DNA of 64,000 nucleotides. Origin: Andalucia godoyi And28. Taxonomy: Eukaryota > Protista > Jakobida. Numbering within the stretch: position 1 is the first letter of the stretch; each line of letters begins with the position of its first letter. The notes under the pieces are model-generated. The model saw nothing but the letters and a program-made list of their open reading frames with translations, was not told the origin of the DNA and did no database searches. Shown here one piece after another: positions 1 through 64,000 of the stretch. The stretch is taken from positions 252,446 through 316,445 of the forward strand of contig VRVR01000026.1 of the NCBI GenBank assembly GCA_009859145.1, written 5' to 3'. The position numbers were made by a program, and so were the translations under genes.

Positions 1-2004
1 GCATGACCCGCTGCCGGCGGACGACGAGTGGCCGTCTGGGCACGCCACGCATAGGTTTCCGGTGGATGCGTTGGCATGGTAGCCGGTAATACATAACGTG
101 CAGTCCATATGGAAATTGTCAGGTTGCTGGCCCTCCGCACACACGGCGCAAGTGTACAGGGTGCTAGCGTTTGAATGATAGGGACCTGTGCAAGGGAGGC
201 AGGCATCTTGAAGAGAACTTGGACCTGATCCAGCAGTGCATGATTGGCAACTAAAGGATGTTAAGTTATTCGAGTACGTGTTTGAGGGGCACTGTGTGCA
301 ACTGGCATCGCCTGATGCCGATGTATATCCATTTGCGCAGTTTTCGCACTGATCCTGATTTGGGTCTGGGGCGGTCCCTGCTGGACACGGCGTACAAGTC
401 CATGATGTGGCAGCGTTAGAGTGGGAACCGGCCAGGCAAACCTCACAGCCATCATTGGTGCCCTTCAGCTGATTTCCAACGGCGCACTGTATACACGCCG
501 CGTGCCCGACATCGGGGTATGAGCCAACGCCACAGGGCGTGCAGGCGGTCACACTAGAGTTCGCAAAGTTCATTCCAGTGCAGTTCAAACATTGCATATG
601 ATCAGGAGATGCTTCTTTTCCATCAGGGCACACCGCACATGGGCTATTCGGCGATGCCGAAAATGTTCGGTCCTGGCATAGGGAACATACCAGATTGGAT
701 ACCAGTCCAGAGCCTGCCGGACAGATGCACGACGATCCAGATGACGTAAAATTCGAAGCACATTGACATCCCGTTCCGGTGGCATTTTGAACAGCGTGTG
801 CATTACAAGGATGGCAAGACTGCCCATCTCCGTACTCAGTAATCGGGCAAGTCTCACAAGCACACTGACCAGTAGAATTCAAGGAGAGCGTCTGCCCAGA
901 AGTGCAATATGTGAACGTTGAAGCACAGATATAGAGGCGCAAAGTCTGTTTCCTCATGAGAGTAAGTGCTGGCGCGCCGGCTGCAGCGCCATCAGCGCGA
1001 AATACAGCACTTCCTTGAACGGTTGTATTGTCAGAAGCCGATAAAAATTTCACATCCTGCGTTCCAGATGGTTTGAAGTATACCTGGCCAGGAGTGACGT
1101 CTGAATCACTTCGAAAGCAATTAAGTTGGTAAGGCTCGCAAAGGTCCACGTTCGTCACCGATAGATTTTGGCAAAAGCATTCTGTTTTTGTAAACGACTG
1201 TGACGATGTTGCGAATTGAGTATTGTTGTGCGATGGCCACGAGGCAACCCCACTTGGACTGACGACACCGCTCGTGAAATACTTCGCGCTCAGATCACCA
1301 TATAGAAGGAAATTAAAAAGAAATTTAGATTCTGCTTCGTTCTGAAACTGCATCAACGGACAGCTACCCAATCCATTCCAGATGATTGTCGGCGAACTGA
1401 GAGTATTCCAATACACAGAATCCAGATCCAAAACGGATGGATAGTCCGAACTGGTCTTAGTCACAGAAGGAAAGAAATACCAGATGTCATCGCTGAAAAG
1501 CTTCAATGCCGTTTGCGTTGGAGACGGTACCAGTGTGAACGTCACATCAGCATAGAACTCCATTACATCTCCTGGATCCACACTACTATCTTGAGATTGG
1601 AATTCAATGTACAAACCAGCCAAGGCAAGATTGACTCCGGCTGGAATCGAATCTGCAGACGGCCACACAAAATTTACCGAGAGCAAAGGTGCGAGAGAAT
1701 TGTAGAAAAAGAAGGGGCTATTGCTAGGCAAAGCTTCATCTCCCGACAAAGCGATAGTTGGCAGTTCAAAATCCTTACCGTTAGAAGATTTGACATCCAA
1801 AGACAAGAGATAGAAAGGCTCCGCAGTCAAGATGCCAGTGGTATCGACTGATACGGGAGTAGTAAAAAGAGGAAATGTGGCGGTGGTGCTTCTAATAAGA
1901 ACTTGGGTCGACGGCAGACCTTGAATAAACGAAGCAGAGCACGGCTTGAAAAATGAAACAAGAATCCCAAATAGAAAAAGTGAAGTGACAGTGAAACCGT
2001 TCAT
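1..2004 (-). CDS. Secreted or cell-surface cysteine-rich repeat protein (GCC2/GCC3, ephrin-receptor-like CxxC repeats); 3' end runs off the window; missing from the ORF track
   Basis: Hand translation of the minus strand: ATG at 2004 gives MNGFTVTSLFLFGILVSFFKPCSA (signal-peptide-like). No stop in the stretches translated (781-2004 and 1-240); 241-780 not fully translated. C-terminal part has repeats such as CAVCAEGQQP, CTLCITGYHANASTGNLCVACPDGHSSSAGSGSC and many NxS/T sequons. Confidence 0.85.
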   Translation of the reverse strand, partial: MNGFTVTSLFLFGILVSFFKPCSASFIQGLPSTQVLIRSTTATFPLFTTPVSVDTTGILTAEPFYLLSLDVKSSNGKDFELPTIALSGDEALPSNSPFFFYNSLAPLLSVNFVWPSADSIPAGVNLALAGLYIEFQSQDSSVDPGDVMEFYADVTFTLVPSPTQTALKLFSDDIWYFFPSVTKTSSDYPSVLDLDSVYWNTLSSPTIIWNGLGSCPLMQFQNEAESKFLFNFLLYGDLSAKYFTSGVVSPSGVASWPSHNNTQFATSSQSFTKTECFCQNLSVTNVDLCEPYQLNCFRSDSDVTPGQVYFKPSGTQDVKFLSASDNTTVQGSAVFRADGAAAGAPALTLMRKQTLRLYICASTFTYCTSGQTLSLNSTGQCACETCPITEYGDGQSCHPCNAHAVQNATGTGCQCASNFTSSGSSCICPAGSGLVSNLVCSLCQDRTFSASPNSPCAVCPDGKEASPDHMQCLNCTGMNFANSSVTACTPCGVGSYPDVGHAACIQCAVGNQLKGTNDGCEVCLAGSHSNAATSWTCTPCPAGTAPDPNQDQCENCANGYTSASGDASCTQCPSNTYSNNLTSFSCQSCTAGSGPSSLQDACLPCTGPYHSNASTLYTCAVCAEGQQPDNFHMDCTLCITGYHANASTGNLCVACPDGHSSSAGSGSC

Positions 2005-2696
2005 TGGAACTCTTTGATGCGGCACTATCGGACAGGAATCACGTCTGTGTGCCGCAGAATGGAACATCCACCGGGTTATCATGCCTGCAGCAATGTGAAT
2101 CAGCTTTGATGACAGAAATATATTGACGCCAACAAAAAAGAAAAATCCAACCAAGCTGTTAAACAAGATTTCGGAATAGGTAATGATTATCGCACAACAA
2201 CAGAAGAAAGCCAAGCGAATCCTATGAAGTGTATGGGGAAGAGCAAAACTGAAAAAACTGAATAAATGAAAAGAAAAGACGCTTGGTGAAGTTTGCGTCT
2301 CATTCAGATAGCGGACGAGTTGTGCTTCCCCCTCTTCTTCTAAATTTGATATCCCCCAAACGTACAAATATCTTTTCCAAAGCCCGAAAGACCTGATGCT
2401 CAACAGTCGTGCGAGCAGATCCTTTCACGAGCAATCATCGTCATCACGTCCCCAACTCTCAACGTTTGCTCCGTCGGTGCTGAAGTTCCCTACGCAGAGA
2501 CACGAGCTTTTTTCCCAAGCAAAATTTCCCCGAGTGTGGTCGAAGAACATCGACATTCGCTTTCTCACCAATAGCAGTATCAATAATCACAATAAAATCG
2601 GATACTTAACGACTGGCAGTTTTTCTTCTTCGCTTGAATTATATCTGGGAAATCGTGAATTGTTAAAACGGAAACGGAGGATTTTTGCATAGGCAA

Positions 2697-4367
2697 ATGA
2701 ACGGGGATGCAGCGAAGGCCACGTGTCAATACTGGGTTTCAAAGAAGAATCGAACGTGTCGATTTCCCCCTATAACGGCAGGAGCGTCTTTTTGCACATT
2801 TCATACGCATCCGACGGACACGAACGATGATTTTGTGTGCTGTGATTGGTGCAACACGAATGTGACCAAGGCGAATTTCAACCGACATCGTCTCAAGTGC
2901 AATGGAAGAGCGGAGCTTGATCTCGCAAATTCGTCTTTTCACAAAAGAGGTGTCCATTTGCGGTCGGCGCACTCGCTGCAGAATGAAATTCGACATTTGA
3001 CTTCTGTTGCTGCACCGCATAAGCCGGTTCCTCCTGTCGATCCCACTGTACCTTTTGTCTCCTCCTCCTCCTCCTCCTCCTCCTCCTCCTCTTCTTCTTC
3101 TTCTTCGTCGTCGTCGTCGTTGCTGTTACACAATCATGATGGGTCGACGAATGGAGATAGTTTTGCGGGCAACAGCGGCGGTCACCGGGCAGACAGAGAG
3201 CATTGCAATGAGTGCGTTTCGGAAAATCAGCTGCAGCATTTGAAGCATGTGATTCAGCGCATGATCCCGCAAATAGAGCGCACGGTGCAAAAGTATGGAT
3301 ATGAAGGATCAGGGCCAGGCGACAGCAGGTGGATTTCCAATGCGTTTCGGTCGACGGACGTTACACCGGACATTGATGCTTTAAAGTCGCACGATGTAGT
3401 TTGGGGTGTTATGCGCTCCATGGGTAGACACCGCAGGCGGCACTTTTTGCAGACGGCGCGTATTGTGCAGGAGATGCAGAGTGTCCTGCGCAGCGTTTGC
3501 CGACTTGAGACGCTTGAGAATGCACTGTTTTGCGAAGTCGGGGCTGGGAAAGGCGGATTGTCAAAGTGCATCCACGAGTATTTTGGGGCCATGCACGTTG
3601 TTGAGGTGGATCTAGGGAACTTCAAGGATCGCAGAGAAACACGGCTCAAGAAGAATGCAAAGTTCTTCAAGAGATTGAAGCTCGATTTGGCTGACTTCGA
3701 CTTTGATGACTACTGCGCAACGGCTCTTCCTCAGGAGGTTCGAAAACTGCCTCGAGTCATCATTGGAAAGCATGTGTGCGGTGCAGCGACCGATATCTCT
3801 TTGCGACTTGCTCAGAACGCAGATGCAGTGTTCATTGCAACATGTTGTCACGGAAAATGCATTTTGGACGAGTATGCGAGCCCGTCGTTTATGAAGCAGG
3901 AGGGGTTTTGCACCGCTGAAGAGTTCCGCGGTCTCTCCGTGTTGAGCGTGAAGACGACGATGGTGCTCGTCCGAGATCCAAGCACGGAAGATGCAGTGGA
4001 TGCGGAAAGCGAGGTTGTGGTGGCCGACAGCGAAGAATCGTCTTCCGTGGAAAAGGCTGCTGCTGCCATCGATGCGCGACCTGCAAAGAAACCGAAACAC
4101 TGCAACTTTTTGCAGTTGACGTCAGAGGAGCTGGAGCAAAAGCTTCGTAATGAGTACCGATTCCTTCCACTCTCCGACGATGCTCGGACTGTTGCAACTC
4201 AAGGGCGCAGTGCGCGCATGGTCATCGATCTTGGTCGTATTCATGCACTTCGGGAGTGGGGATTTGATCATGTTGAAGTCCGACATTATTGCGCCGAGGC
4301 GTTCTCACCCGAGAACACGCTAATTATCGGAATTCGTACTAATCGATTCAAGCCAGCCCAAGAATAG
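2697..4367 (+). CDS. TRM13: tRNA:m4X modification enzyme TRM13
   Basis: N-terminal CCCH finger (CQYWVSKKNRTCRF...FCTFH), CHHC-type finger (CDWC...RHRLKC), SAM-binding EVGAGKGGLS, GKHVCGAATD, CCHGKC, IDLGR and SPEN motifs. First ATG at 2697; the track starts at TTG 2685. Confidence 0.9.
   Translation: MNGDAAKATCQYWVSKKNRTCRFPPITAGASFCTFHTHPTDTNDDFVCCDWCNTNVTKANFNRHRLKCNGRAELDLANSSFHKRGVHLRSAHSLQNEIRHLTSVAAPHKPVPPVDPTVPFVSSSSSSSSSSSSSSSSSSSSLLLHNHDGSTNGDSFAGNSGGHRADREHCNECVSENQLQHLKHVIQRMIPQIERTVQKYGYEGSGPGDSRWISNAFRSTDVTPDIDALKSHDVVWGVMRSMGRHRRRHFLQTARIVQEMQSVLRSVCRLETLENALFCEVGAGKGGLSKCIHEYFGAMHVVEVDLGNFKDRRETRLKKNAKFFKRLKLDLADFDFDDYCATALPQEVRKLPRVIIGKHVCGAATDISLRLAQNADAVFIATCCHGKCILDEYASPSFMKQEGFCTAEEFRGLSVLSVKTTMVLVRDPSTEDAVDAESEVVVADSEESSSVEKAAAAIDARPAKKPKHCNFLQLTSEELEQKLRNEYRFLPLSDDARTVATQGRSARMVIDLGRIHALREWGFDHVEVRHYCAEAFSPENTLIIGIRTNRFKPAQE
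3060..3119 (+). repeat. Composite (TCC)n(TCT)n(TCG)n microsatellite encoding about 20 Ser inside TRM13
   Basis: Read directly from the sequence. Confidence 0.95.
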
Positions 4368-4731
4368 GATGCATTCAAAAATCTCTTTGCAGTTTTATTT
4401 TTTAAATTAATAAAATGAAAAATAACATTCGAGATGTCTTTTGGGGGGCGGCGTGCACGTACGTTTTTGAGTATTAACATTTTTATTTTTATTGATTTTT
4501 TTTCACCTGTGGAACAAGAAGGATTGGAGATCGTATTTGGTGTTTTGTGATTCTTTTCGTTCATTCTTTCTCTTCTTCTTCATCTCTTTCTTTTTTGTGT
4601 TTTTTAGTTTCTTTTGTGAGCCAATTGAAGAGAGAAGAAAAACGCCCAGACAGGAAAAGACTGGCGAATGAGCAGCAGCAGGAATAAAGCAAGCGAGAAG
4701 AAAAAACAGGACGGTATTTCCTTTGGAACAT

Positions 4732-5739
4732 CTACTGGAGATGTCCCATGGCAATGAGGGATGCGACGGTGTCCTTTAGAGATTCCCGAGCCGAGATAAA
4801 GTTAATTCCCAGCACGTGCTGGACGCGGTCTGTCTTGAACACCTGTTTGGGAGCCTTGACGAAGCCCGGCTCATCCGATCCAGCAACCTTAGTTGGGATC
4901 CTGCTTCTAATTTCTTCGGAAGGAGTGATTTCCCGCAGAATATTACAAATATCTTCCCAATGCACGACTTCGCTGACGCACAAATGTCGATGACCAGCAG
5001 CAGCATCATTTTCGAATGCTGCAACATGTGTTTGAACGACATCGCGAACGTCAACAAGCGGAACTGTTGAATTTGGGATTGTTGTTCTCGATCCGTTCAA
5101 GTATCCAAGAATCATCTCATGGGAAGTATTCAAATGTGTCGTTAGCAGCGGGCCGGTAACCAAGCATGGGTTGACCACTCGCAAGTCCAAATTCCCAGCG
5201 CCCGGCCTGCCAAACTCATCCCAAGCAGCTCTTTCTGCCAAAGTTTTGGACAGCGGATACCATACTTTTGCAGCTCGCATGTATTCCACATCCGACCATG
5301 TATTCTCGTCAAATGCAGCGACATTGTCTTTGCGGACCGCAACAGCAGCTGTCGAGCTTGTTAGAACCACTCGTCGGACACCCAGGCTCTTGCAAGTTTT
5401 GAGCACCTCTCTCGTTCCGTCGAGTGCTGGCTTGATCAATCGTGCTTCTGCATCGTCCAAAGTCTGGACACCGGACAAGAAAAACGGAGACGCGGTGTGA
5501 AACACGCCGTCGGTCCCCTGGATTGCAGCACTAAACGAACCTGGATTCACGAGGTCTGCTTCGAAAAGTTTCAATTTCTCCTTTGATTTCGGAAGACTTT
5601 GAAGCGGAGCGAGTTTTTCAGTGTTTGAAAACGAACGCACTGTCCCATGCACTCGATATCCTTTCTGCAACAATGCATCCACCAGCTGAACCGCAATGAA
5701 ACCAGACGCTCCAGTTACGACAACGCGACTCGCAGCCAT
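4732..5739 (-). CDS. NAD(P)-dependent epimerase/dehydratase-family reductase (cinnamoyl-CoA reductase/dihydroflavonol reductase-like extended SDR), 335 aa
   Basis: VVVTGASGFIA Rossmann motif, VFHTASPF, LTSSTAAV, WYPLSKTLAE (YxxxK), VNPCLVTGP. ATG at 5739; the longer track ORF is an artefact of the upstream (GA)n repeat. Confidence 0.92.
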   Translation of the reverse strand: MAASRVVVTGASGFIAVQLVDALLQKGYRVHGTVRSFSNTEKLAPLQSLPKSKEKLKLFEADLVNPGSFSAAIQGTDGVFHTASPFFLSGVQTLDDAEARLIKPALDGTREVLKTCKSLGVRRVVLTSSTAAVAVRKDNVAAFDENTWSDVEYMRAAKVWYPLSKTLAERAAWDEFGRPGAGNLDLRVVNPCLVTGPLLTTHLNTSHEMILGYLNGSRTTIPNSTVPLVDVRDVVQTHVAAFENDAAAGHRHLCVSEVVHWEDICNILREITPSEEIRSRIPTKVAGSDEPGFVKAPKQVFKTDRVQHVLGINFISARESLKDTVASLIAMGHLQ

Positions 5740-5767
5740 ATATATACATAAATATACCAAAATGAAG

Positions 5768-5771
<4 letters not shown>

Positions 5772-5838
<67 letters not shown>
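5772..5838. repeat. (CT)n/(GA)n microsatellite just upstream of the reductase start
   Basis: About 33 CT units seen directly. Confidence 0.95.
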
Positions 5839-5842
<4 letters not shown>

Positions 5843-6168
5843 TTCTTCCTCCGCTCAGAAAGGTCTGCTTCAAAACAAGGATTAAGAAAAGTACAATCAG
5901 CAAGAAAGTTCAGTTTCAGCACACGAATTGGAAGAGAGAGCTGTCATTTCGTCGAAGACCGCGTATGCCAGGCAAAAATCGACTGTACGAAACAAAAAAG
6001 CCGGAGGTTGGGGGGTGAGTACGTGTGTCAGTGATGTCAGAGTCGTCAGTGATGTCAGTGATGTCACTGCAGACTGCTGGAGAGGAGGAAGGCTGCTTGC
6101 CCATTAGTCTGCAGCAGCCGTAGCCAAAGCCGCAGGATGAACGTGTTCGTGGATGCAACTTGGGAGAA

Positions 6169-6504
6169 ATGTCGTCACTGCGGGTTTATTATGTGACTGT
6201 TCCTTCGGTGGTGGTTGGGAGGACCATTGGCGAGCATCTTGTGCAGTCGCGGATTGCTGCGTGTGTGAATGTGATACCTGGAGTTGAGAGCATCTACGAA
6301 TGGAACGGGAGTGTGCAGCACGATCAGGAGGCTTTGCTGATGATCAAGAGCACCGCGGACCAGTTCCAGCGCTTGTCAGACAGCGTCAAGAAGCTTCATC
6401 CGTATGAAGTTCCCGAGATCATCGCCGTTGCAATTGACAATGCCGATCCCGCATACGCAGAGTTTGTCCGGAAGGGATCTTCCAAGACACCTCAGCCACC
6501 GTAG
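6169..6504 (+). CDS. cutA: Divalent-cation tolerance protein CutA
   Basis: YYVTVPS...LVQSRIAACVNVIPGVESIYEWNGSVQHDQEALLMIKST...HPYEVPEIIA is the CutA1 signature. ATG at 6169. Confidence 0.95.
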   Translation: MSSLRVYYVTVPSVVVGRTIGEHLVQSRIAACVNVIPGVESIYEWNGSVQHDQEALLMIKSTADQFQRLSDSVKKLHPYEVPEIIAVAIDNADPAYAEFVRKGSSKTPQPP

Positions 6505-6713
6505 TCTGCTCTTTTTTTGCGTGACTCCTTGCCAGACGTTTGTACGACAGCTGACGCGTCAGCTCGCTCCTTTTTGATTTTCCCTGATTTGATTCCATTT
6601 TTTGCTATGTGATTTTCGTTATTATTGTTTTAATTTATAAAAATGAAAAAAGGTACAGCATTTATGAATTGCAGTACTTGACGGTGTCATTTTTTGGGTT
6701 TAGAAAGATAGGC

Positions 6714-7643
6714 ATGGCAAAGAAGAAGAAGGCCTCTGCACCGCTCCCTCCTCCGGCGGCTGAATCCGCTGGCGAGTCTGTGAAGTACATGTGGGAGTAT
6801 TCGTCGGATGAGGAGTCGATGGCTGGTTCTGCTGCGCCTGCAGTTGCAACGAGCGACAGGAATGTGAATGTGAATGCGAATGTGAATGCGAAAGCGCAAG
6901 TGCAGACGCAAGAGCAGGGGCAAGGGCAAGGGCAGGAGCCAGGACAAGAGCGACCATTGAGTACGATGAAAGGAGACGCAGCAGAGACTGGATCTCGGGG
7001 AGCAAGGAAAAAGGCAAAACAAGATGCGAAACGAGCTGCTGAGCGGGAAAGGGTAATGAGAGAGGCAGCGAACGCACCGGCTCGATCAGCAATTGAAAAC
7101 GGGCAGATTCAGAAATTGGTGGAATCGAGAGAAATGAAGATTTTTGAGGTTCCCCCGGATGGCCATTGTTTGTACAGAGCAATTGCATTGCAGTTGTACT
7201 CGGATCCTTCGCAGTATCCGCGCGTGCGGTGGCTTGCTGCGAATCATTTGCGAGAGTTTCCGCTTCGGTTCATGCCGTTTTGCGAGGTGTCGTCTGCGGC
7301 GCAGTATGAGAGATATTGTGGAGAAGTCGAGAAGAGCGCAGAGTGGGGCGGTCATGTCGAACTGTTAGCAATTGCACAAGCACTGAAGAGCAAAATCCAG
7401 GTGTTCTCGGGGGATTCGATCCTCGAGATTGAAGACGAGATTCCTATGGATGATCCGTATGGGCCCGCTGCAGACATAGACCACGACAACACCGAAAACA
7501 GCAGCATTCCGCTACGGGTCTCATTCCATCGATTTGCGTACTCTTTGGGCGAGCATTACAATGCAGTGGTTCCTGTGGACCAAGTGTATGGCGATGTTGA
7601 TTTTGGCGAGGATGGAGATGACATGGTGGAGGTGTCAGCGTAA
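6714..7643 (+). CDS. OTU-domain deubiquitinase (OTUD6B/Otu2-like)
   Basis: VPPDGHCLYRAI (catalytic D/C), WGGHVEL, SLGEHYNAV (catalytic H), and a Lys/Arg-rich helical N-terminus. ATG at 6714 (MAKKKKA). Confidence 0.9.
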   Translation: MAKKKKASAPLPPPAAESAGESVKYMWEYSSDEESMAGSAAPAVATSDRNVNVNANVNAKAQVQTQEQGQGQGQEPGQERPLSTMKGDAAETGSRGARKKAKQDAKRAAERERVMREAANAPARSAIENGQIQKLVESREMKIFEVPPDGHCLYRAIALQLYSDPSQYPRVRWLAANHLREFPLRFMPFCEVSSAAQYERYCGEVEKSAEWGGHVELLAIAQALKSKIQVFSGDSILEIEDEIPMDDPYGPAADIDHDNTENSSIPLRVSFHRFAYSLGEHYNAVVPVDQVYGDVDFGEDGDDMVEVSA

Positions 7644-7842
7644 AGCAGATTGCATGCGTATCGTGGCAGATTTTTGTCTCTCTCCCAGTGAATGGTTTAT
7701 AAGGTGCATGATTCACCAAGATTGTCGCGTATGATTTCCAAATTTCTATTTTCATTTTTATTTATGTATGATTTATAAAAGAAAAACTACTACAAGAAAA
7801 GGTGTTCCTGCATCAGGGCCAGAGAACTCTGCTGGGAATAAA

Positions 7843-10602
7843 TTAATCCAGTGCGCCGACGGTGTAGTCGAATTCGGAATCGTCTCCAAACAACGGCCGC
7901 TCTTTTCCAATGACGGTTTCGCTGGCGATGGATTCAATGGAACTTCGGTTGACAATCATCTCGTTGGACGATTGACGGCCGGGTTCGGGTGCCGGAGACA
8001 GAGAGATGCTTCCGGCAGGCTTTCGATGCGCTGGATGTGGATGCGTGGAGTGCGCAGGAGGGCTTGGCTGAGAAGGCGGGAGGAACACGTAGTTCTGGAG
8101 GGCGCGAACGATCTCCGGTGCTCTTGTGTTCAGAATCTCTTTCATCAGACCTTCCTCATCGATGTCAAAGTGTTTCCACACCGCCGTCAGATTCTTATGT
8201 TTCTTGACAGCGTACGACTGAACCGGCTGTGTCCGGTTTTTAACGTAGATTGGCTTCAATCTCTCCGCTTCTGCAAGCACGCTCTCGCAGTTCTGGTACG
8301 TTGCCTCTGAGATCAGCACTTCTCCAGGTCTTGCGTTGGATTCGAGACGAGAGCTGACGTTCACGTTGTCACCAAGCACGGTATGGTCCTTTCTTGTTTT
8401 TGCCCCGATCGATCCGGAGATGACAGGTCCTGAATTGATTCCAATTCGAACATTCAGTTGTCCAATACCAAGCGCCACCCACTCCTGGTCCAAGAATTCC
8501 ACAGCGTACTGCATTTCCAAAGCACACGCGACTGCACGAATGGCATGGTCGCCTGGAAACTTAATCGAGGACCACACTGCCATCACGGCATCTCCAATGA
8601 ATTTGTCAACCACCCCTTCGTACTTTTCTACGCAGGCGACCATCACCGAGAAGTAGCGGTTCAGACCGAGCACAAGCGTATCGGGAGACGTGTGTTCCGA
8701 GATCCTGGTGAAGCCTTCGATGTCTGAGAACAGCACGGTGCAGTCGATTGTTTGCGTGATTGACTGCAGGACTTCTTCGCGTTCGAGTGCCACCGAGTCC
8801 ACGACGGATCGCGGAACGTACTGCTCAAGTTTCCGCCGCTGAATAGACAACCATCGCTCTTTCTCCAGGGCAGACTGAAGTTCAGTGGCCTTGAACCGAA
8901 CTTCTTCATACAACCGAGCGTTTTCAATTGAGATGGCTGCGTGTGCTGCCAACGACAACAGCATTTGCAAATCCGAATCGTCAAAGCACGGCTTCCGCAA
9001 ACAGTTGATGACCTGAACGACGCCCAGGACTTTGCCGTGCACCTTCAGCGGCACGCACAGAATGGATTTTGTCACAAATCCCGATTTCTTATCTGCTTCT
9101 TTGTTGAACCGGGGATCCTGATATGCGTCTGGAACCAACAGGGGTTCTCCAGTCTGTGCAACGTATCCTGCAATTCCCTTTCCCACCGGAAATCGAAACT
9201 CCTTGATCGCCGAGCCTCTTGATCCCGTTGCAACATTGAACACAAGTTCCTGGGCCTTCTCATCCAGCAACATCAGCGAAGAAGCTTCGGACCTCATCAG
9301 CTGCTTTGATTTTTCCATGATTATCTCCAAAACAGCTTGCCGCTCCATAATAGATCCCATGGCGACAGTGATCTCGTTCAAGGCCCGCGACATTGCAAGG
9401 GACTGTCGAACATCTGCCAGTGAGTTTGCAGAAGAGGCTTTCGACAGAGCCTGCTGCGAGGGCGTGTCTTCGAAGCCATGGCCACTATGATGATGCATCG
9501 AAAAGTGAGACGAGTTGTGCATTTCTCCGAGACTCGACTTCCTTTCCAGATCCTCAGTCTTTTCCACTTCTTCGCTTGTTGTCGGTGTTCTTCGCTTCTT
9601 CAGCGAGTAGACGCTTCCGACCACGGTTGGGAACGCTGCTGACTGCGAGAATAAAATCGCCGGGGCTGCATTCGAGTTTGCGTTTGTGGACTCTCCCGGT
9701 TCGTCCGAGCCTTCATCCATGTGCTCGAGGACTTCTGCGACCAGCTGCGACTGAACCAGAAAGTATTTTCTGGAGACCAGTTCTGTTGAATATACAGAGA
9801 GCCCAGAAGTGATGAACATTGTGAACATGATGCAGATCCACCATCCGTCTTCGTCTGCTTCGGATCCCGAAAAGTTGTGATTTGCAAAGATTTGAACGAA
9901 AATGGAAATCAGAGAACTGACGACTGCAAGTGGAGCATAGATGACAAATCGGATCTGCATTAACGAATTCTGCACGAACGCAGCAACGATCACCAGCAGG
10001 TACGATATTCGCAGCTGCCAAGTTCCCGACCCGATGCTCCCCAGAACGGAAGCAGAATAAACGGAGGCGAGAAAAAGGCCGGAAAGTCTCTCCGACAGTC
10101 TCTCCCGTCCTCTCCGTGGAGCGAACAGCAGAGCAAGAACCATCAGTGGACCCGAGACAAACGCCCACACAATCCAGAGCACAGTCACATTCACAAACTC
10201 GTCGTCAAGGCGCACGATGCAAGTGTATGCCACAAGAGCGACCAGAAACACCATCCAGACCGCTATAAACCCAAACATTCTCGCCTTCCTCCTCGAGTTG
10301 CTTCGTGCAAACTGAAACGACAAAAAGTCCGTTTCCAGGTTTGTCCAGTGGAAACGCAGCGTCCACCATGAATACCGAAGAGGATTGTACAGATGCTCCG
10401 GAGTCGAAAGCTTCTGATTTCCTCCATCAGTCGTCGTAGTCGTAGTGCACGAAGCATCCTTAGCACCACCGCAGTATCCACGCCGTGCTTGGAAATATCC
10501 AGAGTACCGCGCAGCCTCTATAAGATCCGAAGCCGACGCTCCTCTCCGTGCATGCTCTGCGCTCGACGAGACACCTTCTTTCTCCGGGGCCACTCTCGAC
10601 AT
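7843..10602 (-). CDS. Membrane-anchored class III adenylate cyclase: about 6 TM segments + GAF + cyclase homology domain
   Basis: Six hydrophobic segments in the N-terminal third. GAF-like SEASSLMLLD...GKGIAGYVAQTG...DAYQDPRFNKEADKKSGFVTKSILCVPL. Cyclase motifs TVLFSDIEGFT, VDKFIGDAVMA, VRIGINSGPV, HTVLGDNVNVSSRLES. Confidence 0.92.
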   Translation of the reverse strand: MSRVAPEKEGVSSSAEHARRGASASDLIEAARYSGYFQARRGYCGGAKDASCTTTTTTDGGNQKLSTPEHLYNPLRYSWWTLRFHWTNLETDFLSFQFARSNSRRKARMFGFIAVWMVFLVALVAYTCIVRLDDEFVNVTVLWIVWAFVSGPLMVLALLFAPRRGRERLSERLSGLFLASVYSASVLGSIGSGTWQLRISYLLVIVAAFVQNSLMQIRFVIYAPLAVVSSLISIFVQIFANHNFSGSEADEDGWWICIMFTMFITSGLSVYSTELVSRKYFLVQSQLVAEVLEHMDEGSDEPGESTNANSNAAPAILFSQSAAFPTVVGSVYSLKKRRTPTTSEEVEKTEDLERKSSLGEMHNSSHFSMHHHSGHGFEDTPSQQALSKASSANSLADVRQSLAMSRALNEITVAMGSIMERQAVLEIIMEKSKQLMRSEASSLMLLDEKAQELVFNVATGSRGSAIKEFRFPVGKGIAGYVAQTGEPLLVPDAYQDPRFNKEADKKSGFVTKSILCVPLKVHGKVLGVVQVINCLRKPCFDDSDLQMLLSLAAHAAISIENARLYEEVRFKATELQSALEKERWLSIQRRKLEQYVPRSVVDSVALEREEVLQSITQTIDCTVLFSDIEGFTRISEHTSPDTLVLGLNRYFSVMVACVEKYEGVVDKFIGDAVMAVWSSIKFPGDHAIRAVACALEMQYAVEFLDQEWVALGIGQLNVRIGINSGPVISGSIGAKTRKDHTVLGDNVNVSSRLESNARPGEVLISEATYQNCESVLAEAERLKPIYVKNRTQPVQSYAVKKHKNLTAVWKHFDIDEEGLMKEILNTRAPEIVRALQNYVFLPPSQPSPPAHSTHPHPAHRKPAGSISLSPAPEPGRQSSNEMIVNRSSIESIASETVIGKERPLFGDDSEFDYTVGALD

Positions 10603-11119
10603 CAGCCTCCACGACGACGACTGGGACGATGGTTCAAGTGCACTTTGGAAAAAGCCCCCAGTAAAAGAAAGAGCACTCTTTGGAAAATCAAAGTAACTGT
10701 CAGAATACTACTGCCACTGCCACTGCCACTACTACTACCACCACCTCCTCCTCACTGACAGTAACAATGATGTCAGTTTGCGGTTGAAAGAAAACCTCTT
10801 TAAATAGAATGCTTCGCCAGAACGGAGTGTCTGGATTTTCCACCTGTTGTACACGCGCAGGATGAGTCGGGGGAAATGTCAACTTTGAACTTTACAAGAG
10901 GCTTGCGCATGCCACTCAATTTTCTCATGGTGTCGGATGGGCAGCAGGATGAAATGTCCGAAGTTTTTCACTTCGGAAATATTCTGTCTGCCTCTCTCTC
11001 TCTCTCTCTCTCTTTTCCCCCCGCTCCCTTCCATTCTTGGCTTTCGTCATTTTGATTGTGACAAAAAAGGAAAAAAAAGCGATTAAACAAAATAAGAAGA
11101 AGAGAAAAAGAGCGGAAGA

Positions 11120-14026
11120 ATGTCCCGAATTGTGCATGCGTTGTCGGCGATTGAGAACGTGAGATTTCCTTTCGGAGTGCTTTCGCTTGCCAATATATTT
11201 CTCAAGGAAACCTATGGCGGTTGGCTGGAAGTGAAGCGCGGAACCTGTTGTGCTGCGCAGGAGGCGTACTATAATTTTAATGTAGTTCCTTATTATGGGA
11301 ACGATGAAGATTCAAGTGTTTCGGAGTGCGCACTGCGTGAACTGATCGATCCATCGATTGTGGACGTTCATCATTTTGCCGCAGTGTCATTTGCGCAAAT
11401 CGCTGATCTGTTGCAGATTTCCAGCAGAGCGTTCGCAACGCTTTACAATAGATTTCGTGTTTTGCCCGACTGTCCAAAGGAAGATCAGTGCGCTGCTCTC
11501 ACGTACAACTTGCAAGTGACACATGTGCTCCTCAGCGACCTGGACTTTGCATTCTTTCAGCCCTGCAGCCGAGTCCAGTGTGTGCCTGCGACCTTTGCGC
11601 GAGTGCAGTCGGCCCTGCGGCAGCCCGAGAAGTCCCCCAAAATTCTGTATAGTCTGTTCTATTCTGCGGCATACGGCTGGGAGTTGAATGTTCGCGATAC
11701 AACCAGGGAAACCTCCTCCCATGAGAATACAGGCCTTGACTCTCAAGTATCTTCCCCTGACCAAATAGCAAACGAACCGCTGGTGCACGCGGTGCAACCA
11801 ACTGTACATGCAGGAGGACATCATCAACACGAGGAGGAGGAAGAGGAGGAAGGAGAAGGAAGGGAGTCGGAGGATGGTGAGTATGCGGATAATCGCTTTG
11901 GTCGGTTCTTTCGAAGGAGCCTGTGGGCTCCTCGGATGTCCAAGACAAGAGCCGCAGATGTTGACATCGTAGGATGTACATTTTATGCGTTCCCAACCAA
12001 TCTGCAACGCGGGCTGTACGGCCACGAGATGCATGTTGCGCATGCCGAGACCCAGACCGACGTTCCAGATGGAGTACGTGAAGTGGACGAAGCTCGTGAA
12101 GACGGTGCTCGCGCGCAACCTGCCTCCGAGGTAATGAACAGCGGATCAGAGTCCGTGCGTGGAATTCGGTCTCGCACTCGTCTTCGCAAGCGAGAAGTGT
12201 TTGTTCATTCCGAACTTCCGGACTTCTTGAATGATGTGCTGCATTCTTCGTTTTCAATGTCAGGCAGTTGGCACTCTGCTAGAAACGGATACGTGCGCAT
12301 TTCCGCGGGTTCTGATTTCCCTTTCCCAGGCATCCCCGCGGTCCCAAAGCCATTGTATACGTCGTTGATGTTTGCGTTGCTTCAATCAAACCAGCACCAG
12401 AATCAGTGTCTCTTTTCAGACACGGCTTTTTCGGTGCGTGGTTTGCAGAAAGTCACGTCAGCGTCACTCTTGGGTCCGAATAAGCCCCTTGCAATGGAGA
12501 TCTGTGCATCGGTTCAGAGAAGATTTCCTCATCTGTCTCTGGATTGCTCTCGCACACGCAACCCGAACGTTCGATTCGAACGCAAACATGAAATGCAGGT
12601 TCGATGGGGTAGAGGACAGTCTGTTTCGTTTCGAGATTTGGCATTCGTCAAGAGAATGTCGAACGACCAGCGTACCGTAAGTGTCCTTCCGATCTATGCG
12701 AAGCTTGTCCCCATCAGCACAATCATCCCGTTGGAGTTTCGTGACGTCCTCGTTTCCGAACTTCTTTCTCTCCTGCGAAGCATGACGCTGCTCTTGAAAG
12801 TTCGACTTGTGCAAGACGGGACCTGCATCTTGCTGGAGTCCTGTAATCCGAACTGCATATTATCTGCCTCGCAGTTCGCGACGAGCGCTCTTTGTGGCTA
12901 CACGTTTGATGTTCGTGTTCCAGAAGACCCCAAGTTGGACCTGGAAGGGGTCCCGTGTACCCCAAGCGTGGATCGCTGGAGTCCCGACATGTTTGCGAAG
13001 TTCCGAGCGCTTTTATCGGTGCGGCTGGCCGATATGGCGGTGCCAGTGTTACCTGAGAGCATTCATCTTCGAGCTGTCCCGCACTCTGCCTTTGATCTTA
13101 CTCTGTTCTTCTCTCGGCTGGGCGACGTTTGCAGATGTCAGCAATCGTTCAATTCTTTCAAGTCTCATGTGCAGAGTTGCATTTCCGAAATGAACCCTGC
13201 GAATTCTTGCGTGGATCCGAGTTTGGGGTCGAGTGAACCTGTAACCGCCTTGGAATGCTTGCTCTTGTGTAAGCAGCAGACACTGAGACCACTGAATTCC
13301 ACTGCTTCCGGGTACACTCCTGCGAACTGCTGTCTTTCTATTTGTGCTCGATCGGACCGCACATTCATTTCGCTGCCTTGCGGCCACGATGGCTGCTTGA
13401 CGTGCATTCGGGCGCAGTTTTCCCAGATCCAGGCAAATCCCTTTGGGTTTGCTCCGGCGTTTTCTTGTACCCAGTGTTCGGAGCACATTTCTCCCGTTTT
13501 CTTGTCGTCGTTGCTGGACCGCTCCGATGTTCTCGAGTATGCGAGACGAGTGGCTCGTCCCCCTAACTGTTTCCCGTGCCACTCCGCAAACTGTGGACGC
13601 TGGCTGTCCTCGTTTATTCCGAAAGAAGAGAGGAGGTTGTCGGACACTGCATTCACAGTCCGCTGCAGTTCCTGCGAAAGGTTGCATTGCGCTGTGTGTC
13701 GCGGAGAAGATCATCCTGGGCGGTCCTGTTCTGGATCGTCGTTCTTCACTGTGATGGAACGTGGAAAGACCCGCACGTGCCCGAGTTGTCGCACTGCAGT
13801 GACCCGCAATGAAGGTTGCCAGCACATGACTTGCCACTGCGGTACAAATTGGTGTTGGTACTGCGGCAGTGTCATGCCAGATGGGATGATTGGGCGTCAC
13901 AAGCAAGTGTGCCAAGTCGACGTTGCCCAGGAATCGTTTTCAGAGATGGTGGGTCTGCTGACTGCTGACGGAGAAATGCAACTCGACATTGACGTCGAAT
14001 CGGATATTGCAACTCGCGACCAATGA
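11120..14026 (+). CDS. RBR (RING-IBR-RING) E3 ubiquitin ligase with a long uncharacterised N-terminal region
   Basis: RING1 (CLSIC...LPCGHDGCLTC...CTQC), IBR (CHSANC...CSSCERLHCAVCRGEDHPGRSC), Rcat (TCPSCRTAVTRNEGCQHMTCHCGTNWCWYCG). Confidence 0.88.
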   Translation: MSRIVHALSAIENVRFPFGVLSLANIFLKETYGGWLEVKRGTCCAAQEAYYNFNVVPYYGNDEDSSVSECALRELIDPSIVDVHHFAAVSFAQIADLLQISSRAFATLYNRFRVLPDCPKEDQCAALTYNLQVTHVLLSDLDFAFFQPCSRVQCVPATFARVQSALRQPEKSPKILYSLFYSAAYGWELNVRDTTRETSSHENTGLDSQVSSPDQIANEPLVHAVQPTVHAGGHHQHEEEEEEEGEGRESEDGEYADNRFGRFFRRSLWAPRMSKTRAADVDIVGCTFYAFPTNLQRGLYGHEMHVAHAETQTDVPDGVREVDEAREDGARAQPASEVMNSGSESVRGIRSRTRLRKREVFVHSELPDFLNDVLHSSFSMSGSWHSARNGYVRISAGSDFPFPGIPAVPKPLYTSLMFALLQSNQHQNQCLFSDTAFSVRGLQKVTSASLLGPNKPLAMEICASVQRRFPHLSLDCSRTRNPNVRFERKHEMQVRWGRGQSVSFRDLAFVKRMSNDQRTVSVLPIYAKLVPISTIIPLEFRDVLVSELLSLLRSMTLLLKVRLVQDGTCILLESCNPNCILSASQFATSALCGYTFDVRVPEDPKLDLEGVPCTPSVDRWSPDMFAKFRALLSVRLADMAVPVLPESIHLRAVPHSAFDLTLFFSRLGDVCRCQQSFNSFKSHVQSCISEMNPANSCVDPSLGSSEPVTALECLLLCKQQTLRPLNSTASGYTPANCCLSICARSDRTFISLPCGHDGCLTCIRAQFSQIQANPFGFAPAFSCTQCSEHISPVFLSSLLDRSDVLEYARRVARPPNCFPCHSANCGRWLSSFIPKEERRLSDTAFTVRCSSCERLHCAVCRGEDHPGRSCSGSSFFTVMERGKTRTCPSCRTAVTRNEGCQHMTCHCGTNWCWYCGSVMPDGMIGRHKQVCQVDVAQESFSEMVGLLTADGEMQLDIDVESDIATRDQ

Positions 14027-15024
14027 GAGGATTTTCTGGGTGCAATAGCTGTCATCGTCCTACCAACCACCACTCTTGTCGGCTTTTGCACATATCCTCC
14101 TCCCCAACTTAAAAGAAAGAAAAAAGAAAAAAAAAAGCAATCGTTTTACCAAGCAAATAAAGGGTTTCCTTCCTTTTTCGTATTCCACCAACGCTTCGTT
14201 CTTTTGACTCGGTGGTTCTTGCAGGCGTCCATTCTTATTGGCACAAATGGAATGCGGGGAGTGTCAATCACGGGCTGACACGCACGGTTCCACGAAATAG
14301 CCTGGTTCTCTGGAAGGGGCAACTCGGGAAACGCCATATTCGTTTCCACCTGCTAGCGAGTCTGGCCCAAAGAACGCCTACAATGTACACTAACCACGGA
14401 TAATCATCGCTGATCACCCATAATCAATGTTGCAACCTAAGAACATGCACAGCATGATTGGGAAGGGGGTGGGCCCCCAACACGCCCCTCGGCATGAGAG
14501 ATGTCACAGGTCTTGCGCAGCGTTGCGGGCGCGACGTACATGGTGCATTGCATGGACAATAAGAATAAAGAAATGAAATGAGCGTCGCTATGCGAGAATG
14601 CAACGCGGGGGCGTGTGTTATAGGGATTTCATGATCAAAATGGGGGCGAAACGAATCGGGCATCGTGTGACGGAGTTGCTAAGATAGCAAAACACATGCA
14701 CATGGCGCGTGGCAGTGTTTTTGTTTTCGTGCGCTTCAGATTGTTTCATCATATCGCAATAAGTGGCAACGGTTCCATACATAAAAATAAATAAAAAATT
14801 GCTTTTTTACAAGAAATAATAAGACGTACAGCGAATTGTTCGGTATCCGGCGAAACATAAAATGTGAAAGCGCAAGACACGCAGCGAAAAGAGACACAAT
14901 AATGACAACAACAATTAATATGGGGAAAGAGGAAAGAGGAAAGAGGAAAGAGGAAAGAGGAAATCAGAACTGGGAAATAGGGAAGTTTCAGAACGCCAGC
15001 ATTACTATCCCCGATGGGGGGCCA

Positions 15025-16236
15025 CTATCTGACGGAGCCGTTCAAATTACCTGTAAGCCCTCTGTAGCTTCCAGTGTAGCTGGCATGATTGCTCCCTGCG
15101 ACTGAACCCTCATCCTTCCGAATGGGAACCGCCCCGTGGTGATGGTGGTGGAGATGGTGGTGGCCATGATGAGAATAGTAATGGCCGGCAATGTGGGAGC
15201 TTGAAGAGCCGGAGCGCATAATCTGACTGGGATTTCCAGACTGTGGATGGTTACCTCTTCTCTTCCGGTTTCCAAGCAGCCCGACTGCGAAGACCACCAG
15301 CACGGCCGGCACAAGTTCCGTGATGACCAGGATGCAAAGATTCGACCAATTTGTGATTTCGTCCGAGATATCGCCCGAGTCGTTCCCTGGATAAATGTAC
15401 AAGTCCAGCACAAGGTCTCCGGATGCGCGTATCGCAAAAAACACTCCACAGACAACCGCAACAAACGTCAAAGGACTGCTTCCGAAGCCCTCGGCTCGGA
15501 GCCCGTGGTGGAGCCAAATCAATCTAAATCCACAGATCGCAAAAGCAATTGCTGAGGTAAATCCAACCGTCGGGAAGTAGATGACCATGGCAGTGTTTTG
15601 CGTCTGTGGAGACGCGTGTGAAATGTACAATCCAGCATAGATTGCAAGCAACACAACCACCAAAAACAACAGAACGGACCAGAAAAAGAACATTAGTCGA
15701 AACCGAATGACCTGCCGTTGCTTCTGTGTCCGCTCTTTCAGTTCAGAAGCCGTCACCGACGTGAACGCAGGAGCCGTGGCAGAGGCTGACAGTTGGGGCT
15801 TAACCACAGAAGGCCCCAAGATACCTTCTTCAATACCACCACCGCCACTGCCACTACTGCCACTACCATTATGATGATGGTGGTGATGAGAAGATAAGAG
15901 CGATGTCGTTTCCTTGTTCATTTCGAGGGAGAGCAGTAATGTAAGCTCGGCCCACCGAACGATAATCAAGAGTTCTGCAGCATAGACAAACAGCGCCGGG
16001 AAATTCAGCAAAAACGTAAACCAAATCGAGTCTAGATTATCGATTGCATCTGATAACGCAAGAGAAAACAAGATGACGCGAAGCCCAGACGCAATAATCA
16101 GAAATACAAAAAACAGCTTCTGAGTCGCCAGCTGAGGCATATAAATAGTAATCACGACCAACCACGTTACACAAAGTACCAGAAATGCCGCATACAGGCT
16201 AATCTCAATGATGTACAACGTATCAATGTCCAACAT
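15025..16236 (-). CDS. About 7-TM membrane protein, TOM1/THH1 (GPR137-like) family
   Basis: Seven hydrophobic segments; QKLFFVFLIIASGLRVILF...LLNFPALFVYAAELLIIVRWAEL resembles TOM1/GPR137-type proteins; His-rich loop and tail. Confidence 0.65.
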   Translation of the reverse strand: MLDIDTLYIIEISLYAAFLVLCVTWLVVITIYMPQLATQKLFFVFLIIASGLRVILFSLALSDAIDNLDSIWFTFLLNFPALFVYAAELLIIVRWAELTLLLSLEMNKETTSLLSSHHHHHHNGSGSSGSGGGGIEEGILGPSVVKPQLSASATAPAFTSVTASELKERTQKQRQVIRFRLMFFFWSVLLFLVVVLLAIYAGLYISHASPQTQNTAMVIYFPTVGFTSAIAFAICGFRLIWLHHGLRAEGFGSSPLTFVAVVCGVFFAIRASGDLVLDLYIYPGNDSGDISDEITNWSNLCILVITELVPAVLVVFAVGLLGNRKRRGNHPQSGNPSQIMRSGSSSSHIAGHYYSHHGHHHLHHHHHGAVPIRKDEGSVAGSNHASYTGSYRGLTGNLNGSVR

Positions 16237-16736
16237 GGTTCTTCCCCGTCCCCCCCCGGCCTTATATTACCGCTTACTTTGTCCTTTGTACTTGTTGACT
16301 GTAGTCACATACAGCAATCCAACACCCAAATCGAACGACACGACACAACACGCTACGTCACGATGATGCAAAGCGACGCAGGCATTAATTTAAAAAAAAA
16401 ATAATAATTAAAGGAAAAAAAAAAGCCTTGAAAAACGCTAAAGCTTAAGAAACCTGAAGAGAAAACAGAGAGCTTCGAGCCTTTTGGGCTGCCGCTTTGT
16501 GGAACTACGACTGCGGAGGAATGAGGTGTGTTATCTGATTATTTTCATAATGGCTTGATCGATTCGTCTTTTATGTTTTGCAAGGCAGACCAGACCGCAG
16601 CAGATTTTGTCCAAAAAAAAAAGTAAAGTAAAGTAAAATAAATAAATAAATGAACGAATGAAATGGAAGAAATAGCAGAATGCGGTAGACAAGCAGATAG
16701 AAAGAAGGGAGAGGGTGCTGCGACTATAACTACTTC

Positions 16737-18146
16737 CTACCTACGGAAGGACCAGACGGCAGTCGAGTTTGCGACCCCGTGCTGATTATTGGAAAGGGAG
16801 CCGTTTTGCGGAGCGGAAAACCCAAACATGCTGGCGGACGGTGGCTGTTGGATTCCCATTGGTGGCCCGCTGGAGCCTGCGTACATTCCGTTCCCGCCAC
16901 CATACGAAGCTGACGACGCAGAGGGACCGGGTCCATAGGAACTGAGAGGCATCATCATGCCCATACCCATGCCCATGCCCATGCCCATGCTCATCCCCGC
17001 GCCTCCTCCGTTCTGACCTGATGCTGTTTGGACAGGAGTTCCATTCATAAAGTGAGGATGGTCATACGGGATTCCGTTCGAAGGATTTCCACCCCCTTGC
17101 ATCATCGGTACCTCTGTTGGCATATTCGCACTGTTGTTGTTACTGTTATTACTGTTGCTGATGTTGCTGATGTTGTTGCTGGTGCCATTCCCGTTACCGT
17201 TCATCATCATATCAGGCTGCAATCCGCTGATCCACTGCTGGATCGACGAGTGGTTCGGCGCAAGCCCACCGTTCGACCACCCTTGCATCTGGCCATTCTG
17301 AACCTGGCCCTGAGCTTGGATTAAGGGAATAGAATTGGAAGTCGAGATCGAACTTGAGATGGAATGCTGGCGAACGAGGTCGGCAAACAAGTTGCGTTCA
17401 TGAGCCGGAGTCGCATAAAAGATCATTCTGCGAACGGCATTCCGTTCGGATTCCGTGAGCAGCATTGCGTCCCGAAGGTACTGCGTGATTATATCGCCGT
17501 CCTTACGCCGCTTCATGGAGGGCTCCGCAACGCCTGGAGTGGCATTTGCAGCGATGGAGCCGGTCCCATCAATGCGGTCGATCATGCCACCCGCTTCTGG
17601 ATTCCGCTTCTTGGAATAGACTCGGAAGGGCCGCGAGACGAAGGTGGAGCTTGCAGTTGCGGAAGCAATGGGAGTTGCTGCCGGAAACTGGTCTGCGAAG
17701 CGAGCGGACAGTGTTACTCCGAGAACAAACGATGCCTTGGAATGGTGATAGGAGGAATCAGTGAAGCGGAAACGAAAGTACTCGTCGACTGCAAAGTTGC
17801 TAAGCGACAGCGCTGGTTGACATGTTCGTTCAAGCTCCCCTTCAAGAGCCTCTCTCCCGTCCTTCATCACAACATCGCGCTTTTCCGAATGGAGCAGTTC
17901 CACTTTGATTCGGATCGACGGCTGCATGTTCCGGACGGATTCCGGAACCTTGTCGAGCACTACGCGCATCTTGTACGCCTGCGTCAGGAACATCTCGCCA
18001 GGAATCGGATCCAGGGGCTCATCGTTCTTGGCAAGGAGCTTCAGATTTGCACTCGCAAACAAGGACTGTGGGTTCGTAACAGCAAAATTAGCACCCTGCA
18101 ACATCTCGGCTGTCGCCCTGTCCTGCCGATTCTTTTCTACTTGCAT
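16737..18146 (-). CDS. Hypothetical protein, putative transcription factor (beta-rich N-terminal domain plus Q/N/G/M/S low-complexity tail)
   Basis: 469-aa ORF with ATG. Globular N-terminal ~180 aa ends in RPFRVYSKKR (basic, NLS-like); the C-terminal half is low complexity (MGMGMGM, NNSNNN). Confidence 0.7.
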   Translation of the reverse strand: MQVEKNRQDRATAEMLQGANFAVTNPQSLFASANLKLLAKNDEPLDPIPGEMFLTQAYKMRVVLDKVPESVRNMQPSIRIKVELLHSEKRDVVMKDGREALEGELERTCQPALSLSNFAVDEYFRFRFTDSSYHHSKASFVLGVTLSARFADQFPAATPIASATASSTFVSRPFRVYSKKRNPEAGGMIDRIDGTGSIAANATPGVAEPSMKRRKDGDIITQYLRDAMLLTESERNAVRRMIFYATPAHERNLFADLVRQHSISSSISTSNSIPLIQAQGQVQNGQMQGWSNGGLAPNHSSIQQWISGLQPDMMMNGNGNGTSNNISNISNSNNSNNNSANMPTEVPMMQGGGNPSNGIPYDHPHFMNGTPVQTASGQNGGGAGMSMGMGMGMGMGMMMPLSSYGPGPSASSASYGGGNGMYAGSSGPPMGIQQPPSASMFGFSAPQNGSLSNNQHGVANSTAVWSFRR

Positions 18147-19916
18147 GTCTAGTTTTTGTCTCTGCTTCCGTCTTCCGTCCTCCGATTGTCTTCAATCTCT
18201 CCCTCCCTCTCCTTTTTAAAATAGTTAAAAAAGAGAGAGACAGACAGACAGACAGAGAGAGAGGGGGAGAGAGAGGGGGAGAGAGGGAGAGAGAGATAAA
18301 GAAGCGACGCCTTTCTCTTTTCTTAAGCAAACAACAAGAGGTGATTAAAAGAAACAAAAAGCAAATCGTCGTACTATGGTGATCACAGAGTTCCTGGGAG
18401 AATCGATGATGGAAACATGAAAAAAAAATACTGAAAAATAAATAAATGGTGTTTTCTCCGGAGAACAAGAGTCGGCGAAACGACAGTCTGGCAGTATGGC
18501 TCTGTTTTCGAATGCTGCATGGACACTTTCGGGCCGGAGCGATCCGAGCGCCAGAAGAAGCATGGCGAGCAGATGCTGCCAGTTAATACCCCGCCGAAAA
18601 ACAGAACGTCGTAAGGAAACGGTGGTGGAAGGTACCAGTGGCGTACGAGCAAGGGCGCAAAGTGCTGATACATGGAAGGGTACAAGAGGATGACGTGTTG
18701 TACCAGTGCGTCAAGCATGCCTCATCAGATATCGGCTGGGTTCCACGTTGGGTAATCGAAAGGCAGCCTTGCTGGGCTCCGATCGGACGCAGGTCTGCTA
18801 CGCTCGACAATCTTTACGGGCACAAATGGAAGTCGGCCATGCTTCTTGTAAGCAGAAAGTGGATAAACCGGGAACTTCAGGGCTCTCCCCGACCGACTTC
18901 TCCCTGCACACTCGAATCGGTGAATCGTCGAATCATCGGGAGGAAGCAGCCGAAAGCATGAACAATCAAAGGAAATGGAGCGCGAATGCTCGTGCGCCCC
19001 AGCACCAGCGTAACAGGCGTGGGCATGCCACCGAAAATGGTAACAGCTTCCTGCAACGACGACTGTCCCAAAAGTCGAAAAGGGACTGCCTGTCTGGCTC
19101 GACTGCGCACGCAAGCCCGGGAAATTGCAGCAATGTCTGGTTGAACTGGCGTTGTAACAAAAATACCATTGTGCGAGCTGAACCGGGCTCGCTGTTCCCA
19201 AGCACGCCCCCCTCCACGCCCCGCCCCGCCCACCTTTCCCAAAGCAATTCCTTAAAATTGATGCCCATGCGAGTTGCGAGTTGCGAGTTGCGCACCCCGC
19301 ACTGCTGAAAAGCGCAACGCCGCCGCACGCATGTCTTGCAGAAACAGCAAGTGAATGATTGTGGATGTATTTTTCGGTTGGCCGTCTTTTCCACGAAGAG
19401 CTAACAAAAAAACGCTTACCTGTGTTTTCAATTAGTTTTGCATCCTACTTCCGAAATTCGCAGACTTCAGGGATGGCTTTTGAAGGGCAAGCGGCGGATG
19501 CGATGCAAGACCGTGTGCCAGATGCTGTCGTGGGTGCTGGCGCCATTGTGAGTTTCATCAGCGATTGTTGGATGGCGGATTGGTTGTGATTGGAACGGTG
19601 ATGCGCAGCATTTACCATTACGAATGCTTAAGTGCGTGCTGGGGGCCAGTCCCGTTTTCCCCGGTGCTGCAGCGCAGTCCAGGGTTGCAACATTGATTTT
19701 ATGATGCATAGGCAGCGATGGCTATGTATGATCAGAGTACAAGGGAGGCACGGGAGTATGGTGCACCAGATACGTATCACCACCGACAACAACTGCAACC
19801 ACCAACTCGACAAATTGCCGTTTTGCCATTAGCTTTTTCTTTCTTTCTTTCTCTTTCATTTCCCCCTTCATTTTCTTCATTTTTTTTGTTTGTTGTTGGT
19901 GTGCACTTGAAAGTCG

Positions 19917-22458
19917 CTATGAAGCTGGCGAATCACCAGCGACTTCCTCCTCCTTGAAGAGAAGCTTCACAGACGGAAGAATTAGAGGCAGGACAGCGGC
20001 ATCTTTGAAGCGGATGCGCATCAGGTCAAATGCAATGCAGGTGCACTCCTTGTAGGACTCGTCGAATGCGGGGATCTTTGGATACCGCTGACTGAAATGA
20101 GTCAGCACAGTCCGCCAAGCATGCATTTCGGAGCCGACCGAAACGGCTTCCCCAGTGGTGGAATGATTCTTGGCCAGAGCTTCTTCGAGCAACGCGTCTT
20201 CAAATGTCGCTTCATGCACACAAAAGGTTGCGTTCATCCCCGCAGTCACCAATCGGTGGCATGGCCGCGTGTCTCCCGAGTAGACAAGCTTCCATCCGTC
20301 ACGATGTTCCAAGATGAGGCCGTATGCATCGCGACAGTGAAAGACCGGGACATTTGCGACACGCGTGAGGCCAAACTTGTCCAAAAAGAAGCGAGTATGC
20401 AGCGGCTCGGGACTATGTGTCGAGCCAGGCGGCGTAATCTGATCGCATGCCAGGAACTGATACGGAATTCGTTGCGACGCATTCATGAATTCGTCCAACC
20501 ACTTTTTGAGGAAGGAGGGGCCAATGACGAAGATTGGGTTGCGGTCACCAGCTGCGGATCCCAGCAGTTCATGACGGACAAACATGAAGTGCACGAGTCC
20601 GATGTGGTGGTCGCCGTGCATGTGCGAAATCCACACAGCATCCGTGTGGGAAATGACCTCGTCTGCATTCTTGCCATACAGTCGACGAATTTGGTAGATG
20701 GATGCTTCTCCCGAATCGATCAGCAAGTTCGCAGACAGATTGTCGAAGCAGAGCATGATCCCTGATACATTCCGGTACTTGGACGGCATTGCAGAGCCTG
20801 TTCCGAGAAAAACCAATTCCGCATCTCGGCTGGTCCCCGAAATGGAATTGGGAAGCACATTCGATGCCATGTAGTCAAGCATGCTGGATTTCATTATCGA
20901 TATGGAAGGCGACAAGTCCGGTATCTTGGACTGGATTTGCTGAACGTATTCTGCATATGACAGCGGTACCGCACAAGTCGACGCATCAAACCCGGACGGG
21001 CGAAGCGGGGCCAGGTGGTACGTCAGCATGCAGTCACCGCGGCATACCTTTCCAGAAACTAGTTTTCCAAAAACGTCATTAAAAAAAAAAAGTCAGTATG
21101 TTCAACAAACCCGAACGCAACAAGATGTTTAGAAGATGATGACACACAAAAAAGAAGCAAAACGAAAGAGACATGCAATTGAGTTCCGAGGTTGGGATCA
21201 TGAGATCCGAGAGATGCCCGTTGACATAGAGGTGATCTTCAAAAGGGAAATACTGCGGACACACATAGTTGAGCAGTGCCTGCGCCTTGACGGATGATAC
21301 GTACGGATGATTGTATCTTGTGAACGACGAAGCTGTGATGATATGGCTTGCATCGGGACCAAATGCCGAAGCAAATCGCACGTAGGTGGGATGTGTCAGA
21401 ACGTTTTCCGGGGCAGCATGAACCATTACGACACGAGATGGATTCATGCAATCGGCGCAATGTGGATGATACCTGCTCCACACAGACTTCTCAACCAGCA
21501 CATTCATGTGCTCTACTGTTGGGCAGTCCACCAAGATGATGACAGGCCCTGGAGTTGGTGGGCCGATGACATCACACGGAGCAATGATGCGCCCATCTTC
21601 CAACGTAATCGACTCGCCTTTCGTTAACTTTCCGTACGACGGACCCTTTGGTACACCAAGCCTTGCGGCTTTGACTGCGTCAAACTTGCCTGGAACGTCC
21701 ACCAAATGAACAATGTACGTCAACACAACGTCATTAGATCCAGGTGAATACGAGTCGAATCCAAGGTTTCCGACTACGCTGTCCAATATCTGATCTTCCA
21801 ATGTGTGGTCTTGCATACCTTCCGGCCGACACATTTCCTCTTCTTGCCCCATCTGATCGTCATCACCAACTTCGCCATCTTGTAGACTCGTTTCGGAAAA
21901 GCTGCAAATTCGCCGATCTGCAACATCAGCCAGCTTGGCAGCCGCAGAAAACAAGACTGTCTTCAGCGACGGGAATCGGATGTTTTCATTGCGTGCAGAT
22001 GCTCCATCGTCCCTGTCGGTGACGACGGTTCTGGAGGACCAGGACGACACACTGAGCACCGTTATGCGCTCATCCTTGAAAATCGGCTTTTGAAAATCCA
22101 CAAAGTCACAGCAATCGGCAATGCAGTGTGCACCAAACGACAATAAGTTTCTGTGAATGAAGTACCGAGTCGCAGAGAGCATGTGCGCGATGTTTTGCGG
22201 TCCGTGGATCATAAGGTCCAAAGGACCATGTGTTGACATTGTAAGCAGCAGTCCTGGAAGCCCGCCCAACCGCTTCGGATGGATTTGCGATACAAAAATG
22301 TTCTTCACCACAGAAGACATCTTCACCCGCATCTCATTGATGATCCGCTGGCAACCTTCGCCAACATTGAACAAGTATCTTTGGTCGTCGAAAAAGAGCA
22401 GAATCGACTGTCCCGAAATCTCGCCCTCAGGCGCCAACACCTGCAACAAACACTTCAT
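19917..22458 (-). CDS. ELAC2: Ribonuclease Z, long form (tRNase ZL, ELAC2/Trz1); exons 22458-21177 and 21058-19917, 807 aa
   Basis: N-terminal YLFNVGEGCQR and GGLPGLLLT; flexible arm GKFDAVKAARLGVPKGP; C-terminal LGTGSAMPSKYRN, HMHGDH (HxHxDH), YSGDT, HEATF, HSTT, LTHFSQRYPK. The two track ORFs join in frame through a 118-nt intron. Confidence 0.93.
21059..21176 (-). other. Predicted GC-AG spliceosomal intron (118 nt) in RNase Z
   Basis: Donor GCATGT (compare GTATGT in other introns here), T-rich body, TACTGAC branch-like motif, acceptor AACTAG. The phase-1 join restores the frame (total CDS 2424 nt). Confidence 0.7.
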
Positions 22459-22804
22459 TTATATACAACAAGGAGTATATGCTGCCCCGTGCGCCGAAAA
22501 GATTCCCTAAACTACAAACTACGAGACAGAAATGAATAGCATTCCGCGAAGGAAAAAAAAAAAAAAAGACGACAACGACGACGATAACACCAACAGCAAC
22601 AACAACAACAGCAAAAACAAAAAACACTGCAGCGAAAAAAAGGCTGGCAAATTTGAGCATTGTTGAAGGAAGTCAGCTGCCTAACGCTTTCGGTCCGTTT
22701 TTTCTTTTCTGTTGTTTATGATACATGTCAGGTCCATGGCGGTCCATGGGTCATGGAGCATCCGCCACGGCCCACGACGGAGCCTCTGCGCGTCAGCAAG
22801 AATA

Positions 22805-24295
22805 TCAACAGGAGCCTAGTCTGGTAAGAAACAACGAGTTGGAGTATAACCAGTCTTCGGGCTGCCACTTGTCGACAGTTGCATCCGTTTCAAACGAGAT
22901 TGTGGATCCTTCGTGGAGATCCACGACCTGGTTGAAGTGGATGGTCAGGTGAAAGTTGGACCACGCATACTCTCCGCCGCCGTGTTTGAACCTTCTCTTT
23001 CCATCCACACACAAAAAGACATTTTCAGAAACGTCCACAAAGCGCAGCGAAGCATTCACAAGGTACCTTCCGCTCTTTTCTACAATGATCTTGCATCCAT
23101 TGTCGCCAATGTCTACGAATGGTCTGAGAGAGTTCACCTTGCTTTGTTCGCCTTTGAGATCTGCGGCATCAACCTGGTCCCCGGCCGTGTCCTCTTCGTC
23201 TTGATCCGTCTGTTGATCATCATCATGATCGTCGTCGGACAGGTTTTGTGCAGAATCCACTTCTTCCGTTCCGCGGCCAGTTGCTCCTTGCTTGTCGTTA
23301 ACCGTGGCGCCATTCCTTTCGTCGTCGTCATCGTCGTCGTCATCGTCATCCTCCTCGTCATCGGGAGCCGTCTCATCAGGGTCGATCTTGTGTCTCCAGG
23401 TCCAAACACTCTTTGAGAACTTTCCGCACGGGACTCGCTGAAGTCCCTTTGGCGAAAATGACACTGAGAGCACCGTCTGATCACTGACTTTGGACGATAA
23501 CGCATCGACGAGTGCGGTGAGCTTCATGAGCTGGATTTCCTGTCTCTTCACAATTGCCTTCAAATCTGATTCCTCCTTTAGCAGCTCGTCCGTCACGCGT
23601 CGTACCTTGTCATCCTCTGCTCTGAACATCCTCAGATTTCGCACAATGTCAAGTCTCGGCACAAACATAACTGCGTCCTTGTCTCTTCTGTCCTTATCCT
23701 TATCCTTTTCTTTCTCCTTGTCCTTTTTAGCACCTCCGGCAGTCGCACTCAGCCCATTCAGTGCCGCAATGTCAAGAGCTGCTTTCGTATCCGCATCAAA
23801 AAGAACCAGAGTCATTTTGTAGTCCGGATGTGACCGAGCTCGAGCGTCCGGGTTCGCAGAAATGAGAAACAACAGTGCATCGCCAAGAATCGGAGTGTCA
23901 TGCCACAGTTCGGCATGCGATCGTATTTGATCAATATTGCACGGCTCAATGTACTTCACCGTCATCTCAAGCTCCAACGACTGCGACTGAAGCACCTTGA
24001 TTAGCGACGCAACAAGCTCGTCTTGTGCGAAACAGCCCTCAATAGGCGACGCAAACGACGACGTCCGCTCATCCGCCACATCAAATGAATTCGAATAGGT
24101 AGTCCCAATAGTCTCATTGAACACCTGCATCGAAAACACTCCAGGAGACGACTGGTCAATCGTCCAATGAAGCAAATGCTGGTCGTCCGTCGTTAACGAG
24201 CCCGAAAACACGCCTCGAAGCGCAATTCCCCCACTCAGCGGACCCGATTCCACACCACTTCCAGACTTTTTATCCTTGTCGCGCGCCATATCCAC
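22805..24295 (-). CDS. Hypothetical protein: N-terminal globular head, coiled coil, acidic linker, C-terminal C1q/TNF-like beta domain
   Basis: 496-aa ATG-initiated ORF; heptads VRRVTDELLKEESDLKAIVKRQEIQLMKLTALVDAL; poly-Asp linker; C-terminal IIVEKSGRYLVNASLRF...VVDLHEGSTISF. Confidence 0.75.
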   Translation of the reverse strand: MDMARDKDKKSGSGVESGPLSGGIALRGVFSGSLTTDDQHLLHWTIDQSSPGVFSMQVFNETIGTTYSNSFDVADERTSSFASPIEGCFAQDELVASLIKVLQSQSLELEMTVKYIEPCNIDQIRSHAELWHDTPILGDALLFLISANPDARARSHPDYKMTLVLFDADTKAALDIAALNGLSATAGGAKKDKEKEKDKDKDRRDKDAVMFVPRLDIVRNLRMFRAEDDKVRRVTDELLKEESDLKAIVKRQEIQLMKLTALVDALSSKVSDQTVLSVSFSPKGLQRVPCGKFSKSVWTWRHKIDPDETAPDDEEDDDDDDDDDDERNGATVNDKQGATGRGTEEVDSAQNLSDDDHDDDQQTDQDEEDTAGDQVDAADLKGEQSKVNSLRPFVDIGDNGCKIIVEKSGRYLVNASLRFVDVSENVFLCVDGKRRFKHGGGEYAWSNFHLTIHFNQVVDLHEGSTISFETDATVDKWQPEDWLYSNSLFLTRLGSC

Positions 24296-24685
24296 CTGTC
24301 CCGACCTCTATTCTTTATAGTCACCAAAACCAAAAATAGTATTTAAAAAATAAAAAATTATAATAACAATATAAAAACGTAACAAAGTACTTAAACACAA
24401 AAACGAAAATCGTAGAACGACTAGGAAAAACCAGAAGAAGTGGACAGAAAACAAAGCTGGCCGTTGGGGGGTCGTGGACTACAGTCGCTGCAAGAACTTG
24501 AGGGCAGTGTGTGAGTCGTCGATGGCGGGTCAATGGGAGGTAGGGTTTTCTTTTCTCTCTTTTATGTTTTCGTTTTTGTTTTGTGCTTCGCCCCGTCCGA
24601 AGGAGACTTGTTTGATGCTTATGGACAGAGCAAAGGGTTCGGCTAGGATTAGCAAGAGCTAGGGGTTTTGGGGCTCGGGGTGTGT

Positions 24686-26367
24686 ATGGGAATGGTGACT
24701 GCGCTGTGGATTGAGAGTGCTACGGTGTTTGTCGTGCTTGCCGCGTGTTTCGTCGGACATTCCGAGAATGTGTGGATTTTTCCGGGATTGATGCTAGCGA
24801 CTGTGTACTGCCATGCACTGGACACATCGTACGTCCCGCGGAGCAGTGGCTTACGAACGGCGACTCGGGGCGGGGCGTCCCATGGGTTTGTGGTTGCCGG
24901 ACTTTGCGTCCCGTGTGTATACCTCGCGATGTATTTACAGTCAGCGGCAAGAATACGGTCGATTGCGTGGACGAACTTTTGCCTGACGTCCTTGGAGTTC
25001 ACGACGTTCTTGATTCTTGTTCCTCGCAAGCGGTCGTTGGTTACATCATCCTTGGCTATTGCAGGAGTGTTGTTTGCAGTGAGCGTTGTTCTCGGCTTTC
25101 TGCTTTTCCACTTTAGGATTGTTCCGTTTGCTGTGTCGTTGGTGTCGTTTTATTGGCTGTTTAATGCACTGCTGGAGAAGCACGCTCGCAACTTTTCGGT
25201 CGGCGAGCTTGTAATCGTGTGCCAGTTGATCTCAATTGTTTGCGGAGACTTTACAATCTTGGTTGTGTCGAAATGGATCGGCCCGATCTTGAGTCCGTAT
25301 CTGCTCGGCTCCGTCACCGCACGATGCTTCCTCGTTGCAGCAGTCCTGGGCGTGCCGTTTTCTGCACTTGTCGCAAAGTCAGTTGTCCGAGTGAGCGGCA
25401 ACAGACAATCTCTCGGGCTCTATGCCGCGGCTTTCGTCACGGTTCTTGCAGGAATCGTCCTCAGTTGGATGGCCTGGATCTTGAATACGCATCCTGTGCG
25501 ATAGTATGTCCTTTTTTAATAATCATAGTTATTTATAATTCTTCGCTCGTCTTCTGTCGTTTCATCGTCTTCATTGTCCCTCTCCCAATCTTAATGAATT
25601 TCCTGTTTTTGCTCATCGTTTTGAATTCGTTTGGAAACAACAACAACTACAACGACGAGAAAAACAGTGTACTCTTGCGATTCGTCTCGATTCCGGATGT
25701 TCCGTTTCTAGTACTGTACTGGGGCGCGATGGGCGGCGTGTGCGTTGCAGCAGCCTATTTTTTACGGAGCGCAATACCGCTGATTCTTGTTCGCAAACTG
25801 TTCCACTTTCTGTCGCTGCTGCTTTTCATACCCGGATTCTTTGTGGATGTTAATTTCATGTCGATCAGCTTTTCATCGGCGCTTGGCCTGTTCTTGCTGA
25901 TTGAGTGCACGCCAGAGGAACTTATTCAGCCGCTGCGGCTGTTCATGCGAGCGTTCATTGACGAGCGCGATTCCTCTGGCAGGCTGGTGCTTACACACAT
26001 CTACCTGTTGTTTGGCTGTGCGTGTAGTGTTTTCTTGCACGGAGACAATCGCGGAAACCGCCTTGTCCTGTATGGTGGCCTCATTTCACTGGGTGTCGGG
26101 GATACATGCGCGTGCTTGGTTGGAAAGCTGGCTGGGCGCCGTCGTCTTTTTGGCAGTTCCAAAACAGCAGAAGGTCTCCTCGCGAATGTCATTTCTTGTA
26201 TCATTGCGTACTCGCTGTTGTGGATTTGGACGAGTGACTTGATGTCAACGTCGCGCCTTTTGATTGCGTGTGTTTCTCTTGGCATGTTGGAGGCCGCAGT
26301 TCCACATCTCGACAACCTGGTGCTTCCACTGTTCGCCCACCTCCTGCTCACCATGGCTACTCTCTAG
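24686..26367 (+). CDS. DOLK: Dolichol kinase (SEC59/DOLK); exons 24686-25503 and 25668-26367, 505 aa
   Basis: Multi-TM protein with LVRKLFHFL, DERDSSGRLVLTHIYLLFGC, GLISLGVGDTCACLVGK, SKTAEG, DNLVLPL. The spliced junction reads HPVRYVLLRFV. Start could also be ATG 24692. Confidence 0.92.
25504..25667 (+). other. Predicted GT-AG intron (164 nt) in dolichol kinase
   Basis: GTATGT donor, AACAG acceptor; the phase-2 join (TA+T=Tyr) links the two track ORFs in frame. Confidence 0.85.
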
Positions 26368-26620
26368 ACGGATGAGGAAAAACCCTTGCAGATGCAGCCT
26401 GCTTCCTCCCTGCCTTCCATTCTTCGTAGCAACTCGAATCTGCCTTCCTGTATTGCAGTTTTTTTTTTTTTTTGTTGATTTTGATTATATTTTCTTCGTT
26501 TTTAATACGTATCCAACGGGGGAGGGGGACCAAGAAACTGTACATTGCCTAATCGCCTTTTTTCTTTCATTCGGCAGCCCCTTCTTCTCGCTTTGACTGT
26601 ATAGTAAATCATCACGGAAG

Positions 26621-27967
26621 CTAAATGGTTCCTGCAAGAAGCTGCTTTTGCGTCGGAATCGCTTCAAACGAGTCTTTCTCTTCTTCCTCTTCCTCCTCTT
26701 CTTTCTCTTGTTGTTGTTGTTGCTGTTCCCGGCGATCCGTTTCGGATGGTTGCACCGACTCTGTTTTAGGATCTCTGGTACGGACTGCCCGAGCTTGCCA
26801 CGACGCCTGCTGTCGGTAGCAAAGCAGCGTCACAGCCGCCTTCCAGAGTTCACTGGCCAGCGCATCCAGTCGATCACGAAGAATCTCGTGTTCTTCTTCT
26901 TTGGCGATTTGTTGCAGAGTCTGATTCTGGTCAAAGACCAACATGCGGTTTCGATACTCAGCAGCCCGCGGATGCTCTTCTGTCCAAATGCCGGTTTTCA
27001 AGTTCAGAAACACCTGGATGAGCCGTGTTCTGCTTTTCGGGTCCGGGATCTGGTGAAGCACCGTGAACCGTGGCAGGCTTTTTGCAGAAAGGATCTCGAC
27101 GTTCATCTTTTGTTGAAACTGCTCAAGATCGGCAGCCTGCTGGCGAAGCCATTCCTGGTGCTTGATTTCAAGCGACTCACTGCTGCGCATGATTTCATAC
27201 TGCTGTGCAAAAAAGAACCTTTCTGACGCTGTGTGGCTCTTGTGCAGCCTTCGCTGACGAATCCATTCTCCCAACATCCTCTTCTTGCGAAGCGCCGGGG
27301 CCATGACTCTGCGGACGACGAGGCCTCTCCATCGGGCCTGAAACCGGATGACTGCACCAATCGACAGCATGCGAACCTTCTTCAGCATTTCGTCTTCTTG
27401 TTCCATTCGAAGTCTGAGCTGCCGCGCCTTCTCCTTCTTCACTGGGGAGAACCTCCCGAGAACTGTTTCCCAAGAGGTGTGAAAGCACTTTCTGGAATCG
27501 AGCATGAGCGCCTCAAGATCTGTCAGACACAGCACGTTTTCTCTTATACTCCTGATTGTCATTTTCATCATGTTCTGCTGACGTGTTCGCTGCTCCATTT
27601 CCGGTCCCGGTAGACCTGCTGATTCTGTGAAACACAGAGGACGCCCTTTCCCAGCAGACGCCGGCGACGATGAGGGTGCTGTTGGGGCTGCTGCTGCTTG
27701 GTGGCTGTTTTGCGGTACCCAGTATTGTGTCTGGATAAAAACGCCAAGCTGCAAGCTTTTTTGTGGAAACAGACTTGCGAGGCTTTCCAAGATGGCAGTT
27801 TCTCGTGCAACTCGCAGCTCCTCCTTTGATAAGAGCTCGTTTAGGTGTTTCGCCAAAAAAGCGCTGGTCGGCTTTCCATCCATCGCACCCAAGGACGCGG
27901 ATTCAAGCTGGCGAATCACCACCGTTCGCATTGCCTGGTCGAGCAGGGCTCCTACTGCTGGATTCAT
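26621..27967 (-). CDS. Hypothetical coiled-coil protein with an IQ motif and a degenerate WW-like segment
   Basis: AVIRFQARWRGLVVRR (IQ motif), long helical regions, FLNLKTGIWTEEHP. First ATG at 27967; an upstream exon cannot be excluded. Confidence 0.7.
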   Translation of the reverse strand: MNPAVGALLDQAMRTVVIRQLESASLGAMDGKPTSAFLAKHLNELLSKEELRVARETAILESLASLFPQKSLQLGVFIQTQYWVPQNSHQAAAAPTAPSSSPASAGKGRPLCFTESAGLPGPEMEQRTRQQNMMKMTIRSIRENVLCLTDLEALMLDSRKCFHTSWETVLGRFSPVKKEKARQLRLRMEQEDEMLKKVRMLSIGAVIRFQARWRGLVVRRVMAPALRKKRMLGEWIRQRRLHKSHTASERFFFAQQYEIMRSSESLEIKHQEWLRQQAADLEQFQQKMNVEILSAKSLPRFTVLHQIPDPKSRTRLIQVFLNLKTGIWTEEHPRAAEYRNRMLVFDQNQTLQQIAKEEEHEILRDRLDALASELWKAAVTLLCYRQQASWQARAVRTRDPKTESVQPSETDRREQQQQQQEKEEEEEEEEKDSFEAIPTQKQLLAGTI

Positions 27968-28297
27968 CTGCACACAGAGAGTGGCGCGCTCCCCACGACC
28001 CAAAAAAGCGTCGCCACAAAACAGCAGGACTTGGGGAATGTCGGCAAGTGGTCCAGCACCGAAACAGAATGTACCGGTATATCCCGATTATCCCTTCTTC
28101 TACAATCGTCACGATATGGTCTCCTGCTGTCCGTGTAGAAGATCTTTGAAATAAGCACGTTCGTTGTTGTGGTGGTGGCGGAAGAAGAAGAAGAAAGAAA
28201 GAAAGAAAGAAGAAAAAAGAAGTAGAGAGTACGAGTGACTTCATGATTCGAAATGTACAGTGTGAGCGGCATCGGTTACGAAGGGAAATTGGGTGCG

Positions 28298-29134
28298 CTA
28301 GCCGTCGTTTGTTTGGTTCGGCAGGATGCCTCCCCGAGCGCTGAGCCGTGCAGGCGCTGCAGCGGCATTCGATTTCTGCAGCGTTGTTCTGCTCGATGAG
28401 ATTTCCCCGATGATTCTCGCCCTTGCAGCCGCAGTACGCTCTTCGGCCTCTCGGTCACCGTCGACACGACCCCGTTTCCCTTGTTGTCCCATATTTTCAA
28501 GCATGACGAACGCGACGAGCGCTAGCACAACCGTGATGATCGCAAGTCCTGATGCCAGCACCTCGAGGATCCATCCGTAAGAAGGGCCCCATGTTTCTTC
28601 GACTCCGCCAAGCGTCTCGGACCCTGTAAACGCAAACTCCTCGCACGGACCCGAGGCTACCGGAATCGTTGCGCATATGACCAAGTGCACAAACGACGAT
28701 AGGAACCGTGCCCATGCAGCAACCAGCAGGAAAAACGCCAGGAGAAAGAACGACGCGAAGCACAACACCCACGTCTCCATCTTCAGTCCTTGGAACCGTG
28801 CCTGCAGCTCTCGAAGGACCTTGTAGCTGATCCCGACAAGCACCAACCCTATGAGACTCAGCGCAAACCCCGATCTTGCGAGACCCTGGACGTGCTGTAA
28901 CTCAGCCTCTGCTCGCGCAGGCACCTCCGACATGTTTGCATACTCGTGCGTCTCGCAACCCACATTTTCCACACACGTCGACTGTTTCTCGAGTGTGTAC
29001 GTATGCGTCGTCGTCCCTCTCTTATAAACGAACCACGGCGTGCTGGAGCTCATCGCCACCGCGGAAAGACCGCTGATCGCTGCAGACATGACCAGGATCA
29101 TCGCCGTAACGACCCGCACCACTTTAGTCTTCAT
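28298..29134 (-). CDS. Four-TM claudin/PMP22-superfamily-like membrane protein
   Basis: TM1 followed by PWF and a loop with two Cys; TM2 and TM3; GPSYGW before TM4; charged cytosolic tail. Confidence 0.65.
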   Translation of the reverse strand: MKTKVVRVVTAMILVMSAAISGLSAVAMSSSTPWFVYKRGTTTHTYTLEKQSTCVENVGCETHEYANMSEVPARAEAELQHVQGLARSGFALSLIGLVLVGISYKVLRELQARFQGLKMETWVLCFASFFLLAFFLLVAAWARFLSSFVHLVICATIPVASGPCEEFAFTGSETLGGVEETWGPSYGWILEVLASGLAIITVVLALVAFVMLENMGQQGKRGRVDGDREAEERTAAARARIIGEISSSRTTLQKSNAAAAPARLSARGGILPNQTNDG

Positions 29135-29724
29135 TCCTTTGACACGGATTCCCCAGTCTCCTCTTCTCTATCTCTATCGTTATCTTTATCTGTATACTCT
29201 TTCATCACAGTATGAACCGTAATGATACGCGAATGCTTCGCTTTCCTCTTTTATTTCAGACTGCTGCTGAGCTGCGTAATCCCCTTTTGTTTTGGGGGGA
29301 GTTTGACAATGAAAACCGCTGTAGATGCAGCACACGCCCTCCTTTCATGCAGCTGCGGCTTGAGGCTAGCGGCTTGAGTCTGCGTCGTACTTCCAGTTCG
29401 GCACCCCGTAGTGGACGTCGACAAAGACGAACCACACGAATTCCCGCTTTCCTCAAAGGCCGCCTATATTCGTCCTTCCACACACACACACACATACACA
29501 CACAGATACATGTCCATGCTTATTTATTTGTGCATAAGCTCTTGCTTTTTGATTTTAAATCCTTTAAATCCTTCTTTTTCTTCTCCCGTGCTGAAAAAAG
29601 GCTCCGTTTCAAAGCATACACGCAGAGAAAAGAAGAGAAAATAAGAGAAGAGAGAAGACAGACACATACACACACACACACACACACATACATACAGAGC
29701 GTGTGTGCACGTTGACTGTAGAAG

Positions 29725-30897
29725 ATGACGTCTACGGCTGCCTGCGAGAGTGGAGCAGGCCCGTCGATATGGCGGATATTCAAACACACGTGTTTACAGT
29801 CGCTGTCGATTTTGTTTCATTCTTCGGTTTCGAGTGCGTTTGAGCGCGTCGTTCTTGTTGGGCTTCACTGGATTGCGATCTTGTCGTACTGGAGAGGGTA
29901 TTTCCGCCCACTGACGACCAGGAGGCTTGCGGCGTGTGATTCTGTGAAGAAGGCGCTGTGTTGTGCTTGTGACGAAAAGCATGCTCCTGCTGCGTTGTTA
30001 GGTCGCGATGTCGTGACGGAGGAACAGGAGTGCAGTCCAAAGAAGTGTGGGGAAAAAAAGAAGCCGGTTGTGGCAGTGTGCATCCCAGTGTATCTGCGGT
30101 GCACTGAAGATGCAGATCAGCTGCGACGACTGGTGCGGTCGATCGTGTTGCAGAATGTCACTCCGGATGCGATTGTCATTGTCGATGATGGATCGCCGAT
30201 TGCATTTCCGGACAGTTTGGATCACGTCAAACACGAGTTTGGTGCATCGACGTGTGTGATCCATGTCGAGCGCCTGGCTGCGAACTGCGGGCCGGCGTTC
30301 GCTCGGAATGTTGCAGTGGACATTTCGCTGCGGCGGTTCGATCCGGACTTCATTGCGTTCACAGACAGCGACTGCATTGCAGATTGTAGCTGGATCCAAA
30401 ATGCCGTTCGCCGTCTGCAGGCGGACTCCTCCACGGATCTGCTGAGTGGAAGGACGTACAGTTTTGACTGCTCGCTTGCGTTTCTTGGATACTATGTTGG
30501 CAGATACCACGACTGCATGGGGACACTGAACGGCCGCAGAATCGTCAGAGAAAAGGCGGTCAACGCAGAGTACGAATTGTTGTTCGCACCTACTTGCAAT
30601 CTTTTTGTGCGAGCTGGCGTGTTTGAGCAGGTGCGCTTCTCCGACGCATTTCCGACGTCCGCGTACGAGGATGTGGACTTTTCGCTCGTGTGTAGGTCGA
30701 AGGGACTGTCAATTGGACTTGACCCCAATGTGATCATTTTTCACGATTACTGCGGACGGTCGGAGGACTCCATGGAAATACTCACCAAGTTCCGAAACCA
30801 GTTCCGCAAGTACGGCCAGTCTGCTCCACTCTGCGCCCAGCTTCATCCCGAATTTCAACAGTGGTTTGCCGTCTCAAAGTCTGTTCCTGCTCTTTGA
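29725..30897 (+). CDS. Glycosyltransferase family 2 (GT-A fold)
   Basis: VAVCIPVY, IVIVDDGS, NCGPAFARN, FIAFTDSDC (DxD), AYEDVDF. Confidence 0.9.
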   Translation: MTSTAACESGAGPSIWRIFKHTCLQSLSILFHSSVSSAFERVVLVGLHWIAILSYWRGYFRPLTTRRLAACDSVKKALCCACDEKHAPAALLGRDVVTEEQECSPKKCGEKKKPVVAVCIPVYLRCTEDADQLRRLVRSIVLQNVTPDAIVIVDDGSPIAFPDSLDHVKHEFGASTCVIHVERLAANCGPAFARNVAVDISLRRFDPDFIAFTDSDCIADCSWIQNAVRRLQADSSTDLLSGRTYSFDCSLAFLGYYVGRYHDCMGTLNGRRIVREKAVNAEYELLFAPTCNLFVRAGVFEQVRFSDAFPTSAYEDVDFSLVCRSKGLSIGLDPNVIIFHDYCGRSEDSMEILTKFRNQFRKYGQSAPLCAQLHPEFQQWFAVSKSVPAL

Positions 30898-31293
30898 ACC
30901 GTCGGTGGACAAACATGATGCAACGCCCCGTCAATATGTATGCACAGACTGCATTGCGCCGCTTATCCTCCGTTTCCGTTTCCGCCCCTCCCTTTCCTGC
31001 GTGGTCGTCTAAATGGGCTGGAAATGCGTGCTTTCGCACAATTTACACAATTTTGTTATACTCTAAGGGGAACAGAGGGAAAGAAAGCCTGCTGCTGCGG
31101 ATGCAACAGGCATCCTGGAGCAACGCGGGAAAAAAAGAGACACATTCGTCCACGGCAAAAACACAGTACGATAAATAAAACCATAATATACAGCAAGCAG
31201 GAAACAAGGAAAAACAACAGAAACAAAGGAAAAAGGAATAAATAATGCCACCAAACAATAATAAATAAACAGAAAGAAAGAGAACAAAAGGAG

Positions 31294-32847
31294 TTACGAG
31301 GAGTGGGAGCTAGGGGCTCGTGCAGCAATGCTCAATGGTGGTAGCCGAGCACGAGTTCGGCTGTCAGGGGGGTCCGAAATCGAAGAGAGCGTTTCCTGTC
31401 CATGGTGTCTTGAACGTCGCACCGGGCGTGCTGTGTTGTCATCGTCGTCTTCGGATTCCTCTGCTGGATTGCCGAGTTCAACAACACCCGGGGCAGAGGA
31501 CTGCTGATGGCACGGACGTTCCGGGTCATGCTCCAGGGTGGATGCATCGTATCGCCTATCCTCATCTGCGTCCGAACACAAATCCTCATCTGCGTCTCCA
31601 TCCATTGTGTGTCGTGGTTCATGAACATCGACTTCTCCACCAAGCGACCTTTGCGTCTCGGATCCAAGACCATGGTCATTCATCAGCAATGCTTGTCCCG
31701 TCGCGGTCTGGCCAGCTGCAGCAACTGCGATTTGCATCGAGCGCTGCGAACCTTGGGCTTCCAATCGACTTCGGGAGCCAGTCCGCGAGAGCCCAGCGGG
31801 ACCATGCGCACCGCTTGCTGTTCGAGTGACGTGCGGCTTCGAACGGGAATCTGACAGCGAAAGAGAGGATGAAGACGGCGACGCCATGTCGTCCATATTG
31901 CCACCATTATCGTTCGTGTCGCCTCCCTCCACACTGCCTCCACCATCGGCAGAATTTGCTGAAGCAACGGACGATGACTGCGCAAGAAGCTGACGCTGTC
32001 TCATGATCCACTCGTACGTCGTTAAGCCAGCTTTGAACAAGTAGATGTGAAACTTGAGCAGGTCTGCAAGCATGTAGAGTGCAACAAGCCCGAGGAAGAT
32101 GAACAAGCACCATGTAGATAGGAAAAAGTACTGCACCGCCTCTGCGTTCGATTGCGAGGAAATCGAATATGAACTCGCTATTCTGTCTCGCTGGCCCTCC
32201 GGCGTTGATGCATAGTCAGCAATTACGAACGCACACAGCGCAATGTGATAGAGAACGATTACAATGGACACACACACAAATACAAAGAACCACGAGTAGT
32301 TGCTCTTCTTTGCCACGCATGAATTGAGCCATCGACAATGATGGTCAAAGTGTGCCACGCACTTGTTGCAAGTTCTACAATGCTTGGACCCTTGAAGAAC
32401 GTATGAATCGCACAAGTAGCAGTAGAGCATCTGCGACAGATCGCGATTGTCTACCCGTGATGTCGCTTGCCCGTCCTCTGTACTCTCGTTTCCAGTCCGA
32501 GTATTGTGTGAGTCATACGGAACGTCATTCTCCACACTCTCAGGATCCTGTGAAATCTGTGATGAGCGGTATTTTTTGCCTACTCTCCTCCGCGGATACA
32601 CATACCGCTTGACGTTTGGATCTGCAGGATCCATGATTGCACAAGTGATATCCGTTCCAATGCATACAGCAAACAACACTCCATAAACTGTGCACATAAC
32701 GACACTGGACCCAGAAGCCAGCGCAACAGAAACTGTCAGCGCGAAATGAAGAGCAAACAGTCCAAATAAGAACCACGACAGCAGTTGTAATGAATCAAAC
32801 GGCTTCTGAAATCCATGTTGTCGAACAGGTTGCTGCTCAACGGTCAT
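31294..32847 (-). CDS. DHHC palmitoyltransferase (ZDHHC1/11-like N-terminus)
   Basis: CYLCDSYVLQGSKHCRTCNKCVAHFDHHCRWLNSCV, four TM segments, TTYEWI motif, N-terminal RQHGFQKPFDSLQLLSW. ATG at 32847. Confidence 0.93.
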   Translation of the reverse strand: MTVEQQPVRQHGFQKPFDSLQLLSWFLFGLFALHFALTVSVALASGSSVVMCTVYGVLFAVCIGTDITCAIMDPADPNVKRYVYPRRRVGKKYRSSQISQDPESVENDVPYDSHNTRTGNESTEDGQATSRVDNRDLSQMLYCYLCDSYVLQGSKHCRTCNKCVAHFDHHCRWLNSCVAKKSNYSWFFVFVCVSIVIVLYHIALCAFVIADYASTPEGQRDRIASSYSISSQSNAEAVQYFFLSTWCLFIFLGLVALYMLADLLKFHIYLFKAGLTTYEWIMRQRQLLAQSSSVASANSADGGGSVEGGDTNDNGGNMDDMASPSSSSLSLSDSRSKPHVTRTASGAHGPAGLSRTGSRSRLEAQGSQRSMQIAVAAAGQTATGQALLMNDHGLGSETQRSLGGEVDVHEPRHTMDGDADEDLCSDADEDRRYDASTLEHDPERPCHQQSSAPGVVELGNPAEESEDDDDNTARPVRRSRHHGQETLSSISDPPDSRTRARLPPLSIAARAPSSHSS

Positions 32848-33148
32848 TTCATTCCGGATGCCCCACGCAGTTTCTCTTCTTTCTAAATCAAAAACACACA
32901 CCACACAAACCAGTCCCCCCCCTTCACCACACCAAAAGCAAAAACACGAAACTGACACAAATGAATACTGAAAAGACACCATAGAAAGAACTTTTAAGAA
33001 TGCAATAGAAAACTGCAAATGGAAAAAACAGCAGTTTGTTTAACTACAGTAAGCAGTCTCGATGGAATATTACTGGCCCTATTTTTCTATTTTTTAATTA
33101 ATTTTAGTACAGCAGAAGACGGTGATTGGGGGACAGTGTGATCGGCCT

Positions 33149-35110
33149 TCACTTTTTGCGATTGGCGACTTTGCGTTTTGCCGAGTCCAGAAGTTGTTTT
33201 CGAAGACGAATGGACGACGGGGTGACCTCGAGGCATTCGTCATCGCGCATGTACGTGATTGCGTCTTCCAAGGTTAAGATTCGGGGAGGAGTGAGCTTCA
33301 CCGTGTCGTCCCTCATGACGGTTCGAACATTACTCAAATGCTTTTCCTTGCTTGCGTTGCACTCGAGATCGTTATCACGAGTGTGCTCACCAATGACCAT
33401 TCCTTCGTACACTTCTTCCCCTGGAGAAACAAACAACTGGCCACGCGGCTCGAGAGCCAACAGCGCATACATCGTCGCAATGCCAGACTCAGACGAGATC
33501 AGAGCTCCCTTTTCGAGCTTGTCAATCGAACCTCGATAAGGCCCGTACTCCAAGAACAGCCGCTGCATCACCCCGGATCCGTGAGTGTCGTTCACAAATT
33601 CACGGCGGTATCCCATAAGACCGCGAGTCGGAACCTGGAACACGAGCCGAGACCGGCCTTGGTGAGTTGTGTAGTCCTTTAACTCCCCTTTCCGCAACGT
33701 CAACTTCTCAATCACCGTTCCGGCATAGTCGGCTTCTACATCAATAACTGCTTCTTCGATCGGTTCGGAGCCATCGTCCTTGAACAGGCACTTTGGCGGA
33801 TAGATCGACATTTCGAAACCTTCACGACGCATTGTTTCAATCAGGATTCCCAGCTGCAGCTCTCCACGTCCCCGAACCTCAAACGCTTCTCCGTTCGGAC
33901 TGATGGTGAGGTTGAGCGCAATGTTCGATTCCACTTCCTTTTCAAGTCGTTCGCGGATCATTGTGGAGGTCACCTTCTTACTCTTAGCGTCCTTTCCGGA
34001 CAGCGGACTGTCGTTCACTGCAAACATCATGCTGATTGTCGGAGGGTCAATCGGAATCGACGGAATGGGATCGACAATCGACAGGTCTGCAAGGGTAGAG
34101 TTCACTGTGGACTTTGGCAGGCCTGCAATTGACACAATGTCACCGGCAACTGCTTCGTCCACGGCAATCTGTGTCATCCCTTGCCTCCGCTTCAGAATCT
34201 TCATGATTCTATTGTCCTCGACAATATCCCCGTTTGGAGCAATCGAGTGGATACGCTGTCCAACTTTGACGGTGCCGCTTTGTACTCTTCCCAACAAACA
34301 CTTTCCAAAATACGAGTTGGATTCCAGCTGCGACACCAGCATCTGGAAGGCTGCAGTGGGGTCCACGTTCGGAGACGGGAATCGCTTCACTGCCGCAGCA
34401 AAGAATGCGGTGACATCTTGCACAGACTCGTCCTTCCAGTCTGTTCTGCACCATCCTTGTCGCGCAGAGGCATAGAGCACAGGGTAGTCCAGCTGTTCGT
34501 CATTTGCGTCGAGCTGGCAAAACAAGTCGAAGATCTCATTCTCAACAGGACCGCCAACACGAGTCGCCGCGGTTGGCCGATCAACCTTGTTGATCACCAC
34601 CATGGGCAGTTTGCCAGCCTGCAGAGCCTTCTTGAGCACAAATTTTGTCTGTGCCATCGGTCCTTCGGTAGCATCCACAACCAGCGCCACTCCATCTACC
34701 ATGCTCAGCGACCGCTCGACTTCGCCTCCAAAGTCTGCGTGCCCTGGAGTATCGCAAATGTTGAATGTGTACCCATTGAATGTAAGTTCCGTGGCCTTTG
34801 CAAGAATCGTGATTCCACGTTCTTTTTCCAGCTGATTCGAGTCCATTACTCGCTCCGACTCTGTTGAACCACTTCTTTGCGACAAGGACTCCTTCAGCAA
34901 ACAGTCCACAAGGCTCGTTTTCCCATGGTCGACGTGGGCAATAATGCTCAAATTTCGAATCTTTGAGATATCACGCACAACACTCGACGAGAAACACCGA
35001 CGAGACGCGGATCCAACAGCCGCCATTATTGTCATTGTCGTTGTCATCATCCTGCGATCTACTCCTCCCAAACGTCGGATCGCCAACGACCGACACTGCG
35101 AAAACAGCAT
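33149..35110 (-). CDS. typA: TypA/BipA translational GTPase, probably mitochondrion-targeted
   Basis: IRNLSIIAHVDHGKTSLVD, MDSNQLEKERGITILAK, DTPGHADFGGEVER, NKVD, RGRGELQLGILIETMRREG, PTRGLMGYR, EVTPSSIRLRK. The Arg/Ser-rich acid-poor N-terminal ~45 aa resembles a mitochondrial presequence. Confidence 0.95.
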   Translation of the reverse strand: MLFSQCRSLAIRRLGGVDRRMMTTTMTIMAAVGSASRRCFSSSVVRDISKIRNLSIIAHVDHGKTSLVDCLLKESLSQRSGSTESERVMDSNQLEKERGITILAKATELTFNGYTFNICDTPGHADFGGEVERSLSMVDGVALVVDATEGPMAQTKFVLKKALQAGKLPMVVINKVDRPTAATRVGGPVENEIFDLFCQLDANDEQLDYPVLYASARQGWCRTDWKDESVQDVTAFFAAAVKRFPSPNVDPTAAFQMLVSQLESNSYFGKCLLGRVQSGTVKVGQRIHSIAPNGDIVEDNRIMKILKRRQGMTQIAVDEAVAGDIVSIAGLPKSTVNSTLADLSIVDPIPSIPIDPPTISMMFAVNDSPLSGKDAKSKKVTSTMIRERLEKEVESNIALNLTISPNGEAFEVRGRGELQLGILIETMRREGFEMSIYPPKCLFKDDGSEPIEEAVIDVEADYAGTVIEKLTLRKGELKDYTTHQGRSRLVFQVPTRGLMGYRREFVNDTHGSGVMQRLFLEYGPYRGSIDKLEKGALISSESGIATMYALLALEPRGQLFVSPGEEVYEGMVIGEHTRDNDLECNASKEKHLSNVRTVMRDDTVKLTPPRILTLEDAITYMRDDECLEVTPSSIRLRKQLLDSAKRKVANRKK

Positions 35111-35600
35111 TCTTCACAAACACAAACAAACAAACAAACACTCTAACCAACACTGTTCAGAAATACCTTTTCTTTTTCCTCGCCCTGGCCTTAACCCTTT
35201 TCGTTTTTAATTTCCTGTTTTTTTAAATAAAAAATTAAAAAACTAATGAAAAGCCTTTTTGTTTTTGTATGCTTTTCCCTTTCCCTTTTCTCTTTTCTCA
35301 TTGGATCTCAAAACGGGAAAAAGCGCACAGAGGAAAACCAAAGCGACAAAATAGAGGTTGCATAAAATGTTTCGCGCAATCAGAAATGCATCGACAAATG
35401 TCGACAGTCTTTCCTTTCCAAGGATTTTTTTTTTGGAAATTCCCGACAGAAAATGCCGACAATGCTTTCGAGGCTTTTAGTTTCTTCTTTGCTTTAGTAA
35501 TTTTTTCTTTTGCTTTTGAAAGCTCAAAGGTTTGCATGTTGTTTGAGTGAATTCGGTTTTTTGTTTTTTGTTTTGGTTTGTTGCTGTTGATCCATACGTG

Positions 35601-36584
35601 ATGAGTGCGGTTCTAAAGCAAAAGAAGCTGGGTGAGGAGTGCAACGGTGCGGAGGATCCTGGAGCGGCAAAGAAAGAGCCGAACTCGCTGTACCTTCGGA
35701 CGAAGCGCAGACTGCTCAAGTTCCACGAGGCACCGCATTATTTGCGTGACAATGAGTTTCTCGTGCGAGGCTATCGTCCATTGTTGTCTTTCAAGGAATG
35801 CGTCGAGTCCATTTACGCGTACCGGTCCAATGAGTTCTTTAACATATGGTCGCATCTGATTGGGACGTTTCTCTTCTCTGGAGTTCTCGTGTACATGCAG
35901 CTGTTTTTTGATTGGCCCCACGATGCCCCGGAGCACCGCATTATATTTTCCGTGTTCTTGGCTTCGGCTGCCGTCTGTTGCTTCCTTTCGACGATTTATC
36001 ATACATTTGGGTGCATGTCGGAGCGTATTTATCGCACCTTGTTGAAATGCGACTACATTGGCATCTCCACTCTCATCTCTGGGTCCATCAGCATACTTGT
36101 CTATTATCTGTTCTCGTGCAATCTGTACTGGAGAAACATGTATCTTTCAGGGATTGGCTTGCTGATGTTTGCTGGAATCGGATTCTCCAGCTGGGATACG
36201 TTCTACTCTGTTCATTTCCGCGTCGGTCGAGCCGCATTGTTTGTGCTCATGGGCGCATCGGGCATGGTCCCAGCGTGCCATTTCATGTTTGTCGTCGGCG
36301 CAGACGACATGCACAATTTTGGAATTGCGCTTCCGTTTGTCATCATGATGGCAACGTACTTGGCTGGCGCAATTGTGTTCGCCTCGCGTGTTCCAGAGCG
36401 GTGGAAACCTGGTCGGTTTGACATGTGCATGCACTCTCATACATACATGCACATCTCTGTTATCGTTGCTGCTTCCTTTCATCTTCTCGGTTCTGCAAGG
36501 CTCTACAACTATCTCCACAATCTCGACGACTTTTCGTGCTCCAAAAACTTTTGGCTCGAGCCCGACATGCTTGTCAAACTCTGA
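35601..36584 (+). CDS. PAQR/AdipoR (haemolysin III family) 7-TM protein
   Basis: PHYLRDNEFLVRGYR, NEFFNIWSHLIG, STIYHTF, KCDYIGI, PERWKPGRFD, HSHTYMH. ATG at 35601. Confidence 0.93.
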   Translation: MSAVLKQKKLGEECNGAEDPGAAKKEPNSLYLRTKRRLLKFHEAPHYLRDNEFLVRGYRPLLSFKECVESIYAYRSNEFFNIWSHLIGTFLFSGVLVYMQLFFDWPHDAPEHRIIFSVFLASAAVCCFLSTIYHTFGCMSERIYRTLLKCDYIGISTLISGSISILVYYLFSCNLYWRNMYLSGIGLLMFAGIGFSSWDTFYSVHFRVGRAALFVLMGASGMVPACHFMFVVGADDMHNFGIALPFVIMMATYLAGAIVFASRVPERWKPGRFDMCMHSHTYMHISVIVAASFHLLGSARLYNYLHNLDDFSCSKNFWLEPDMLVKL

Positions 36585-36655
36585 AAAATAAGGACAATCA
36601 TCCTTGCATCCTTGCATCATCGCATCCTTGCATCATCGCATTCTCGTACTCTATT

Positions 36656-37726
36656 TCATAATGTCCATCGGCGGCGATCTTCGTCGATATCCACCGGCGT
36701 GTACCAATCCGGCAGCATGAGGCTGGGGTTGAGCCGATAGTTCAAGAGCAGTTCGTCCTCTCCATGAATAAAGTCAGTCGACAGCAGCGCAACCGTTTTG
36801 ATGAGCACGTCCTGGTCTCCAAACAAGTACGGCTTCTTGTACCAGATGCAGGGAACATATGCAGCATACGTGCTTGCAAAAGAAGCAGGAATGTCCACCG
36901 GTACAATCATGACATTCGGCTTCCTACCAGCCGGAGGATGATTGACTCGGTGTGCTTGTGCAAACGGATGGTTTGGGTGCGCACCACACTCTCTCCCGCT
37001 CCGATCGTCCACAGAATCGGGCTCCTCCCCGTGTTCTTCATTCTCCCTGATCCACTCGAGTGCCCGCTTCGACGCACTGGAAAACACGCTGCTTTCCGCA
37101 GCGTCCACCACAGTTCCATCGTACCGCCCCACCAGATACAAGTTTGGCTCTCCATTTGCAAGCCTGAACGGCACACTTTTCGCATCCTGTGCACTGTACA
37201 CCATACCAGGATAGATCTGCATCACGGTTCCCGGTGGAATGGTCACCGCATCGCCGTCGGTCTTTGCAAACACACCAAGCCCGGCCTTCGGATGGATGTC
37301 TGACTGGGCAACCGCACAGCAAAACCCAAGTTGGGCATGCAGCAACGCATCGTCCATCGGCATAAGCTGGACACTATGCTGTGGATCCGACGCGTCGACT
37401 GCGTCTGCATCCAGCGGATTGCTCGCACTCCACTGCGTTCTGAATCGAACGGAAGCTCCGCCACCTCCTGCCGCTCGGAAAGCCTGATGACTGGCCCAAG
37501 TCGCTTTCAGCACCGCCTCAATCTGCCGGTTCACATGTGACTTTACATACGCACGTACTGCAGCTATCGGCGGCACCGACGTGTCCACCGTACCGTTCTC
37601 CCGCGAATACAGCGCAAGATACGCACGGATCAAATCAGCATGCTCCTGCATTCCTTGCTTTTCAAACTTGTTTTTGATCGCCCTCGCTGTCCATCGATCC
37701 AACAGCCCTCGAATCACCGAAAGCAT
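36656..37726 (-). CDS. SET-domain protein, SETD9-like
   Basis: SDIHPKAGLGVF, IYPGMVY, YLVGRYDGTVVD, HPFAQAHRVNHPP...PNV, ELLLNY, PDWY. Confidence 0.75.
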   Translation of the reverse strand: MLSVIRGLLDRWTARAIKNKFEKQGMQEHADLIRAYLALYSRENGTVDTSVPPIAAVRAYVKSHVNRQIEAVLKATWASHQAFRAAGGGGASVRFRTQWSASNPLDADAVDASDPQHSVQLMPMDDALLHAQLGFCCAVAQSDIHPKAGLGVFAKTDGDAVTIPPGTVMQIYPGMVYSAQDAKSVPFRLANGEPNLYLVGRYDGTVVDAAESSVFSSASKRALEWIRENEEHGEEPDSVDDRSGRECGAHPNHPFAQAHRVNHPPAGRKPNVMIVPVDIPASFASTYAAYVPCIWYKKPYLFGDQDVLIKTVALLSTDFIHGEDELLLNYRLNPSLMLPDWYTPVDIDEDRRRWTL

Positions 37727-37989
37727 TTCCTCACCTCACTTCACCTCTCTCTTCACCCGGAAGCATTCGCTCTGAAACACACACAGACATGAGCACTTAT
37801 CTGTATGCTTACCAGTACGACACAAAGTCATTCGATCAGCCTTACCGTAGTCCATGCCCGTTTTTTGAAACAATAAAAGGTCCAACTACAGTCCGCTGCG
37901 GAGAGTTTCCCAGATAATCTCTGCCAGCTTCCGAAAGGAGAAACGGGTGTTCTGGAATCCTCGTTTTCAGCAGCAGCAGCACACACATA

Positions 37990-38017
37990 GAAGGAAGGAA
38001 GGAAGGAAGGAAGGAAG

Positions 38018-38055
<38 letters not shown>

Positions 38056-38056
38056 G
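37990..38056. repeat. Composite (GGAA)n(GAAA)n(GA)n microsatellite between divergent genes
   Basis: Read directly from the sequence. Confidence 0.9.
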
Positions 38057-38121
38057 GCTTACAGACCCATACGAGCATACAGAGGTGGAGATCATAGGAA
38101 CACAGACACAGAGCTCAAAGG

Positions 38122-39853
38122 ATGTCGTCCGTGCTGGATTCCAAGATTGTGAAGCGATATGAAGGGCATGAAAACGCCAAGCGAGAAGATCTTGTATGTA
38201 TTATCCCTTCTTGTATTCTTGTATTGAACATGCTGTTTCGTTTTTCCCTTCATGTTTTTAATTTTGGTTATTCATGTTCATTTCTGGTTGCACTGTGCAA
38301 TGGGAGGAGTACTGATGGGAGGGTAGAACACATCGTTTGGGGACAGCAAAGAAGGGACGCTATACAAGCTAGGGACGTCGATAAAGACGTGGTCGAAGCG
38401 GTATTTTACGCTACAGGGCAAAGTGTTGACGTCGTCGAAGAACGCGAATGCCAGTGCTCCGGACCACACGATGGATGTGACAACGCTTGCGGTTTCGGTG
38501 CTTCCGGAGACACGCGGCAAGCAGTTTGCGTTTTCGATAACACTGGAAGGTGCGGATAAGCCGGTGCTGCTGGCAGCGTCGACGAAAGCGGAGCGCGATG
38601 AGTGGATCGATGTGATTGAGCGAGTCCAGCGTCGACACTCGAATATCCTGCTTGCGAGAGCGCGACGGGATTCGCGTGCAAATTCGTCGCTTCGTGAGCA
38701 TCCGCTGAAGAGGTATTCTGCAGTGGACGCAGAGGCAGACGCAATGGTTGCGTCTCTTGAAAGAGGGGTTCCGCAGTCGCCTTTCGAGTACGTTGCGTAT
38801 TCACATGCAGAAGACTTTTCGTCGCTTCGTGCGGATGTCTGGTCTGCGCGATTGGTGGACTCGATCCGAAGGTTCGCGCTGTGCGTATTTGAGCGGCAGT
38901 GGATTATGTACAGAAAGATGCTGCGGTCGAAATGCTCGTTTTACTGGAAGGATGCGCAAATGAAGGTGGCGACGCCCAGCTCGTACACCTCGGAGGAAAA
39001 TCCAATGTGCGGTGCAGACGAACTGGATGCCGATGAACGTGAAATCTATTGCATACAGATCGTAGGAACGTATTCAGGAGTGACAGACACGTTTTGCTGG
39101 AGCTGGGGCAACGAAGTGTTGATGGGTGCGTACCTGTCCGACACCACTGGACTGCTGTCTCCAGATGCCAAGGCAGATGTGATGCGCAGGAAGAGATCGT
39201 TCACGTCCGACCCACTGGTGGTCGCCAAGTACATGGCAGAAGTTCTGTCTGCTTACGAAAGCACTCCGCCAGAGTTCTTCTTTCCCATGTGCAAGGCGTT
39301 TACGAATACCCACGTGTTTGGGCTTGTGCTCGGCTCGTTTCTTATGCACCATGCGTCAGTTTCCACAGATTTGGTGGTCCGCGAGGAGTTCTCCGTGTCG
39401 GATCTGTGCGGTGTGCTTCGAATTCCTTATTCAGACACAGAAATGGCTGCAGTTCCTCTGCCTGCGTTGCCTGCAGATTTCAGCGCCGCGCCGGCCTCCG
39501 CAATGGCACCGTCGTCGACTGCCACTGCCCCGCTCAACGAACTGCTGATTTTGGTATACCCTTCGTCTCCAGAGAATGCATATCTCTATTCAATGGATTA
39601 CAAGAACGTCGACAATCTCATGTTGCAGCAAGTCATTATCGCATTTTTTGTCGAGTTTGGATCAGACCCAGTGTTTTTGCGACATATCGATGCGGTCTCG
39701 ATGGTGAAGTGCTATCTTGAAGGGCATGGACTGGACTGCAGTGTGCAACCGTCGGTAATTGAAGCGTCCAAGCATGGCTGCAAGCAAATGCGAGTGCTGT
39801 TCACGGACTCAGGCAAGTTCAAGAGCATCGAAGTATCGACGATGGAAGATTGA
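38122..39853 (+). CDS. PH-domain protein with an uncharacterised C-terminal domain; exons 38122-38193 and 38327-39853, 532 aa
   Basis: Extending the 38423 ORF upstream gives KEGTLYKLGTSIKTWSKRYFTLQG...FAFSIT...LLAASTKAERDEWIDVI, a classical PH domain. A phase-0 intron joins it to the ATG at 38122. Confidence 0.82.
38194..38326 (+). other. Predicted GT-AG intron (133 nt) in the PH-domain gene
   Basis: GTATGT donor, TACTGAT branch-like motif, GGTAG acceptor; frame restored. Confidence 0.78.
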
Positions 39854-40112
39854 CGATTCCTGGGGAGGTTGGGCGAGTGGGGTTTGAAGCTGTACACAAC
39901 ACATTGATTATTCTACATTAAAAACATTAAAAGCAAAAAACAAGAGCCGGTTCGTCAGATTCGCAAACCACAGCAAAAATGTACAATGTCCACAAAAAAG
40001 AAATCATGAAGCCACCAAAACAACAACAAAAAATAATTATTAAAAAACAATATAATAAAAACCGATTCCTGACGACGTTTTGGAGATGTGATGTGATGAC
40101 TGGTGTTTTTCC

Positions 40113-42269
40113 CTAGTGTCCGAACAGCTGCCGTTCCATGTCTCGTAGTCTCTTCACTTGCAATGCCCAAGGGGCCTTTTCACTCAGCAAGAGTACCTTG
40201 GCCTGCTGCTTCTCTTCCGCAGACAACAGTGTCTCATCGTCATCATAGTACCTGTACATCAGAACGAACAGGTCTTCGCCCAGTCTTGCATCGCATGACG
40301 CGCGAATGTTCTCCAGTTGGTTGACGGACAAACGATGATCGCGTTGGTTGGGAACAAAAATCTCAACGGGAACATCTTTGGAGACGTCTGACGATAAGTG
40401 AGAATCCAATGATTCCGCAACCATTGATTTCCGTTCTAGCACAATCTCCACAGCTGGAAAAGACCCCGAAGCACGCTTGTTGCCACCGCGGTCCCGCTGG
40501 ATGCTCTTTCGAGTCTCGGAATCCGTAAACGAGGAAGAGCGCTCCAAGGCACTTTCTGCCTCCATCGAGCCGCGGGCACTCCTGGAAGCTCCACTCTGCT
40601 GGTTCTGTGGAGTATGCTGCCTCGGCACCGATGCGATGCGACGAGGAGCTGGCAAGCCATTTGAATCAGCCTTCACGAGGTGGCCATGAGGGCCATGCTC
40701 AGCTGCTGCCTCTTCTGCGTTCTTTCGCTCAAATGCAGTACTGAGACTGCGAAATTCCGTTTGCTTGGATTTGAGCCAGCCCGAGTCCAGACGCGGTCGA
40801 TCCTTTCTGTCTCGCTTCAGCTCCGCGGCAGTCGGCGGCTTTTTGGCACCCGGCTGCTGTGACAGAATGACGTTGTTTCCAGAAATCGCGGATCGATTGG
40901 CATCGACGCCCGCCTTATCAAAGAGATAACCGGCCTTGATTGATTTTGCGATATCGAACCCGAGTTTTCCGATCCACTTTTGCACAAACTCTGCACCAAG
41001 CAGCTCTGAAGTGGAGGGTCGCTTCCGCGGATCGCGTTCCAAGCACTGCAAGCAGAGCAGCCGCAATCCATCGGAAAATCGCCCCTTCGGAATGGGCTGC
41101 ACCCTGCCATTCACGACCTTCATCATGAGGGAAGGGAGCGACGCAGCATCAAACGCCCGCTTCAGCATACACGTCTCATACAACACGCAGCCAAGAGACC
41201 AGATATCGGACTTCGCTGTGTACCCTTGTTCGGCGACCTGACCGGCCCGTCGAATTCGCGAGCTAACAATCTCCAACGGCATCCAACTCGCGTCACTATC
41301 GTGGTTTTCGTTTTCCCGGAGGTCCACAGGGCTATATCGCAGTATCGCATCCGCCACCGATTCTTCCGCTGCTTCTGCACTTGCATTTGCATTGGAGTTT
41401 GCATTTGGGTTTGTGATACGTGAAGAACGCGTCGCAGCTGAGATCTCGTCACTCCACCGACGGGGAGTGGTGTTTGCCAGAGCATCGTGGTGGCCCTGAC
41501 TGAGCTGCTTGTCCATTCCGTATTCGCAGCACTCCGGGGCCATATAATGCGGAGTCCCACACACTGTTGTTGCCATAGCCTCCTTTTCTTTGAGCTGTCG
41601 GGCGATACCAAAATCTCCGAGCTTCACGCATCGCGCTTCCATGCTTAGAAACACGTTCGCGGTCTTGATGTCTCTGTGAAAAACAGAGTTCTTGTGCAGG
41701 TAGTCCAGTGCAAACAGCAGCTGCAAAAACCACGACATGACTTGTTCTTCGGTGAACACGATAACCTTTGCCGACGCAGCTTGGATCGCAAGCGAGAGGT
41801 CTCCGCTGTCAGCATACTCGGTCACAATGTACAGGTCCGGGACGCTCTTCTTCGACTTTTCCGTCTCGAGCTCCGCGGCAACCGACGATCGACAGCTTTC
41901 GTCCATCATCTGGTCATCAACGTCCAGCGAAGAAGCGTAGAAGCAGTCGAAAAATGCTATAACATTTGGATGCGACAGGCCTTGCAATAAGCGGCACTCG
42001 GCAATTGCTTGCTGCAGTTCAGCAGGAAGCAGCGCGCTGTCGTAATCTTCAAACGGATGACGCTCCAACAGATTTGGATACGACGATACGGACGCATGCA
42101 GTGCAGAAGAAGCCCGGCTTTCAATGAACGGGATATGCTTGATGCACACCTGCTTCAGATCCGTCGATCGAACGGCCAAGTACGCCGTCCCAAACGACCC
42201 TTGGCCAATCGCCCGTGTGATCCGATACGACAAGTTCGCCTCGTGCGGATGGATCAGCACTCGATCCAT
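40113..42269 (-). CDS. NIMA-related (NEK) Ser/Thr kinase with large loop insertions
   Basis: IGQGSFG, VCIK, HPNVIAFFDCF, YIVTEYADSGDL, HRDIKTANVFL, KLGDFGIARQL, TVCGTPHYMAPE, YTAKSDIWSLGCVLYE; C-terminal helical tail. Confidence 0.93.
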   Translation of the reverse strand: MDRVLIHPHEANLSYRITRAIGQGSFGTAYLAVRSTDLKQVCIKHIPFIESRASSALHASVSSYPNLLERHPFEDYDSALLPAELQQAIAECRLLQGLSHPNVIAFFDCFYASSLDVDDQMMDESCRSSVAAELETEKSKKSVPDLYIVTEYADSGDLSLAIQAASAKVIVFTEEQVMSWFLQLLFALDYLHKNSVFHRDIKTANVFLSMEARCVKLGDFGIARQLKEKEAMATTVCGTPHYMAPECCEYGMDKQLSQGHHDALANTTPRRWSDEISAATRSSRITNPNANSNANASAEAAEESVADAILRYSPVDLRENENHDSDASWMPLEIVSSRIRRAGQVAEQGYTAKSDIWSLGCVLYETCMLKRAFDAASLPSLMMKVVNGRVQPIPKGRFSDGLRLLCLQCLERDPRKRPSTSELLGAEFVQKWIGKLGFDIAKSIKAGYLFDKAGVDANRSAISGNNVILSQQPGAKKPPTAAELKRDRKDRPRLDSGWLKSKQTEFRSLSTAFERKNAEEAAAEHGPHGHLVKADSNGLPAPRRIASVPRQHTPQNQQSGASRSARGSMEAESALERSSSFTDSETRKSIQRDRGGNKRASGSFPAVEIVLERKSMVAESLDSHLSSDVSKDVPVEIFVPNQRDHRLSVNQLENIRASCDARLGEDLFVLMYRYYDDDETLLSAEEKQQAKVLLLSEKAPWALQVKRLRDMERQLFGH

Positions 42270-42679
42270 TCACGAATCAACAAGCTAGCTTACACCAACA
42301 ACCAACACCCAGCACTCACCAAGACCAAAGCAATAGCAACAATAGCAACAACAATAGCAATAGCAACAATAGTAATGATGATACAGAGCCGAAAATGCTG
42401 CGTTGCGATTACGGAAGCAAATCGGGTTGATGGTCCTGATGGATCACAGATGCCCCCCCATTTACCGTATATTAATTAATATATGAATTGAGAAATCGGA
42501 AAAAGGTCCGGCAGAAGATCCTGCACGCAGACATTGGACTACAGCCAGCAAAACGATCCCCTCCTACCGCGCAGAATGGCAGAATGAAGGATGCAAATGG
42601 CAGGAACTTTACTGCAGAAACAAAACATATTGAGAAGTGATATGGTATGTGGTTAGAGAGCGTGTGAGAGAAAAGGAGG

Positions 42680-44092
42680 ATGCTGCGGCTTCATTTTGAT
42701 ATAAACCAGACGATTCTCGTGCAGGATTTAGCGGGTGGGAAAAGCACGGAAGATTGCATTAATGGGATGATTGCGAATGAGCTGGATGGATACGTGGATG
42801 AGCACAACAAGTGGCATCCAGTGTTTTCAAACGAGAAGAAGGTGAAGGTAACGCTGCCGCTGATTACATATCACCGGTATCTCAAAGATTATGCGTATCC
42901 CATGAAGCACGGGGATCCGATCCACAACGCATCGATGAAGAATTTGCAGAGCTTTGAAATTCGTCGGTTTTTCGACTGCGGGCATCCCGGCCATGCGCTT
43001 GCTCACATGCGCCAGCCAATCGTCGAAAAGCTTCTGAAGCCAGAGTACAAGATAGCGCGCACGAACACAGACGTACGACGGCAGACTAGGAAATCGACAG
43101 CCGACAGGATCAAGGAACATCAGAAAGAGAAGGAGAAGGAGAAGGAGAAGGAGAAGGTAGTGTTTCCGGATGATGCATTCCAGATTCTGCTGTCCAGTTT
43201 TCTTCGTGTGTTTGATCAGCTTGATGGAGTTCCTTTTCGACTGGTGCTTCGGACGTTTGGTGACGACCTCGAGAGAATCTGCGATGCTGTGAACACGCAT
43301 CTTGAGGAGCGCATTGCTGCTGTTGCTTCGTCTTCGGACCGCAGTCCATCGGAAGCGGACCGGCTTGCTGTATACCGCTTCATGAACGCGGAGCAACATG
43401 GTTTCTTTTTGCGTTACGACAGTGATCGTGTGCTTTTATGCATGGGACACCGCCTTCGGCCTGCGAATCTTGGGTTCCACGATGCAGATGCAACCGCAGA
43501 TTCGATCAAGGCAGCTCTGGCGTCGCATCCAGATACCATCCATCTCTTTGACGGGTTTTCACAGGTGTTTCATGGTCTTCATATGTTGTGCGACAAATAC
43601 GGCTCTCTTGCGCTCCGAGACGACTATGACTTTTGGAGGCACTGTGCAGAGGGGCCTCGGGGCGGCAAGCTGTTGATTGTTGCAGAGGAAATGGCCACCG
43701 AGCTGCAGCAGCTGGCCGAGCTTGAAGAACGGACTCCCAAGCGCAAAAAGCAGTCTGCTGGCTCCAGGAACGCAAAGAGGCACGGCCGTCATGCCAATGG
43801 GAACGGTGCGCAAGATTGCGACGAACACCAGCAAAACGTGGACATTGACATCTTCTTTGATGACAACATTCAGGATGAGCCAGATGTGTGGAACGAGCGC
43901 AACATTGTAGACTGCCGAACCGAGACGGGCCGCAAAGTGCCGTATGAAGTGTCCACGAACCGTGTGCTTTTCCATGTCGACACCATGCAGGCCGTGCTGA
44001 ACGACGACTACTTTATTGCTTCGGTCCGTCAGACCCTCGATGCCCACAAATCCAGCAAATCCCTCCTCTCTCAGAGCACTAGTCCCCAATGA
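42680..44092 (+). CDS. Uncharacterised protein with HAD-hydrolase-like motifs
   Basis: 470-aa ORF with LHFDINQT at the N-terminus, VLRTFGDD, GGKLL and IFFDDNI. Confidence 0.75.
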   Translation: MLRLHFDINQTILVQDLAGGKSTEDCINGMIANELDGYVDEHNKWHPVFSNEKKVKVTLPLITYHRYLKDYAYPMKHGDPIHNASMKNLQSFEIRRFFDCGHPGHALAHMRQPIVEKLLKPEYKIARTNTDVRRQTRKSTADRIKEHQKEKEKEKEKEKVVFPDDAFQILLSSFLRVFDQLDGVPFRLVLRTFGDDLERICDAVNTHLEERIAAVASSSDRSPSEADRLAVYRFMNAEQHGFFLRYDSDRVLLCMGHRLRPANLGFHDADATADSIKAALASHPDTIHLFDGFSQVFHGLHMLCDKYGSLALRDDYDFWRHCAEGPRGGKLLIVAEEMATELQQLAELEERTPKRKKQSAGSRNAKRHGRHANGNGAQDCDEHQQNVDIDIFFDDNIQDEPDVWNERNIVDCRTETGRKVPYEVSTNRVLFHVDTMQAVLNDDYFIASVRQTLDAHKSSKSLLSQSTSPQ

Positions 44093-44191
44093 AAATCCGC
44101 GTTTTTCGACTCCTTGTTGTCATGATTCATTATCTTAGTTGTTGTTCACAAACTCTTCTTGTTATTTTAACTAAAAATCATTTAATTTAAT

Positions 44192-45019
44192 TTAGGATAG
44201 CGCAGACTGTGCGTCCGCTGGCTGTGGCTCAGACTGCGCGCTGACCATGAACGACCCTCGACTGCTTGCCTTGTGTTGCATACCTCCGGCAGCATTGGGT
44301 GCCAGAGCCCCTGCCCCACCCATAACGTTAATCACGTGCGACTGGACCACGCTTGCAGTTGGTGGCGCAATTCGGAGTGTGAAGACCACTGCAGAGCCCG
44401 GAGACGCCAGCTCACACGACACATGCGCCGACTTTCCAAACGCACGAAGCGCACCCTCGATCAGCCCGCATGGAAAATGCACCAGTTCCGATGCGGTTAC
44501 CTGCTGTTCCTCTGCGCCCAAATCACCAGCAGCCCCACCGCTGCCGTTGCCCGTAGTCCTTTTCAGCGTACCATTGTTCATCGTCGAGGATGTGGAATTG
44601 GACGCATTTCGGTAGCGCGCAATCCACCGAAATGCATTATCCTGGAGCACAAACGTGCCCTTGTGGTTCGTCTTTAGATTATCGATCGGCTTTCGAAAGA
44701 GAAGCGTCCAGAACTCACGGCACAGAAACTTGACGACGTCCAAATCCTCTGGCATCCGCTGTGACCGTTGTCGTGCAAGCCGCTCCGCAATGCGATATCC
44801 AACCGACCGTCCAAGCGCCACCAGCTTCCTTCGCGACCCTTCACCGCCCGTCGTCAAGCTTTCGCCTTCCCCATCTTTTTCTCGTCCAGCCGCACTCTTT
44901 TCGCGCAGCTCCGAAGCCTTGTCGTCATTGCCGTCATGGAGAGTCCGAAACACTCGAACGATCTGTGCATGGAGCAGCTCAAACAATGGCTCGTTCAGAC
45001 TGTCCACTACTACCGGCAT
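44192..45019 (-). CDS. TRAPPC6: TRAPP complex subunit 6 (Trs33)
   Basis: LGRSVGYRIAERL, DVVKFLCREFW, FRKPIDNLKTNHKGTFVLQD, FPCGLIEGALRAFG. Confidence 0.93.
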   Translation of the reverse strand: MPVVVDSLNEPLFELLHAQIVRVFRTLHDGNDDKASELREKSAAGREKDGEGESLTTGGEGSRRKLVALGRSVGYRIAERLARQRSQRMPEDLDVVKFLCREFWTLLFRKPIDNLKTNHKGTFVLQDNAFRWIARYRNASNSTSSTMNNGTLKRTTGNGSGGAAGDLGAEEQQVTASELVHFPCGLIEGALRAFGKSAHVSCELASPGSAVVFTLRIAPPTASVVQSHVINVMGGAGALAPNAAGGMQHKASSRGSFMVSAQSEPQPADAQSALS

Positions 45020-45266
45020 CCTCCCTCTTGCCTTCCTGTTCTCTTCCTTCCCTTTCCCCCCTCAACTGTACAAACCGGGCAATCTGCAGTACTATCAACA
45101 CGAACACACGACGACTTTGTTCAATATCTATCTGTTTAAACACTGCAAACAGACAGACAGACAAAACTAGTAAAACCTTGGTGGCAAGCAAGTGAGCCTT
45201 TGACATCCACAATCCATCGTAGTCGCATCTCCCCTTCTTGATTATCCATTCCATAACCCGTCCAAA

Positions 45267-45540
45267 ACCCCAAATGTCTGGTCGGACGGCAGTGAATAAC
45301 ATCGGATATTAATGGTTGAGTTTTCTTTTCTTTTTTTTTACAGCTGTCGACGTTGCTGATTAATGAAGGCCAGCTTTCCCCCCCCTGCAGATTGCTGCTA
45401 CCGGCTGTTGTCGCGGCGACGTAGGTGTGCAGGTCGAGGCCCAGCGAGACATTGTCGAATATTGACAGCCGATTCCTTGTAATCGATGATTCCTCCTCCG
45501 CAGTCTCTCTCTCTCTCTCTCTATGTCAAACATCTTCATG
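45267..45540. repeat. Dispersed non-coding repeat, copy 1 of 2
   Basis: Core 45346-45540 matches 50820-51013 with about 7 differences by eye. An upstream ~50-nt block (CCCAAAT..GTCTGGT.GGACGGCAGTGAATA.CATCGGATA) is also shared. Confidence 0.92.
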
Positions 45541-45735
45541 CGAATTGGCCTCACGGAAAGGAGCTCGCGACGAAGGGGCTACTGCGAAGTTTTGGAGAAG
45601 GAAAAAAAAAAGAAGAAACGACGAAAATAGAGAAGGAGAGAGTGAGAGAGAGAGAGAAACAATAATTTAAAAGTAAATGATAACAACAAAAACAGCAAAC
45701 AACAATAGCATCAAACAACAACAACGACAAATGCA

Positions 45736-46995
45736 CTAGTCTTGGTCGTCGTCGTCGTCGTCGTCTGCGGTGTGGCTTGTGATTTTTGGAAGTTTCCACT
45801 TTTTTCTCCTGTCTTTAAAACCCGGGTCGAGATGGACGCCGAGACCAGCAAGGAACCCTGTTCCCTTTGCAGCGGTCTTGTTGACCAGTGCGATGGACAG
45901 ATTACCGAGCGGATGAGTGCATCCGAACCACAGCACCTCGACACTCGCGACAGCCGGCACCTCGCGCACCAGAATCCCGGAGACATAAATGCGACCTCTC
46001 ACCACGTCCTTCTTCCCGCCGCCAATCGCGGCATTGACCGTCTTGCCGCTTGCACTCGCAAACGATGCAAGAAGAGCTTCGCACGGTTCGATGGACCACG
46101 ACACATTCACCCAAGACGGACTGTTTCCGTACGATGAGCTGAGCGCGTTCGTCGTGCAGCTGCTCCCTGTGCTCGTGTTTGCTGTCAGATCGGCGTTGTT
46201 CGCATTCGTGTTGGAGTTGCTGGTGGAAGGAATAATCTTGGCAGCCCGCGCATAGACCATCTCGCGACCAGAGACGACAACCACGCGGCGAGTATGCAGC
46301 ACTTCAAGAGCCAGATGCCATGGATCCAACGTGCAGGAGGCCAAGGTATCCTCGGAGCCGCATAGCAAGGACGAGTCCGCAGAGTCTGCAGAGTCTGCCG
46401 ACGACGGCGATGACGACATTTGCAAAGATGAGCAGGACGATAACTGCGACAACTGTGACGAAGACGAAACCGAAGAGGACGATGATGAAAAGGACGACGA
46501 AGAGAGGTGCTCGACAATGGTAGAGCAAGATGCGCACATATCGTCCCATGCGGCGCGGGAAGACGCATCTTCGAAAGCGCGTGCGATGCGTGCGACGCTG
46601 GCGGAGCGAGCATCCAGCATTAACTGGCCTCGCACGAGCTGCAGGTCCGGATGGATCTGCGGAACAACAGCCTTGTGGACCATGACGCCGTCGCGCAACC
46701 GCGGCTTTGTCCACTTCAGATGCGCAAATGCATGCGCATCTTCCGTCGAGACATGCGGTGTCGACAGTGGAGATGTGATTGGGTGTGACTGTAGCTGTGA
46801 CTGTGACTGCGGTTGCGAGTGGGATTGCGAGTGCGTGTTCGCGGCATGTGTCGATAGCGGATGCAAGAGCGGATGGTGGTGTCGCAAATGCTGCGTCGCG
46901 GCATCAAGCGAGACAATCGTCGCATACAACCGGTCCGCCTCTGATGCAAGAGACTCTACATTCATGTGCACAGGTGTGCCAGCCAAACTGCCCAT
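45736..46995 (-). CDS. START (lipid-transfer) domain protein with Ser/His/Asn-rich insertions
   Basis: WTKPRLRDGVMVH, VRGQLML, RAAWDDMC, VVSGREMVYAR, VVRGRIYVSG, HPLGNLSIALVN. ATG at 46995. Confidence 0.82.
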   Translation of the reverse strand: MGSLAGTPVHMNVESLASEADRLYATIVSLDAATQHLRHHHPLLHPLSTHAANTHSQSHSQPQSQSQLQSHPITSPLSTPHVSTEDAHAFAHLKWTKPRLRDGVMVHKAVVPQIHPDLQLVRGQLMLDARSASVARIARAFEDASSRAAWDDMCASCSTIVEHLSSSSFSSSSSSVSSSSQLSQLSSCSSLQMSSSPSSADSADSADSSLLCGSEDTLASCTLDPWHLALEVLHTRRVVVVSGREMVYARAAKIIPSTSNSNTNANNADLTANTSTGSSCTTNALSSSYGNSPSWVNVSWSIEPCEALLASFASASGKTVNAAIGGGKKDVVRGRIYVSGILVREVPAVASVEVLWFGCTHPLGNLSIALVNKTAAKGTGFLAGLGVHLDPGFKDRRKKWKLPKITSHTADDDDDDDQD

Positions 46996-47538
46996 TTTGC
47001 CTACTCTTGTTTCCTTTTTTTCTCTCTCAGCCCGTTGATTACCCCCCCCCGAAAAAAAAAGCGTGGAGAAAAATAACAATAATAATAAACAACTTGAATG
47101 GAACTATACGATTAAGAACACAACAACGACAGAACGAAATCAAAAGTCAAAAACAACAGCCAAACAAAACAAAATCAAAAACAAAACAAAAAGTCAAACA
47201 GGATGAATATGGACGATAATCGGGAAATCCGTCGTGGGAGTCGCCCTAAAGGTCTCTTAAATGTAGGGTAGGTGGACTTCCACTTGCAGGACGGCGACGA
47301 TGACGACGATCGGACTTCGGAGATCGAGATGCGGAATACGTCGGGGAATTTGTCCGTTTTGCAACAGCCCTCGATCGTCCGAATCGGGGAAAAAAAAAAG
47401 AAAGAGATTGGAAAAAAAAAACCAAACTAAAACGAGTTGATGGGTTTGATTGCGGGAACGACCGATGCGCTTAAGGTGACAGGGTATATTGAAGATGATG
47501 GAGAGATTGAATGGGGAAAGAGTTTGATTGAGGGGCAA

Positions 47539-50388
47539 CTAGTCGTCATCTGGTGGTTGGGTGCGAGTGGTCTCTTGGAGTTTGTGGTGCTGGATGATTG
47601 CGCCGACATCGATGAGTTTTGAAACGGACGAGCGGATGTTCTGGGCAATCCGGACAGAGACTCCGATTGCGGTTCCGACAACAGCACCACATGCAATGGC
47701 CACAACAACGGCACCAAGTTGCACCACAACCAGCAATCCTGATTCAGAGGCATTTCGACCTTCTCGGCAGCTCCCACCACTTGACGACAAGGACGAAGAC
47801 GAGTAGAAAAGGATGCCGCGCTGGGAATGAAGCAGAGACGCCAGAACAACGCCCGTGGCCGCTGCAGCTCCCATCGCAATGGTTCGATGCAACATTCGAT
47901 GCGACGCCCACGACGCAGGAAGGGTTACCAGAATGCAGTGCGTACAGAGAACGGCGAACACAGAAGCAAAGCAGGCTGCGTACGGATGCATGTGGTGGGA
48001 GCACGCGAGCATCGAGCACACCGCGACGGACACCGATATGTGGATGTTGGAGGGGCTACACAAGGTCGTCAGAGAAGCCTGAACACCTGGGGACGTGGAA
48101 GGATCAAACAATCGAAGAATCGTCTGCAGCACATCTTCCGCATCCCGCTGTCCGTCCTCCTTTGCACTGCTACTGTTGCTGCTGTTGCTGCCGTTGCTGG
48201 AAGTCACGCGAAGAAAGACCGAGAATATACGGGTCAAAACGAGAGTGGCAAACGTCGCGCACAAGCAATTTGCAAACGAAAGACCAGCGCTCCGAAGATG
48301 GTTCAGAAGAACATCGGACTCTTGCGAAAGATACACATCCGACATTGCAGCGCTGTCCATGCCCGACGTCGACGTTGGCAACGGCGAGAGGTGCGAGGTA
48401 TCAAATGGGAGGAGAAATGGGACGCCAGACATGATGCCGCCCCACACGCAACACATCGAGAGCACCAGAAACGACAGCACTGCACGGAGAGCAGCATTAG
48501 ACGACAAGAAAGAATTTGAATTCTCATTGGTCTTGGACGACGAGGACGGCTGGGGAAGAGGAATCGGACTGATGATAAGGAGACACGAGACGGTGAATGC
48601 AGAAGCAGCGACAAACAAGAGAGCAAGGCCACTGTCAATGAGCACAAAGTCGGAACGGAAAAATCCCCATAGCGGCCGTTCGTATCGCGGAACAACAAAC
48701 ACGATGAACGGGTCCACAGGCGACGGCGAGTACGTGGATTCGCACGAAATGTCGACATACCGGGAGCTTGCAGAAGACGCATAGGCATGCAGTGCAAACA
48801 CTGGCAGCATAAGCGCTGTCGCGTACACGAGTACAAGGAGTGACGAAAACATCGGCCGCACTCTATGTGCAAGAAACGCATCTGCGGGACCAAACAGCCA
48901 CACCACAACCACAATGCATGTCCACCACAATCCAATCCAGTCGTTCAGCACCGCAGTCGTGGACGGAATCCATGAGTTGTCTTGTCGTGTAAACACCGAT
49001 GTGCTCGGCTGCGTCCATGTCGCGCTCGACAAGTCCGATACAGGAGCGTATTGCGGATAAAGCGCAAAAGAAAGCGCTGGATACGCAAGCCGACCTAGTA
49101 AAAAAATGACGGAGACCGCAAGAATCATAGGAACAAATCCCGGAAACCGCACAGAGACAGTCGCAGAGGCCGCAGCAATAAGGATGGTGAACGGAACAAG
49201 CGTCGTCAGGACGACCTGAAGAATGTCGAGCAACAGCGTGACTTTAAGACCAGTGACGAGCGAGTACGTACGAAGCAGTAAAGTGTCCGGAACGCTGACA
49301 TTCACTTGTGGAGGAGGGATTTGAATGAGGGTGTCTGTAAAGTTGTTGTGCATCATTGCACGGTAGTCCCAACTCATCATCTCGACCAGCTGATGATACT
49401 CCAAATCGTGAAAAAGTGAGGAATTGGCCTCCTGGATGCGTGATTCAATCTGCAAAATTGTGGAATTTCGGTTTGCAGTCTGCAGTGCAATCTCGATGGT
49501 CTGGGATTGCCGAGTCGCGGTGAGTGATTCTTGTAAAAACAAGGATGCTGCTGCGATTCCGTCCGTCGTGTTTTCAATGCTGTTTCTAGATGCAGACAGT
49601 AATTCGGAAAATGAAGTCAGATTCGACTCGATCTCAATTCCAACAAGTTCAAGCCTGTAGATCGCATCCGAATGCAGTCGATAGAGATCGTGGATCGCGT
49701 AGAGGATGGACGTCCACACTCCGAGATTGGTGCGGTTTGAAAGGTCGGCAAGTTCCGATGTGTGGTTCGCAATGAAGACGCTCTGGAACGACATCATTGG
49801 AAGAAGAATCGACTCCTCGGTCGAGTGCACCGACGCATTCAGCAAAGCCTGTCTCGCGGCATCCGCATTGGCAGAGTTGAAAAACGCATGGGTGGCATTC
49901 GAAGCCCTGTTGAGGCGATTCGACGCTGTGTCGTACGCCGAGATGGATGCATTGAGCTCGATGGAGACTGTCGAGTCGTTGTTGCGCAGGCCGGGGACCT
50001 GGGTTTCCAGAAACGAAAGAAAGCTCGAGAGATCGTACAGGCTCTGCAGGCTTGCCGAAGTGTTTGCAATGAGCACGGACAGTACAAGGTCGTCCAGTTG
50101 CAGACTGGATATGTTTTCCGCCACATAGAGGGTGTTCCACTCGGCGGTAGCCACAACGGATGCGTTCACAGAGGATGCACGGGCATCCGCAGTCGAGATC
50201 AATGCTGCCAGCGCCGTGTCGTTGGAAAGCCGTCGTGGCACTTCTGTCGAGTTGATCTGCAATTCATACCGTACGAGCGCGTCCATCACAACGCTAATGT
50301 CCAGTTTTGTGTCCGTTTTGCCAGCGTCGACTCGCACAAGAGGCAGAAACAGGATGACAAGGAAAACTAGCAACCGGGAGATCCTCAT
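47539..50388 (-). CDS. Large membrane protein: signal/anchor, glycosylated coiled-coil ectodomain, C-terminal multi-TM domain (possibly degenerate Rh/Amt fold), 949 aa
   Basis: MRISRLLVFLVILFLPLVRVDA leader, about 330 aa of heptad-like sequence rich in NxS/T, then roughly 11-12 hydrophobic segments. ATG at 50388. Confidence 0.75.
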   Translation of the reverse strand: MRISRLLVFLVILFLPLVRVDAGKTDTKLDISVVMDALVRYELQINSTEVPRRLSNDTALAALISTADARASSVNASVVATAEWNTLYVAENISSLQLDDLVLSVLIANTSASLQSLYDLSSFLSFLETQVPGLRNNDSTVSIELNASISAYDTASNRLNRASNATHAFFNSANADAARQALLNASVHSTEESILLPMMSFQSVFIANHTSELADLSNRTNLGVWTSILYAIHDLYRLHSDAIYRLELVGIEIESNLTSFSELLSASRNSIENTTDGIAAASLFLQESLTATRQSQTIEIALQTANRNSTILQIESRIQEANSSLFHDLEYHQLVEMMSWDYRAMMHNNFTDTLIQIPPPQVNVSVPDTLLLRTYSLVTGLKVTLLLDILQVVLTTLVPFTILIAAASATVSVRFPGFVPMILAVSVIFLLGRLAYPALSFALYPQYAPVSDLSSATWTQPSTSVFTRQDNSWIPSTTAVLNDWIGLWWTCIVVVVWLFGPADAFLAHRVRPMFSSLLVLVYATALMLPVFALHAYASSASSRYVDISCESTYSPSPVDPFIVFVVPRYERPLWGFFRSDFVLIDSGLALLFVAASAFTVSCLLIISPIPLPQPSSSSKTNENSNSFLSSNAALRAVLSFLVLSMCCVWGGIMSGVPFLLPFDTSHLSPLPTSTSGMDSAAMSDVYLSQESDVLLNHLRSAGLSFANCLCATFATLVLTRIFSVFLRVTSSNGSNSSNSSSAKEDGQRDAEDVLQTILRLFDPSTSPGVQASLTTLCSPSNIHISVSVAVCSMLACSHHMHPYAACFASVFAVLCTHCILVTLPASWASHRMLHRTIAMGAAAATGVVLASLLHSQRGILFYSSSSLSSSGGSCREGRNASESGLLVVVQLGAVVVAIACGAVVGTAIGVSVRIAQNIRSSVSKLIDVGAIIQHHKLQETTRTQPPDDD

Positions 50389-50754
50389 GATGCCGCGTTT
50401 GCGTTCCTGTGGATGCAAATGTTTTTTCTTTCTTTTTCTTTCTTTCTACTTTCTTTCCCTTACGGTGTCCTCGTCGAATAGGCGTGTGTATGACACGCTG
50501 GCATCCGTTACGTACTCTGTGATTTCCAGGGCGGACAAAGTCATCATTCACATTCCAAACTGGGAAAGTGAGGCCCATCGCCACCATCAAAGACGACACA
50601 AGGAGAAAAACGTCGGGGAAAACGAAAAAGAAACGATTCGTGGTTTTGGCGTCAAGTGAGTCTACAATTTCTGTGCCTGCTGGTGTTCAGTGCGATACTG
50701 CTCGGTTTTCTCTGGTTTTTATTTCTTCTTCAGATTTTCCAGACTACTACCTTT

Positions 50755-51013
50755 CCAACCCAAATCGTCTGGTGGGACGGCAGTGAATATCATCGGATAG
50801 TATGGTTAAGTTGGCAACCGTCGACGTTTCTGATTAATGAAGGCCAGCCTTTCCCCCCCTGCAGATTGCTGCTACCGGCTGTTGTCGCGGCGACGTAGGT
50901 GTGCAGGTCGCGGCCAGTGAGACACTGTCGAATATTGACAGCCGATTCCTTGTAATCGATGATTCCTCCTCCGCAGTCTCTCTTTCTCTCTCTCTATGTC
51001 AAACATCTTCATG
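50755..51013. repeat. Dispersed non-coding repeat, copy 2 of 2 (same orientation as copy 1)
   Basis: See 45267-45540. Confidence 0.92.
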
Positions 51014-51846
51014 TCTGTCTGTGGCGCACACCATTGCCAATCAAAAAAATGCGGAATGACAATAAATGACGCTCGTTGAAATCCCTAGTTTCCTATGGTT
51101 CCCAAGGTCCAAATGGTTTTTAACGAATGCACTGATTACTCAGCTAGAGAGCTCTGAACAGGAAAAATAGGCTGTTTCTGGTTTGGGGTGCGCGGACCCA
51201 TGGATGTCCACTCAAAAGGAACTCATGTGATGGGTGCAGATGCGGATTGTAAGAATCGCTTTTTTAGGCCAAATAATCTGTCTCAGGCGCAGCATGCGAG
51301 CCAAATGCTTGGAGAGAGGTTTTGGGTTGGAGAGGTAAATACTTTATGAGTGTGAGGGAGTGAGTGTGTGTCTATTTTGCATTTTCATGGTCCAGTTTAC
51401 ATTTTCTCCAGAGAGAAAGCAGGCTCTGCGAAAGCAGCTTTTCTTGCTGCAGCTGTCTGTTCCGGTGATGATTGTCTCTGGTGTTGTTCTCTACAAGCGA
51501 TGTATGTGTGGTTTTATCTTGGCCAGGTTCTTTCTTATAAGGTAGTTTTGGAATGCAGAGCAAGAAGAGACTCATTTTTTGTGTGATCTTTGTTTTGTTT
51601 TTGTTTTCATATGTATTGATGCATGCGTAGGGTTTGGGACGCCGGAAGAGCAAGCAAAGTATCCTGATTTTCAAAGATCTGTGCAGGAGCGAAGAAGTCG
51701 CGAAGAGGAAGTCCAGACCAAACACCAACCTTGATCTGAAAACGAGAAGCAGAAGCAGAAGCCGCAGTGGAAGCAGAAGAGGAAGAGGGAAGGAGATTGA
51801 AAGAGGGTCTCGTGTCATGCAGGTGAGCAGCCGCTTCTGAATGAGA

Positions 51847-52827
51847 CTACTCCTTCTTGACGGATGGGAGTTTCTTGGAGGTGGTGTAGGTCTTTTTGAA
51901 GAAGTCGGTAAATAAGTACAGGAAGGAAGCATTGCATGAAAGAGTAAAGATGAGTGCGAGAAGTCCTGTGCAGTCACCGTTTCGCAGTTGATAGTAATAT
52001 GCGTAGATAAACGTGAGGAAGAAGCTCGTTGCAAACTGCACGAGCTGCATGCTTGTGAGATACCGTTTCCAGAATGGCTGGAACATCTGAAGTTCGTATT
52101 CCAGCAAATCGGTCCTTCCACTCGAGTTTGCAAATGTGCGGGGGCGCGGGGAAGCAGAAGACGAGCCGTCGTGCAGCAACGCAATGTGGGTTTCGGACAC
52201 CCACGCAATCTCCGATCTGCGGATGACCCTGCGGCCCAGCGAGCATCGTGCGTAATAATAGTACATCACGACATGGATGCCGACGTTGAACAGAAGCCCA
52301 TAAGCATGGAAGACCATGTGCGCATCCAGCCAGCTATAGACCATCGCAATGACGATCGCATGGTGGTACACGTGGAGGAAAATCAGCTTCTTCTTCTTGA
52401 GAACCATGATGACTGTGTCAATTAGTTCGTAAAATTTCGACAAGTAGTACACATAGGCCCAGTACTGCAACCGTGCAGTCTGCCGAGGCGGTTCGGAAAA
52501 CGAGCGGCAGAAGAGCCTTTCCATTCTCGACGAGTAGCCGCTGCTGCGGATGCCGTTCTCGTCAGCCACGTACAGATTATACATTTCGAATAGAGTGCCA
52601 ACCATCATAATTGCCGACCAGACGCAAAGTATCATGTTGTGCAGTCCGGAAAACCACTGCAGCTGGAACGGACGCACAGAGCACGTTTTCATGACGAGCT
52701 GCAGCGCAAACACCGTGAACAGGTACACAGCAATCGCAATCGGGACTGTCTGCACAGAAGCAAGAGGCGTCGAGCCAGGGCTCCACACAAACGCATCCGC
52801 ATCACGCAGAACCGATACAATATCCAT
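51847..52827 (-). CDS. Very-long-chain fatty acid elongase (ELO/GNS1/SUR4 family)
   Basis: YYLSKFYELIDT, FLHVYHH, NVGIHVVMYYYY, WKRYLTSMQLVQF, NASFLYLFTDFF. ATG at 52827. Confidence 0.95.
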   Translation of the reverse strand: MDIVSVLRDADAFVWSPGSTPLASVQTVPIAIAVYLFTVFALQLVMKTCSVRPFQLQWFSGLHNMILCVWSAIMMVGTLFEMYNLYVADENGIRSSGYSSRMERLFCRSFSEPPRQTARLQYWAYVYYLSKFYELIDTVIMVLKKKKLIFLHVYHHAIVIAMVYSWLDAHMVFHAYGLLFNVGIHVVMYYYYARCSLGRRVIRRSEIAWVSETHIALLHDGSSSASPRPRTFANSSGRTDLLEYELQMFQPFWKRYLTSMQLVQFATSFFLTFIYAYYYQLRNGDCTGLLALIFTLSCNASFLYLFTDFFKKTYTTSKKLPSVKKE

Positions 52828-53264
52828 AGCCCGTGCAACCGACGAAGATGCGTCCTTGGCAAACGAGTATGATCCTATTTCAAAACGCAGTCGGCCTGCT
52901 TGTTCGCGCACTCTTCTCGATAGAATTCGCCCTTTTCTCTCTCAAGAAAATAATAATCATTACATAAAATAGTATGCATAATAAAAAAAAATTAAAATAA
53001 AAACGAGTTGACCGCAATTTCCCTTGTTCTCGCACTGCTGCACAGCTTCTCTTTTCCCTCAGTCGCAGACGTTTCCAAAGTGCCACACTTTGTTGGCGCA
53101 AGACAGCTGCTGTAAACAAATTCGGCATGCTCCCGCCCCATCTTTCTTGCCCAGTTGCACGCGATGCACGATATACACCAACGCATGGACTGGGGACTGT
53201 GCTGCCGTTCTCGGGTTCTTCGCTTCGTGTGCTTCCTTGCAAATCGTGTTTAGGGGGAAATCAG

Positions 53265-53605
53265 ATGGAATCGGTGGTTGTATCAGGGCAGACGCTCGCA
53301 ACGGTTGAAAAGCTTACAAGTGCAGTGCGATCCGTCACTGAAAACGTCCACAATCTCAACGTCACTTTGGAACGGTATGTGAGTTTCCTTCCCTTGCTAT
53401 ATATTATTCACTCTGTCAGAAAAAGAAAAAGAAAAAAGAATAGAATGATGGGAAACAAACATTGCAAATAACAATAATATTGATAATAATTGCGTTCTAA
53501 ACACTGTCATTAATGCATTCTTCACGCGCAATTGGTTGGGATAGAATGTTGGACCAGTCTCGCGTGATGGAACAGCTTGAAACATCCCATCTGCGTCCGC
53601 ATTAG
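53265..53605 (+). CDS. Small two-exon protein (56 aa), DASH/Dam1 subunit Dad1-like; exons 53265-53374 and 53545-53605
   Basis: GTATGT...GATAG intron (53375-53544). The product MESVVVSGQTLATVEKLTSAVRSVTENVHNLNVTLERMLDQSRVMEQLETSHLRPH resembles the Dad1 core SVLxNLNxLNRSLES as recalled. Confidence 0.5.
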
Positions 53606-53921
53606 CGATTCCACAGAGATTGTTGTGCATTATCTCCTAGGTTTTTTTCTTCTTTCTCTTTCTTTTTGGTTTGTCGAGGGGAGGGAGGATATTTCTGTTC
53701 ATTCCCTGTTCTCTGCTGTGCATGTCGTGTGGCAACCGAATGCCAATTCATACATTCACGTAAACAAAGAACAGAGTGCGCAGAGGTATTGCCGAATGCG
53801 CACAAGAAGGAGGAGGAGAATGGGAGTCTGTGAGAAAGAAGAAATAGTAGTAAATGTACATATAGCGTAGAGTGATACACGGGGAAGGTGGACGAACATG
53901 CGTGGAGTCATAACCATTTGG

Positions 53922-54202
53922 CTATTGGGGATTGAGCTTGGACTTTTCGAGCTCGGCTCGCAGCTGCTCTGCAAACGCCACGTCTACCTCTTCATCGTCC
54001 CAGTTGTCCGTCCATGAATCCGACTTGACATTCGAGCCTTGAGCAGTGTCGATTTCTATTCCGAGTGAGTGAACATGACTGGAAAAAGAATATGGGGGTC
54101 GAAAAGGCTGCAAAATGACGTACCTGTGTTCTCAAACTCTTCAAATTCGTCGTCGTCTTCAAGAAGATCAAGCTGGTCTGCAATCTTGTTTGCCTTGCTC
54201 AT
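53922..54202 (-). CDS. SEM1: 26S proteasome subunit SEM1/DSS1; exons 54202-54124 and 54055-53922, 70 aa
   Basis: LDLLEDDDEFEEF and WTDNWDDEEVDVAFAEQLRAEL; a 68-nt GTACGT...AATAG intron (54056-54123) restores the frame. Confidence 0.95.
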
Positions 54203-54681
54203 TGCCGCGTGTGGAGGAAACAGAGAGAGACGCCTCGGGAAAAAAGAAAAGACCTTCAGATACGCGCTAATCAGCTCAAAAATCTCGGAAAACACCAAAA
54301 AGAAAAAAGAAAAACAGCAACAAATGAAACAGAAAAACGGCTGGGAGGCATTTGAGAGGCACTTGATTGCAGAGGAAAATAGCAAACAAAAGGGAAACGT
54401 GCTTCAAGTAGGGACGATGGCTCCCCGCCCTTTCCCGCCGGAAAACCCTAGACAACCCTAACAAGGTTCGGTTCAAGTTGAGTGCATCGAGTGTCCGGAT
54501 GTTGCAGGTAAATTCCCGATAGTACAGCAGCTCAGGGGGGGATGACGGAGTGCTGCATTCGTTCGTTTTTGTGCTTGCGTCAGTGTGTGCGAGTGGTGTT
54601 GCTTTCAGTGGACTTTTCGAAACGGCAAGCAGGGGCTTCGGGAGAAAAAAAAAGGGGAGGCTTGACGAATGGATCGAAGCG

Positions 54682-55965
54682 ATGGAACAACATACCAATG
54701 ATGCGATCGATGAAATCAGAAGCTTCTTTTCTGTGCAACGCCACGCAATTGCAGAACAGGAAAGAGCGCATCTTTCGGGTCTGATTCTTGGGGCGTTTGT
54801 GCATCCAAAAACCGATGGATTTGTCAAGATGGACACCTTGTGGAATCGGTTGTGTCGAGCACAGTTCTTGCAGTTTCTCTTTGCCCAAGGACCAAGCTCA
54901 CCTCTTTGTGACGTTTTGCAAAGACTTGTTTCGGAGTACCCGTCTGCGATTCTGGATGTCGTTCGCCAGTGTCAGAGTTCCATTGAAAATTTCAACTTTG
55001 AGCATCACCTGGTGCTTGCAAGACTCGTCTCCATGTATGTTCCGATTGAGTGGGTGTTAAACGGGATTGCAGAGCGATGCAGAGCAGAGTTTGCAGTGCA
55101 GCTTGTGGATCCACACAGGAGAAGGTTTCATTCGGTGCACGCTAGCTCGCATGACCAAACAGGCACGGTTGCTGCAGAATTATTTGGATATGCATTTTCC
55201 GCACTGGCGTTTATCGTCTCTGCGCTGTCTCTGCGCGGTCATGAAGAAAGTGTTCGCCATATTAATGCAATTGAACAGCAGTTCGAACAGACTCTCGCGT
55301 CTCTGAAGCCTGCGTCCGCAGTTCATCCAAATCCCCCGCCTCCACCGCCGCCAGCATTACCATTGTCGCCGCACCATCCTGCTTCAAGTGGCCTGCCATC
55401 GTCTTTTGTTTCTGATGCGCCTGCTGTTGCGGTTTCGAAGAATTCCGTTGCTCTGTACGACGACTCCGTGTTGAGAGAGCATATAGCAGAGCTTCAGTCG
55501 GAGGTCAGAGCCATGCAGGTCGACATCGGAGAGCTTGTGCGGAGGGATCGCATGGAGACCAAGCAATTATCCGGAGTCATTTCGTCGATTGCAGACTGCC
55601 GGTCTGATGTCAACAGACTTTTGGCTGCTGCTTCGGAACTCCAAAAGGCAAACGAAGAAGCTCCACCAAAACTAGACAGTGCCATGGTGGTCGGCCGGAA
55701 CACCAGAGATGCACCAGCACCGTCTCCCTTTCCCTCTTCATTAGAGCCCAGGTCTGTGGGGTCTCTCGCTCGGTCGATTTCACTGCAAGGCGCAGAGAAT
55801 GCGTCAATGGCTGTTGTCCCGGCTGTCACAGCCGCCACCGTAGCGATCCGGCGACAGCTGTCGCCGTTGTCATCATGGATGTCCACTTCGCAGCAGTTTC
55901 TGTACAAGATGCTCTTGTACTTGCTGAGTTTCTTGTTTGGGATTCCCATTTCCAGCACCAACTGA
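54682..55965 (+). CDS. Hypothetical protein: helical N-terminal domain, Pro-rich linker, coiled coil, C-terminal hydrophobic tail
   Basis: Long ORF with first in-frame ATG at 54682; heptads LREHIAELQSEVRAMQVDIGEL; ends FLYKMLLYLLSFLFGIPISSTN (possible tail anchor). Confidence 0.7.
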   Translation: MEQHTNDAIDEIRSFFSVQRHAIAEQERAHLSGLILGAFVHPKTDGFVKMDTLWNRLCRAQFLQFLFAQGPSSPLCDVLQRLVSEYPSAILDVVRQCQSSIENFNFEHHLVLARLVSMYVPIEWVLNGIAERCRAEFAVQLVDPHRRRFHSVHASSHDQTGTVAAELFGYAFSALAFIVSALSLRGHEESVRHINAIEQQFEQTLASLKPASAVHPNPPPPPPPALPLSPHHPASSGLPSSFVSDAPAVAVSKNSVALYDDSVLREHIAELQSEVRAMQVDIGELVRRDRMETKQLSGVISSIADCRSDVNRLLAAASELQKANEEAPPKLDSAMVVGRNTRDAPAPSPFPSSLEPRSVGSLARSISLQGAENASMAVVPAVTAATVAIRRQLSPLSSWMSTSQQFLYKMLLYLLSFLFGIPISSTN

Positions 55966-56157
55966 AAGAAGACATCGTTGTCGTCTTCAAAATCAAGATC
56001 CGATTAATGGCAACAGAATGAACAAATAAAGCGTTTACGTATTCGATTCGACTTTGAGATTTCGTGCAACACAATAAATCGACGCCTTTCCCCCCTCCCT
56101 TACCGGACGAAGTGCTCTTCTCCGCAGCAAAACAAGACAACATAAAAAAAGAAAATC

Positions 56158-56160
<3 letters not shown>

Positions 56161-56196
<36 letters not shown>

Positions 56197-56198
56197 AC
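56161..56198. repeat. (CA)n microsatellite between convergent genes
   Basis: Read directly from the sequence. Confidence 0.9.
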
Positions 56199-56236
56199 AC
56201 GACACAATTATGCACCACAGCATTGGGAGCGACGCA

Positions 56237-59200
56237 TTACACAGCTTGCGCAGTTGGAGCTGCACCAGTTGCATCAGCGGACTCCATTTCCAACACAAGA
56301 TCTCCTGCTTCAAGGACATCTCCTTCCGACACGCAAACGCGCTTGACTACACCCTCTCGCGGAGCTGACAAGACCGTTTCCATCTTCATCGCGGACAGAA
56401 CGCACATCGCCTCCCCCTTTGCGACCTTCTGTCCGACTTTCGCGGCGACCCGCACAACCTTTCCAGGCATGGGCGCTGCAATGGAGCCTTGGACCTTCTT
56501 GTCGGCCTTCTCCCGCTTTGCAGAAGACCCCCCTCTGGCCGATCCGGTGACTGCTTTTTCTTCTTCATGCACAAATACGGACCGGGGCTTTCCATCCACG
56601 GCAAAAAAGACTTCGCGCAAGCTGGAAACAGCGTTTCGTTCGCCAATAGCCATCAGCTTGACCTCGGTCCATTTTCCGCGACTGAGAGGAACTCTAACTG
56701 TCTGGCCGATACGCAGTCCTCCAAAGAACACGTCAGTAGGAAGGTTCTGTGTATCTGTACCAAACATCTGCTTGAATGATTCAAAGGACTCGAATTCCTT
56801 GGGGTACAGCGCGGCAGACAGCAGCGCCTTAGCGTCAGCAGCAGGATCAAGTTCCAAATCGGTTGCAAGCTTGGCAAAATCAAGAGCGGCCATTTCTGCT
56901 CCGGGTCTCCCATCAAACGACTTGACGCGCCCTTTCAAGACGCGGCGCTGCAGGTCGGCGGGAATGCCGCCTTCGGGAATGCCGATTCCACCTTTGAGGT
57001 AGTCCACAACAGAGGACGGGAAAGAGAGCTCGTCTGCCTTATCCATCACTTGTTTGGGGGACAGGTGATTTGCGACCATGAACTGCGCGAGATCGCCAAC
57101 GACCTTCGAACTCGGGGTGACCTTGATGATATCTCCGAGTAAAACATTTGCGTCGCGATATGCTTGTTTGACGGCTGGCCAACGGTCGGCGAGACCGAGG
57201 GAGTTCGCTTGGAAGTGCAAATTCGAATACTGTCCACCCGGAATCTCGTTGATGAAAATATCAGCACTTGTTGAACGAAGAGACTGCGTGACTTCAAACG
57301 GAGCGTAGAGCGTTCGCAACTGCTCCCAGTACGTCGAGATACTCATCAGTGGTTCCAGTTCCAGTCCAGTGTCCCGTTCTGTGCCAAGAAGCGATGCAAC
57401 GAGCGCGCCTGCCGAAGGCTGGGAGGTCAGTCCGGACATGGAGTCAATGGCGACGTCCACGACATCCACTCCAGCTGCCGAGCACGCCAACATGGAAGCC
57501 ACTCCCGTGCCTGCTGAATCATGAGTATGAACATGAATGGGCATGCTTGCAGGAATCACCGCACGGAGGGCCGTGACCAACGGCTCTACATCTTGAGGTC
57601 GTAGAAGCCCCGCCATGTCCTTGATGCATAGGACGTGGGCACCGGACCGGACACAAGCCTCCGCAACCTTGGCGTAATACTCCAGCGTGTACTTTCCGCG
57701 AATGCCTGTGTAAGACAGCGCGGCCTCCACCACGCCACCTGCCTGACCGGCCGCCTCGATGCCGAGTTGCAGGTTTGGAAGGTAGTTCAGCGAGTCGAAC
57801 ACTCGAAACACGTCCATTCCAGACTTTACCGCCTGGTCGCAGAACTTGGATACAACATTGTCCGGGTATGACGTGTATCCGACAGCATTGGCACCGCGAA
57901 GTAGCATCTGCATTGGAGTGTGGGGTATCCGTTCACGCAACTGCTCGAGTCTGTCCCATGGACATTCACGGAGAAACTGCAGGCACACATCAAACGTCGC
58001 GCCTCCCCATGTTTCTAAGCTGTATGCAGCAGGGGCGAACGCAGCAGCCTGAGCCTCCGCAACTGCAAGAAGATCGTGGGTCCGAACTCGCGTAGCAAGC
58101 AACGACTGGTGTGCATCCCGCATTGTGGTGTCCATGAGCAGCAGCTGTTTGTGGTTGCGGACAGCCTTTGCAAATCCGTTCGGCCCCTCGCTGCGCAGTA
58201 CGTCCCGCCAGCCCTTTTGTTTTCGTCCGTTGATTTGCAAGTCGCGATGCTGTGCAACACTAGACAAATGCGGGGACTTTGGACGAATAATTGTGTTTGG
58301 GTCCTTGTAATGGCCGGGGTACTCGCGATGAACCGACTTCTCTCCGAGAAATCGCATCAGCTTCTTCAGGCGTGCTCTGTCTCCTTCTTCAGATGCAAAC
58401 TGCTCAGGAGATCTGTCAAGGACGTTGGTGTCCAGACCACCACTGAGGAACTGTGGATGTTGGAGAATCGAACCAAGGAACGGCAGGTTCGTGGGCACAT
58501 CTGTGTGAGTATCCTTCAGTGCCTGGACGGCCTTTGCCGTTGCCACAGAGAGATCGCGACCAGAAACAATAATTTTGAACAGTAATGGATCAAAATGTGC
58601 AGCAGCAGATAAGTCAGCGCCAGCATATCCGTACGATCCGCCGTCGACCCGGATCCCCGCGCCCTCAGGTAGCTGCAGGTGGCCCATGGTACCTGTCATT
58701 GCCTGCGACGTTACGCGCAGCTGGATTGACACACCACGGGTCTGGGTGTTATTGACATGAAGTTGTTCGAGAGAAGAGCCTTGTGCAATACCGATCTGCG
58801 TGTGTACAAGATCAACACCCGTAACCTGCTCAGTGATGGTATGTTCCACCTGCAGTCTCGGGTTCACTTCCATGAAGAAGTGCTCCCCGGTGTTGGGATC
58901 GATCAGGAACTCGACCGTCCCGGCGTTCTCGTACTTTGCATATCCAGCAAGCTTGACCGCATCACCAAGGACTCTTTCTCGAAGGGACCTTGGAAGGTGC
59001 ACAGCAGGAGCAATTTCCACGACTTTTTGGTGTCGCTGCTGGATGGAACAGTCGCGATCCCACAGATGCGCGACGTTTCCGTACGCGTCTCCGACAACTT
59101 GCACCTCGATGTGGCGAGGATGCGGCAAAAACCGCTCTACAAACAAGTCTCCTTTTCCGAAAGCAGACTCGGCCTCTCTGTGCGCAGAAGAGAATTTGTC

Positions 59201-59782
59201 CTTCAGCTCGTCCGCGGAACGGACAATGCGCATTCCACGTCCGCCACCTCCAAACGCAGCTTTGAGAATGACTGGGAACCCGTGCTTTGCACAGAACGCC
59301 ATTGCTTCTTCTGGGCTTTGAACTGGCTCTGCGGTGCCGGGCAGTACCGGAAGTCCTGCTTTTACAGCAAGACTTCGTGCAGACACCTTGTCTCCCATGG
59401 TTTCGATGGAGTCCGGTCGCGGCCCGATCCAGGTGATTCCGGCATCAATCACCTTCCTTGCAAACTCGGCATTTTCCGAAAGGAACCCATACCCTGGATG
59501 AATTGCGTCTACGCTTTCAGACTTTGCGATCTCGATGATCTCGTCCATCCCAAGATATCCAGCGACGGGAGTTGCACTTGATGAAGTTGTCCGGAACTTG
59601 GAGACTTCGAAAGCCTGGTCTGCAACACGGGTGTGCATGGATCCAGAGTCCTCGCGAGGAAATATTGCAACAGTCTTTATTCCAAGCTCATGTGCAGCCT
59701 TGAACACCCGCACAGCAATCTCTCCGCGATTCGCAGCCATAAGCTTGCGGATCGGCTTGAAGGTTCTTCCAGCACTGTGCAT
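56237..59782 (-). CDS. PC: Pyruvate carboxylase (BC-CT-BCCP), 1181 aa
   Basis: ANRGEIA, AIHPGYGFLSEN, GGGGRGMR, EVNPRLQVEHT, DTTMRDAHQSLLATR, IKDMAGLL, HTHD, KVTPSSKVVGD, biotinylation motif AMKMET. Confidence 0.97.
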   Translation of the reverse strand: MHSAGRTFKPIRKLMAANRGEIAVRVFKAAHELGIKTVAIFPREDSGSMHTRVADQAFEVSKFRTTSSSATPVAGYLGMDEIIEIAKSESVDAIHPGYGFLSENAEFARKVIDAGITWIGPRPDSIETMGDKVSARSLAVKAGLPVLPGTAEPVQSPEEAMAFCAKHGFPVILKAAFGGGGRGMRIVRSADELKDKFSSAHREAESAFGKGDLFVERFLPHPRHIEVQVVGDAYGNVAHLWDRDCSIQQRHQKVVEIAPAVHLPRSLRERVLGDAVKLAGYAKYENAGTVEFLIDPNTGEHFFMEVNPRLQVEHTITEQVTGVDLVHTQIGIAQGSSLEQLHVNNTQTRGVSIQLRVTSQAMTGTMGHLQLPEGAGIRVDGGSYGYAGADLSAAAHFDPLLFKIIVSGRDLSVATAKAVQALKDTHTDVPTNLPFLGSILQHPQFLSGGLDTNVLDRSPEQFASEEGDRARLKKLMRFLGEKSVHREYPGHYKDPNTIIRPKSPHLSSVAQHRDLQINGRKQKGWRDVLRSEGPNGFAKAVRNHKQLLLMDTTMRDAHQSLLATRVRTHDLLAVAEAQAAAFAPAAYSLETWGGATFDVCLQFLRECPWDRLEQLRERIPHTPMQMLLRGANAVGYTSYPDNVVSKFCDQAVKSGMDVFRVFDSLNYLPNLQLGIEAAGQAGGVVEAALSYTGIRGKYTLEYYAKVAEACVRSGAHVLCIKDMAGLLRPQDVEPLVTALRAVIPASMPIHVHTHDSAGTGVASMLACSAAGVDVVDVAIDSMSGLTSQPSAGALVASLLGTERDTGLELEPLMSISTYWEQLRTLYAPFEVTQSLRSTSADIFINEIPGGQYSNLHFQANSLGLADRWPAVKQAYRDANVLLGDIIKVTPSSKVVGDLAQFMVANHLSPKQVMDKADELSFPSSVVDYLKGGIGIPEGGIPADLQRRVLKGRVKSFDGRPGAEMAALDFAKLATDLELDPAADAKALLSAALYPKEFESFESFKQMFGTDTQNLPTDVFFGGLRIGQTVRVPLSRGKWTEVKLMAIGERNAVSSLREVFFAVDGKPRSVFVHEEEKAVTGSARGGSSAKREKADKKVQGSIAAPMPGKVVRVAAKVGQKVAKGEAMCVLSAMKMETVLSAPREGVVKRVCVSEGDVLEAGDLVLEMESADATGAAPTAQAV

Positions 59783-60169
59783 GCTAAATCAGGAATTCAC
59801 TTACGCCAGAAGTCCAGATAAACCCACACCAAGTTTTCAAACGAGAGCAGAGAGACAGACTGTGCAACACGAAGAGGAAAAAGAAGGAAGAGCTGGTTCT
59901 CTGTTTGTTTCTTTTTTTTTTTTTTGTTTTTGGGAAGGAAAAGGAAAAACGGAGGCCTAAAAATTAATTAAAAAAACAAAAACAAAAATAAAATACCTGA
60001 ACGAGAGGAATCGAAAGAACACGCGAGAGTCGAGAACGATTTCAGTTTTCCAGTGCGTACTTGACTGTGCGAGCAGACGAATCGTGCGTATTCCCCCGAG
60101 CGGGTGATTTGTTGGCGCATTTCATCCACCCGTCCAAACAATCCCCGCTGGCCTCCGAATCCTTTTTTA

Positions 60170-62518
60170 CAACCAACCGCAGTGATGTGAGATGATTTCT
60201 TTTTTGGTTAGAACGCCGTCTATTTTGGAATGAACTGCAGCAGCTGCAGCAGCTGTACTTTTGAATAAATCCAGGGCCCACCATGGGGCCCACATCCCCG
60301 CCCACGCGAATGAACGCAATCGAAAAGTGTTTTTTATTTTGCTGTTTTCTTGCAGATTTATTCGAAGGTGCCACATAGGATCAAGGCTTCGTAAAGAGAG
60401 GAATGAGACAAATTTCATCCATGTCAGTTCTTGCTGGTTCTCCTTCATTCCGCTCAACAGTTCCTGTTTCGACTTCGTTTTCTCGGAGTCCTGGATGAAG
60501 ATCAATGCCCCAGTCTTTGTACTTCTGCATCACGATTTCGGCTTTTTCATCCCCTTCGTGAATCCCGTCCAGAATTTGACGAGTATTCACCGGAATTTTT
60601 GTCAGGCACTGCACGAAGAACGAACGTGCATGCTTGTACGCGGCACCAATGTGTTCGGCAGGGATCTGGGTCGCAGCTTGCTGAACCAGTGCTGCAACCG
60701 CAGCTACGTTTGTCGCAGCTTTCTCTCGGACAATCTGGCAGAATTGAAACTTCCACATTCCAAATACCTCCTCGCAAGGATCCAAAAACGGAGAATATGG
60801 TGGCAACCGTTCCACTTCAATTTTGGATTCCCACTCGCGCAACAATGGTATCACTGTTTGCTTCGCCATATGCATTGGAACATTGTCGTGAATGATCATT
60901 TGCTTTTCACCTTCGAGAAGCTTTCCCGTTTGTTCGAGACGCCGGAAGAGATTCTTCAAAAATAGGGCATATGTGGCTCCATTGATGCCTCCTGTGTAGC
61001 ATTCGTAATAGACGAGCGAACTTCTGTCGACAGCTGCGATCACAGTCAGGCTCGGCACATGGATGTCGTGGATTGCAAGCAGTGGGCGGCATCCTTGAAG
61101 GGATATTCCTTGTTCGGGATGAACATCAAAATTGAACGGCGTCTCGTCGATGAAAATTGCCTTTTGATACTGTTCTTCTTTGTCGCCAAGCATTTTTGCA
61201 GCATACTCACTTCGAGCTTGAATGACACGCTCCAGATTTCGAGAGACTGGAACCGTCAGGAAGTCTGCTAGTCGAAAGCCAAGGTTGTTATGTAAGTATT
61301 TTTGCAGATTCTGAGCCAAATGGTCTTTGTTCACGACCTGCAACTCCGGAAACTGGATCACCAGCTTGTCTGCCAGATCTCGATAATGAAGATTGTTGTC
61401 GAAGACCATCTTTCGCGCAGCCCATAGAAGGTGATCTTCCGACAAGATTCTCTGCCGTCGGCTTGAGGGGTTCTGCCCTCCTCTCGACGGCATTCCTACA
61501 GGATCCAGTCCGTGCAATTGTCGCTGACGCATTCTGTTCCAAGTGGTCCGGACAGTGTTGATGTTTTTCTCCAAAATCCTTGCTACGTCGCTTGCACGAC
61601 TTCCCATGAAGTTGATCTGGTTCCAAATGATCTTCCGATCCTCCTGGGATACAACTCCAGTAGGCTTTATCGGTATTCGCGCCAGTTCTGCCTTTTCCTT
61701 TTCCAATGCTTCCTTTTGCTGGTGCTCTGCAAGTGCTGCCTTTGCCAACGTCTCTCGCACTGCCGCTTGCATCGTTAGCGTGCGAGCTGCGTCGATGCTT
61801 TGAGCCTTTCGTGTTCGTTTCATTTCCCGAAGCTCCTTTGAAGTGTCCAGTGACATTCGCCTTTTCGATTTCAACTGATTCATGTTGAGGTTTTGCATTT
61901 CCGGAATTGATGCCAAGTCTATGTCCGGAATTGGAATCACCTTCTCAGTATTCGGTAAGATCCGCTTCGCAATTTGATTTGGAACACTCGCATTTGATGA
62001 GGCCGATGCCACAGCCTGTGTGGCTCTTCGTTTCAATGAAGGCACGCGAACAAAATTGTCATGGATCTCATTCAATGGTTGTCGGACTGGGAGTGTCTCG
62101 GGAGCTGTCCTTTCTCGGAGGATTTCTTCTTCCGCCGCCGCAAACGGACCACGGCATGCATTCCTCCACGCTGTAGTCAAAAATATGGAATCATTATTCG
62201 AAGGAGCTATTTCCTGTCCTGCAATGTTCGTGGACGGCCCTGCTGCGGCCCCGCTGTCGTTTTCTCTCAGTGATGTAGGGTCCTGGCTTTCCATTTCCAA
62301 GTTTTCCGTGCGCTTTATAAGTAGGCGTGTTTTAAGATTGCTTGCAGTTTATCTGGAGATGGTTTTTTTATTTCGTAAACCATTTCAGTACACAGAAATC
62401 CTTCGTCCAAACGGCGTGCGCGCCAACTTTATTTTCGCCAACCGTAGCGGCAGTTCATTCCAAAATAGACGGCGTTCTAACCAAAAAAGAAATCATCTCA
62501 CATCACTGCGGTTGGTTG
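60170..62518 (-). mobile_element. Intact IS630/Tc1/mariner DNA transposon, 2349 bp, 69-bp perfect TIRs, TA target-site duplication
   Basis: 60170-60238 (CAACCAACCGCAGTGATGTGAGATG...GAATGAACTGC) is the exact reverse complement of 62450-62518. TA at 60168-69 and 62519-20. Encloses a DDE transposase ORF. Confidence 0.96.
60381..62294 (-). CDS. DDE transposase (IS630/Tc1-like, DD37E), 637 aa
   Basis: HTH-like SRASDVARILEKNINTVRTTW; catalytic IFIDETPF, IIHDNVPMH, LPPYSPFLDPCEEVF with 37 residues between the second D and E. First ATG at 62294. Confidence 0.95.
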   Translation of the reverse strand: MESQDPTSLRENDSGAAAGPSTNIAGQEIAPSNNDSIFLTTAWRNACRGPFAAAEEEILRERTAPETLPVRQPLNEIHDNFVRVPSLKRRATQAVASASSNASVPNQIAKRILPNTEKVIPIPDIDLASIPEMQNLNMNQLKSKRRMSLDTSKELREMKRTRKAQSIDAARTLTMQAAVRETLAKAALAEHQQKEALEKEKAELARIPIKPTGVVSQEDRKIIWNQINFMGSRASDVARILEKNINTVRTTWNRMRQRQLHGLDPVGMPSRGGQNPSSRRQRILSEDHLLWAARKMVFDNNLHYRDLADKLVIQFPELQVVNKDHLAQNLQKYLHNNLGFRLADFLTVPVSRNLERVIQARSEYAAKMLGDKEEQYQKAIFIDETPFNFDVHPEQGISLQGCRPLLAIHDIHVPSLTVIAAVDRSSLVYYECYTGGINGATYALFLKNLFRRLEQTGKLLEGEKQMIIHDNVPMHMAKQTVIPLLREWESKIEVERLPPYSPFLDPCEEVFGMWKFQFCQIVREKAATNVAAVAALVQQAATQIPAEHIGAAYKHARSFFVQCLTKIPVNTRQILDGIHEGDEKAEIVMQKYKDWGIDLHPGLRENEVETGTVERNEGEPARTDMDEICLIPLFTKP

Positions 62519-62783
62519 TATCTAGCCAAAGATGGGCAGCTGCAGCAGTCGTAGTTGCAGCTCCTTTTGACGTCACAAATCTCCGAAAGACCCACCCCTC
62601 CCAGAAAAAACCCTCAAAGACTTTCGACAAGCACCACCCCAACGTTTCAACAGGACCTCTCCGATAAATCCAGATTCAGCCACACCCAACACCAAACCGA
62701 TAGAAGACATTTCCAGTGATGCAGTAGACACTGGTGAGCACCAGCCAAGGAATATCAACGAACAGACAACTGCGCGAGCGACC

Positions 62784-63246
62784 ATGATGCGATTTTCGAG
62801 GCGATTGAAACGAGATCGAGAGCATGATGATGTCATGCTTGACAGCTATTATGCGCCGAAGCGATACTTGTCGGAATCAATGGCGGATTTGTTGCAGTCT
62901 CTTTCGGTATCTCCGTCGATAGTGCCACTGACCGCGACCACGATTGAGCCGCCTTCGAGGATGGTGCTGACGGGCGAGACCGGCGACGAAGACACAAGCA
63001 GACAGTCGATGCAGCAGAATGGAAAGGACGAGTGTGGAAAACTGGAGCTTCTGAATGGCACTGCTTGTACTGCGCTCGTGCCTTACGTCTCGCAAACCCC
63101 CGTTTTGCGCTTGACGCCGCATGAGTTGTACTCGGAGACAGTCCTGGACAGAATCGCGAAAAAGAATGCACAGCGCATGCTTCTTAATCTCGATGAACAC
63201 ATGAATAGGGAAACTAAGATGAAAACAATGACTGGACGTGATGATG

Positions 63247-63277
<31 letters not shown>

Positions 63278-63371
63278 GCCGGTACTGGCGGATGCAATGG
63301 CTGTCGATGCAGAGATGCTCGATGAATCTTTTGTAGAACGCACGTCATCATTCAGCATGGACATCGATTAA
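62784..63371 (+). CDS. Hypothetical acidic protein (195 aa from ATG 62784); the frame stays open upstream to a TGA at 62568-70
   Basis: ATG-initiated ORF with a basic N-terminus (RRLKRDRE...PKRYLSESMADLLQSLS) and a poly-Asp C-terminus. Confidence 0.65.
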
Positions 63372-63423
63372 GCATAGGGTTTTTTTATTGCGCTGCTTGT
63401 CCACAAATCTTCCATCAAGACCC

Positions 63424-63724
63424 GGGGGTGTCGCCCGAGTTTGTTGCTTTCTCCTTATTGCCTACTGTCTGCTGAACTCCCCAGCTTTTGAGAAATTCCT
63501 GAGCACCCGTGCAAGACGACCGTAGTATGACAGGAAAGTCCGGCACACCGCTCCACCAGACGTTTTGGGGTTGGAGGGTTTGTAATTAGCTCTCATTAGA
63601 GAGGCATGGAAAGAAACCCTCTGCTAGGGTTACTGCCCTCAATTTGATGCTCCTTTTGGTTCCTCTGGTGCATGGAAAATGAAGACTCACGAAAGGCAAA
63701 CAGAACATGTGCTTCATCGACCTC
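63424..63724 (+). ncRNA. Candidate RNase P/RNase MRP-like RNA gene
   Basis: GGAAAGTCCGG (63533-43, CR-I-like) and AAACAGAACATGTGCTTCAT (63698-717, CR-V-like); end-to-end pairings resembling P1, P2 and P3; T-run immediately after. The canonical P4 pairing is not satisfied. Confidence 0.42.
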
Positions 63725-63853
63725 TTTTTCTTTGTTTATTTACTTCTCTCTCTTTTCCTTTTTCTTTTCCTTTTTCTTTTTCTCTTTTTCCTTTTCTTGC
63801 CCCCCAGCCCTTTTAACACTCTTCACCTCCGTTTATTCGGTTTAAAGAACACC

Positions 63854-64000
63854 ATGGTGGTTTCGGAACGCAAACAACAGTATTTCGAGAAGCTTGTCCA
63901 GCTTTTGAAAAAGTATGAGAAAGTCCTTATTGTCGGCGTTGACAACGTCGGCTCCAACCAGATGCAACAGATCCGCCAGTCGCTCCGCGGCAAGGGTATT
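63854..64000 (+). CDS. RPLP0: 60S acidic ribosomal protein P0 (uL10), 5' part only; missing from the ORF track
   Basis: [48 protein letters not shown] matches the conserved P0 N-terminus. Confidence 0.95.

Follow-up and report, generated by a model that had tools for sequence, protein, structure and literature searches.

A probably autonomous IS630/Tc1/mariner-type transposon with an extended DD37E transposase in the jakobid Andalucia godoyi

The 64-kb window, which is the whole stretch of Andalucia godoyi DNA analysed here, contains a transposon of 2,349 bp at positions 60170-62518, as defined by exact base comparison of both ends. Its left terminal inverted repeat (TIR; 60170-60238, plus strand), identified by repeat search and base comparison, lies on the 3' side of the transposase gene and ends in CAACCAACCG. 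The right TIR (62450-62518, minus strand), identified by repeat search, terminal probe and base comparison, lies on the 5' side. The two are perfectly complementary over 69 nt, followed by one mismatch and two more matches, which extends the pair to 72 nt at 98.6%. A 30-nt terminal probe finds two sites in the window, the two ends of the element, against a chance expectation of 0. A TA target-site duplication adjoins the TIRs on the outside (60168-60169 and 62519-62520, by base comparison). A single ORF on the minus strand (60381-62294) reads from its ATG through 637 codons to a stop. On the minus strand, a 1,181-aa ORF that Pfam identifies as pyruvate carboxylase starts with its ATG at 59782, 387 bp from the left end of the element. 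Another ORF begins on the plus strand 264 bp past the right end, and together with the minus-strand pyruvate carboxylase gene it shows that the insertion site is a divergent intergenic region. The first-pass annotation had described perfect 69-bp TIRs, a TA duplication, an uninterrupted 637-aa ORF and a location about 390 bp upstream of pyruvate carboxylase in a divergent region, and all four points are borne out.

The ORF was assigned as a transposase from the ORF list, a Pfam DDE_3 match to residues 382-518 (E = 4.5e-15), the NCBIfam IS630 profile (NF033545; 69.1 bits over residues 231-538, under the 100-bit cutoff) and Foldseek. A phmmer search with it recovers Sleeping Beauty and SETMAR. 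Residues ~216-570 are a standard IS630/Tc1/mariner (ITm) transposase core, with a bipartite HTH region ahead of a DDE domain of the RNase H fold. The AF2 model used here was built from a 24-sequence alignment, with a pLDDT of 69 overall and about 90 in the DDE domain; it supersedes an earlier model from 4 sequences (pLDDT 55), which was too poor for detail. Foldseek aligns the model to full-length Mos1 over about 375 columns, HTH region included (E = 2.6e-12), and comparison with the catalytic domains of Sleeping Beauty, Mos1 and SETMAR gives target TM-scores of 0.73-0.78.

The HTH region (residues 217-260 and 286-337; 61284-61646, minus strand) was delimited from predicted helices, Foldseek, the IS630 profile and relatives. 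It is modelled as two three-helix units at a pLDDT of about 80-90, joined by a basic linker, GGQNPSSRRQR. Relatives from the same clade match Pfam HTH_32, HTH_23 and HTH_SB. No Pfam HTH family matches the window transposase itself, and from the AF2 model and these relatives we infer that the region is its DNA-binding part. The catalytic domain (residues 380-566; 60597-61157, minus strand) was delimited from the Pfam DDE_3 match, alignments and the structure match. Its triad is formed by Asp383 (61146-61148), Asp470 (60885-60887) and Glu508 (60771-60773), all on the minus strand and placed by the Sleeping Beauty and family alignments. With 86 and 37 residues between them, the triad is of the DD37E type, and all three residues are nearly invariant among the 24 clade members. 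Glu508 lies within the motif PPYSPFLDPCEE, with SPFLDPCE in place of the Tc1/mariner versions; the DD37E spacing and variant motif proposed earlier from the letters alone are the ones recovered in the alignments. The following hallmarks of ITm transposons are found at this locus: a TA target-site duplication (the same in a paralog described below and in an environmental element, L083), TIRs around one transposase ORF, an RNase H-fold domain carrying a DDE/D triad at ITm-type spacing, and a bipartite paired-like HTH region, the last recognised from the AF2 model, the Mos1 alignment and the profile start at residue 231.

A comparison with known systems shows where the enzyme stands within this group. 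Mos1, Sleeping Beauty and SETMAR/Hsmar1 share its overall fold, TA duplication and cut-and-paste logic, but they are 16-21% identical to it, have 340-360 residues and carry DD34E/D triads with SPDLNPIE or SPDLAPSD motifs. Neither Pfam Transposase_1 (mariner; even at E <= 1) nor HTH_Tnp_Tc3_2 has a match in the window protein. Tc1 (DD34E) and mariner (DD34D) proper were rejected on the spacing of 37, the SPFLDPCE motif and the missing Transposase_1 match. The pogo/Tigger elements, an ITm group with long transposases, were also rejected, since neither DDE_1 nor CENP-B_N is matched and the third catalytic residue is Glu and not Asp. Bacterial IS630 elements resemble the window element in the TA target, in the bipartite HTH region followed by DDE_3, in a DDxE spacing in the mid-30s and in a profile that aligns almost end to end. 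They differ in their prokaryotic hosts and in having no extra N- or C-terminal modules and no NLS-like motif; the profile score below the cutoff and the eukaryotic host place the window element outside them. In sequence, the affinity of the transposase is nevertheless IS630-like rather than Tc1-like. Its nearest neighbours outside its own clade are short (~330-360 aa) eukaryotic IS630-like DD34E elements, mostly from metagenomes (for example P0036, P0041 and P0049), at 75-100 bits and 25-30% identity. These carry the motif PPYSPFLNPIE, of which PPYSPFL.P.E is common to the clade, and both groups have the linker [FL]R..DF..[VI]P..RN and a spacing of ~82-88 from the first to the second Asp. Unlike the window protein, the short elements score above the IS630 cutoff (150-168 bits against 69). 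They also differ from the clade in the DD34E spacing, in the lack of the N-terminal extension and of ILDGxHEGDE, and in having about half the length.

The spacing of 37 residues raises the question of the named DD37E families TRT, Mosquito (MS) and L18, to which the element might belong with acquired extra sequence. In common with the window element, these families have 37 residues between Asp and Glu, duplicate TA and carry one intronless ORF flanked by TIRs; TRT is also reported from protists (PMC10379824). However, their transposases have ~336-340 residues (at most 370 in MS), and the three groups are known to be mutually unrelated (PMC10379824). TRT, represented by the 338-aa TrTRT from the supplement of PMC5630946, was the sole named DD37E family compared by sequence. 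TrTRT and the window protein are 22% identical in the DDE domain, and their pairwise scores, 26 bits by phmmer and 48 by blastp, are weaker than those of the short IS630-like DD34E group. TRT also carries a Tc1-type motif, WPPCSPDLNPIE, in place of PPYSPFLDPCEE. Thus the window transposase has the TRT spacing, with 37 residues between Asp470 and Glu508, but neither the sequence affinity nor the length of ~338 residues. MS and L18, compared by description, have ORFs of about 340 aa (MS <=370) as against 637. Moreover, the spacing varies from 36 to 39 inside the clade itself. Membership in a named DD37E family is therefore extremely unlikely. The DD37E spacing does not tie the element to TRT, where the low scores indicate that it arose by convergence, and probably not to MS and L18, which are set apart by their published descriptions. 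It provides one more case in which DDxE spacing poorly predicts family membership.

An exhaustive HMM search places the transposase in a clade of 24 proteins at E < 1e-30, most of them environmental; word-indexed protein searches, even with profiles, had recovered no more than the nearest four to six. A motif scan shows the clade's hallmarks: PPYSPFL[DN]PxEE, a D36-39E spacing and the C-terminal motif ILDGxHEGDE. In the window protein the latter is ILDGIHEGDE (residues 574-583; 60546-60575, minus strand; clade alignment and motif scan), located in an acidic C-terminal tail, and His579, Gly581 and Asp582 are nearly invariant in the clade alignment. The tail alone matches nothing in Pfam or among PDB sequences. 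About 30 of 152 proteins scanned carry the HEGDE motif, none of the short DD34E relatives among them. A DDE-domain tree had been suggested as a check; by phmmer scores and a neighbour-joining tree, TRT is much farther from the clade than the short IS630-like DD34E elements. All 21 HEGDE-motif sequences fall inside one clade of 24 in this DDE-only tree, in which, as a distance tree only, bootstrap values are 37% for the HEGDE clade, 55% for its core and 92% for the inner five.

Outside the A. godoyi entries, the clade members come from metagenome or SRA material. Contigs of environmental relatives are bounded by long TIRs, and in L083 the TA duplication lies within a palindromic target, GGATATCC. 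A metagenome scan found relatives at <=34% identity only. No credible relatives were found by signature motif in 185,579 prokaryotic species genomes (GTDB), nor were any found in IMG/VR. The short DD34E elements are likewise essentially absent from prokaryotic genomes, with two matches only, both at contig ends of metagenome-assembled genomes. The clade is apparently eukaryote-only. An origin by bacterial transfer was rejected, as the prokaryotic scans gave no credible relatives and the IS630 score is under the cutoff.

The transposase is unusually long owing to an N-terminal extension (residues 1-215; 61650-62294, minus strand), which was studied by AF2 models, dN/dS and conserved columns. 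About 220 residues had been noted before the first HTH-like segment; the HTH region begins at about residue 217, so that ~215 residues precede it. Structure prediction of this part, another of the proposed checks, gives a mostly disordered stretch (residues 1-103), a conserved box (residues ~105-136, with 111-120 at a pLDDT of about 90) and a long basic helix (residues 144-200). The first-pass annotation had spoken of charged helices; a charged helix is indeed present, but it is one long basic helix without heptad periodicity and not several. A coiled-coil (dimerisation) role for it was rejected, because heptad a/d occupancy is no better than in shuffled sequences. Against the 76%-identical paralog, dN/dS is 0.135 for residues 1-85, 0.21 for residues 86-136 and 0.19 for residues 137-210. 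Invariant residues of the extension are kept in relatives at 44-51% identity. In particular, two boxes, SLKRR..QAVA (residues 86-96) and R-[IV]-x-P...PEL (residues ~111-133), are kept at this identity and beyond. In the clade alignment, box and helix can also be made out in P0006, P0009, P0010, P0016 and P0140. The long transposase is a feature of the clade and not peculiar to the window copy.

Several in-frame methionine codons (Met135, Met139, Met147 and Met158) stand shortly before the basic helix, and translation might start at one of them, leaving the upstream ~135-215 codons as an open but untranslated leader. The predicted disorder of residues 1-103 would agree with this, as would the absence of a domain match: the extension alone, searched against Pfam and PDB sequences, matched no known domain. 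However, an untranslated leader would be expected to drift towards a dN/dS of 1 and to collect stops and frameshifts, while the values for residues 1-85 and 86-136 are low at a dS of about 1 or more. The conservation of both boxes in relatives and the confident modelling of residues 111-120 also speak against an internal start, which we regard as decidedly unlikely. The low dN/dS and the boxes conserved in distant relatives instead support the extension as real coding sequence, apparently functional and under purifying selection.

Within the extension, the two basic clusters pointed out before, KSKRR and KRTRK, lie at residues 142-146 and 159-163. Read from the sequence, with the 12-aa spacer between them, they form a bipartite NLS-like motif (61806-61871, minus strand). 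Ser143, Arg146, Lys159, Arg160, Arg162 and Lys163 are invariant in a four-member alignment. By analogy with the classical bipartite consensus, the motif may work as an NLS.

The TIRs contain a further element of possible function. In the left TIR, two direct sub-repeats, TCTTTTTTGGTTAGAA and TCTATTTTGGAATGAA, are found 21 bp apart (60198-60234, plus strand), with their mirror image in the right TIR. At this offset they agree in 12 of 16 positions, which 22 of 2000 shuffles equalled. The same 21-bp offset is present in the elements L002 (1/2000 shuffles) and L003 (4/2000); in the paralog's TIR alone it is not significant in the shuffle test. We propose the pair in each TIR as candidate transposase-binding sites, four per element. 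IR/DR elements such as Sleeping Beauty, Tc3 and Minos have two transposase-binding sites per end, ~160-200 bp apart, in TIRs of ~230 bp. The two direct sub-repeats per TIR would be a comparable arrangement, except that here they sit side by side at a 21-bp offset within 69 bp of TIR. At the very ends, the pattern C-N5-A-Y-C-G is common to four elements, namely the window element, the paralog and two environmental elements.

Further copies in A. godoyi bear on the age and mobility of the element. A second protein, ANDGO_05503, differs from the window transposase by a single residue (S3N); this copy number refers to two gene models in one proteome, which may be allelic or assembly duplicates. 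The paralog (76% identity) lies on a different scaffold, where it is bounded by TIRs of 70 nt (93%) and by TA, as TA|CAAC...GTTG|TA. In addition, three gene models are internally deleted derivatives with one common junction. Cut-and-paste transposition is supported indirectly, by the near-identical copy, the paralog and the deleted derivatives. The initial description as young and autonomous is consistent with the intact ORF, the perfect 69-bp TIRs and the one-residue difference of the second copy. The window element is an intact and probably autonomous, still mobile cut-and-paste transposon.

Purifying selection across the entire ORF would also be expected of an immobile relic or a domesticated host gene derived from a transposase, with the extension as a host-function module. 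The very few copies in a compact 20-Mb genome and the annotation of the paralog as a putative mitochondrial protein point in the same direction. But TIRs are normally lost on domestication, whereas the window element keeps 69 bp of perfect TIR at each end, with TA outside, and an intact catalytic triad. The near-identical copy, the TIR- and TA-bounded paralog and the deleted derivatives argue for mobility, and environmental relatives lie on TIR-bounded contigs, as for repeated mobile DNA. Furthermore, the insertion occupies a promoter region and not a conserved gene slot. We therefore consider a relic or domesticated gene very unlikely.

Overall, the element is likely to be a class II transposon of the ITm group, intact and autonomous, recently inserted at a TA in the A. 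godoyi nuclear genome, whose transposase combines the ITm core with two clade-specific additions and belongs to a rare, apparently eukaryote-only clade nearest to the short IS630-like DD34E elements. In the mechanism we envisage, the transposase would enter the nucleus via the bipartite basic motif (residues 142-163), and its paired-like HTH region would bind both 21-bp-spaced sub-repeats of each 69-bp TIR. Synapsis of the ends would be followed by excision of the element by the DDE site. Reintegration takes place at a TA and duplicates this dinucleotide, as the target-site duplication shows. The box (residues ~105-136) and the basic helix (residues 144-200) would most likely add DNA contacts or aid or regulate the synaptic complex, which is the least supported step.

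The clade is probably an undescribed small eukaryotic branch of the IS630/Tc1/mariner group, as judged from outside Repbase and Dfam and with MS and L18 considered by their descriptions only. In public databases the copies carry no label other than 'hypothetical protein', 'transposase' or 'mitochondrial rve superfamily member'. In the literature searched, no paper linking ITm elements to jakobids was found. The largest Tc1/mariner phylogeny open to search has none of the clade's signature motifs in its supplements, and the Sailor paper supplements yielded no usable sequences or motif matches. With these uninformative labels and the literature and supplement searches, the earlier suggestion of a possibly undescribed family gains in probability. 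A more far-reaching proposal is possible but doubtful: that the 'HEGDE' clade of ~24 proteins forms an ITm family of its own, so far unnamed and restricted to eukaryotes, in which the N-terminal module is a new accessory domain for transpososome assembly or target choice, accompanied by the C-terminal motif and the tandem 21-bp-spaced sites, and that the A. godoyi copies are still transposing. The accessory module so conceived would consist of the high-confidence short box, the bipartite NLS and the ~57-residue basic helix. If this were true, Discoba would have a native, active and compact DNA transposon, residing in a compact, intron-poor 20-Mb genome and usable as a jakobid genetic tool.

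No DNA transposons are more widespread than ITm elements, from which several genetic tools derive, among them Sleeping Beauty, Mos1 and Himar1. Nearly all ITm transposases have ~340 residues. A lineage with a doubled enzyme and selected extra modules would be a natural experiment on the accessory regions of a minimal transposase, which could act on nuclear import, DNA binding or synapsis. In jakobids, which are deep-branching eukaryotes, hardly any mobile elements have, to our knowledge, been described, and genetic tools are lacking. The present element, intact, apparently active and delimited at both ends, is a candidate vector for insertional mutagenesis in this group. At the present site, the element lies upstream of pyruvate carboxylase in an orientation matching that gene, and could alter the expression of this central metabolic gene. 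The predicted empty allele across the insertion site reads ...CCGAATCCTTTTT-TA-TCTAGCCAAAG...

The element at window 60170-62518 (2,349 bp) is a real, intact autonomous transposon and was probably active recently. It is bounded at both ends by terminal inverted repeats (TIRs) that are perfectly complementary over 69 nt and, after one mismatch, over two further positions (72 nt, 98.6%), and a TA dinucleotide lies directly outside each end (60168-69 and 62519-20). A 30-nt terminal probe finds just two matches in the window, both at the element ends, with none expected by chance. The sole long ORF within the element, on the minus strand at 60381-62294, encodes a transposase of 637 aa from its ATG. 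A minus-strand ORF of 1,181 aa, whose ATG lies 387 bp from the left element end, is pyruvate carboxylase by its biotin carboxylase, PYC_OADA and biotinyl domains (Pfam), and a plus-strand ORF starts 264 bp beyond the right end. The first-pass annotation had described perfect 69-bp TIRs with a TA duplication, an uninterrupted 637-aa ORF and a position about 390 bp upstream of pyruvate carboxylase, all of which agree with these coordinates.

The core of the protein is a standard transposase of the IS630/Tc1/mariner (ITm) superfamily. Its single Pfam domain is DDE_3 (aa 382-518, E = 4.5e-15), and alignment to Sleeping Beauty together with family alignments places the triad at D383 (AIFIDET), D470 (IIHDNVPMH) and E508 (PPYSPFLDPCEE). 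The gaps within the triad are 86 and 37 residues, which makes it DD37E, as read at first pass. The IS630 profile of NCBIfam covers aa 231-538 nearly end to end, with a score of 69 bits where the cutoff is 100. An AlphaFold2 model based on a 24-sequence alignment has a mean pLDDT of 69, and about 90 in the catalytic domain. Foldseek matches this model to full-length Mos1 transposase (E = 2.6e-12, about 375 columns) and to the catalytic domains of Sleeping Beauty, Mos1 and SETMAR (target TM 0.73-0.78). Two predicted three-helix units (aa 217-260 and 286-337), with a basic GGQNPSSRRQR linker between them, form in the model the paired-like arrangement typical of the superfamily.

The affinity of the protein is IS630-like. 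The first-pass reading of a recently active autonomous transposon stands, with a correction on affinity: the DD37E spacing is no family tie. The DD37E groups TRT, Mosquito/MS and L18, whose transposases are about 340 aa long, are not related to one another (PMC10379824), and DDxE spacing is considered a weak classifier (PMC11544213). A TRT transposase reference rebuilt from the supplement of PMC5630946 scores 26 bits against the window protein (phmmer), with 22% identity in the DDE domain, and carries the Tc1-type SPDLNPIE motif; thus the spacing in common with TRT is convergent. Going by their published descriptions, it probably gives no link to MS or L18 either. Mariner, pogo and Tc1 proper were also rejected, as the protein lacks their defining features. 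Transposon-like sequences are mentioned merely in passing in the A. godoyi genome paper (PMC7050145), the terms 'rve', 'transposase' and 'DDE' are absent from the supplements of that paper that were searched, and our literature search found no paper linking mariner transposases to jakobid genomes. The element is a first characterised DNA transposon for jakobids and a potential genetic tool there.

The window protein is found in the EukProt proteome of the jakobid Andalucia godoyi, together with a second 637-aa protein, ANDGO_05503, whose sole difference is S3N. The two could still be alleles or an assembly duplicate. A paralog of 639 aa (76% protein and 79.6% DNA identity) is encoded on scaffold VRVR01000048.1 (L001:6001-7920) within a complete element, which has 70-nt TIRs at 93% identity and the ends TA|CAACTGACCG...CGGTCAGTTG|TA. 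NCBI and UniRef label this paralog a 'mitochondrial rve superfamily member'. Its ORF belongs to a TIR-bounded transposon and its N-terminus is acidic and unlike a presequence; 'mitochondrial' is probably a mis-annotation. ANDGO_06714, ANDGO_02494 and ANDGO_05806 (P0012, P0154 and P0013) are shortened gene models of a third subfamily, two of 255 aa and one of 191 aa. A single internal deletion junction, ...SEVA|DFLTVPVS..., is common to all three and removes ~105 codons across the helix-turn-helix (HTH) region; they look like copies of one internally deleted non-autonomous derivative. Intact ORFs thus occur in at least two subfamilies of the genome, alongside non-autonomous derivatives, and of these subfamilies the one with the window copy looks youngest.

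The conserved extra modules of the transposase are a main point of interest. The stretch ahead of the first HTH is about 215 residues long, close to the ~220 noted in the first-pass annotation, and this N-terminal extension has no match in Pfam or among PDB sequences. AlphaFold2 modelling, a check proposed there, leaves aa 1-103 mostly disordered, gives a short segment around aa 111-120 a pLDDT of about 90 and predicts a single long helix at aa 144-200. No heptad periodicity is found in this helix, and a canonical coiled coil was rejected. The basic clusters already noticed, KSKRR (142-146) and KRTRK (159-163), lie 12 residues apart at its start; as a sequence pattern the pair fits the classical bipartite nuclear-localisation consensus, and six of its positions do not vary across the four closest homologues. 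Between the window transposase and the paralog (overall dS 0.91), dN/dS is 0.135 for aa 1-85, 0.21 for aa 86-136 and 0.19 for aa 137-210, compared with 0.15 in the HTH region and 0.13 in the DDE domain. These low values across the extension indicate that it is translated and held under purifying selection. Environmental homologues at 44-51% identity still show an SLKRR..QAVA box, an R-[IV]-x-P...PEL box and, behind them, the basic helix, as do more distant members of the clade. The extension is therefore real, conserved and selected.

When 1.84 billion representative proteins were searched exhaustively with a profile, 24 proteins came out below 1e-30, followed at about 1e-25 by a large sea of ~335-aa proteins. 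The top group has in common a PPYSPFL[DN]PxEE motif, D36-39E spacing and a C-terminal ILDGxHEGDE motif, which is missing from the short proteins, and many of its members carry a long K/R/E-rich region ahead of the HTH. The short relatives have DD34E spacing and a PPYSPFLNPIE motif and score above the IS630 cutoff. In a neighbour-joining tree of the DDE domain alone, C-terminal motif left out, all 21 motif-bearing sequences fall inside one clade of 24 (bootstrap 37%; core of 11, 55%; inner five, 92%); such a phylogeny had also been proposed at first pass. One distant member, a 636-aa ENA metagenome protein (P0020), begins with a SAP domain (PF02037, E = 8e-7), placed before the K/R/E-rich region, which suggests an exchange of N-terminal modules among clade members. 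Neither the clade nor the short relatives turned up among 185,579 prokaryotic species genomes, apart from two contig-end matches in metagenome-assembled genomes, and IMG/VR gave no matches; the lineage looks eukaryotic. On one 76-kb metagenomic contig (JADMIO010809284.1), three separate short DD34E copies (L006, L008, L015) lie within about 25 kb, which indicates a eukaryotic genome where that related family is abundant.

Long TIRs also bound contig-borne elements of other clade members. In the element encoding P0009 (638 aa; L083:604-4040, JGI 3300043542), the TIRs are 135 nt long and 99% identical, the left TIR is separated from the ORF by about 1.1 kb of non-coding DNA, and the TA duplication is embedded in a palindromic GGATATCC site (GGA-TA-TCC target). 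The pattern C-N5-A-Y-C-G directly after the TA is common to four elements. In three of four TIRs a significant internal direct repeat occurs at a 21-bp offset, suggesting two adjacent putative transposase-binding sites per end.

The anatomy of the element is that of a TA-targeting cut-and-paste transposon. Its triad is intact, its family is present in multiple copies, and its whole ORF is under selection. By analogy with the family, the DDE domain would carry out excision and integration, and the bipartite HTH would recognise the element ends. From the motifs, the bipartite basic pair may be used for nuclear import and each TIR may offer two binding sites. More speculatively, the core could be a docking site for the conserved box at aa ~105-136, and extra DNA contacts or a regulation of synapsis could come from the basic helix.

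Just inside the left TIR, a CTG/CAG-rich 21-mer (GCAGCTGCAGCAGCTGTACTT, 60235-60260) is 86% like a host-DNA 21-mer at 62536-62556, 16 bp outside the right element end. In the paralog, AGCAGCTGTAC lies in the 3' subterminal part and CCAGCTGTACA in the flank next to it. This likeness between element interior and flank may have arisen by chance, or may reflect a target preference or a subterminal motif. Between pyruvate carboxylase and the transposon, in the upstream region of the gene (59904-59993), an imperfect inverted repeat is made up of a 28-nt poly-T run and (AAAAAC)3-4. On the far side of the insertion, a plus-strand ORF of 195 aa (62784-63371), a putative gene with no Pfam match, contains a (TGA)13 repeat (63239-63277) that encodes a poly-Asp run. 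A minus-strand ORF of the GNS1/SUR4 (ELO) fatty-acid elongase family (51847-52911, Pfam E = 2e-52) is ordinary host context.
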